Source of the DNA: Pseudovirgaria hyperparasitica
Taxonomy: Eukaryota
DNA length: 64,000 nt
Direction: 5' to 3' (one strand)
NCBI GenBank assembly: GCA_010093815.1
Contig: ML996569.1
Of the stretch, positions 1-64,000 are shown piece after piece. The notes below the pieces were generated by a model that saw only the letters and a program-made list of their open reading frames with translations, was not told where the DNA came from and made no database searches. A program made the translations under genes and the position numbers. Every line of letters begins with the position of its first letter. Positions within the stretch are counted from its first letter, which is position 1.

Positions 1-2422
1 ACAATAGCTGTGAACACATCCGCATTCTTCGAGCCTGAACCCTCGACAGTGAGTCGCTTTCGGAAATCCTCAGCCAAAGCCTCTGTTTCCTCCTTCTCGC
101 CGGCCACAAGAATTAGCTTGCGCGGTGCAATGAGAGGCACAAGCATCTGGAGATTGCGTTTGTCGTGAAGACCAGAGAAATCGATGAACGATACGTGACA
201 TGCAATTTTGATCTTTTCCTCTTCAAAAACCGCTTTGCAGGGTCCGTCAACACCCTCGCGGTCGTCATCCTCGTCTGACTCTGAAACGTCTTCTGGAGCG
301 TCCTCAACCAATGTGTCCCCATCCACATCTATTGAACCATCTCGCCGCGCGACTTTATTGCCATCGTTACTCTTGCGCCTTTTTTGTGTATTAGAAGCAG
401 GGCCACGCCAACCAGCAGGGGCTGATAACAGATTCGAATCTCCCCATCGTCTCTTTTGGCCAACGATGTTCTCTTTAGTGGCACCGGATCGCATGTCCTC
501 GCCGTCAATCTCGTCGCGTTCCTCCGCCCGAAGATATTCTTCAGGACGAATCATCTCACCAAAGTCATCGCCTCGTCTTTTCTTTGATGTGAAAGGGAAC
601 ATCTTTTCTCGTCCTCTTTTTCCGCGAACATCATAGTCATGAACTCCTGTGCCCCTAGTCAAGATGGTGATTCCAAGCTCTGCATCGCTCAAACCCAGTT
701 TGTTGTGGCGTGCATTAGTCATGGTGGCGGAAACATTGAGAGCCTTGCCTTGATGCTCAACGTCCGAATCCTCTGAGCTTGACGAGGAAGAGTCGGATTG
801 GTCTTCTATCACGTCTGCTGATGTCTCTAAAGCCGAGGCTCCAGGTCCTTCTCCATGGACCACATTCTGTCGCTGCCGTTGTCTTGCAAGGTACTGCTGA
901 TATATAGGTGTCTCATTTGCTGTCAACGGCAGCACTTTTACCGACCGTGTGGCGAGGTCCGTCCCAGAAGGCTCCACGACTGTTGCTTCATCTGAATTAC
1001 TCATACTTCCAGCTCCTTCATTCCAATATTGCCAAAGAGCACTGCCTAGTGACATACTGCCCGCGATTTGGCCTGGGCGTTCGGTCAAAATGATGATGTT
1101 TCGGGAATCTGATGCAATGTGGCGTAGAGTGTCCCTTGAAAACCCCCAGTTCAATGAGCTATCGCTCGCAATGATAACGACCGGCTGTTCCGTCGAGAGA
1201 TTGCGAATTATTGACGACTTTTTTTCGAGAAGCTTCAGATACCTAAAATCGAAAGGGGCTTTGACATTCTTGTTCTCTGTATTCTGAGCCTGCTGAGTTC
1301 GACTGCGACCGTTGCCATGTGGCGTTGGGTTCGCACTTGCAGTCTCAAAGTCTCTCACGAGGCCTTCTTCCATCCATTCGAGCATGCTTCGAGCATATCT
1401 CATAGTTGAGCCACACGTTCTGCTGGCTAGAAGTAGTTTCGCAGCGCGCAAGGGATTATCGTCATCATTGCCAACAGTCCACGCCTCCTCGAGAATATAT
1501 GCCAGTTCAAGAACGCGGGCGCTCGAATCGGAGGGAATAAGCACCGAGCCGCCCTTCGATACAGCATCTCTTATGAGACCCAACAAGCTCTCGTCTCGAC
1601 CTCTTCCAGAACCATTTGTATGACTAGCTGCTGGCCCTCTGCTACTACAAACGAGAGCAGTCGGCTTCCGAAGTTGCTCGATGACCTCAGAAGAGCCGGA
1701 CGCGCCACCCAACCATGCAGCTCCTGATAGTACGTGCTCTCTGGCTTGATTCCAGTCCACCGCATAGACGATAGATTCCAGACCATGCTGAATATTCCAA
1801 ATTGTCCCTCCTAGCGTGTGTCCAGCGCTGTATGCGGTAATAGTCAAGCCGTTCAACGGTGGAGAGAAAGGTGAGGGCATCGGCTGGTGAGGTTGTGAGT
1901 ATTTGAGAGGATTGATCAGAGCAAAATAGCCAGCGATCTCATCAGCACTCGGAGGCTGTAGCAGAATGTTGGGGTTTTTGTCATCTTGAGTAGTCGCGTA
2001 TGAGTATGTAGATTCGGAGAAAGCGGATGGTGGAAGGATTGAGGCCGCGAGAGGAGAAGACGCGTAGATGTCTTGCAATAGAGTTCTTCCCAATGATATG
2101 ACCGGTGTCGTAGCATATATGGGAATTCTGGTAAAGAGAGGAAAGTTTTTGCAACAGTGTGCAAAGGCGCCGAGGTGAGCAATAGTTGCGTGAGTGAGTA
2201 GCACAACAGATAAAGTGGGAATTTGCCTGATATAGCGGATTAGGTGTGCAAATTTATGGATTGACGTAGACACTACCTTTCGAGATCCTTGAGCATCTCA
2301 GCATCGAAAGACTCATCCCAGCCTACGTCGACAAGCAGCTTGATACCTCCATCAAGCTCCAGAATTGATTGCGACGCCTTTGAGCTTGATTGCGCGCCAA
2401 GCAGAGCAGTATACTGGAACAT
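1..2422 (-). CDS. CFT2: Cleavage and polyadenylation specificity factor subunit 2 (CPSF100/Cft2); 3' end runs off the window
   Basis: Starts MFQYTALLGAQSSSKASQSILELDGGIKLLVDVGWDESFD. Intron ~2276-2227, then RQIPTLSVVLLTHATIAHLGAFAHCCKNFPLFTRIPIYATTPVISLGRTLLQDIY, and later AYSAGHTLGGTIW. This is an inactive metallo-beta-lactamase/beta-CASP fold typical of CPSF2. Confidence 0.93.
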
Positions 2423-3831
2423 GGTGAGCCTGTGGTTAGGACGCAGGATGTGAGCGCTAATTGAATCCCATGCTGAAGAGAGACGACATATAATAAGCTC
2501 CGTCAACGACAGTCGGAGTGAATGCGCGATGCTTACACGAAACGAATGTTGGGTAAGCCGTCGCGTTGAGCCGTGCCTGTCAAGCTCTGAGCCGAGGATT
2601 TCCCGACTATTCAATTCTTACACATCACAGAAATTGACAGACATGTACGCACAAAAGAAGGTAACGACCAGATTGTTGGCACGTGAGAAGAGCAAGGATT
2701 AGAATATTGCGCGTAGGGTAAATCCAGTGCCATACTTTAGGGTGTTTTGGAATACTCATTGCTGAGATGCTGCAAGGTTCAGGCATCAACTTTACAATCA
2801 TTTCCTAACTCGTGCAAGTTTCTTTCGATCTCTGTATATTGGATCAGACCACCTCACTGGATAGATGTCCACCAGAATTGCCAATTTCGCAGGCCAAGAA
2901 ATGCAAATATCTCCCCATACAAGCGCCGGGAATAGCAGCTCCGTGTCTCAAAGCACACGTTCCGGCATACCCATCCGGAGGCATTCTCAAGGTTGACCGT
3001 GGCAATGAGATACTTATAATACTAGTTTCAAGGCCACTCTCAGTCGTATCAGGTACTAACTTGCTACAAACAGAACCGCAATCATCCAAGTCGAAACGAT
3101 GCAGAATAAACCCTTGTCGATCATACTTAGTAGGTAGTGTTCCTTGCAGGACTTTTCTATAGCAGTCAGGAGGGACCAAACATGGACTGGCAATGCCGGG
3201 AACAGATCCGGGCCTGGCAGGTCCTTTTACGACCAGCCGTATGGAGTCTTCCTTGATACACATCAATCATATCGCTGATCCCAGTGTCGACCACTGTACG
3301 TGGTGCTCGGAGATCAGCTCCTGTCCAATGGGTTCCCACAACGTACAATCTCAAATAGCCTGCAATGAGTCAGGAAAAGGCCAAAGCGTTCTGACCTTTG
3401 GATGATGATGATATCTCGGAATCAAGTTAACACGCCACGGTCCTGATCCCTTTACAGCTGATATACTCAGCCTGGATCCATGGCCGGGCAAAGGGCTTAT
3501 TGTGTTGCATGCTGGTAGACTTGGTCTGGTTAGATATAGAGTACGTCGGCATACCCGGCTTGAAGCTCGAGTCGACTGATCGGTGGATGGGCACAGACCA
3601 TGGAAAGCTTCAATGGCAACAGCTTCGCATATGGAGGAATCGCATGTTCGAGTCGGAATACGGCCAGTTCGAGCCGGTAATACGCCACATGCTTACAGGC
3701 TGCATCTGTCTTTTCTGTCGTGACCCGCCTAGCTATATTATGCATCAGCCATCGCTGCCGCTCAAAACACAGGACTTCAAACCCTGCTTTTTTCCTTTGA
3801 CTCTGTTCGTCACACTCGAGAGCACCTGTAT

Positions 3832-3868
3832 GGACACGCTGGACTCGCTGGACTCGCTGGACTCGCTG
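3832..3868. repeat. 9-bp minisatellite (GGACTCGCT) x4
   Basis: ggacacgct ggactcgct ggactcgct ggactcgct g read directly. Confidence 0.9.
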
Positions 3869-6571
3869 AATAACATACGTAGCGGTGCACTGACTCAAGA
3901 CTCTCGAAGCTCAGAGTTACAATCCAACGAACTGTGCCGTGCGTAGGATTACATCCTGCATGATGATTCACCGAGGACGGATCAGATAGGGCTTAGCGTC
4001 TTACGCACAGAAGTATCGCACTAGTGTTATCATAAGCTTTTCAAGATATAACTTATGGCCGTGGCTCCATCTCATACAATCATTATTTAGTAGTCTCAGC
4101 TTTTCATGAAGAATATTCGCCTCTCAATGTATCCACGCCCTTCGTCAGACCCGTAGTAATAACCCATCTATGGCCCGGGCCATGAAGGGTCGGCACGAAG
4201 GTCTTGATTCTGCGCCTCTAACATGCATATTGCAGCTCAACAGAAGATTTGGCACGGCACGAGGGCACGGGAAGCAAGGCACACCGCAGTCTTCTCAGCA
4301 TTCAATGCGGCACGGGTACCTTCATCGTGAGTATGACCTATCTTTGTGTTTCGCGTGGTTACTGAGTGTGGGTGCAGGGTAGGGCCCGGTACGGATAGCA
4401 AGGGACACTTGGGACGGCTCGCATGGTCGCTTTTGACTTTTCGGACCGCGAAGGGAAGGGCCACGCCATGTTTAGCGAGCCTTCACGCCGGGGTGTGATC
4501 CCGCGCGGCTGGTCTGAATGTAAATGACTTCCTCTCTGTTCATATGATTGCAAAGAGTGGTTAGTTGAAAGGATAGAATTGATTCACTAGACAAACATAA
4601 AGGGAACTCTCGCTAAATAGTGGTCAGTCCGGCCCTACATCATAGCTAGCCTGCCTCAAATACCATGCAAGCTGCAACCTTACTTCAAGAATTTAGCTAG
4701 CATAATGTGTGTAGCCAACCACTTCCATGACTTTGTCTTTGCGATCACCATATAAGCATATAGCTATTGGACTTTCATCCATAGATCGCATGCACCTCAT
4801 CGGAACATGCGCCTGTGGTTGATTGAAGGATTGGCCACCCAATTACACAAGCGACCAACCTCGTATTTTCCATGCGATGATGGGGAGATGTGCTAGCTTT
4901 GCTAACTGTATGAAGCAAGCTGAAAGCCTAAGACCAGCGGCAATAGGAACTCCAGCTCGCGGTGTCGCCATCGCGATGAATATTGGATTTAACATAGCCG
5001 GCATGCTATATCGACGTAATGAGATAATTAGGTTTGATGGAGAGCAAACACGTGTTGATATTGAATGTATAAACTCATCAACCCTACGCCTGAGAGTCTA
5101 GATACACTCGTCCAGAGCCAACGACACCATGTACTCGGCTCGTTCAGGCGGCGTTATCGCAGCATCTCAATTGAGTGATCTGGAAGCAGCCACAGAGCTT
5201 TCAGCCGTCATGGTCAGCAATCCGTGTGCGTTGTTTCGTACCTAGATCCACCATTGTTCACACACATACACAAACACACACGATCAGAGAACATAACTCC
5301 TGAGTAAACCTGCGGCCCAACACTATAATCCAGTCAATGTGATCAGATAGCCTTACCGTTGCTGAACAGATGCCCCCAATTCGCAACTATTCCGCGATCA
5401 GGCTGGGCAATAAGCGCGCCATCGTGGCCCCTATGCACTAATGCTTGAGTCGTTCCAAAAGGTTAGACTCAAAGTCTAAACGGTGCCGGTTTGCGCCATT
5501 CCATGCACCCCAGTCTAGGACACGGAGTGCCCCCCCCCCCTCCCCCCCCCCTTCCCTTCTGCCTTGTGGCATCAAGGCACCTTGCACTACGGCACTATCC
5601 ACGATCACTGGTCAGTGCAAGGCCCAGCAACAATAGGCACTGCCAATGCCAATTACCCTAGTCACCAGAGTGCAGTGAATGTGTGTCCCAAGTGGATAGT
5701 GGACTTGCGCCGCCGTTGTTACTCTATAGTCCCCTCGCCATCGCGCTGCCATGATCCACGATCCTTGACCCAAGATCCATACTTCGATACCCTATAACCA
5801 TCGCAGTGGGTCAAACACAGTCTGTGAATGCTTTTCTCCGACCTGATAGGCAACTCATCAGAATCTACAAAAGTCCCGTGCGCCGCCCACAGCCTTACCA
5901 TACGGCCCGCTTCTCTACGAAAACAGCTTTCATCTACCAACACGCTGGTTCTATTGGAGATACATCTAAACATCAACGCCTGAATCTGCACAGGGCTTTG
6001 CTCAGGCATTCCTTTGTTGTCTTTATCCCCTATTTTACTCATTCGGTGCCTTACCAGGGGCCCGAGTAGCTAACACAACGGCCGTGGCGCTAGGAATTCC
6101 TCAGGATCTTTACACCATCCATCTACTCACGACACTTATAGTGCATGTGGGTGCTCATACAAGGCCCCCATCTATCTCGACTCCTGGTGTGACCTGGTAC
6201 CCAATTCCTATCGCTCTATTACTTGGATCATTCGTTTCTGGCTCATTGGAACCCCTCTCCATCGGCCGAACTTTGCCTACCCAGGCCTGCGACTCGTAAG
6301 CCTCGCCTCAGCCCTTGTCACCTCTCTGATGGACCAGGTTGACCAGTCAGGCAATCCTGCCCCCAGTTGAAGCTCCATTCTTGCTTCGCTAAAGACCAAG
6401 AGAGCCCCGCCTTCAAATCTTCGCCTTTGTATCTTGAACGAGCTCCCTCATTAGAAGTAAGCAAGCTTTGCTTACCGCTCTACGGACAACAAAAATCTAC
6501 TCCGAGACCTCCGATGCTGCCTTGCATCCTTGAATCCTCTCGCTGATCCGCACTGCTGTACCAGCGTGTCA

Positions 6572-8590
6572 ATGACATCGCCGAACATCGTTGAGGTCAC
6601 CTCCTCACGGCTTCCTATGGCCACAACACAACGTCTGTACGGCGGCGAGGAATATTCCTTTAATACTGTCTATACCCCTTCAATTTCATCACCATCCTAC
6701 TCGGAAGTTCATTCTGGCCTGCTGCACTCGCCAAGACCACTGTGTACACCTATGAGTTCGACCTTTTCGAACACCCCTGGAATAAATGGCAGTCCGTCTC
6801 GGCGTTATAGCGCCGGTTCCTACGGTCATGATTCCGGAAGCAATGCCAGTTCTAGCGCGTCAACACCTGGTTCCGATGCCTCACATGCAGATGGCTATGC
6901 TTATGCGAGAGATTCGACGGCGAGTGATATCGTTGTACCAAAGATGGAACCTATGGACGAAGATATCAAGATGCCTAGTGTGGAGGTGGTACTACCGTCT
7001 CCTGGAGCAGCGCCTGGAGCTACGTCTTCAACAGCAACAACAAGATATGGACCCATCAGAAGGCGAGGTCGACCAAAAAAGGAGATCTCTGCTTCCAGTG
7101 CTTCTTCAGCTCAGCCAAAACCGACAGCAGGAAGATCAAAGACAGGATGTCGTACATGTCGAAGGCGAAAGAAGAAGGTAAATCCGGTGCTCCAAAGCTG
7201 TGGCGCCAATAGACTAACCTCTCCCTAGTGCGACGAAGGAAAGCCAGGATGTACAACTCCCACCATCACTTCGTCATCATCTCGAACTAATACGTTGCAG
7301 GCGAAAGCTGTAAGAAGAATAGCGTAGTATGTGAGGGCTATGAGCCTCTGAGGGTGTGGCAGGGTGGTAAAAGTAGTACTGGTTCCATCGTCTTTTCCAA
7401 CCTACAGCTGACTATGAATAGAGAGGCAACCACGACCACCGATACACTGGCCAAGTGCCATTCTTGGCGCTGAAAATGATCTCGATCGAGTACTTCTGAA
7501 GCATTTCGAGAATGATCTTTGCGATAGACTCCTTAGTCGATCGGGAAAGAGCACCTTTTTGAGAGACGTCATTGTTCCGATGTCTATGAGCCATGAAGGC
7601 CTGATGCACTCACTACTTTGTCTCTCAGGATCGCACATGCTTAGTCAATCCGAAGACGAAGCGATCAGAGCACGTACTGAGTGGCATAGATCCCGAGTCG
7701 TCAATGATTTGCTGAGCCTTCCGAACGATGGCCGGGTAGACGATCCCACAATGGCACAAGTCACACTTACGAGTCTAAATGCTCTACTTGCTCCGGATAT
7801 TGTGGAACAATACAGTCTGCACATGGAAACCCTGAAAGCCTTCAGTGAACATCAAACCCATCAGTCAGACAATCCTGCCTTTCGACAATTTATCATTGGA
7901 TACTGTCACCTTTATAAGATCTCGAAGTGTGTTACTGCCTTGACACCGCCAACGACTTTGCCGATGCCAGAATTGAACGTCCCTGAAGAGTTTCTTCAAC
8001 AAGTGGCAGGGCCCTTGATCGGGTATCTGGATCCACTGTTCTACTTCATCTCCAAGATTAGACGTCTAAGAGATTGTATCAGAGAACGGAGTCATGTCTC
8101 TCTAGGAGAAATCTTAGAGATTCAAGCGGATATCTCATCATGGAACAACCCTCATCGCTCCAAACCGAGTAGCTCTGCTTATATTGCCTCGGAACTTTAT
8201 ATTATAGCGGCACGTATCTATCTGTTCCGAACGATTCGCCCTTCTCGGGAGTATTTTCCTACGACTGAACCCTCGGAGCTCCAACGTCGGCTACACTATT
8301 GTATCAGTAAAGCGTTAGAGATCCTCCATTTATTGGATCCAGACGATCCCATCCATGGAAGCCTTCTGATGCCCCTCTTCCTTATGGGATGTGCCACTTT
8401 CAATCCTGAGCAGAGACCACCTATCAGTAGAGCATTTGCAACTCTGCGCAGGTTCGATGTTCTTGAGAAGAACAACAACGCTGAAACCATCGTTAACCAA
8501 GTCTGGGGCCTGATGGACGAACGCGATGAGTCTTCATGGGATTGGGAAAAGATCATCAAAGAGTCTAATCTAGACTTCTCACTTGTATAA
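6572..8590 (+). CDS. Zn(II)2Cys6 transcription factor with AT-hook and C-terminal Fungal_trans_2-type domain
   Basis: After splicing (introns 7178-7228, 7251-7300, ~7367-7421) the cluster reads GRSKTGCRTCRRRKKKCDEGKPGCESCKKNSVVCEGY. RRRGRPKK lies upstream. The C-terminal region has LMHSLLCLSGSH...LLMPLFLMGCATF...SWDWEKII. A probable 5' intron sits at 6457-6564. Confidence 0.9.
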
Positions 8591-11500
8591 GGCGGCAACA
8601 ACATGACTAATGACTTTCGGAATCCTTATACACCCTTTCACCATTCATGTTTCGACAGTCTTGACAGGCTACTATGTTCCTTTCGGCGTACGCATACTGC
8701 GAAATATTGCACTTTCGGGGTGACGAATACCACTTGCAGCATTTCCTAAACGGCGTAATAGTTCCCAGTCTAGCGAGGAGCAGGAGTTGCTGCAGAACTT
8801 TATCCTTTGTAGACCAGAGTATACCTCGATGCCAACGCATCATTGTTCATCATATATTCCTTTCATGTCGTCCTATATGACCTGTAACTAGATCGCTCAT
8901 TGGCAGTATATCTGTATATTCTCAAGCAGAAGCAGTTGTACCAACAGTTGGGTGCAAGTTTTGGCGGTGTTACAGTTGGCCCGTCGTGCGCCCCCAAAGG
9001 ATGCAGGCCAAGAAACCTTGCTCGTTCTGCTTTGCAACGCAGCCACATACGTAGATTTGCTGCGGTTAGAGAGTCAATTAGATGGTTCTCCTTAACACCA
9101 TTTGCCTATCAGGTATAAAGAGACGCATAGAAAGTACTTGAAGCTCATTGGACTATGCACCTCAATAGGGTAACTTTTCTGCGGGGTTGCCTATCTCTGA
9201 TTCAGGAGGATTGATGTCAAGGCACTGATCTTGGTTCGGCCTTTCTCTGGCCGTCGATTCATCAGCTTGTACATCAGCAAGATTTGAACGTCCACTCGAA
9301 TGAAGCACTACTGCGGTGAGCAGACGTACTACCAGTCTGCTCCATACGTGTAACCATTAGATGGTCTGAGCTGCATGCATTGCACTGCACTGCAATCAAG
9401 CGGTGCAGCTTCCGCTTCCCCGACAACGCTTTGTCGAAAAGTTCATTTCATCGAAACCACTGGTCTGCCTTGGCCAATCGGCATGCCTTCCCTGGTAATT
9501 CTGAGCAGCTTGTTGCAGAGCATGGAACACCCTTGTCTGCTCCACAAGCGCTCCACAGGACAGCGATTCAAGGATGTGCAGCCGGCATTGGTCAACTGGT
9601 GTCAGTGTTATCCATGTCGAAGGAGCGACGAATTTCAGAATTTGCATGCTTGCCCTGCCTTATGATGCAGGGATATTGCCAGCGTGAGCTGGCTTTGCCA
9701 TGTTTGTGGGGATGTCTTATTACCGGAATTTGTGGATTTTGAGGGGATACTGAACTTTGTTGGAATTAGGCGTACCATGTATATGAGATATGATATGCAT
9801 GGCTTTGAGTATATGATGATGACGGTCGGCCTCGTCATCGCCTATTCTTTCCACAGTGGTATCAGCATCGAACCGCTTACACGCGGGTGCTTAGATATAT
9901 CAGTAACGTCGTTCTACCAACTATACAGGTAAACTGGAGCTCTTATGGTGGGGACGCTTCCATAGACTACGCGACACACAAATCATGCTTGTTGGACTTG
10001 CTCCGCGCGACCGGAAGTGTTTTGCATACAGAGTTCATCTGCGCGATGCACAGAGGGACATAGATGGCTCGAGCGATATCAATCGGCATTACACGAGCTA
10101 ACAAACAAGAAAAATATAGATAACCCAACCCAAGGCTGATCCTTGAATGTGCAAATCATGCAGTCATGTACAACAGACAAAGCACTGATGGCAGACTGGG
10201 ATCTGAACACGCCATCCCTGACAATCTCAAATAAATCAGGGAACGCAGTCGCTCAAAGTGACGAGTATTATCTTACAAGTCTGGAAACAGAACTATAGAA
10301 CCTGTTCGTCATTTTGTCGGGCCTAAATGGTTGTCACGCTCTACAACTCGTCATATATGGCATGATGACCCACCGCAGCACTAGCCCCCATGATTGCACA
10401 AGCCTGCCGAGTTTGTACGAGACTGCTAGTGTCATTAGAATACAACTTCACTTTTCGAGTCGCCAAGTGTAAGCACGATACCGTCCCCGTGAGTTGAAAT
10501 CGTAGACCTAACGATATGCAGTGTGCTTGGCGGCTCCTGTGGTGATTAAATACCCTGAACAGAGAATCGAGCGCCTCCCTGGTTAAACAAACTGCAGACA
10601 CCAATGACAGGTTAGACGCTCGGTAATGCACATGGACGCGGTTCTACCTCACCTGATGGCAGTGTGGTGTGTGTGAGGTGATGCTGTGCAACATCGCGCG
10701 AGTACTCATATTGATCAGGAACAGTGAGCACCTATGCACTTTCGGGTTGAGATTGAGCTGCGGCGTCTTTCCGTCACGAGGTTGTACGCTAGAGTTGATG
10801 CGACAGCAAATGGATATGGATTCGTGTTTAGATGTGTGAGAATAGGGAGGTTCGGCTGTTCGGGCCCGGGATGTGGAGAGAGGTTCGTGTAATCAGTTTT
10901 TCTAGCGGGAGGGAGGGAGGGCAGACGGGAGGCCGTGCACTAGCTCAAAAGATGACCAACCCAATACTGACTAGATCCAGCTCCAGTCGCACGGGCTGTT
11001 ACCACGGTTTAGTTTAGTAGTCGAGCTAGCTCATAATAGGTAGCCCGCCACGGAAAGTGTGCTTCTATACAGACACTTCATACAAAGACTTTTATGGAAG
11101 CAAAACGACAAAGATCATATGATCAAAGTGTACGACTCGGGGAAATCCTCATGTGTGAAATTCTCGTACAATCGCAATGACCAACGCTGTAAAGCAAACA
11201 GAGAGGGTCCCAGGCCGTTCATGTGGAATGAAAGGGTTGGATGATATCATGATAGCGGGTTGACGGGATAGCGGGATACCGGGTTGGGACTGTCAGATCT
11301 TGGGATCTAAGCGCCGCGCGTAACCGCCCGTGTTTGAAGCCTTCTCAGCACCATGACACAGCGAAACCACCCCCCCTAAAGAAGCTGATGCTATTAGGCT
11401 TACCAGCTGCTTCACCAGGTGCAGGGTGCCCTGCTTGCACCCTGGATGGTATCATGTTCCCAGGCGCGCCATGAGGGTCCACTTGAGATGGCTGGCGCTG

Positions 11501-14500
11501 GCGTCCGTCACGATAGCGACTGAGCTACTCAATTGTGCAGCTTGCAGCCCGCCGTGTCTAAAGGTAAGCGAGAACGAAGTGTTACTAATCAATCACACAG
11601 GCGAAACGAGGTTCGGCATAGCTGTTATCACTCAGCCAGTCTTACTGCTTATGTAGCACAAATATAGTGTCGAAGTTTGGTGTTTGCTCCAAGAAACATA
11701 ATGCATGATACTTAGATGTTAGTAGTATCAGATTAAAAGAGACAATTGTAGGTCAGTGGCAGTAGATGGCAGTCATGATGCCGTGCTGCAAATCGCCGTG
11801 CACAAGGCGAAGTGGCAGTTGAAACTCAGCCACCATTTGGGTTTCAAGCATTAACCGAAAAGTCCGGAAAGTACCATCCGTTGTTATAGAAAAGAGCTTT
11901 GGTAGAGATTTACCTCGCCAGATCATCTCTATCGACCATTCTGTTTGGCACGCGACGAGTTGCTCATCTACGTGGCAGACACACATGCAATCACCCAGGA
12001 CTAGATGCATCCTCAAAATTCCAGAATCAGGTCTTCCGGACATCACACGATAGTATGCGGACGTCAAAGTATTAGAGGCTAGACTAGCTACCACAGGGAT
12101 ATATATTCTGCGCAGGAGCGTAAGCATGCTACAATGTGATGCGTTACATTGTAGTAACGACAGGCCGTTTGCTTTAATAAAAATTGGGCCAATGGCAATT
12201 TTTCAAAATCAGCCAATCATTTATTGTCTATGTCGCCTGGACTCGCAGATACCCCAAACCCGTAGCCATGCGAACTCAACTCAAGCATTAAATTAATCAT
12301 TACTTTCACCAGCACATTCTAAAATTTGGTTCGCTTACCCATGTTTACAGCTAGTTCATCATGAAGCTAGCCACACGTATACAAGAATTGTCTAAGAGTG
12401 AGGAAAGAAAGATCCTTCCGGAGGATCCCCCAAATCCAGTAATAACAATGTAAAGGCACCCACCAGCTACTAGGGTGGCCAACGGGAGGATCAAGAAAAG
12501 GAAAGAAAAGGAAAGGGGGGGGGCTGCGTAGGGCAGAGTGGAGAAGAGGGGCATTTCGAAAAAATGGTCTATGATGGTGCGGCGTCAGACTACAAACTCG
12601 TGTTGTTACATGTGAGTCTGTGTAACGCCAAATTTGAAGTAGTTGAGGTCGAGATGCCTAGGGCCATCGTAACGCCTTCACGCGCCACCTTTAAAAAAAG
12701 ACCCAGACCTAATAATGAACGGCACCGCTGTGGAAGCCACACTCGACGCGACGATTTTCGGTACCAGAATCGACACGTGGTACGTGGTATGTGCGAAGGC
12801 GCAAAGTCGTTTGAATACCCCTGCGCAAGGGTATATAGATGCAGGATCAGTTCCATGATTACAGTAAATGCCCGAAAGGCTGACCGAGATAGCTAGAGGA
12901 CCCTCTCTCTTTCGGGAGCTATGCCTCCTCTGGGATACGATAAGAGCCACCCAAGAATATCCAAGAGCCGCCCGCCATATTACAATTGTCTTCCGCGGCC
13001 GATATCCTAGTGGTGGAAGTCTAATGGCGGTCTCGTACGAGCCACGCGGCAGTGGCCATAGCAGAATCCTACCCCGAGTCGCAGACTATCTATAGGGCTA
13101 CCTGTGGTTTGTACGGAAGCACTGACTCCCTTGTAGATGGATCGGATGGCACGAACGACGGAACGTCCGATCCGCCCATCACGGACGGTCCTTCTCCCTG
13201 CGGCACGGTCAACCGTCAACTACGCAATTTTCGCTCAACGCACTGGCACTCTTGCTAAGTTCAAGCCCCTATGATCCGCTGCTCGCCATGAAGAGGAGCG
13301 TGCACACGGGACTGATCTCGATCTGTTACATGGAAGTTGCCGAGCACCTTGACACTTCACTCCATCGTGTCTCGTGAAAGCCTCACTCTTCACACAATCG
13401 ACACCTATACCATGCCCTAGGAGCAGCCACGACCCACATATATCCACATACCAAATTATCCATACGATATAATCCTCCTGTCCTCGTTTAGCGCAGCTGA
13501 ACTTCTCATACAATTCTGCTTCATTGCACACTAGCTCTCTGCGGGTAGCCCAAAAGCATTGTCAACGTGTCATCGACAAGATCCTAAAGTCTTCCACTTC
13601 GTTAAGGGGAGGGTCTGTCATCACTTGCTCTATACCGATTATTCTTTCACTCGAAGCCCGGAAAGGAGCAGAAGGGATGGACCGTTCCTTCGCTCGGTCT
13701 ACCGACACCCACCGAGAGCTGTTAGCTTTGCCGTCTACAGATGCGAACTATGACAATATAGTGCGCTACTCTAGCAGACTACATTTCATGTTTTACTAAC
13801 AACTACAACCACCGTCATGAATTCTTCCCTCGATGCAAGACCAATGACTGGGGTACATGTACGGACTGCGACTTGAGCATGGAAGTAATAATTACCACTG
13901 AACTTTTCACTGGCGATACTACGGATCGCAAGCACCTCAACTGGTTCGATGATGATTCGGCTTAGTTCAAGAGCTAAAATCGTTTTTATCGGACCCTGGA
14001 CTACAAACCGTCAAAGTGTACTACTATGTATGCTATGCAGATCGCTAAGGTAAACGAAACCACAAGGATCAAATCTCCTTACGCTAGTGGAAACAGGAAA
14101 CCCGGTGTCGTTTGAACGGATTTCGGGCCAAAACGGTATGGCATGTCTTTCGGATATTCCAAGGCACTAGGATGCAAACGTACATTCCAAGACAGATGAC
14201 CGTTCTTAGAGTGCTACATGGTCGTCGGTCTTCGTTCGGGTAGAGGCAAATCGTGATCCTTTCTTGCTTTTAATCTTGCCCCCATACCAGCACGCCACTG
14301 CGGGCCTGGCCGATTTGACGTCGGCTGAACGAGCTTACTAGAACCTCCTTTTGCCTGTCAAGGGTCTAATCGGGATATGATGGCGCTTTAGTGCTAATAC
14401 TCCCATATAGGATCAAAACGACAAAATCACAATATCCAAGACACCTTTTTTCTCGCGGCCAATCACTAAGATCTTGGCGATCGTGATGCTCAACTCAGAT

Positions 14501-15266
14501 TAATATACTGTAGAAGTCAAGCAAATACTGTGAATGAGGTGAAGAATAATATAATAGGCAAAATGAAGTAGGTTTCATTGTAACCGAATTACAGTCCAAC
14601 CAGATCATACTCTCAAGCATATGTCATTTGCGGTCCGGCGCATAATAACCATTTAGTCGAGACTCATTCGCAGCGAATACCTGATCCAGACTACAATGTT
14701 CACCACCAGGCTTCTACTCCGTGCCGAGTGCGGATTAGTTCCTATAATGTAAGGAGGTAGCACGTTTAAAGTCGTACCTATACACCTTATCGCATATAAT
14801 CATACTAAAAAGGTTCTCCCTTCTTTGGTTTTAATCTCGATATGGCTCTCAAGCCTATCCTACTAGTATATACGACCGCCCTTCTTCACAGGCTAGCCGG
14901 CTCCTTCATGTACCCTCCTCCGCAATTACAGACTTAACAGTTACAATACTAAAACACATTCTTCAGGAACTGCAAGCCTCTTCGCATCGAGCTTACGCAT
15001 CTAGCTACGCCTGGTTACCCACGGTCTATCCTCACGAAACGTCATCGGACATACTAAGTCGCTACCCTCATTCTAGCACCGGACTCTCCTAACCATGCAG
15101 CCTGTGCAGCATGTATGGACGAACGTCGCATTAGCACATCAAACCGCCATGCACACTCCACGCGCATCGACTGCCGGATTCCGATCTTAGCTTCTCATCA
15201 CATGCCAATCGCACCGTAGTCAGCACCAATATCTTACGTGGTCCCCCAAAAACCACACACCATTGT

Positions 15267-15539
15267 CTATGTCCAGAGCTCTTCCCAAGCTCTATCCACA
15301 CCTTCTACCTCCATCCAGTCATATTTGTAATCAACTTTTGCACGCGTGGGCGTGATAGCGCACCGCATTTGATCGGTAGGATAGGTGGTGAAAGCGCTAT
15401 CAGCCTTTGACGTTGTGGTATTCGAGCTGCGTGCGTCCACGGGATATGGATCTACGTCAGCGCTAGCGGAGGATTTGTTTGTAAGACGAGTCACGGGGGG
15501 CTCATGAGGTGGCATGGAATGGGGAAAGGGGATATACAT
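15267..15539 (-). CDS. Possible small orphan protein (90 aa)
   Basis: ATG-initiated ORF with a disordered P/S/T-rich body and an acidic-aromatic tail (YKYDWMEVEGVDRAWEELWT). No recognisable family. Confidence 0.3.
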   Translation of the reverse strand: MYIPFPHSMPPHEPPVTRLTNKSSASADVDPYPVDARSSNTTTSKADSAFTTYPTDQMRCAITPTRAKVDYKYDWMEVEGVDRAWEELWT

Positions 15540-16650
15540 TGGTGATACTCTGGGGAGGGGCCAAGTTCGAGATCAGCATTAAGATCTCATGATCGACGTT
15601 GGAATATGGTGGCGTAACTTTCGGATATCATTTTTTGGGCACGGCGCTAACAAAATTGGAGAAAATTGTATAGGAAAGATGCTAACAGACGGACCTTAGG
15701 GATTGGGTATTCACTAGCTTGTTATAACGAACGAAGTTAAGGTTCATACCTTGATGTCAGTAATGGAGTTTATTATGCGTGACCAATATTGAAGTGCACT
15801 ATCAGAAGGAAAAAAATGATCCCCTGTATGTACCATATATCGAGAAGCTTTAGACTGATCTGCTGCTGTTGTTCATTCACTTTTTGATCTCATGACAACT
15901 GTGAATATGCTCAGTACACATGGCAGGACGTAAAAGGGCTATTTACAGATACCTAATGTGCTTTACCAGCCTTAAGATGTCATATGTCATACGGATCAGG
16001 CACTCATTGTGGAGTCGCCTCATATTTGTGTATATAATAAGTCATTCACGAAGGACAAGGTGGACAATAACAAGTAGCAGACAATTAAGCTGCGACACTG
16101 CAGCAGACGCGTTCAGATCAGCAATCAGAAAGAAATGATTTCAAGTTCAGATATACTGACCCAACGGTACACTGACTAGCTCATGCATCTAGAGTAGCGA
16201 TATCCTCGAATGGGGGTACGCCCTTATATGGGTCCACGAGTGTTCAGAACTCAGCGTACCAAACAGGCTCCATCATCCATATAGTCATGGATACTTAGAG
16301 GAATGATGTGCTCAGAAGGGTATCAGAATCTGTGGCGTCATGATAACGACTCAATCTCGTAGTGTTAAGCTATATAGTAAATTCGTGGGTTATCACTCAT
16401 CTTCAAATCGCTTCTCTTTGAGATTTGTATCAAGTTTCAGGTATACGTGAGCAGTCATAACACAAAATCACCATAGCACGATACATATTCTCACGATAAT
16501 CAATACGGTCGAAACCGTGTTCAATGCTTATGCCTGGGCCTGCTTGGGCCTAACCAGGCGACTTGTACTTCCTGATGTCTAGCCCCTGAACGCCGCCGAT
16601 GCTATGCTAATCATACAGAGTCCTCCCTTGCTCCCTATACCTTCTCCACC

Positions 16651-19590
16651 TCACTCCAACTCCTTTACCACCAGCGCTAGAATATCCTCCACCCCCATGC
16701 CCTCGATCTCGGGCTTCTTCGCCAAGCGCTGCCAAACCTCGCCATGGCGAGGCGCGCTCTGCACGCACTTCTCTCTCACCTCCGCCTGCTTCTCATCTGT
16801 CCCATGTTGCGCCAGGAACTTGACATACCAGGCCCATCCGTCACCCCAGTCTGGGTCCGTGCCGACCGCTTTCTCGAACCACGTCGCGGCCTTGTCCAGC
16901 TTGCGCTCCGCCCAGAAGATGCGCGCGACAGTGCAGAACAGTACGGGATCGTCCTTGGCCTTCTTGATGGCTTCGAGACTGCGTGCTTTGCGGTGCGTGC
17001 GCGCTTCAAGGTACCAGATACGCTCGCTCCAGAGCAGGCCTGAGTTAGGCACTTCGCGAAGGGCTTGGGCCATGAGAGCTTGTGCGGCAGGAAGTTGGTT
17101 GGCACGGCGCTCGAGACGGATACTTTCTGTCCAGAGTTCGGGGGACTTGGGGATGGCGAGACGGGCACGGTCGAGCACAGAGCGAGCTTTGACGATCACA
17201 CCAGCTTTCTCTTCTATGCGTGAGGCAAGGAGCCACAGAGGAACGCTCTTAGGACAGTTGCGTGTGCCTTGAGTGTAGGCTTCGCGAGCTTGTGGAAGCT
17301 TGTTGAGATCTTCGTAGATCTGGCCTTTCTGCATCCAGAGCTTTGCGTAACCGGAATACATAGATAGTGCTTGGTTGACGAGGTCGAGAGCGACAGGTAG
17401 GTCGCGCTGTTGACGTTCAAAGGCGACGGACTTCATCCATACACGGTCAGTGCCAGCTTTGTCTCGCGCTTCAGCAAGAAACTGACGAGCCATGTCGAAA
17501 TTTTGTATTGTAGCTTCGAATTGAACGGCGTTTAGGTAGATGTTTTCATTGCCAGGATTGGCGACAAAAGCCTGAGCTAGAACCATACGAGCACCATCCA
17601 AGTCATTGTTTGCGCGCTTTTCACGTGCGAATTGCATCCAGAGTTCTTCGGCCTGAGGACAGGCTTCAACGCCCTGCTCGAGCAGAGCTAGCAGATCTTC
17701 TTTGTCACCATGTAGACGCTCAAGATTGGCAGCCGCGAGCCAGGCTTCTGGCTTGTTGTAGAAGACGCGAAGTGCGTATGCGTAGATTGCTCGTGCTGTG
17801 ATGTAGAGACCTCTGTTCGTGCAGCTTCTTGCATCTGCGAGCCAAATGTCGATGCGAGTGTCATCTTCCTGTAGTGACCACCCGAGGGTTTCACGGATGA
17901 TAGATTGACAAGTGTGTATCGCGCCTTCCTCTTCGCACTTCTCGGCCTCAGTGATCCATTCGGTCCTCTTCAGCATAGCATCCTGTCGTGCAAGGGCTTT
18001 GACGGCGCCTGATATGACTTTCGAGGCCATTTTCAGATCGCCTGTCTGCTCCATCATTCGAGCACCGGCTAGATACAGCCTGTAGCTCGTTGGTAACGCT
18101 ATACGTGCCTTATTTAGCACAATACGTGCGTTATCAGCGGTCTCAAGTCTCGCAAGTGCCAGCCAAAGATCTTCGGATTTGGGTATCATTTCTACAGCTT
18201 TGGCAAGAAGTAGTCGTGCTTCCTCGACATTCTCTTCCTCGTTCACCATCATCTTCCATAGTTTCTCGGACGTAGGTACTCGGTCAAGCGCTTGTCGTAG
18301 AACTCTCTTCTTCGCTCTAGGGTCCTCCTCTAGTCTCGTAGCCTCCAGCCATAGCGGGACTGACGTATCAAGATTCTTGATCGCATTGGCGGCAATGATC
18401 CTGGCGTTGTGTCTGTCATTGATGCGTATCCTCTCGAGCCACACATCCTCACTCTTAGGGCAATGCTCACATGCACGCGAGAGGAGATCTCTGGCGGCAA
18501 GGGCTCGACCCGCATGTTCCTCAAGCCGTGCAGCCGCTACCCACGCAGGGCCATGCTTCGGATTTGTCTTGACGACCGACTCCATCAAGGTTCTGACACG
18601 CTTTAGATCACCCACATTTGCCGCTGCACCCAGACCAGATTCTGATTGCGCCAGACTCGTCAGGTAGCCTTTTGGATCAACCGTCGTCGCCGTGCCGGAC
18701 GTTGTTTCTGTGGTAGTGCCTTGCGCTGCTTGGTCTAGGCGCACCTGAAGCACCTTATCTCTTGCCGCACCGATATCCGCGAAGTTCGTCATCGTGCCGT
18801 CTCCACTCGAACCGGGACCACCGGATTCGATCGCTGTCTCCATAGCGTTCGCATCGCGCGCGCCTGCGATGACACTATCTGGTACTGCGTAGAATCGTTG
18901 TCGAAGATTCTGCTTCGCGCGTCGATTTTTACCCGTCAAGTCACCGACGCTGGGTAAGGCGGCCCATTCTTCATCCGTGACGGTGCTTAGCTCACGCTTG
19001 AGATCTGCGAATTGTTGTTGAATTTTCGGGTTGTTGCGCTCATACTCGTCGCGCTCCTCCTGCTCGCGCTTTTCCCTGTGTAATATCAGGTGTCAGTATA
19101 CTGACCCACCAATTAAGCCTCTGAAAGATATAATCGATGTGTAGGGTGGAGAGAGAATGACAGCACGTAGCCACGCTCTTTCAATGTATGTTGTAGAGCG
19201 AAAAAGTGGGTGTAGCTACCTTCTGGCTTTCCTTCTCCTATCCATCCTCTCGTCCACATCCTGGTAGATGCGATCCGCCTCATCATCATCGCGGTCAAAG
19301 TTGCCGTTTGCGAACAGTCCCACCTCATTCTCTGGGTCTTGATACCGATCATCATCGCCGGCATCACCTTCTTCTTCCTTTTTCTTCTCTACCACACCAT
19401 AAGCTGTGGGTGGTGCAATACCAGCGGCAGCAGCTCTTTTCGCAAGGACTTCTTTGATCTGGTCTTCACTAGGGCCCTCACGCGCAGGACCAAGATCGGA
19501 ACGTGTGGTGAAGCCGGTGGCACCTCGACCGAGACCTGCGACGTAATTTTCGGGCGCAGCTTGGGAGAGGAAGTCTTTGCGACCAGACAT
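16651..19590 (-). CDS. PRP6: U4/U6.U5 tri-snRNP pre-mRNA splicing factor Prp6 (S. pombe Prp1), HAT/TPR repeats
   Basis: N-terminus MSGRKDFLSQAAPENYVAGLGRGATGFTTRSDLGPAR (PRP1_N), NPKIQQQFADLKR, VDPKGYLTSL, then many HAT repeats. One intron 19219-19076. Confidence 0.97.
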
Positions 19591-20006
19591 TGCGGGCGTC
19601 AGGGGAGCGCGAGGCTCTCGAGGGAAAGAAAGGTTCAAATACAGAGAGAGAATTAAGCTTGTGCAAAGGTGTAGAAAACTGTGAAGGTACCTAAAGATCG
19701 CGAAGTTCTGGCGCGACAAGGCCGAAGCTATAGCTACGTAGACCGCTAGTCGTATGAAGTTAGGTCATATCACTACTATCTAATGCCTGAGGCACTCATT
19801 TGGACGTATCTGGAGTGGGAAAACAGGGATAGAAACTTTAATAGCTTGAAATATATCCCACGTCATGCAACGGTGATCACTAACTTTCATAATTGCGTAG
19901 TTGCGTAATTGAAGAAAGTGACCCATTCCATATTCTTAATTTCGATAATTCCACAGGCCGAGTGACATATCAGCACTTTCGCGCCAATCAATAGTGAACA
20001 CCACAT

Positions 20007-21770
20007 CTAGGCCGAATGAGAATGTACCACACCCCCCTTCTCAACGTCTCTTCCCGCAATATCCGCCGCATGGAAAGCAAGAGGGTCGCCACCCTTCTCT
20101 TGTGCCGCCCTGACCTCCTCAATCGCTGCGTCAAGTCCTGATTGACCCTTCTTCGTCTGCCATGCATGCGGGCCTTCCTTGCTAAACATGAACTCAATTT
20201 CCTCAAGCGTCTTGCCACAAGTCTCTGGGAAGAAGAAATAGAAGTGAATCGCCGCAAGTCCACACATGCCGCCGAAGATCAGGAAGATCCGATACAAGAT
20301 ATTGCGGAACGCCGGTGGCACGAATAGGCCGAGCGCAAAGTTGAAGAGCCAATTACCTGTTCCAGAGTTAATTTGAATGCCCATAGTGGACGAGATAGCC
20401 AAAAGCGTAAATACCTGTTGCGGAGATCCCCATACCAGTAGCGCGCGTCTCAAGAGACCAGACTTCGGCTGCATATACCCAGCACACCGGGGCCAGAGTG
20501 AGGGAGTATATTATGATCATGAGGTACGAGAAAGCTATCACGCCGTGTGCAGGAGATCCAATGACACGCATGAGAACGTTCTTGTCATTATTGACTCCTT
20601 CGGGGACGTACTCATAGTAGCCGCCGAGAAGACCACCAATAACGAAGTGGCAAATACCCATTCCAAGTGCGCCCCAAACGAGGAGTGTACGGCGACCAAG
20701 GCGGTCGATATAGAAAAACATGATGGTCGTGAAGATGATGAAGAGCGCGTATTGGATCCCCGATGAGATGAGGTTTACGTTTCCTGACAGATTTGCCATC
20801 ATAAAGACGTATACTACATAGTAAGTCATACTTTTTTGTCTCCTCAGTACAATTGAAACCTGCATGTTGATCTTCAAACTTACACGTTCGCTCCCGCAAG
20901 CTGTTGCCAAGCCTGGACGGAAAATCCAGTCAGAGTACGCTTCCACATGCCATGCGCGAACCATTTCTTGATACCTTTACCAGCCGCGCGCTCTGCAGTA
21001 AGGACCGTGGTGATCTCATTGAGCTCAGCGATGACTAAGGGATCATGTCGGTTGCCTCCAGCTTGAATCCTAGCAAGTATGTCGATTGCTTCGTCCATGC
21101 GATCTACCTTGGCCAACCAGCGAGGAGATTCAGGAAGGAAGGGAAGGCCAATCATGAAGAATACACAAGGGACAAACTGAATACCCCAGGCAGTTCTGAA
21201 GGACTTGGTCCCTTCCATAAAGGAGCATCCATAACCAATGAAGTACATGATCAGGACACCCCATTCGATCGCTAGTTGCTGAATTATGACCAGTGAACCG
21301 CGCTTCTCTTTCTTTGCGATCTCGGCGAGGTAGACAGGAACCTGGGAGGAAGTGATACCAACAGTGATACCATTGAGAATACGACCTCCGATGAGCATGC
21401 CTTGATTCTGAACAGCGACCTGAACCGCAGTCCCCACGAGCCAGGGAAGACATGAGATGACGAGGGCATTGCGACGACCAAGTTTGTCAGAAATGGGACC
21501 AGCAATGATTGAACCTACAACAGATCCAGCAGCGAGAGCAGAGCCGATGGCCCCTTGATTGATGCCGGATGGATTATGGAAGTAGTCCTTGTACTGGTTT
21601 GTACCGATGATAGCAGACATCGATGAGATGTCGAAGCCAAAGCTGTAAAGCAATCAGCATCCGGATATGGCCTTGGGAACTTGCAAAGAATCTTACAGCA
21701 TGCCACCTACTGTAGCGATCATGGCCACAAAGTAGGTGTTGTAGATCTTAGGAAAGGTAGGGAGGCCCAT
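20007..21770 (-). CDS. MFS sugar porter, high-affinity glucose transporter (HGT1-like)
   Basis: IATVGGMLFGFDISSMS, SDKLGRR, PVYLAEI, PESPRWL, QAWQQLAGANV, DRLGRR, PETCGKTLEEI motifs. Introns ~21696-21643, ~20882-20826, ~20414-20357. Confidence 0.93.
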
Positions 21771-22352
21771 GATGCCAGTACTCAGGTTCTATGATTCTTC
21801 TTGACGACAACTTTGAAATTGATTTTGGGGAGAACAGCAGGCAAGAAATGGATATGCAGGACGTGGGCAGATTATATTGAGCTTCAGGACGCACAAGGGC
21901 GCTAGTGTCCCAGGTGGAAACGTGATCAGTGCTCGAAAGTGAGGTCCACCATCATGACGGAGTGAACTGTGAGTGGTTTAAATCTGCTGCAGGCAGGGGA
22001 TCGATCTACTGTGCACGGGACAGACGGACTGCGTGACCACATACTTGTTCACAACACAAAACTCAGCCCTTGCCTGCTTCTCTTGCATTGGACCAGTTCC
22101 GATACCGCGTGCACCAGCAACTATAATGGGCTGTCACCCTCCAGTGCAACATGTCTCCCAAGCACGACGATCAACTTCGATGGGAGTACCAATTTTGTAA
22201 GAGGCGTCGTCCATAGATTCGACAGTGGTTAGTATGACAGAGTAACGGATTGAGCTCATCCTGTTGTACAACTCGCACTGTGTCAGGGAGTGCGATGAGT
22301 GTTGTAGATACAGTGCGTCACATGCTGGACGAGTGAAGCTGGAATGTGAAAT

Positions 22353-22472
22353 CTGGGGTAACCCTAGCAGCCCCCGCTTGGCCCAAGCTCCAGCTCCCCC
22401 ACCGTCCGACCCGTCATGCACCGAGGCGCTAACCGCCCCCGCCTTTAATTAGTCCCTCAACCATCACTCCAG
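22353..22472. promoter_or_regulatory. Cluster of six SYGGRG (CreA/Mig1-type) sites upstream of the sugar transporter
   Basis: CTGGGG 22353, CCCCGC 22372, CTCCAG 22388, CCCCAC 22397, CCCCGC 22437, CTCCAG 22467. Two have AT-rich flanks. Confidence 0.6.
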
Positions 22473-22810
22473 CTATCTTCAACGTCTGTTCAAAGTCACA
22501 CAAGTGCCTCTTGTAGAGTTCCAGATGCAATTGTCTACATGGCAACCAAAGATTTCGAAGTCGAAAGACAATGATCACCAGATGGTCATCATACAAGCTT
22601 AATCTTTGCAAGCAAGGACTGAGCTAGTCATGAATACGAGCCCAAGCTCATGTCGTGATGCTCCTCGTTGCACGAGAACGATTAACATCCCCCGAACTAG
22701 TATACACAACGCCAACCCGTTCATGTAGAAGCTTTGAGCCTCAAGGAAGATGAGGGCGGAGTCCAGATGCGCCCCAATCGTACTCGTACACCAGCGACAA
22801 GAAACATATC

Positions 22811-25617
22811 CTACAACGCCGTTATGCTCTGGAAAAATGAGTTCTGCTGCAGCTTCTTGTTGTTCTTGACGAGATCCCGCAGGCTCTGCACCTGCTCTGC
22901 CTTCGTCAACTGTTTCTCGTCCACGTCCTTCTTCCACTTTAGTAGCACTTCCTTCAGCATCGCGCTACCTTCTTCCACTTCTTCTTTCGAGGCTTGCACA
23001 AAGTTCTCATCGTGCTTGGTGGTGAAGTCCTCGAGTTCATCCGCCTTTCGTTTCGCCATCTTGACCACTTTCTCTGGGAACCTGACCAGCTCGGCGACGT
23101 GGATACCAAAGGACTGGTCACACACACCTGGCTCGACTTTGTAGAGCAATGTGACTTCTCGTCTCTTCTGGGAACCTTCTTCTGCCTCGTTTATATGAGC
23201 AACAACGTGCAAATTTTGGACTTGGCTATACGTATCAACTAACGCGGTAAGTTCGTGGAAATGGGTCGCGAATAGTGCAAAGGCGCCAATCTCCTTGATA
23301 ATGTATTCCGAGATAGCCCAGGCGAGACCAAACCCATCATAGGTACTGGTACCTCGACCCAGCTCGTCGATGATAATGAGAGATTCTCGAGTTGCCGACT
23401 TTAGGATATTGGCAGTCTCAAGCATCTCTGCCATGAATGTCGACACACCTTTCAATTGCGAATCGCTCGCGCCAACCCTGGCGAGTATGCAGTCGACAAT
23501 TGAAAGTTCAGCCTCCGAGCAAGGAACAAAACAGCCGATTTGAGCCATCAAGGCAATGACTCCAATCTGTCGAATGTACGTTGATTTGCCGCCCATGTTC
23601 GGGCCTGTGATTATGACGAACTCTGAAGACCCCCTCTCGAGAGCCACGTCATTGGTAATGAAAGAGATATCGTCTTGCATCTCAAGACATGGATGGCGCG
23701 CTTCTTTGAGGACCGTATTACCCGTTCCCCTCGGATGCATCGTAGGTCGAACGTATGATGTCGGCGCATGGACGGAAACGTGGGCGAAACTGACAATAAC
23801 ATCCAAATGTGCAAGTATTCCGGCGAGCCGCTCAATAACCGGACAGTATGAAGATGCAACCTTCACAACCTCGCCAACCAGACCACTCTGGGTCCGATTG
23901 TAGTTGTCTGACAATTGGTCAAATTCTCGTCGGATGTTTTGCATAGTCTTAGTAGTGAAGTAGACACCATTCTTCTGTGTTGAGATCTCCTGGTATCCTT
24001 TCTTGTTGCGAATAACACCAGCTTCATTCCTAGTCAAACGAAAACACCAACCATGTTTGCTGTGTTGCTCGAGGTAGAGCTTCTTGTCGCGCTCTTGATC
24101 CAAGTCTTTACTCACGTCTTTGTGCTCTGCATTCATTTCATTTTTAAGCTTGTCTAGCTTCTTTCGAATGATGCGAAGTCCATCATCAAAATCTGGTTTG
24201 ATGATGAATTCGTGATTTTCCAGAGCATCCAGGTCCACAGTGGTCTCAACCATCTCTTGTAGTTTACCCAGAGCGTCATTGCACTCACGAAGCTTTGATG
24301 TGTATTCGACGTCAAGGGGATCCTTGTATGTCTCGTCCATAACACCATCGAGCGTGCCCAGAAAACCGGGCAACCGGATAGCGACCTGATAAGCGCGAAC
24401 GACGTCTTCTAGATTCGCGCCTTTACGTTGAAATTTCTTCGCTAGTCGATATAAGTCAGGTATGGCACGCAGATGCTCTTCTTGCATAGTTTGTCGTAAC
24501 TCCGTGTCTTCAACAAAAGCCTCGACTAGCTGCTGTCTTCTATTGATTTCCACGGCGTCCATGAGTGGTTGCTTTAGCCACTGGGCTAGGAGCCTACTCC
24601 CGACCGGCGTCTTGCAATGATTAAGTAGCCCGTACAAGCTCATGGTCTTGGATCCGTCTCGTGGTCCTGGCATCAAGTTTAACGCTTTGAGGGCCGCCGC
24701 GTCAAGCTTCATAAACTGCGATAGGTCATGCTGATATAGCTGATACTGTCCGAAGTTTGCATCATCAGACATGACACCGAGATATCTAATGAGAGCAGCT
24801 GCTGATCCCATAGCAAGCTTCAAGTCTGTTTGTGGCAGCTGACCTGCCGCATGCTCATCTCTCAACAGTCTTTCGAGATCTTGCTCGATGTCTCGTGTCG
24901 CAAAATCTGAAGCTCCTCTTTCTGATACAGCGCAACCACAGTTGTCCGCGATCAACCGCAACTTGCCAAGCTCGACATCTTTCTTCGCTGTATCCGCTTG
25001 TATCAACACTTCTCGTGCACCAAGCTGGATGAGCAGACTTTCAAAATTTGAATACAGGTCATTGTCGAGGAACTCGCTGACACCAAGCTCTTTCACACTC
25101 GCGTCTGCAAAGCAAACGCCGACATTTCTTGCTTCGTTCGCCCTCGCCGATACTTTGACCGCCAATATGATCGGAGCCGTGTCAAGCTGTCCCCCAAGCT
25201 CTTCTTCTATGTCTTGCAGATTGCCCGGCGATGCCTGTTTCTCGACTTTCCATGAAGAACGACCTGAAGAGCCCCAGATCTCGACACGCTTGCCTAATCT
25301 GAAAAGTGCTTCGCGGAGGAAGCTTCGGAATACGGTGATAGATAGGGTGACTGATTGGAGGCCAGGTTCGCGGCCAAGGGTCTTGATGACTGATGTTGTT
25401 CGGTAAACCTTTAAAACATTAGAACATGCGCAGCATATCTGTATAGCTTCAAATGACATACTGTGCGGGCGATAAAGATTGCATCTTCCCCGTGCGCTGT
25501 GTAGAAGTCTCCCCGATTGAATATTCTCACAGTGCCGTTACCGTCGTCCGAGAGGCTGCGAAAGAATTTTATAAACCCGACTTCATCGTCGACTTTTAGT
25601 TCTGGTCGTGACGCCAT
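22811..25617 (-). CDS. MSH2: DNA mismatch repair protein Msh2
   Basis: MASRPELK...RGDFYTAHGEDA, ASPGNLQDIEE, ITGPNMGGKSTYIRQ (Walker A), IIDELGRGTSTYDGFGLAWAI, FATHFHELT, QSFGIHVAEL. Intron 25461-25409. Confidence 0.98.
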
Positions 25618-25693
25618 TGTGTGCGAGACCTGAGGCGAAGATTTGTTGTGCAATCAGTCTATTGCTCATCGACGTGATCTCATATGATGGACG

Positions 25694-25733
25694 ACGCGTC
25701 GCGCGACTATCGATTACTCCGGACGCGACGCGC
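25694..25733. promoter_or_regulatory. MCB (ACGCGT/CGCG) element cluster in the MSH2 promoter
   Basis: ACGCGTCGCGCG...ACGCGACGCG about 80-115 bp upstream of the MSH2 ATG. Confidence 0.7.
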
Positions 25734-26485
25734 TATTTCTGATTCGGGTCTAGCGTTCTTGACCTCATCACCAAGTGATAGCTCTGAAACTTTACCGGGG
25801 TCATGACTCTCCAACAGAGATGTGTGGGTTGGAGCCTTCCTGGTGAATGTGCTGAGTTTTCGGCTTTCTGGAGACCGAACTGTGCCGTATGACAGGTTAT
25901 ACCTGAGCCATCAAGGGAAGAAACTGATGCTACATGGCAAAACGAGTAACGTATATACGAAGAGTGAAGATAGCGCCATGAGAATCGTAGGCCATGCACC
26001 TTTTCCCATGGCTCTTTTGCATTTTCCAAGTGCATCCTCAGAGCCCTCGGGTCCAAAGAATGTTGGACCCTCAGTTCTGCGGGAGATCCAGTACTACCAT
26101 AGTCGAGCAGAATCAATGGTCCTCATTTCAATCCAGCACATACACACAAGCCCTTGGCTGAGCGCGCGTCCCTTTCATTGGGCTAACTCACGGGGTACTA
26201 ATGATGAACAACATTCACTTGAAGAGATTTTGAAAGGGAGATTTTGAGAAAGGGATACATTCAAACCTTCACGGTCAGGCTGTGAGATATATTTGTAACT
26301 CCTTAATTGGTCGTCTACTAGGCCAGCTAGTCTACGTTGTGTTCGTACACAGCCTGGAAGAGCGTCAAAGAGGTACTGGACCAGTGCTGAGCGAAGGCTT
26401 TAGAGTAGCCAATTGTTCCACTCGGGTTAAGAGGCCTGGGTGCCGCAATGTTGCGTTTCAGCGTGATCGCTATCTGTGTAGCTCT

Positions 26486-27028
26486 TTATGCTGCCTCCTT
26501 TTTCCAGACCCAACCACCGTCAGCTTCCCCCACAATCTTAATGTTGGTCTTGACCGGGTGTAAGTCAGTCGAGCCTCCCTCAGTCCGCTTTTCAACACCA
26601 TGCCCTTCCCATGACATTTCATTTCTCAACATCATCACCCTGCGCTCGTATGTGACCGAAATGCCCCTCTCCCTTGTTTTCATAGTCATAGTCATGCGGT
26701 TTACAAGTCCCTGTGGCCCCTCTCCAAATGCTCCTATGCATTTCCACTCGTACCCGTATTTGTCGATCTCGAGCCACTCTGTCTTCCAGATAACTTTAGT
26801 GGGATTTCCTTGCTCTGCTGCATTCACTCCGTCGGGACCTAGCTTGCAGCCGTGACAAGCCCACGTGCCCTGGATAGCCTCTGGAAAAGCTTGTGCAGCA
26901 TCTCTATAAGGGTCATCAAGACTTCCAGCCGGGCCATGCGCATGTTCAGCGGAGCACCCAGCGCATTCAACTCTTCTGGATTTGTACGAACCGCTTTTCA
27001 CTTTCGGCCACTGCCTGATGCTTGACAT
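26486..27028 (-). CDS. Hypothetical protein (180 aa) with two CxxC motifs
   Basis: Intronless ORF with CAACC-ATG start context, TATATAAA ~165 bp upstream (27192-27199), and CAGC...CHGC. Confidence 0.6.
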   Translation of the reverse strand: MSSIRQWPKVKSGSYKSRRVECAGCSAEHAHGPAGSLDDPYRDAAQAFPEAIQGTWACHGCKLGPDGVNAAEQGNPTKVIWKTEWLEIDKYGYEWKCIGAFGEGPQGLVNRMTMTMKTRERGISVTYERRVMMLRNEMSWEGHGVEKRTEGGSTDLHPVKTNIKIVGEADGGWVWKKEAA

Positions 27029-28064
27029 GGTTGCGTAAGAGCTTTGGGCCGGGAAAGCTATGGTCTGATGTTCGGTATGTTTCTAAGATGTTATATGGTA
27101 GAATGGTTCGACGTATGTTCGAGTTTCAGGAGTTGGAAGTAAAGGTTTGAGCCGTCGAGGACCAGGTGTCGAAAAGCATACGCTGAACTCGTTTATATAT
27201 CATATCCCTCGTGATACCAGCCGTGAAAACTTGTCGTAGAACAAGGGATATTGCTTTGTCTTCACGACTCCGTGGTCAACATGTAGTCACGTACAATCTC
27301 AGATCAGGGAATGAATACCTTGCTTGGAATGGCTTTGTCCTCACTTAGCACCAGAGACTCCAGTGTAACAGTCCGTTGCCTTTGCTTCCTCATTTTTCGT
27401 AACCTCTTCGTCTGACTGAAGTACTACAATGTCTCGGTCTTCTTTGGATTGCACCAGAACAATGAGCTGATTGGTATACTTGTTCGACTGTCTATGGAAC
27501 GAGATATGCAATATCTCAAATCTTCCTTCTTACATCTTCTAAGGCATATCCCATGACCTCATGTAAATCCTTTGTCGTTATAATGGGCACAATTGCTGCA
27601 TGTAGTCACTGACACCCAAGCTAGCTGGAACTATCAGTGAACAGTCCCTATAACTCTTCCGTATCTTTGTCGCGAACCTCAGGCAGGTTTCTAATCTTTC
27701 ACAGGGTTGACGATCGGAATCTCGAAATGCTCAAGGCGTGAAGCAATACAAGAAACAAAGACTTAGTTAACAAAGTATGCTAAGAATGTATAAGTACACA
27801 GTGAGCTACGCGCTATCTATGCTACATATTGGCACCCATGATCAGATTTGACGTCACAAAATTAAGTTCATGTACGATGGAGTCTTTCAATCGACTTTAT
27901 TTAGATTTTGACATACGACATCATCATATGTCATACATCATATACGCTCGCCTACTGTAGATGCAGTTGTATTTATGTAGTGTCTCGATGACATTTGATC
28001 CGTGGGCAGATACGTGCAGATCCACTCAAAGCTCTTCATTCATCATGCCCGTGAATGCTTCCAC

Positions 28065-29057
28065 TCATGGAATGTCACTACTGAACACAGACTTGACTGT
28101 GGCTATATCGAGACTGACATACGCCATCTGCTTCGCATTGAACCACCCACTCAAGGTGTTCTTCCACTCGCTATCCTTGACCTTGCTCACGCCGCGAAGC
28201 TGCTTTGCATAGTCCGCTGAACTGTAAAGCTCTATAGCAGACGCAATAGCATCATACTCGGTGTCAAGTGGTAACGAGTTACACAACTCGTGGTAAAAAG
28301 CATCGGTGTTCCAGCCTATGCCAGCGATGAAAGGCTTATACGAGTCGTAGTGATCGCAGATGTACTCGCGATTGTCCTGGGTGGCAGCGGCGAGGAAGAT
28401 TGTGCGGGCAGTAAGAGTCATGGTCGTCTCTTGGTAGCCGGTGACCAAGGTCTGATTGGCGACAAGGACAGGAGTATTTGGATCGTATGCTTGCGCCGTG
28501 TTGGCAAGCTTGCACACACTAGCGATGGGATCAGCCTTGGTAGTGACAACACCAAAGGCATTAAGCTTGTCATAATCTAAATTTTTGCATAAATATTCGT
28601 AAATGACGAAGAGCGGAATTCCGTGCTTCTGTGCGAAAGAGCTTAGAATCTGGTTGGTGAAGATGTCCGAGGCAGACTGTTGAATAGTATTGATGAGCCC
28701 GGGAATGCCCGGGATCGGTCCAGCCGCAGCATTACAGAGTTCGGCGCGGAGGGCGTCGTTGGCAGGCACGGAAGTAAATTTAGTCCAGTCCGCATAGAGG
28801 GAGTCGGTCTTGCAGAGATATGACAAGTCGGCCTGGTTGCGAGAAGAGCCAATCACCAAAGCTCCAAGTGTCTTGGAGAGCGCGATCTGGACAGAGGTGC
28901 GGTTGGCAGCCGCTTGTAAGGTCAGACAGAATAAAGTAGTTGACAGATCATATTTTTACTGACCGATAGCAGGACCTGCCTTAGGATTTACCTCGCGCCG
29001 GCTCAAGACCGCCGCCGTGACTGTGAGAGCGAGAGTGGATAGAAGAGCGAACTTCAT
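28065..29057 (-). CDS. Secreted protein with three internal two-cysteine repeats (effector-like)
   Basis: Signal peptide MKFALLSTLALTVTAA then VLSRR. An intron at ~28963-28913 (GTCAGT..CTGAC..AAG) joins it in frame to the 28065-28859 ORF. TATATAA upstream at ~29221. Confidence 0.8.
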
Positions 29058-30153
29058 CTTTCTGATAAGAGTTTGAGTACAGTTCAAGTACGTGGATGCT
29101 GAAATCTTTATGCTGATATGGCAAAAGCAACAGGACGCACCACTAGGAAAGACTCTATGAGGTCGAGTGTTGTGAATGTCGAGTTGAGAAGAGAGTAAGG
29201 AATCTGGCGAGATTCGGTACTTATATACTTTCTCAGTGAGCCCAGCAGCGATCACATGGTGCGTTTTTCGGGTTGAGAAGCAGTTGCCGTACGCGATACA
29301 TCAATATACGCCGAAGCTACGGCCATGGTTGTTGCGGTCAGGCATACTTGGGACGTCTTGAAGGCGCGTAACGATTGGAAGATCAACGTGAGGCAAAATA
29401 GGCTGAAACGCGCAGAAAGGTTTGTGTGTTCCGTGTATGACTTTGGGATTGTTTATGACTACAGTATTCAGTAATGGAACGGACGCAAAAGTCTGGCACG
29501 CCGCTATTGAGGACGAGGATAATCGGATGGAGTTGAGCCTTACATCAAGTCAAGTAAGGTCGTCGATCCCTGTCGTGCAAGGAGGCATTAAACTGTAAAG
29601 GTACCCGCACGATGCATCATTTCGCTTTGTGCTACCCGACCATACGACAGAGCAATCACTGCTGAGCCCCTAAAGTAATCACTTTTTCAATTCCTGAGGT
29701 GGTGAGGCGCCGAGGAGAGAGAGATAGATTGACAGATGGAGAAAGAGCTTCACCATCCTACACATCATCTTAGTTTCCAGAATACCCTTTGACCTCACAC
29801 AAGGCCTTCCAAGCACATCATGTTTCCAGTATATACACCACAGCTCCTTCAGAAATTAGATCGCCGTGACGAGAGGGGGTATCAGAAATCTCATAAGCAA
29901 CCCATCCGCCATTGCAACACAGCCCAGTGCGCTCAAATGTTTGGACCAGGCCAATCCGGTTGCCGTGTCTATATTATCTCAGAACGCCGGGACATGCCAA
30001 AACCAGTAACCCAGAGAGAATGTAACATGCGGCGCATATATAAACAATAAAGACCTTAAGGCTTACAGCCCCAAAGCTGGCCTGTCTTCAACGCCGTGAT
30101 GCAATATGATATAGTAGTCGTAAGAAATGAAGGGATATAACGCAATCTAGACG

Positions 30154-31609
30154 TCAGTCGCCGATAGCCAGGATGTCGTCAAGTGCAGAGTGCAACGCGT
30201 TCTGATCGACGCTTGCCGCACCCTGCCACCCAAAGTCCTGTGCTTGCTCGTCAATATCCATGGCATCACCATTTGTCAAATGGTTGTTGATAGTAGCCTT
30301 GGGAGCTTGTGCTACTCGCTCAGCCCTTTGTGCAGTTCTTTCGTCAGCCTTCTGCTCCTCAGGATCTGCCCAACCACTAGCCATTATCTGGCCGGCGAGG
30401 AGCGGCACGGCCCCAAGATATGGGTCACCAAGTTGTACTGCAATCTTGAGGTCACTCATGTTGAGCGGCTTACGCTGGTGATTCGCTTCGACTTCGGCGG
30501 GAAGCAGGCCCACAGCATTCTTTTGAATTTCACCTCTCATCCACATATCCTCCTCTTTCTCTAGTTGGCGCTTGAATGTGCCTGTTCTCACAAAATTCTC
30601 GCCGTTAGTCGCTACCCGTCCGATGAACGATGAAAGTGCCTCCTTGATGTAGAACTCGGCCGCGAGGCTCACAAATTCCGCTGCCCCTGCTGCCGCTCCA
30701 TTGGTGAGACCTTCTTCGTAACATATGGGAACCATCCGCGCTTGGACAGTTTCAGGATCGGGAAATTCGTTTGTTTCGACGAAGAGTGGTTGGTTGTATC
30801 GTTTTCGGATCTCTGGCTCCCAGTCTGTTACATAGTATAAGCAAAGCTGATGCTACTCGCGAACCTGAGAGCACTCACTTGTTTTACTTGCGAACCCGCC
30901 AGCGGAAATCGCAGTAGCATCTGGTAGCCGCAGATTCCGAGCTTGATGATACTCGTCCATTGTGCGTGTGAACATGTCAAATGGGTCCTGCATGCTATTG
31001 TTAGCTCAGTCCAGTATTCTTGTGCGTGATTGCACCTCTTGGATCTGTTTCAGCCTCCGTCTTTCTCTACCAGTTAAGGCCATGACCTCCGTTTTTAATC
31101 GTTGTTCGGCTCCATCTCCCGATGTTGGCTTCGCGACCAGTGTAGGTTTATCATTTGCAGATACCCAATTGGCAACACCTGGTTCGGGAGGATCGCGTCC
31201 AGCATTGCCGTATACAGCAGCTATGAATTGATTGTGGAGGTGCACTCGTTGTGCGTTGACACCTATAAACGGAGTCCGCCTCGAGAGTTCGTCCTGGTTG
31301 AGGGATCCTGGTTGCCAGGCAGTTGCATTAGCTTCCTGTGTTCATGAGAGAGTTATGGTGTCGATGGGATCTTGAGCAGTATTCACCTAAGACGAACAAG
31401 CTGATTGCTTCTTTATAGAGAGCCCAATCGTGCGCTCCGAGCGCAGATTGAAGCGCAGTGTATATAGGTTCTATGTCGATCCGCGGGGCGGTTACTATAG
31501 GCTTGGAGGGTTTGGTCTGAGGCGTGGTAGAGTTGGGGAGGGATTTGGAGGGTAGTATGGGAGTCGACATATTATTGAGGAGCTGTTCTGTGCGCACGAC
31601 AGTCGCCAT
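30154..31609 (-). CDS. ADA1: SAGA complex subunit Ada1/Hfi1 (SAGA-Tad1)
   Basis: APRIDIEPIYTAL...W..YKEAISLFVLG/SLNQDELS, HLHNQFI, RLKTEVMAL..RERRRLK, RMVPICYEEGL, AAEFYIKEAL. Three introns near 31386, 31036 and 30878. Confidence 0.88.
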
Positions 31610-32055
31610 TTTAATGCTGAGCAAGTCTGGTGAGGGAACAATGCGACGTGACAATGCGGACTGGGACGGGCGGCGCAACGCCGTATGGCGCACTTTAAGG
31701 AAGCGCAATCCTAGGAAAATGTTGGAGATGAACTCAAATGTCTCTCTGAATTGAAAATGAAATGTATTGATGATGAAGGAGATGGAACCTGTCGCGATCG
31801 CAGGCACGCTATACACAGTATGCGGAGGTAAGGTCAGGTCTGTCGTTTTAGCGTGAAATGGAACCGTCCACCCATGCATGAGGTACCAGAATCTTTGACA
31901 CGGCACGCATAGTTCTCCGAAGGAAACAAAATAGTCATTGAGCAACATAGTGGATGCCGAATTGAATTTCGACAGACTTTAGATCTAAATGACCATAACG
32001 CTCGTTGTATGCCTTTTTGTACCCTCACTAACCATCACTCGTATGCTCACGGACG

Positions 32056-35000
32056 TTAATCGTCGCGAAGGGCACTTTCACCCAAGTCAACTTTGCCAAC
32101 GCTCCAAACTTCTCTCTCATCTTCCTTCTCATCACTAGACAAACCAAGCCCCCCATGGCCACCTTCGGCTTCTTTTCTCTCCCTGGCCTGCGTCCCCAGC
32201 CGCGTTGCTACTCTTTTAAAGTAATCTTGCATGCTTCGCTTCTGGTTGGGGGCCAGGCTCGAACCTGGACCTGCCATGTACTTATCAAATACTACAGTCT
32301 CTTCTTCCACAACCGAGAATATCTCTAAGAACGCAGCCTCTGCGGAGAGTTTGATGGGGATGACCGGATCTCGCACACTTGCAAATATGGGCGGCGCAAG
32401 CAGTGGGAGATGAGGTCTGACAACATCGCTGTTTTCTCGAGCCACCGTACGAATGACCACAAGAGCGAGTCGTCTAGTATCGACAGGATTTCCAGGCTGT
32501 ATGATCGGCGCAAGTGCTTCGAACAGCGGTTTGACTGCATCGAAATTTTTGTTGCTTGATTCGGTCAACAAATATTTACCTGCTGCCAATACGCAATTAT
32601 CGACAATCTCTGGTTGCTAAAAGCCATTAGCGATGGTCCGTTAGGTGTCGAAATGGCGCTTACTTTGTGCTGAATCCCGGAGCTGATTACTGTTACAGTC
32701 TCTTCTTCGAAATCTCTGGTAAGTCTAACGGCAGCATCGAGCAGGACAGCATTGAGGTCAAACACCGAAGATCTTGTGAACTGCGTCGTAAGGACGCGAG
32801 ACTTGAGGAGCTTTTCCACCGCATCCCCCTGAACAACCTTCACCAAAGCGCCAAATAGTCGAGCGTTGGTTATCGCTGTTGCTTCATCGTTATCACACTC
32901 ATCGGCATCTATCAGACCAAGAATGAGATTTCTTGAGGCTTCATTCATGTTACTGCCTGCCTTACTGACCACTTCAAACAACGCCTTGAACATCGCGTTC
33001 CTGACTCCGGTGTCGATCGTCTTAGCTCCAGTGACAAGCTCTGCTATCAAAGGATCGATACGTGGTGTTAGTGTGATGAGGGTACCTAAAGCCTTCGCAG
33101 CTCGAGTGCGAAGGACGTCGCTTGATGTATCGGCCAATGACTTAGCGAATGTGCGTTGCAGCTGTGGCAAAAAAGGCTTCAGTAGCGTTGGTATCTTCTC
33201 GAGAAGGTTATTCAGGGTGAACAAGATTGCAGCTTTGACCTCCACAGAACGTTCAGAAACGACGCGGATAAGAGGGCCAGTGATTTGAGTAACGAAGGGT
33301 CGTAGAGCATCTCCATTTGTCCGATCGACGATGTCTGATATCGCCAGAGCGGCTTGCTCACGCTGGGTCGCCGTACCATTCATGAGACCTTGCAAGAATA
33401 TAGGCAATATGGCATTTATACCCTTGGGTAAAGAGAAGCCTGGAAGGTTGGATCCTTTGACACCAACGTGGTTTAGGACTTGGCGCGTTGAAATGACCAA
33501 GGAATCCATTTCCTCTTTTCGCAGTCGCTTCGTCAATTCACTGAGCGCGGCCCAGGCTGCCTTGACGACGTCTTTGTCGCTGTCGTCAAAAGAGACAAGC
33601 AGAGCTGAGATTAAGCTCTCGTGGTACCGAGCAATGTCTATGTCGGTACGCGCAAAGAAAGCGGATAGATGCAAGTCTGCGGTGGCTCGTCTACGGTGGT
33701 CGTCATGCTTGACCAGGCCTAGCATAACGCTCATGGCAGTATTAAGCCCATCATATTCATCCACAGAGAGCAAAACAGTATCAAATGCTGAGCTGAGTTC
33801 TCTCCTCAAATCCTCGTCCTTAGTGCTTACTATGTTTTCAATAAGCGCATTGATGATGTTGGGTAGGCGCCGCGTCATGGTGTGTCCGGCGACTTCAGCG
33901 AGGGAAGCAATTGCGCGTGCATTGAAAGCAGTCATTGGTGTTGTTAGAAGGGTCGGAAGTAGCGTCGGGAGAATGATGTTGGATCTCATGTTGTCCGTCA
34001 ACAAAGTGAGCAACGCAGAAAGGGCATTTTGAGCGTCATCCTCGTTACGCAGAAGGTTGAGGAGATAGGGCAGGACTTGATCGACGGCTTTCTTCCCTAG
34101 AATACGCTGCAACGAGTCGAATGCTTCTGCTGCAGCTTCACGGACCTCTGAGTCTGAGTCCACAAGTGCCGTTCGAACGACAGAAATGAGTGTTTTCTCG
34201 TACTCCTCAAGAACCTCAGTCGACGCGGCAGAAATGAGTTCCTTAAGCGCTATACAGATGCCTTGCTTGGCATCGCTGTCCGTGGTGTGAAGTCCCTCTT
34301 CTAAAGTAGGTAGAAGGCTTGCGAGAACACCTTCACCAGCTTTGCGAATAAGTTCTCCGAGCGCATTGCCCGCAATAACCTTTTGCTCCATATTGGAACT
34401 CGCAAGGCGGCGAATGAGCAGCTGAGTAAGAGTCGGAATAAGCTCACGGAGTATACGAGGAGTAGCTACCAAAGCCTTCCAGACATTGATGGCGGCGCTT
34501 CGTACAAGACCAGAAGTATCGCAGCGGCATATATACAGCGCAGAGAGAACCTTGTTGCGTTTGTCTTCCCCGAGAACTTCAAGAAGAGACTGTCCGGCTT
34601 CTTTCGCGCCTTCTTCGGCTTCTTCTTCCTCTGTAGAGCCTGTGATACCTGTGAGGTTGAACAGTAGATCTCCAACAAGCTCGACTGAGCTAAGACGGAT
34701 CCGGTGGCTATCATCAGCCAAACCACGCTCAAGTTCGGGCAGTAGTAGGTCGATTGCTTTGCTTGAGAAATTCTTGACAAGTAGTCGTCCAGCTCGTAGT
34801 GCTGTTTCACGAATCGTCTCGTTGTCATCTGCAAGACCGCCGAGTATTGAAGGAATGATTTTGCTGAGGTAATTGGCAAAGCTGTTACCAAAACAGGCAG
34901 GTAAAAAGATGAATAGAGACATGAAACCTTCTCTGACTGATGACTTTGAGCTCTGTACATTTTGAAGAATCGATGGCAAGGTCTCTTCCAAACGAGCCGT

Positions 35001-38000
35001 TCCAAGCCCAGCGAGCACCTCACTGAGCGCCTGTGCCGAACCCAATCGATCTCCAGCGCCAGTGTCTGATTTGAGAGTTGCCATCAAGCTGGGTATCAAG
35101 TCCGGTAAGGCATCTTCGCCAAGCTTTTCGATAAGTGAGCCGAGAGCTTTGGAGGCCGTAGCTCGTGTGGTCGGCACTGGATCAACGATTGCAGTCTTGA
35201 GTCCAGCAACAAGGATTGGCAAGTGAGCAGTCAGGTCTTTGCGCTCTGTTAGGTGAGCCAGACTTCCAATGATTTGACTCGACTTTCGTTTAGTGGCAGA
35301 CCTATCACCAAGCCCACGTTCCAAAATCCTGACGACAAGTGCAAGCGATGGAGCGTCTAGATAATGGACGAATGACACCTTTATCAAGGCATCCAGCGCG
35401 TCATCAGTGTGTTTGGTAGGATCACTAAGAGCCTTCAGAAGAACATTGACTGTACTCTTGATCTCAGGGTTACTGATTACCTCACCAAAGCGTTGCAAGC
35501 TTCTATTTGCAGAGGCCCTGACTTCTTTATGACTGTCCGTCAAGACTTGAGTCAACGGTGGAATTATCTCTGGTAGGCTCAGGGCAAGTTGCTCAGGGTC
35601 CAGATACGCCATGGCCCCCAGCGAATCGCAAGCTCCCTTCTTACTGCGCCATTGTTGATCATCGAGGCCCTCGAGAAGAGTGGGAAGTACTTGCTTGACA
35701 CCGAATGAACTCAGGGTCGAGAAGCATACCTTCGCCGCGTCTAGACAGGCTTCTCTAACGTCAGCACTACTGTCGCCAAATCCAACCAGAAGTTGAGGGA
35801 CCAGCTGAATAACATATGGTTCAAAAACTCGTCCAAGTACTAATGAGAGCAATTCGTATGCCAGAAAAGCTCCTTGTCGTTGGTTTGCTTCTTTCTTGTT
35901 TTCTGTAGCACCCTTCAACGTTACGAGAAGGCGATATTCACGAAAAGCAATGATTCCTTTGCCACTGACGATACCAGCGAGACCGTAAGCAGCACCTCGA
36001 CGTTCCGCGTACTTTTTCGAATTGAGTAGTTTATCCATCATCTGCTGAACATATGCTGAAGTTTCCTGGCTACTCGCTTGCACCAATGGCGGCAGACACT
36101 CTGCCACTGCGTATTGGACAGTTTCAGATGGCGTACTGAGAGTGTCTAGAAGACGTTGAACTACCTTTGGTACCCGATTGTCTCCTGCCTTCAAGTGTCG
36201 AGCCAGAGCACCATAGAGAATGATGACTGCCTCGTTGACCATGTCATAGTCTGCAGAGCCTCTATCTGGTCCTTCCAGGGCTTGCTCGAAAAGCTGCATG
36301 AGCTTTTCGACATGCGTTTTACCTTTCGAGGCAATGATCGCCGTACAAGCCTCGATCATACCATCTCTGACTGTTGCGTTACGATCACCAAGTGGCCCAG
36401 CTTGGACCATGAACTCTATAGTGCTAATGACGCGAGACTCGACATATAGAGGTGCGAGTTCCCTGTAGGTGTGAGCAATGCCGTCTCGGGCCTCCCATAG
36501 GTCAGTAAGATTGGTCTTCTTGACGAGGCCATACTCGTCTCGCTCTGGCTCGCGAGGTTTCGCCTTTTCTTTGTAGATTGCCTCCATACTGGCCGTAATA
36601 GTTTGAAAGATGGTAGGATGAAGTCGTATAATTTCAGCAGTAGACCGAGCAGCAGCTCTACGTAGTTGCTTGTCACTAGACTCGAGGTAAGGCAAGATTT
36701 CCGTAGCGGACTCTGGTCGGACTGTGAAGCCACTGTCTTCCCAAATGGTCTGTGCGATCTCGACGTTCTCGGCAACATCATCGTGGCAAGCAAGCCATAT
36801 CTCTTGGAGGAATGTCAAGTCGCTTAGATCAATCTCTGCATCGATAGCTTGCAAAACAGATGATCTAACCGAGATCTGAGGAACGATTGTTCCTTTCACC
36901 AGTGTAGAGATCTCCTCAACGGTTATGTTGGCCGCCAAGCTCCTGCAGAGATCGATCAGCAGGTCTTTGACAAGCTTGTAATGTTGGGTATATCTTTGCA
37001 TAGTGGAGATCAGAAGTGCAAGCAGTCGCTGACGAGGTAGTCTATCATCCGAACACGCATCCGTATGCATCGATATGAATTCAAGCGAGAGAACGATCTG
37101 CTCGTCCGCCTCATCTACGGAGGTCTTGGAGATTCCACCTCGCTCCAAAACCAGGAACAGAAGCGGGAAGATGTACATGAGCGATGCAGAGTCGAACGAT
37201 CTTTGTTCGCCGAGGAACCGAAGTCTGTAGAGTATACGGGTTACCATGTCGCCAAGATCTTCTGCTTGTAATTCTTCTGGGAGATTTGAGTTTCCAATGG
37301 CGCGTAATGTTGCGATACCAATAAAAGGCCTCAAAGTACCAATTCTTGAAGATATACGTTCGGAACATTTGATATAAGCGTCTGCTGGTGCGTGACCGAG
37401 TAGAAGACCTGCACCATTGCTGATTGCCTGCAAGAGGAGCTGCAAAGATTGTCTGAGCCAAATATCAGAATCAGTCGGAGGCCCAGAAGCAAGGCTTGCA
37501 ACAATCCCTACCCCACGCCGTAATCTTGATTCGATCTGTGCTATTTCACTACGAATCGTTGATTCCTTTGCAAGCTGCGCTTTCAGTTTTGCCTGCTCGT
37601 CCGCGGTGAGCTTTCTCGTTTGCCCCTTCTTCTCGGCTAGTTGAGCTCGAAGGTCTTCTTCCCATTTGAGAGTGTCGTAATCTTTTGCGGTCTTTTGCAG
37701 GCTCTGCGCCGGACCCTTGTTCGCAAGAACGTCGACAAAAGCTGTTCCTTCGGGAGTTCGAAAAATGGCCGCTTCCGTGGGACCAACATTCTCCAGCTGG
37801 CTGGGATCAAGATCAGTCGCGATCTGTTGCAGAATAATTGGTATCGCTGTATCGGGTGCAACAAAGGCCAAGTCCGCAGCCGCGTTTCCAGCAGCTAATT
37901 GGACCTTGGGCAGATTCCGGTTTAGAGGATCCTATTGATATTCAGTGTGACACCTAGATAGGGACAGGGTTTCTTACCTCAGTAACCTTGATGATATTCT

Positions 38001-40228
38001 GAACAAGTTCGACACAGCTCGCTTTTACCAATGCTCCTGGGTCGTTACCAGTCCGCAGACACAAGTCAATCCAAGACACACGAGGGATGAGTTCAGGCCG
38101 AGCCAGTATGAGTAGATCTCGAAGTTGAGGTCCGATGATCGTTTGATCGTAGTTTTTATTCAGCGTCTTCGCTTCTTCTGGTCGCATGCATATCGATGAA
38201 ACAGCATGCTGAAGCTGATCGTTCCCAGTTTTTGCCGCCAATGCTGCAGTATCCTTTTCATTCAGCTCTGCTCTCCGGTACCAGTTCCATAGACCGTCAA
38301 TTATGATGTTTGCGATAGGCATAGGTTGTTGAGAGTATACCAAAGACAGCCCCCGAACGGCTTCTTGACGCACCTCACTGGGCAGACTGCTTGCGGTCAG
38401 ACAGTAGATAAAGGCCTGTGACCACGCATCTCCTAAACCACTGTCTGTGCTTGCTTCAGCTACAGGCGATGCAACAGATGCCAGCGCACGAATCAACCAT
38501 ACAAGATCACACGAGCCCGTCAGCTTTGTGTAGACACGATTATTCAAGAGGAATGATGGCTTCGGTTCGGCCACGAGAAGTGTCTTGATTGCCGACACTT
38601 TGCTCTTTAATGCATCTATTTTGTCGTCACTGACCTCGGCTAGACGGGACATGCAAAGGGAGGTAAGTATGTAGCCTAGAACCACAAGGCCATTCTGCGC
38701 AGCCGGGACTGCGTTTGTTTGTATGTCATTCCAAGAATCGATGAATGCGCTAAGAGGGGCACGACAGAAGTCCAGAGTATTTGCCTCGTGCGATGGGACC
38801 TTCCAAATGATCTCCCCAAAGCGTAGCGCCCACACTCTTCTTATGGGTAACTTCTTATCAGTGATGCCTTTAGCAAACGCTTGCGAAACCGTGCTTTCAA
38901 CATTTGCACCAGCCACGAGTATTTCCGTCACGTGCTTGGCAATAGCGTTCACTTCGGCGTTAGCCGCTTGTTCGCTGCTTTCTTTTAGTGCGACTTGAGC
39001 GAGCGCTGTTGCTATTTGCGGAAGCGGTGCATCGTGTCCTTTGAGAGCAGCCAGCATCTGGGCGTGAATTACTTTTTGCTCAGCCCCTGGGACTTTCCCT
39101 TGCTTGAGCGGAGCGAGTAGTTCCTCTGCAACCTTTTCAATTGTCTGCTGCGTGTGGGAACGGGTGGCAAGAGCCTGGAAGGTGTTGGAAGCGCCTATTC
39201 GGATGATTGCGCTCGTGGACTTGATGTTCGACAGGAGAGGCTTGAGAAGACTGTTTAAGAGTATATCCGATAAATCCATCTCTAATGGTAGCGAATTGAC
39301 GAGGGTCGCTAACATATCATTCAAGACAACTTCCGGTGCTCGTAGAAGAGCCTTTTCTATGGCGGGAATAAGCTCTTTCTGTAGATCCCCAATTCCCGCG
39401 AACGTGTGAAAGAAATCATGCATGCCATTAGTGATGTGCTGCGGAAGGGCCGTCTTGGAACCCAAGATTTCGCGTGCGTAGAATGCATAGTAATCCTTCT
39501 TCACATCTTGAATGGAGGGCGCAATGGATGTTAATCTTGCACATACACCAGCAATCACACCCAACGCAACAGCATTCTTAGCTTTAGAATTCGCGCCTTT
39601 CGCTGATAGTGTAGAGACGAGTACTTTAAGCACTTGCGGAGGGTCGTGTGCCGCCTTGAAGATAGTTCTAAATGCACGGCGCGTTATCACCAAAGCAGAT
39701 TGCTTCATAGTCGCCTTCGCATCAGTCGACATGCAGACTTCTAGAATTATAGCATCTGCACCGACAATCCTGAGACCGTACTTGTCCCATCGTTCCTGGC
39801 TCTTACTGATCGCAACCAACACAGTGGTACACCATTCCAGCAGCACAAACGCATTCGAAGGGGCCACGCTAGTCTTGGGCGCCTCGGTCTCGAGTAATCT
39901 CACGAATATATTCAATGCGCCGTCTGCGTATTCTCCAGATATAGCTTTTCTCAGACTATTCTGTACAGCTCGACGTGACGGTCGGTCGGCATATCGGGGG
40001 TATGTATCGAACAGTAATGGGACAAGGTGTTGCAGAGTAGCTGGCGAGAGATCTGGTGAATGAGTAGTAAGTTATGTGTACTTTATCCGCAGTACACTAC
40101 GACATACCCTCCGCTACAAGCTGTTGACTGATTGTGTCGAGTGCGGCTAATCTACGTTTTGTAGAACCACTGAGCAATGCCTTCCGGATATCCTCGGCGG
40201 AGGTATCGGATTCTTTGACCTCCGCCAT
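32056..40228 (-). CDS. GCN1: Translational activator Gcn1 (HEAT-repeat eIF2-alpha kinase activator)
   Basis: ~2700-aa HEAT protein with LSTPSETVQYAVAECL, AERRGAAYGLAG, WRSKKGAC..LGAMAY, DAPSLALV, PFVTQITGPLIRV, PFLPQLQRTF. Introns ~40107-40053, ~37976-37932, ~32663-32615. Confidence 0.97.
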
Positions 40229-40478
40229 GTTTTGTAAATTGACATGGAATAAGTTTTTGGTGTGCAAACGAGTATTGCTCTCTGGCTGTGGAGCTCTCGT
40301 TGTGGACCCCTCAGTGCTCGCGAATTTCATCCATGCCAAGATTTCCGCCGAACTAGCAGCTGCCCCAATTCGGTCATCGCTCATTCTTATCAGACACGTA
40401 TAAGTCACTTCCAATCTCTCGCTTTCATTTTCGCTGCACGATTTGTTCTTTTCCCGTCCTTACAGCTCCTAGTTTTCA

Positions 40479-43400
40479 ATGGCTGCGAAGAAAAAGAAAA
40501 AAGCAGCCTCAAATCCTGCCAGAGGCTTCGCAACAACGTCAATAGCTAGCAAGATAAAAGCTGATGGCAACACAGAATCATCCAATATCTCCGAAGCTGG
40601 AGACGCGCAGCCCGCGGCTCCAACAGAGGCTATTGAGAAACATGACCCTGCTGTTGTGAAAGGCCACGAGAAGGATCTTGCGGAGCTGACCCCAGAGGAG
40701 CTTGAGATACAGCTTGAATACAGCGAATTTCAACTTCTTGTAGAGAAGCTCTCCCCAAAAGCCGTCCGGGACACAGCCAGGACACTTTCGCGCATCAAAA
40801 CAGAGCGACGTGTTCTTCTATCCAATAGCCAGATTCTTTCGACCAAAGACTGGCTCGAGGATGAAGATGTGGATCATCTAATGAACTTGAAATTTGTTCC
40901 AAGCGTAGAACCAAATCCTTCGCCGACTGTACCAAGGTCTATCTTCAAGACTGCTGCAACTGAGGATCTGCTGTTGAAGCTTTGGACCCTCCAACAGATC
41001 CTCCTTGGTCTATACTTTCCTTCGAGTAGAGTAACCGAGGCACTGCTTTGGATCTGTCAGACAGCACCTTGTGTAATTCCTGAGGGTCTGCCTTGGGGTG
41101 TGCAAGAATGTCTCGACTGGCTGACTGTTAATTGTACCACTGAGGAGCTTCGTGATTTTGAATTTATGCAGAGACACAACAGTCGCGCAAATACTACCTT
41201 AACCTCTCCTGGTAAGTGTGTCGATTGTAAATATCCTCTTCTTTTTCATCTAATTGTTGCCATTCCGGTATGATTCTCCCCTGTATGAATCTACCCACGC
41301 GTATGACTATCAAGAGCGAATCGTGAGCCTGAGACGTTTTAACGCACTAGCGAAACGGCAGTTTTGAGTTTCTTTCCTATGTAGCTAACTCTGAGCAGAT
41401 AAAACGTTACGATCTGGATCAAGCATCAGATCTAATCTGTCGCATAAAGCTGCCGTAGTAGAACCCCCTTCACAACATGCTCCTGTGGTGGACATTGCAC
41501 CATTTGAACCGGACGACAATGTCTCTGACCTTGATAGCGATATGGAACCCGATGACATGATCTCAGCATATCTGAAGGTAAAATCAAAACTCTTTGAGGC
41601 CGCTCCTGCCAGCTTTGCTCGTAAAGGACGTGGACCGCAGGACAAGAAGGAGGTGAACATTAACTCCAGTCTTCGTATGCGTAAGTTGAACCGCCAGCTT
41701 GAGCAACTAGAGAAGGACGTATTGTTCGATCAGAGTTTGGCCGACGAGAGATGGCATGCCCAAAAAGTCAAACTTGCGCAAGAAAACGCGGCGAAAAAAC
41801 GACTAGGAATTGATAGTTCCAATAGCAGGAAGCGCGATTCTAATAACCTGTCCAAGATGATAAATCCCGCCATGAAGATGACATTGGATTCTGACAAAGT
41901 TAATGGTGGTTCCGATGTGGATGGAGACGAAGATTTACTTGGTGCCATGTTTACAGAGCCCGAGAATGGGGGACATCAAGCGACCACCAATATAGCCACG
42001 GGCGACACGAGTATAAAAATACGTCACTTTGCGGAAGCTAAAGGTCTCAGCCCAAGACGCATCGTAGAAGAGACTCTAAAAGCAATGTAAGTCGTGTGCA
42101 TCGATCCCTGGTCGTTGAATGCTGATATGCGAAGGCTTGTTGGCGCAAAGGCAACGTGGAAACATATCTCTCCTACAACGTATTCCAGTCGGCACTCTGT
42201 TTCAATACACTTTTCGAATCCCCCAGAAGCTGAAAGACTGCCGTCAATACCTGGACTCGACATATTTTGGATCAAATCCAGAACGCTGCGATTGGACATG
42301 GTCGATATCGCCACAGATTCCGAAAAGCAGAGCGAGTCTTTCGTCGCTACGACAGCGCTCTTTGTAGTGTGCAACTATTTACCAGGTGATGATAAAGCTT
42401 ATCTACGTCTGCCATCGGTCTGGCGAGACCTTTACAAAGAATTTGCCGAAGCGAAGAAAGAGCAAACTGATGCTGAGGCACGGAAAACTTTGAAAGAACT
42501 TCGGATTCTGATCGATGAACAGAGAGACTACGATGAAGATGAAGACGTAGTGCTAACACATAACTTTCTCAAGCGCGCTAAAGAACGTGAGCAGCAGACA
42601 TCTGACTCTGATTCTGAGCGAGGAGAGTATCGGCCTACAAAAGACCCTGAGAAAGTGAAAGCATTATGGCAGAACAAGATCTCGACATCTACATATCAGC
42701 GGATGCTTCTTGGAAGAATGCAGCTGCCCATGTACCAGTTCAAGCATGCTGCTTTATCGGCTATCGAAAATCACCAAGTCATAATCCTTTGCGGAGAGAC
42801 CGGGTGTGGTAAAAGCACACAGCTACCGGCCTACATACTGGAGCACCAGCTGTCGAACGGCCGGCCCTGTAAGATATATTGTACAGAGCCGCGTCGAATA
42901 TCGGCCATTTCCCTGGCTCAACGCGTATCTGAAGAACTGGGTGAGCCAAAGAATGCGGCTGGGACACACTCGTCTCTCGTGGGCTATGCTATCAGGCTAG
43001 AGTCGCACATTAGCACTGAGACTCGACTTGTCTATGCTACAGTCGGAATTGTACTGCGTATGCTCGAATCTCCTCGTGGATTGAACGACATAACGCACTT
43101 GGTCATTGACGAAGTCCACGAGCGTAGCATCGATACAGACTTCCTGCTCATTGTGCTTCGTGGCCTAATGGAACGACGCCCTGATTTGAGAGTAATCCTT
43201 ATGAGTGCTACAGTTGATGCGCAGACATTCTCACGATATCTAGGGGACGCTCCTATCCTCAATGTGCCCGGGCGAACGTTTCCTGTCAACACTCGATACT
43301 TAGAAGATGCTATCGAGTTTACTCATTACAAGAAAAAGAATGACGACGCAGGTAGGGAGGGATCTTCGAGCGACGATGATGATCCCGGCACAGAATCAAT

Positions 43401-45159
43401 GTCCGGCATACCGAAGAACCTCCAAGGCTATAGCATCGCAACGCGGAATTCTCTTCAAGAATATGACGAATACCGTGTGGACTACAATCTCATCATGAAC
43501 CTAATCACGAAGATCACGAATGATGCGTCTACAACCCATTTCAGCAAAGCTTTCCTGGTCTTTCTGCCCGGTATCGCAGAAATACGCACATTAAATGACG
43601 TAATTCTCAACAACTCTGCTTTCAACGAAGACTGGTGGATTCTCCCTCTACATTCCACCATTGCTAGCGAGGATCAACAGAAAGCTTTCCTGTTCCCCCC
43701 TCCCGGTGTTCGCAAAATAGTGCTCGCGACCAACATTGCTGAAACTGGTGTTACGATTCCTGATGTTACCTGCGTCATCGATACTGGCAAGCACAAGGAA
43801 ATGCGATTCGACGAGCGCCGCCAGCTCTCTCGTCTTGTACAGTCTTTCATCTCCCGTGCAAACGCAAAGCAGCGGCGCGGCCGTGCAGGTCGTGTTCAAG
43901 AGGGTCTCTGCTTTCACCTCTTTACAAAGTACCGCCACGATGAACTGATGGCACTTCAACAGACTCCTGAAATGCTGCGTCTGAGTTTGCAGGATCTCGT
44001 TATGCGCACCAAGATATGTAAACTTGGTGCCATCGAAGCAACACTCTCAGCCGCCCTTGACCCTCCATCGACCAAGAATATCCGAAGAGCGATTGATGCT
44101 CTCGTGGAAGTCAATGCACTGACGCCGAAAGAAGATCTCACCCCTCTTGGTATACAACTTGCGAAACTTCCGCTGGACGCTCACCTAGGGAAGCTTGTAT
44201 TATACGCATGTATATTCCGCTGTGCCGATGCCGGTATTACTATTGCAGCAATACTGAGTTCAAAAAGTCCGTTCGTGATACCGTTTGGCGCACGTGAGAA
44301 AGCAAATGCGGCCAGAGTCTCCTTTAACCAAGGCGACTCCGATCTTTTGACCGAGTATGCGGCCTATCGTGCCTGGAAAACTGTCTGTCTTCAACCCGGC
44401 GCGCGAGAAGTCGAATTTTGTCGAAGGAACTGTCTTTCTGCACAGACCTTTTCTGCAATCGAAGAACTAAAAGCGCAGCTTTTCAGCTCGCTCGTCGACG
44501 CTGGATTCATTTCGCTATCAGCTGAGGAGAAGATCGGGCTCAATCGCGCACGCAACTCGCGGGCTGGATTCGGCCGCAGCAGAGCATTCGTTCCAGTGCC
44601 TTCTGCCTCTGACACACATTCAACCTGCGACGCGCTTGTTCTGAGTATGCTTGCAGTTGCGTTCCATCCGCATATACTCACACGTGCGGCAACTGCAGCA
44701 GGTGGTGGGGGCAGTGGAAAGGGGTATACATCCATCTCCTCGCCCTCGCCGATTTCTCTCAATCCAACATCCGTCCTACGTTTATCACCACCTCGAAGTC
44801 CGTATGCGTTATTGTCATATCATAGTATTTTAAGCACGTCAAGCTCAAATGCACCAGCTGCACATGGTCTGAGCCCGGTTCCCATATTACCTTTCCTGCT
44901 CTTGGCAGGCGATGCGGATTTCAAAGTGTGGGCGAAGGGTGTGGTGTTCGATGGCAATAGATTGAGGTATCGGGTAGAGAGTAGCAGGATGTGTGTTGGG
45001 TTGAAGAGGGCCAGGAAGGGTGTTAGAAATATTGTTGAGGGGAGAATGAAGAACAGCGGAAAGGGATCCGGGAGCAAAGCAGAGAGGGACTGGATCGAAT
45101 GGTTCTTGAAGATGTTTGGGGAGTATAAGGGGGATGGGAAGTGGGGCAAGAAGGTTTAG
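40479..45159 (+). CDS. DEAH-box RNA helicase, DHX29/DHX57-like
   Basis: MAAKKKKKAASNPARGFATTSIASK, GETGCGKSTQ, CTEPRRISA, VIDEVHERS, ILMSAT, VLATNIAETG, QRRGRAGRV, HA2 region. Introns 41212-41398 and ~42087-42134. Confidence 0.92.
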
Positions 45160-45509
45160 TGTTGGGTTGTATGGGGGCACTGGAAAAGAGCCATGGGTGT
45201 CCAAATGTTGACTTTCCCGAATGAGAATGAAACTTGATGTGATGACATGTTAAAAGGGAGTATACGAAAATGCATGATAAATTGGGGCCTAGATCAGCTC
45301 TAATATAGAATACACACGATCTACAATCCAATACCTGTACTACACCATCGTGTTTGACTTTGATTGCAATTTTACGTTGACTAGCAGTGCATTTCGGACG
45401 ACTGTATATGGTCCATCGTGTACGACATCTTCATGCCCCTAATGATGCTATCACAATCTACCCATGGCCTGGTTATGTAGCTTGGAAACCATTCTGGCCT
45501 ACGATAGTC

Positions 45510-47292
45510 TCATATTGAGTCTTCGAATTGCCGAACAAGCAAGCCTTGACCCTGTAGATGGTCTTTGACTTGTTTTACTGTATACTCTGCTCGATGGAAC
45601 TACAACTGTCAGCTCTAGACATTGAACGAATACCATAATCACTTACCATACCAGCACCCAAGGCTGCATCAGTAGGCGTCTTCTCAAATACTTCAGCAAC
45701 GTGTTCTGGGTTCCCAGCACCACTACTAGCAATGACTGGGATCTTGATGCAGCCTTTGACGTAGTTGATGAGTTCAAGATCAAACCCAGAATTCGTGCCA
45801 TCCTTGTCTATACAGTTCAACAGTATTTCGCCAGCTCCCATAGCTTCAACTGCGGTTACGAGTTGCTTTACATCCAGGTCTCGTCCTTCTCGTCCCCCTT
45901 TTATTGTACATTGATACCAGCAGTGACTTTCTCCATTTGGTCCGGGAAATTTGGTTAGGACAGTGTTTCGTTGCGTGACTTCAGGACTCGAGACGTAGAT
46001 CCTGCGTGGGTCTACGGATACAACTACCGCTTGATTTCCGTATGCTTTTGATATGGCCTCGATGGCTGTAGTCCCTGATAATGTCTGGCCGCGAGCAAAA
46101 TACTCCTCTGCCGCAGTCACTGCGTCTGAGCCTATACTCACTTTGTCGGCACCAGACTTGAAGTATAACGTAGCGATATCAAGAGCCGAGATCTTCGTAC
46201 CGTCCGTATCCGTTGTATCTCGTATGCCTCCGCCTATGGTCAGGGGTACAAATACAGATTCTGAAGTCCTTCGCAATATCTCGAGCATTGGTAAATCGGC
46301 GACTGGACAGTTCCTGAATGATGTAATGTTCAAGAATGTGACTTCGTCCGCTCCTTGTTCGTAGTACTTTCGCGCCATATCCACAGGCTTTCCTAGATTC
46401 CTGACTGACCCTCCTGCTGAAACGCCGTCTTTTTCTCGCACGTCATACTGATCGCCCTTGGTGACTACGAGATCGCCGTAATCGTTGGCTCGAACATCGA
46501 GACAAGCAATAACGCGACGGGTAAGGCCTTCCTTTGTTGCAGATGTCGATGGTGTGGCCTCTAATTTGTTCAATTTCTGTCCTTCGAGGAATGCTTTGAG
46601 AACACGGAGTCCAGCGACACCACTCTTCTCTGGATGGAATTGAGTCGCCATTATATTGTCCTTTACCACCGCTCCTACGAACTCTTCATTCCCATATCTT
46701 GCAGTCGCGTATTCCCAGCCATTTTCTTTTAGTCCTGGATTTGGAAACGGTGCGGCATAAGAGTGAACGTAATAATACTTGCTGTCCGGTCGCAATCCAA
46801 ATAGACTGTCTTCAGTAACAGTTCCATCAGCGGAAGTGTTTGCGGAATTCCAGCCAATGTGAGGCACGCTCTTGTCTTTGTCCTTGAATCTCTTCAATTG
46901 ACCAGGTATGACACCCAAGCCTTTCACTTCTGGTGCCTCCTCCGATCCCTCGAATAGGGCTTGCATACCCACGCATATGCCCATGAAATGCTTCCCGTCT
47001 TGTATATGTTTACGGATCGGTTCGGTGTAACCAGCTTGGGAGAGCTGCGTCATACAGTGGCCGAAATGGCCTACACCTGGAATGATCAGTTTCTATACAT
47101 GTATATTCTCAGCAATTGCACTATATAACTCTACGACTATTCCCCACTTAGTAGGTGAATTGCGCATACCTCTGCTTTAGGTACATCTGCTGGTGATTTG
47201 ACCCATTCGACTGTCCAGCCTAGCTTCTCGATGGCATTGACGAGAGAGCGAATGTTCCCCGCGACATAGTCTAGTAGGTATACAGTTGGCAT
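45510..47292 (-). CDS. HIS7: Imidazole glycerol phosphate synthase HisHF (glutamine amidotransferase:cyclase)
   Basis: [72 protein letters not shown]. Introns 47169-47093 and 45646-45600. Confidence 0.97.
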
Positions 47293-47359
47293 GTCGTATA
47301 TCAGCTATAGAAAGCTAATCGGGTTCACGGGGAACAGACAATGAAGAGTATAGCAAAGT

Positions 47360-47366
47360 TGAGTCA
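47360..47366 (-). promoter_or_regulatory. Gcn4/CpcA/CPC-1 response element TGACTCA upstream of HIS7
   Basis: ATGACTCAA on the minus strand, 68 bp upstream of the HIS7 ATG. Confidence 0.65.
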
Positions 47367-47547
47367 TGTTCGACCTTTTCTTTAGCACCCCACCCCCCTC
47401 ACTCGGCCTGCGCCATCAGATAGTTCGCACCAGCCACGGACCCACTGAAATCTTTAGCGGGGACCAGGACATCCATCTATCGCATCGCAAAAAGATCTAA
47501 TCTCGTAATTCTTCTGAGCAGCCTCTTGACTCTCCCAACAACGCACA

Positions 47548-48167
47548 ATGGTTCGGCAACTTAAACACCACGAGCAAAAACTCCTTCGCAAGGTTGATTT
47601 CCATACCTACAAATCAGACAATAATCACCGCGACGCTCTTGTTATTCGCCGCTATCAAATCCAGAAGCCCTCCGACTACCAGCAATACAACAGAATATGC
47701 GGCTCGCTCAGACAACTCGCACACAAACTATCCGCCCTCGACCCGTCGGATCCCTTCCGTCAAAAACAAGAAGAGCTGATGCTAGAGAAGCTATTCGAAA
47801 TAGGTATTCTAGGAACTGGCGGAGGTGGACGAGGAAAACTGAGCGATGTCGAGAACAAGGTCACAGTCTCCGCATTCTGTAGGAGGAGACTGGGTGTTGT
47901 CATGACACGACTGCGCATGGCGGACAATCTGAATGCAGCGATCAAATTTATCGAACAAGGGCATGTTCGTGTTGGAACCGAGGTTGTGATTGATCCGGCA
48001 TACTTGGTGACAAGGTATGTCGGATATACTGGATCATCTGGAGGCTACCACTGACGCTTTTTAGAAACATGGAGGACTTTGTGACCTGGGTGGACTCTTC
48101 GAAGATAAAGAAGAACATCATGCGATATCGTGATCAGCTCGACGACTTTGAGCTTGATGGACTTTGA
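47548..48167 (+). CDS. IMP3: U3 snoRNP protein Imp3 (S4 domain)
   Basis: [62 protein letters not shown]. Intron 48015-48064. Confidence 0.97.
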
Positions 48168-48504
48168 TATAGATGATTACAGCCTTACTTATGGTTCCCC
48201 GTTAGTCCTCCGTAGCATGCTTTTAGGGCAAAAGGCTGGCTTTGGCTTCATTTCTGCATAGCGTTGGAGTATTACGACTACTTTTTAACTGGTTAAAACC
48301 TTTATCGATTGTGAGATCAGCTCGACGACTTTGAGCTTGATGGACTTTGATATAGATGATTATAGCCTTACTTATGGTTCCCCGTTAGTCCTCCGTAGCA
48401 TGCTTTTAGGGTAAAAGGCTGGCTTTGGCTTCATTTCTGCATAGCGTTGGAGTATTACGACTACTTTTTAACTGGTTAAAACCTTTATCGATTGTGAGAT
48501 CAGC
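48132..48504 (+). repeat. 183-bp direct tandem duplication of the IMP3 3' end
   Basis: 48132-48314 vs 48315-48497 are identical except at two positions. GATCAGC occurs at 48132, 48315 and 48498. Confidence 0.97.
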
Positions 48505-48766
48505 CTACAGAGATATCTCTCAGCATGAACAAAATTGCAAGCACCAATGATGCCGAACGTATAATTGTCCTCTGTAGAACTATGCTGCGACAAACATCCT
48601 CATTTAAATTCATACAGTCTGATCTTGATGCTAATTTATCGGCACTTTCAAACGCCGACAATTTTTTGTTCAGCCCTAAACCTTGGCAGACTGAAACTTT
48701 CCCCACGCAAAAGTCACAGAAGCGCAACCTTCACATCAAAGGCAAATTCCTTAGTCTTTCCATATA

Positions 48767-60037: not shown

Positions 60038-60189
60038 GGACTGGGGGACTGGGGGACTGACTGGGGGACTGACTGACTGACTGACTGACTGACTGACTGA
60101 CTGACTGACTGACTGACTGACTAACTAACTAACTGACTGACTGACTGACTAACTAACTAACTGACTGACTGACTGACTGACTGACTAAC
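60038..60189. repeat. (GACT)n/(AACT)n tetranucleotide microsatellite with GGGGG-containing start
   Basis: Read directly. Confidence 0.95.
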
Positions 60190-60971
60190 TTATCCACCTA
60201 CCACTCCTCTCCTTCCGTCATCACTGAGAAAATACATCTCAAAAGACAAGACAACACACGACGCATGCATGCATGCAACTCGACACCACACGTACCCATA
60301 CCTATACAAAAGACGTCAGTCATTATTAGCACTAGAGAATATGAGAATAAAGTTCAAGACAGGAGGACTGCAAAAAAGACTGGAGTATTGACTTGAGCTA
60401 GTGTAGGTAGGTAGTAGTATCCGTACGATAAATACCACTGCCATGAATTCCCAATTGTCAATTCACAATTCACAATCCACAATCCACAGTCCGCATTCCA
60501 TTCTCATCCAACGGGGACAGGCAAATAAACGCCATGCCCACTAATTCGATTGCTATACTACCACCACCACCCTTACCACCACCCTTACCACCACCACCCA
60601 CTCCTCCTCCTCCTCTGACAAAGAACAAAAGAAAGATGTACAGTCGCGACGCGGGCCGGCAGTCTTTTCTCCTCCCAATTCCCGATCCGGCCGGCAGTCT
60701 ACATGGTGATAATGTATAAAATCTCCTCCGGCAACCTGCTTTGCCACACCACTACAGACTCATGCGCACTCCAAATATGCTGCAAGGTGTAATTATTCCC
60801 CCAAAACGCCTGATGATGCTTGTTTTTTGTTCAAGACTGGTTCTGCAGGCCGCGTGGGGCCCACGCCAATCTAGAAAGGTGTGCTCTTCAAAGCAAAGGG
60901 GGGTATACCGTATAGTAGAAGCCAAAGTCCGAATGTGAACGAACCCCAAAAGATTTTGCTCTAAGAAAGTC

Positions 60972-62775
60972 CTAGTCAAGGTTTTCCGGCCGTTTGACTG
61001 GTGATGCTCGTGCAGGGCTGTCGACCATGGGCGGTTGTGGTGAAGGGAATAATTGGCCGGCAGGAATGCTCAGACTATGGTTGATGAGATGACGGGTGGT
61101 CTGCCGCGGAGGAAGGTCGCTGCCCGATCTCGAGTCTTCTGATGGCTCCGAAGATAAGACGGGTTGATAGTCTACTGCGGCAAGATGTGCATCCCTCCTT
61201 GCATCTTCGTTCATCTGTTTGATCTTGATCCAATTATAGGTCCCGATGCTGGCAATGGTGATGATGAGGCCGGAAATGTTGACCGGTGTAAGTGTGTCTT
61301 CGAAGACAAGCGAAGCAGTGGTAATCATTACGACCTCCTTGAATATGCCGCAGATAGACAAGGTTACGACGCTAGTCCGCTTCAGCAGAGCGAATTCCGA
61401 GACAGTCATGCAAAATGCGAGACAACCCGGGAAGAGCAGAATCAAGACACCCATAAGCTTGCCGCGCGCCTCCATCAAAGTGTGCAGACCCTCCATGAGT
61501 GCAGGGACTCCTTCAACAGGCAACGCAAGCACCAGCAGACAGACAAACATGACGGGCGCGAGGAAGAAGCTGGTAGAGAAGGGATTGGAAGTAGCGGGGT
61601 TGCGGAGGAGAAGGATTTGAGTGAGGGACCAGCGGAAGCCTGAAGCGCAAGAGGCGGTCATGACGAGGATGAAACCGAGAAGCCTGAATGCAGTCTCTCC
61701 AAAGACCATCATAATCACACCAACGGTCATTGTTGCTATTATGCCCACAAGCTTCCATGAAGGCTTCTCGAGGCGGAAAAGGAATGCGAAAATAAGGACG
61801 AAACCCAAGGCGGACGATTTACACATGGCTGGCGTAATGTTAGTGAATTTGAGTCGGTTCGCAACAGTGTGTAGACTTACTGAAAAATGTCAATGAGATG
61901 AACTTCAGACTCATGTTTCCTAGCCCAATATCTAGCGCGTTACCGATGCCACAAGGACCAATACGAGTAATGTAAAACCATTTCGTCATCAAAGGCTTCT
62001 TCGGATCAATAGAGTCTTGCCGCGCAGAAGCGCTATTGTGTGAGTTGATTGAGTCGTTTCGTGGTCGTAGGGAAGGGAAGATGAAGAGAACAAGTGAGGC
62101 TAGTGTGAATTGCACGACCTGGTGCAGACATGTGGTAAAGAGAGGGTAAGGAAAGATGTTTGGTTTATCGGGATTCGAGTCGTCTTTGAACATCCATTTG
62201 TTGTACTGCAGACCTGTTAGCAAGGCGAGTGAGGGCGAGCTGGAGAGAGGGAAGAAGTTACTAAAGATATGGCGACTGAAAAGAGATACCTGAAGAATTG
62301 TCAGCATCAAGTCAAGTAGCGCGCGAAAAGACAGCAAGACGTCATACCAAAGACATATAAGAACGGTATTTATGACCACCTCTCGTATCACAACCCTCCT
62401 TGCCAGTTTTGCCTCGGAATGGGAGATGGTAGTGTCACCAGCAATACGCTCATCCAGGTGTGTGTTCCGCCTCTTTCTCCGACGACGCTTCTGTCTCTCC
62501 TTGCCCGTCAAGCCAGTCTCTTCGTCGTCTTCCAGACCGTCGTCTGAGCGTGGAGTGTCCCCATCCGAACCGGAACCAGCAGAGTTTGCAGAACCGGAAA
62601 CATAGTCATCTGAGTAGGCTTCTTCGTCGTCTTCTGGGATATTGCCAGAATTGTGTGGTTTTCGGCGTGGCCTCTTGCTTGACGGTTTCAGACTGCCTTG
62701 ACCAAAGACGCTTGCAACGCTTGCTAGGGAGGAGCTCCTTCGACGGGCGTGGCTATGGGTACCATCGCCGCCCAT
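60972..62775 (-). CDS. Nucleotide-sugar/triose-phosphate transporter family protein (SLC35C2/Ymd8-like)
   Basis: Acidic N-terminus DDGLEDDEETGLT, LWYLFSVAISLYNKWMF (28-nt exon 62289-62262), FPYPLFTTCLH.VVQF, ALDIGLGNMSLKFISLTF, MCKSSALGFVLIFAFLFRLE, SGFRWSLTQILL, GIFKEV. An upstream in-frame ATG at 62994 is an alternative start. Confidence 0.9.
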
Positions 62776-63073
62776 CTTCTCCGAAGAAGGGGTTAACAAG
62801 TGACGGTGCGGAAGTCGGCGAATGTTTGCGGAGTCGGAGGAAGAGTGGGAGGGATAGGAGGTCAGAGGAAGGCCGTGGTCGTGGCCGTGGTCGTGGTCGT
62901 GGGTGGGAGAAAGGATGGGAGAGGAAGAACAATTCAAGTTTGTGGAGTGAAGAGGAGCTAGAAGTCTGGAGAGGAGAGGAGGAGTGGTGGTCATGATCTA
63001 TGGGTCTATGGGTCGAATGGGAGAGAGAGCAGAGCCTGAGGAATGAGCGGACTGTGCATCTGTGTGCTCGGAC

Positions 63074-63074
<1 letters not shown>

Positions 63075-63125
<51 letters not shown>

Positions 63126-63151
63126 TGTGTGTCTGTGTGTCTGTGTGTGTG
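63075..63151. repeat. (GT)n microsatellite in the leader/promoter of the transporter gene
   Basis: Read directly. Confidence 0.95.
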
Positions 63152-64000
63152 CTGGTTGACTTTCAGGTGCACGAGCTGCTTGCACTCTTCCAAGGTTTTG
63201 GGCGGGTGGTTTGGGTGGATTAATAGGTGGGTTAGGTGGGTAATGGTAGGGTAGTTGGTAGGGTAGTTTGGTGGTGGTAGGGTACTATTAGGTGGTAGGG
63301 TTGGCGAGGTTAATCGGGCGGGCTTTGCGGGTACTGACTGTTAGAGGTAGCTCACAGTAATTATTAATTAGCTGTGTGGTCTGCCAGTCTGCCTCTCTCC
63401 ACTAGGGCTCTACCTCTCTCTGCCAAGCACCGCTCCTCTCGCGGGTTCGACGGCCAGATGCTGCTGATTATATATTAAAAATATCTCACACTCTCCTGCT
63501 GCAGTTTTGCCGACTGCCACGAAGCAAAAAGAAAAACAAATATTAATAATGATGAGAGCCGGTGGTGATGAACAACACTCGCCGCCCCCTGTTTGTCTGT
63601 TTGTCTCTCTCCGTGTGTCTCGCTCCCCTTACTCAACTCTCTCTCTCTCCCTTCCCCGCATCAACAACAAAACTCACTGGGTCCATCCGGCTTAGCGAAC
63701 ACCGGACTGCCCTCTACTACTCTCTAGTGCAGCCTCCTGTTCACTCTAATGCAAGTCCTCCTCGCGTGACTGTTTTATTATATACCTTTCATCATTGTTA
63801 TCATTCCTCTGTGCCTGTCCAGACAGTAGACCTCCACTGAAAGCCCTGCAGCAGTTTCTGTGCTACCAAGCCACGTCCATGTCACAGGGCGGTTATGCCA
63901 TGTCGCGATATGTCACACTACCTGGCTCTCTTTTGCTTGGCTAAGGATTTGGCTAGGTCTGTGATGCCGGCGAATTTCCATCAGGAACGATAATGGTCCG

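Follow-up and report, generated by a model that had tools for sequence, protein, structure and literature searches.

The S. pombe TER1 system, as described in excerpts of PMC4299874, combines a branch site fully complementary to U2 with a long distance between branch and 3′ splice site, which attenuate the step transition of splicing and trigger discard, and the same excerpts describe how a donor with C at position +3 (GUCAGU) hyperstabilises the interaction with U6. Other described systems include conserved intronic structures that conceal branch sites and regulate alternative splicing, including that of poison exons (PMC11162794, in part), the unproductive splicing of splicing-factor genes such as those of SR proteins (PMC4379411, in part), and the SART-1/Snu66 5′-UTR motif of fungi (Li and Breaker 2017; PMC5640933, in part). 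The names PRP6 and prp1 have 0 occurrences in the available text of PMC5640933 and of PMC8216456.

The present study concerns a 64-kb stretch of Pseudovirgaria hyperparasitica DNA, hereafter the window, and in particular an intron in its PRP6/prp1 gene. Prp6 and Snu66 are both tri-snRNP proteins. The original prediction held that a donor hairpin and a branch hairpin lock the splice signals of this intron, that pairing of ACCCAC with GUGGGU opens the branch hairpin and draws donor and branch close to each other, and that intron retention together with NMD sets Prp6 levels. We found that the intron is a member of an ancient, sequence-conserved family in Pezizomycotina, of which the position, the length, and two internal blocks are kept across classes, and that it is in these respects, which differ from the proposed hairpins, that the intron is unusual. 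The features of the locus are collected in Table 1.

Table 1. Coordinates of the PRP6/prp1 exons, the intron, and the elements within it, in positions of the window
Feature	Position	Strand	Details
PRP6/prp1 exon 1	19220..19590	-	ATG at 19590; 123 codons + 2 nt; Pfam PRP1_N profile positions 1–94
Phase-2 spliceosomal intron, GUAGCU...ACAG	19076..19219	-	144 nt; contig joints and same-site orthologous introns
PRP6/prp1 exon 2	16651..19075	-	807 codons + stop; 100% protein identity to database prp1
Donor hairpin, intron nt 1–53	19167..19219	-	GUAGCUAC/GUGGCUAC and CGCUCU/AGAGCG; predicted −13.9 kcal/mol; without conservation in orthologs
Segment of ~34 nt without counterpart in any ortholog	19155..19192	-	two alignments; limits alignment-dependent; contains the donor hairpin's 3′ arms
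Predicted hairpin, intron nt 81–113	19107..19139	-	−8.0 kcal/mol; 5′ strand homologous to the conserved mid-intron block
Branch region GGUCAGU-A-UACUGAC	19092..19106	-	local form of the extended U2-complementary site conserved in the family; includes palindrome 19092–19105; likely branch A 19093
Second branch-like motif CUGAU	19085..19089	-	10 nt from the 3′ splice site; no conserved counterpart in orthologs

The translation of exon 2 (807 aa) is 100% identical to a database protein named prp1, whose length of 931 aa is that of the two-exon model (124 + 807 residues), and the Pfam PRP1_N match is continuous over the junction, resuming at profile position 96 and running to 144 in exon 2. Excision of the intron restores the reading frame and the PRP1_N domain, as for a U2-type (GU-AG) intron, whereas read-through translation ends in ...KARR and meets a UAG straight after codon 124, which bears out the immediate in-frame stop predicted for retention and gives the retained form the premature stop that is characteristic of autoregulatory unproductive splicing. 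Contigs from runs X1 and X2 join 19074/5 to 19219/20, skipping exactly 144 nt, and also skip neighbouring introns of 51–58 nt (58, 53, 51, and 54 nt at the four clean joints in the contig alignment); both runs come from one sample of one study, and since the kind of run is unrecorded we infer the RNA origin of the contigs from the joints. The sole transcript form assembled across the intron is the spliced one, in contigs that cannot reveal rare forms, and ligated exons as the assembled form are the opposite of a TER1-like arrest after the first step. No contig covers the interior of the intron, and nothing is concluded from that. The intron with donor GUAGCU is thus genuine and is cleanly excised at the borders given in Table 1 by an ordinary U2-type mechanism; it is longer than its neighbours, by a factor of 2.5–2.8 rather than the threefold originally claimed.

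Orthologous introns were taken from metagenomic fungal PRP6 loci by scripted, position-anchored extraction, the loci being without taxon labels and phylogenetically non-independent. In 57 of the 65 assessable loci (a further 15 were unassessable) an intron interrupts the gene at one shared codon position, and its absence from the other 8 implies that it is dispensable in some lineages. The 57 loci hold 43 distinct orthologous introns of 73–126 nt (median 110), to which the window intron was added for a set of 44 sequences. The family is characterised by a fixed phase-2 site following RRKxR, a length roughly double the local norm, a GUUAGU or GUUGGU donor with U at +3, a pyrimidine-rich stretch, and a conserved mid-intron block (AUGUUCAUCA / AUGGUUUAUCA in the relatives) whose counterpart in the window is the 5′ strand of the hairpin at 19107..19139. 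Mean pairwise identity is 0.71 in the mid block, 0.715 in the branch block, and 0.76 in the donor, against 0.50 for third codon positions in the exons on either side and 0.36–0.47 in the remaining intron, such that the intron blocks are more conserved than synonymous codon sites. Such conservation across classes inside a short fungal intron is rare, the Prp6 proteins compared being only about 65% identical. Annotated proteins that read through the intron belong to Leotiomycetes, Eurotiomycetes, Candelariomycetes, Dothideomycetes, and lichen-forming lineages, and it is because some public gene models read through it that these come in two lengths (~931–940 aa and ~956–975 aa).

The conserved branch site of the family is made up of GRAYAGA, one spacer base, and URCCGAC. 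The seven-base extension GRAYAGA is complementary to U2 snRNA nt 39–45, directly beside the U2 branch-recognition sequence, as judged from a U2 sequence (nt 33–45) taken from yeast, an intron mimetic, and excerpts of animal and plant papers, from which Pezizomycotina U2 may differ. The yeast sequence is printed in the excerpted part of PMC4712673, and the intron strand of a designed U2-intron duplex (PMC12342898, in part) is nearly the same as the conserved PRP6 block; a search for a U2 gene in the DNA examined here found none. Among the 43 introns with a branch motif, the extension forms 7/7 pairs in 27, 6/7 in 11, 5/7 in 4, and 4/7 in 1, and most of its variants still pair, with R facing U and Y facing G, the exceptions being the spacer-adjacent position and the five sequences that have 5 or 4 pairs. 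The core, in turn, pairs at 5/6 positions in 42 of the 43 and at 6/6 in the window intron only, where a core of UACUGAC, homologous to the URCCGAC of the orthologs, stands beside an extension pairing at 5/7 and leaves 17 nt between the candidate branch A and the 3′ splice site, inside the interval of 10–30 nt upstream of that site and within the family's range of 11–25 nt. The site pattern has 38 matches in 586,145 nt searched on both strands, of which 34 fall in assessed PRP6 introns, 3 fall in PRP6 introns of otherwise unassessable loci, and 1 lies elsewhere; the RNAduplex energies against U2 (mean −11.3 kcal/mol, shuffles −8.9) amount to a modest gain, with only 1 of 44 sequences beating all 200 of its shuffles. 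The conserved branch block reads as an extended docking site for U2 snRNA that is common to several fungal classes, and, to judge by its sequence, the palindrome noticed in the window is the Pseudovirgaria version of this U2-complementary site. The CUGAU named as a second candidate branch motif is present as well. A YAG conserved immediately 5′ of the branch core is a possible proximal alternative 3′ splice site; the transcripts examined show no sign of its use, and the annotated protein model P0010 appears to use it.

Every complement named in the original prediction occurs in the sequence, namely the 14-nt palindrome over CUGAC at 19092–19105, the GUAGCUA/UGGCUAC and CGCTCT/AGAGCG arms of the donor hairpin, ACCCAC/GTGGGT, and the palindromic GTAGCTAC; six complementary pairs of at least 6 nt were found within 201 nt. 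The predicted minimum-energy fold of −34.3 kcal/mol includes the hairpins at donor and branch (the latter −4.3 kcal/mol), and the intron folds better than its shuffles in two sets, with a z-score of −2.37 in one (5/200 shuffles folding as well) and −2.73 in the other (0/200 as good). Helix probabilities are predicted at 0.77–0.99 and remain so when exon sequence of up to 100 nt is added on each side, and the GUCAG/CUGAC helix that buries the branch A is predicted at 0.99–1.00. The ACCCAC/GUGGGU complement is real, but as a competing pairing it is not supported, having a predicted probability of 0.00, a cost of 8.3 kcal/mol when forced to form, and a match length that is at chance level, about two such 6-mer pairs being expected per 144 nt by our estimate.

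The switch is not supported by comparison with the family, a comparison that spans distant relatives, the closest database protein after the gene's own match being only 67% identical. All three pairings are absent from the 43 orthologous introns, which fold no better than shuffles (mean z +0.20, 0/43 below −2, the window alone being low at −2.73). The donor hairpin has its 3′ arms in the insertion found only in the window, with gaps in 42–43 of the 44 rows; two of the five pairs of the branch palindrome are unpaired in 42/44 sequences, 44.5% of cells pair, equal to shuffles, and the hairpin occurs in 1/44; and ACCCAC/GUGGGU pairs in 53.6% of cells across the family vs 51.1% when shuffled. RNAalifold returned 0 consensus pairs for the orthologous introns, and the proposed family helices show one-sided changes only and no compensatory ones. 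What the alignment of orthologs upholds is therefore the above-average length of the intron and not its pairing. An Rfam search of the window gave no match at the gathering score, the best match at E values up to 10 being a chance-level miRNA model (22 bits vs a threshold of 100). Another candidate structure, in which block 2 would pair with the 5′ portion of the branch block and so perhaps mimic and compete with U2, is unproven, being pairable in 83% of cells without compensation and predicted at a probability above 0.5 in only 7/43 orthologs; a snoRNA host was rejected, inspection by eye showing neither a box C/D nor an H/ACA pattern and Rfam giving no match. These results do not support the intron as a conserved structured cis-regulatory RNA. 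The hairpins are thermodynamically credible but lineage-specific, and instead of forming a conserved switch they probably arose as by-products or modulate splicing locally at most; single-species hairpins should, as a caution, not be taken as switches.

The model of locked splice signals that we started from can still point to hairpins of −13.9 and −4.3 kcal/mol that hold at probabilities of 0.77–0.99 in all flank contexts tried, to an intron that as a whole folds better than shuffles, and to the immediate UAG upon retention. It can also point to the relatives, in which the GUUGGU donor is complementary at 6/6 positions to the branch ACCGAC, which makes donor-branch contact a recurring possibility in the family, with a helix probability above 0.5 in 9/17 such introns. 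As a conserved helix this last pairing was rejected (87% of cells pair, no covariation, absent from the window), and with 0/3 of the proposed pairings conserved, an alternative pairing of zero predicted probability that rests on a 6-mer match at chance level, a hairpin 3′ arm supplied by a lineage-specific insertion, a spliced form as the assembled transcript, and no evident trigger of the kind that a switch requires, we regard the model as very improbable. The plainest reading, in which the intron is constitutive and incidentally long, its blocks are the splice signals that long introns need, and its hairpins are chance or mutational by-products, accords with the efficient splicing implied by the assembled contig, the lack of a thermodynamic or covariation signal in the family, and the loss of the intron from 8 loci. 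It leaves unaccounted for a length and a non-signal mid-intron block (identity 0.71) conserved across classes and above synonymous sites, a branch-core mismatch conserved in 42/43 introns, a conserved non-consensus donor, and an enrichment of in-frame stop-free forms, and we consider it unlikely.

That enrichment, and the donor itself, bear on two further readings. The donor has U at +3 in 37/44 introns and a pyrimidine there in 38/44, one being GUCAGU, and a stop at +2..+4 is found in only 5/44 (GUAAGU twice, GUAAGC, GUGAGU, and the GUAGCU of the window). Lengths are a multiple of 3 in 27 of the 44 distinct introns, and 17 of the 44 are also stop-free in frame, where 0.078 would be expected per intron; with one member counted per similarity cluster the figures are 10.5/30 (P ~9e-6) or 5.4/21 (P ~0.02), the clusters not being truly independent. 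Of 105 homologous protein models in which both flanking motifs occur, 27 contain the read-through peptide. The intron may on these grounds be a retention-tolerant fail-safe, such that unspliced mRNA yields a usable Prp6 with an insert of 31–42 residues: it would have been kept translatable in many lineages because PRP6 is needed for splicing, and the +3 U donor would have been kept because consensus donors put an immediate stop in phase 2, the whole arrangement being lost in Pseudovirgaria. We hold this to be possible, if on the doubtful side, as the retained isoform is deduced from sequence, 27/44 introns are untranslatable, the conserved nucleotides do not cluster at non-wobble positions (so that the insert is not under protein-level selection), and the U2 extension is left unexplained. 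Quite unlikely, in our view, is a kinetic trap of the TER1 type, in which an over-stable duplex of U2 and branch and a +3 pyrimidine with extra U6 pairing would slow the passage from first to second step, part of the transcripts would be discarded, and PRP6 yield would report the remodelling capacity of the spliceosome. The precedent in S. pombe (PMC4299874, in part), the extended U2 duplex in the family, and the +3 pyrimidines speak for it; the core mismatch that the family keeps is the opposite of fully complementary, the branch-to-3′ splice-site distance is ordinary (11–25 nt), a +3 U gives a wobble pair only, and the spliced product is what was assembled in Pseudovirgaria, with no intermediates observed.

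The reading that we favour, and consider likely, is that the locus holds an ordinary U2-type intron of an ancient, sequence-conserved PRP6/prp1 family in Pezizomycotina, to which lineage-specific hairpins have been added. The pattern of conservation suggests that the intron is probably specialised and tuned: the seven-base extension, beside a mismatched core, would act as a "U2 clamp" that sets how well or how fast the intron is used, and PRP6 output would then depend on the state of the spliceosome. Pseudovirgaria appears to have remodelled this arrangement, with the core improved to UACUGAC, the extension weakened to 5/7, and the donor now GUAGCU; the 14-nt palindrome would be an incidental outcome, arising because the core improved and the extension weakened, and an insertion of ~34 nt, putatively acquired in this lineage and complementary to the intron's own 5′ end, would have created the donor hairpin. 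Much more tentatively, and only if all of its parts hold jointly, the intron could be an ancient cis-acting module of at least four Pezizomycotina classes that makes the supply of a tri-snRNP protein depend on spliceosome state, with a deliberately mismatched core held by the seven-base clamp on U2 nt 39–45, an off-consensus donor (+3 U) that in many lineages is also complementary to the branch, and a frame kept open for unspliced mRNA still to make Prp6; Pseudovirgaria would have rebuilt the module by repairing the core, weakening the clamp, and closing the frame by UAG, and the new donor hairpin may have taken over the attenuating role. The significance of the locus lies in where the conserved block sits, as what reads as an extended U2 site beside a conserved weak branch core in the gene of a core spliceosome protein; this offers a concrete feature, open to mutation, for asking how fungi control the expression of spliceosome components and how they balance branch-site strength.

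Introner-like elements have unusually stable predicted folds, and both they (in Dothideomycetes) and stwintrons (in Pezizomycotina) resemble the PRP6 intron in being longer than the usual fungal intron. An introner-like element was rejected, there being no second copy within the 64-kb window, an ancestral position, and homologous sequence in other classes, and a [D1,2] stwintron was rejected because the intron starts G-U-A-G-C-U and has no second GU directly after the first G. Like the introns of TER1 and fungal telomerase RNAs, that of PRP6 is a natural intron whose behaviour would be set by unusually strong snRNA pairing, at the branch with U2 and through a +3 pyrimidine with U6; unlike TER1, a non-coding RNA with a first-step stop, its host is an mRNA in which the exons are joined, its core mismatch is conserved, and its extra pairing lies upstream, against U2 nt 39–45 (PMC4299874, in part). 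In the window, the hairpin predicted to cover the branch site recalls the structures of PMC11162794 (in part), but occurs in 1/44 sequences and involves no alternative exon. As in the genes with unproductive splicing and in SART-1/Snu66, a conserved non-coding element lies in the gene of a spliceosome component, and retention in PRP6 leads to a premature stop (PMC4379411 and PMC5640933, both in part). No alternative PRP6 isoform was observed, the contigs of one sample containing only the spliced form, and the PRP6 element differs from the elements of both systems: what is conserved is primary sequence with complementarity to an snRNA, and neither an ultraconserved poison exon nor a structure that covaries (PMC4379411 and PMC5640933, as excerpted).

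The intron under study separates the two exons of PRP6/prp1 on the minus strand (see table), with positions 1–94 of the Pfam PRP1_N profile falling in exon 1, positions 96–144 at the start of exon 2, and the HAT/TPR repeats thereafter. A 931-aa database protein, named in one source as the putative pre-mRNA-splicing factor prp1 of Pseudovirgaria hyperparasitica, was 100% identical over the 807-aa translation of exon 2, and it has as many residues as the two-exon model predicts (124 + 807). This fungus belongs to the Acrospermales (Dothideomycetes), and the next-best homologs of its PRP6 were only ~67% identical, leaving no close relative for comparison. Transcript-like contigs from two sequencing runs of one sample in one study, the kind of which is unrecorded (X1 and X2), were mapped on 16500–22000. 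A 2,966-nt contig of X1 and a 2,964-nt contig of X2 span the PRP6 gene and join 19074/5 to 19219/20 with 144 nt skipped, so the intron borders are right; assembled contigs are blind to rare forms. Further joints, in the neighbouring gene(s), come from other contigs and skip 58, 53, 51, and 54 nt; the donors there read GUAAGU, GUAAGA, and GUAUUU. The original prediction had described an intron of about three times the usual length, with a non-consensus donor and hairpin pairings; these features are present in the sequence, although the intron is 2.5–2.8 times as long as its neighbours, not three times. One X2 contig (record 11) is of mixed strand sense: its 51-nt gap at 21243–21293 is bounded by GT..AG on the plus strand, but its remaining three joints read CT..AC, as for minus-strand introns. 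A non-canonical intron, antisense transcription, or chimeric assembly could each account for this. Low-depth contigs at 20023–20619 contain extra joints in the neighbouring gene that skip 363 nt and 97 nt, with shorter sides of 30 and 28 nt, and these may be alternative or spurious forms.

Features of the PRP6/prp1 gene and the hairpins of the minimum-energy fold of its intron
Feature	Position	Strand	Details
PRP6/prp1 exon 1	ATG at 19590, end at 19220	minus	
PRP6/prp1 intron	19219..19076	minus	144 nt, GUAGCU...ACAG
PRP6/prp1 exon 2	ends at stop 16651-16653	minus	
Donor hairpin	intron nt 1-53		-13.9 kcal/mol alone
Mid hairpin	intron nt 81-113		-8.0 kcal/mol
Branch palindrome hairpin			-4.3 kcal/mol

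Orthologous introns were sought by scanning a profile of 23 full-length PRP6 homologs (A1) against metagenome contigs, which gave 378 matched stretches, 188 of them encoding a relative; the best 80 were kept, and the intron site was anchored on the flanking conserved peptides EADxIY and NPKIQQQF. Among these best 80 of 188, 57 loci match the window in the exact codon position and phase of the intron, eight lack an intron at the site (L011, L017, L029–L031, L035, L042, and L075), and 15 were left out of the assessment as truncated or too divergent, although three of the latter (L061, L073, and L080) have the branch block at the expected place. The 57 loci yielded 43 distinct introns of 73–126 nt (median 110), all well above the ordinary 51–58 nt of introns in the window. 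The eight intron-less loci, some on contigs of 180–250 kb, share exon sequence of the type EADKIY...AKMDKRR, and they suggest, from sequence comparison, intron loss in at least two lineages.

Conservation in the alignment of 44 introns (A2; the 43 orthologs and the window intron) is concentrated in four blocks: the donor (mean pairwise identity 0.76), a mid-intron block reading AUGGUUUAUCA or AUGUUCAUCA (0.71), the branch block (0.715), and the last seven bases (0.785). The remaining intron is at 0.36–0.47, and the flanking 42 codons are at 0.50 in third positions and 0.88 in first and second positions. Donors are GUUAGU in 18 introns, GUUGGU in 17, and other forms in nine, with U at +3 in 37 of the 44; the window donor, GUAGCU, is the sole one without G at +5.

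The original prediction held that this intron may be an RNA-structure switch, in which hairpins can lock the donor and the branch motif and an ACCCAC/GUGGGU pairing competes with them. Every one of these pairings is present in the window sequence, and the minimum-energy fold (-34.3 kcal/mol) was more stable than most shuffles (z -2.37, 5/200 as good; in a second run, z -2.73, 0/200 as good). The three hairpins had helix probabilities of 0.77–0.99, unchanged in kind with up to 100 nt of exon added on each side. The competing helix had a predicted probability of 0.00, its forced fold reached -26.0 against -34.3 kcal/mol, and one 6-mer complement in 144 nt is the chance expectation; the hairpins are thus credible in silico, whereas the proposed switch partner is not. 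Across A2 the competing helix pairs in 53.6% of cells compared with 51.1% in shuffles (43/500 as high). The inner helix of the donor hairpin has letters in only one or two of 44 rows, with its 3′ strand falling in the gap of the others, and the outer helix pairs in 45% of cells against 38–49% in slid controls. The branch palindrome pairs in 44.5% of cells, as do shuffles, with two of its five pairs unpaired in 42 of 44 sequences. RNAalifold returned no consensus pair for the 44 sequences, and the 43 orthologs showed no folding excess over their own shuffles, with z averaging +0.20 (median +0.10) and never falling below -2. The switch therefore fails the conservation criterion set in the original prediction, in that pairing is not kept across orthologs; above-average length is. 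The switch gains no support from conservation or from the energetics of the alternative pairing, and is possible only as a lineage-specific add-on. When the window intron was aligned with the most similar ortholog type (A3), both 3′ arms of the donor hairpin lay in a window-only segment of ~34 nt. This segment, with AGAGCG followed by UGGCUAC, reads as an inverted complement of the 5′ end of the same intron (CGCUCU and GUAGCUA), and it plausibly arose by inverted duplication.

The branch block offers a better-supported reading. Its consensus is a seven-base extension, G-R-A-Y-A-G-A, one spacer base, and the core U-R-C-C-G-A-C. Yeast U2 nt 31–78, as printed in the methods portion of PMC4712673, starts with the branch-recognition hexamer GUAGUA, directly followed by UCUGUUC, to which the extension is complementary. 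A branch motif is recognisable in 43 introns, and in these the extension pairs at 7/7 positions in 27, 6/7 in 11, 5/7 in four, and 4/7 in one; we estimate the chance of a 7/7 match at fixed spacing at ~1 in 512. Most variation preserves the pairing (A/G opposite U, C/U opposite G), except at the position beside the spacer and in the five sequences that form just four or five pairs. A core mismatch, C opposite A35 of U2, is kept in 42 of 43, and the fully matched UACUGAC occurs in the window only. In PMC12342898, a designed U2–intron duplex pairs GUGUAGUAUCUGUUCUU with AAGAACAGAUACUGACAC, and its intron strand is nearly the conserved PRP6 branch block. The U2 reference consists of the yeast sequence and this mimetic, from which we infer its identity in Pezizomycotina; the DNA form of the string also occurs in papers dealing with human, amphibian, fish, and larch samples, which supports this. 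The site pattern had 38 matches in 586,145 nt on both strands: 34 in assessed PRP6 introns, three in unassessed PRP6 introns, and one elsewhere. This last (~42188–42202, minus strand), antisense inside a plus-strand ORF at 42091–45159, is most likely due to chance. RNAduplex energies of the introns against U2 were only modestly better than those of shuffles. The best duplex of the window intron with U2 nt 31–48 involved not the homologous site but its last 19 nt (GACA...GAUAUUACAC; 19078–19095, minus strand; intron nt 125–143), with 14 pairs at -13.9 kcal/mol (14/200 shuffles as good), and it stops 1 nt short of the 3′ splice site; this predicted pairing may be a decoy register or chance.

The window branch region, GGUCAGU-A-UACUGAC, aligns with GGACAGU-A-UACCGAC of the nearest type with two substitutions that jointly produce the perfect palindrome: A to U in the extension, at the cost of one U2 pair, and C to U in the core, which adds one. 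Judged from this alignment, the palindrome is the form that the putative U2 docking site takes in this species rather than an added element, and the window intron is probably this species' reshaped copy of a PRP6 intron that is ancient and conserved in sequence, with an extended U2-complementary site as its branch region. Other pairings in the family are possible on folding models. GUUGGU is complementary to ACCGAC at 6/6 positions, and 87% of cells pair across the alignment with no covariation; the helix exceeded a probability of 0.5 in 10 of 43 orthologs (nine of the 17 GUUGGU introns and one other) and was at 0.00 in the window. A further helix would join the mid block to the 5′ part of the U2 extension; 83% of cells can pair, all changes are one-sided, and folding predicts this helix in only 7 of 43 orthologs.

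Retention may be tolerated in many lineages of the family. Homolog searches returned 120 proteins, 105 with both flanking motifs, of which 78 have spliced spacing and 27 read through in frame, mostly with a peptide ending in, e.g., QITD(L/V), the translated branch block. The read-through genera included Coleophoma, Hymenoscyphus, Hyaloscypha, Lachnellula, Rutstroemia, Cadophora, Aspergillus, Penicillium, Sarea, Candelina, Piccolia, Sarcosagium, Pleopsidium, and Elsinoe; classes looked up for four names were Dothideomycetes, Candelariomycetes, and Leotiomycetes, and Aspergillus and Penicillium are Eurotiomycetes. Of the 44 introns, 27 have a length divisible by three, and 17 of these also lack an in-frame stop, against 0.078 expected per intron in composition-matched shuffles; with one member per similarity cluster, the stop-free counts are 10.5/30 (binomial P ~9e-6) or 5.4/21 (P ~0.02). 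The post-junction codon is donor +2..+4 in this phase, so that the common donors GUAAGU and GUGAGU would bring an immediate stop, which GUU(A/G)GU avoids. A stop lies there in only five of 44 donors, among them that of the window, whose GUAGCU places the anticipated UAG immediately in frame upon retention. These patterns suggest that, in many lineages, translation of unspliced PRP6 mRNA may be frequent enough to be of consequence. In-frame read-through accounts for the two lengths of annotated Prp1/PRP6, ~931–940 aa and ~956–975 aa, and models of 938 aa and 973 aa exist for the same Aspergillus species. One model, that of Pleopsidium flavum (P0010), seems spliced to a conserved YAG immediately 5′ of the branch core, giving 12 extra in-frame residues; this annotated model shows that gene predictors can take the YAG for a 3′ splice site. 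As to function, we infer that PRP6 output may be tuned to spliceosome state, with retention tolerated in many lineages.

The window intron had no match in Rfam, and PRP6/prp1 had no occurrence in two fungal conserved-RNA-structure screens (PMC5640933, PMC8216456), the former of which reports a leader motif for SART-1/Snu66, likewise a gene for a spliceosomal protein. A literature search on PRP6 retention or autoregulation, conserved Pezizomycotina introns, and extended U2 complementarity, the coverage of which mostly excludes subscription journals, found no paper on the PRP6 intron. An introner-like element was rejected on the ancestral position of the intron and the lack of a second copy within the 64-kb window; a stwintron was rejected on the lack of a nested donor directly after the first G and, again, the ancestral position. 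The nearest mechanistic precedent is the fission-yeast telomerase-RNA intron, in which, according to PMC4299874, a branch site fully complementary to U2 or a +3 C donor with an extra U6 pair delays the transition between splicing steps, with discard as the result. The PRP6 family shares with it the theme of tuned intron–snRNA pairing but differs in completing splicing and in keeping the core mismatch.
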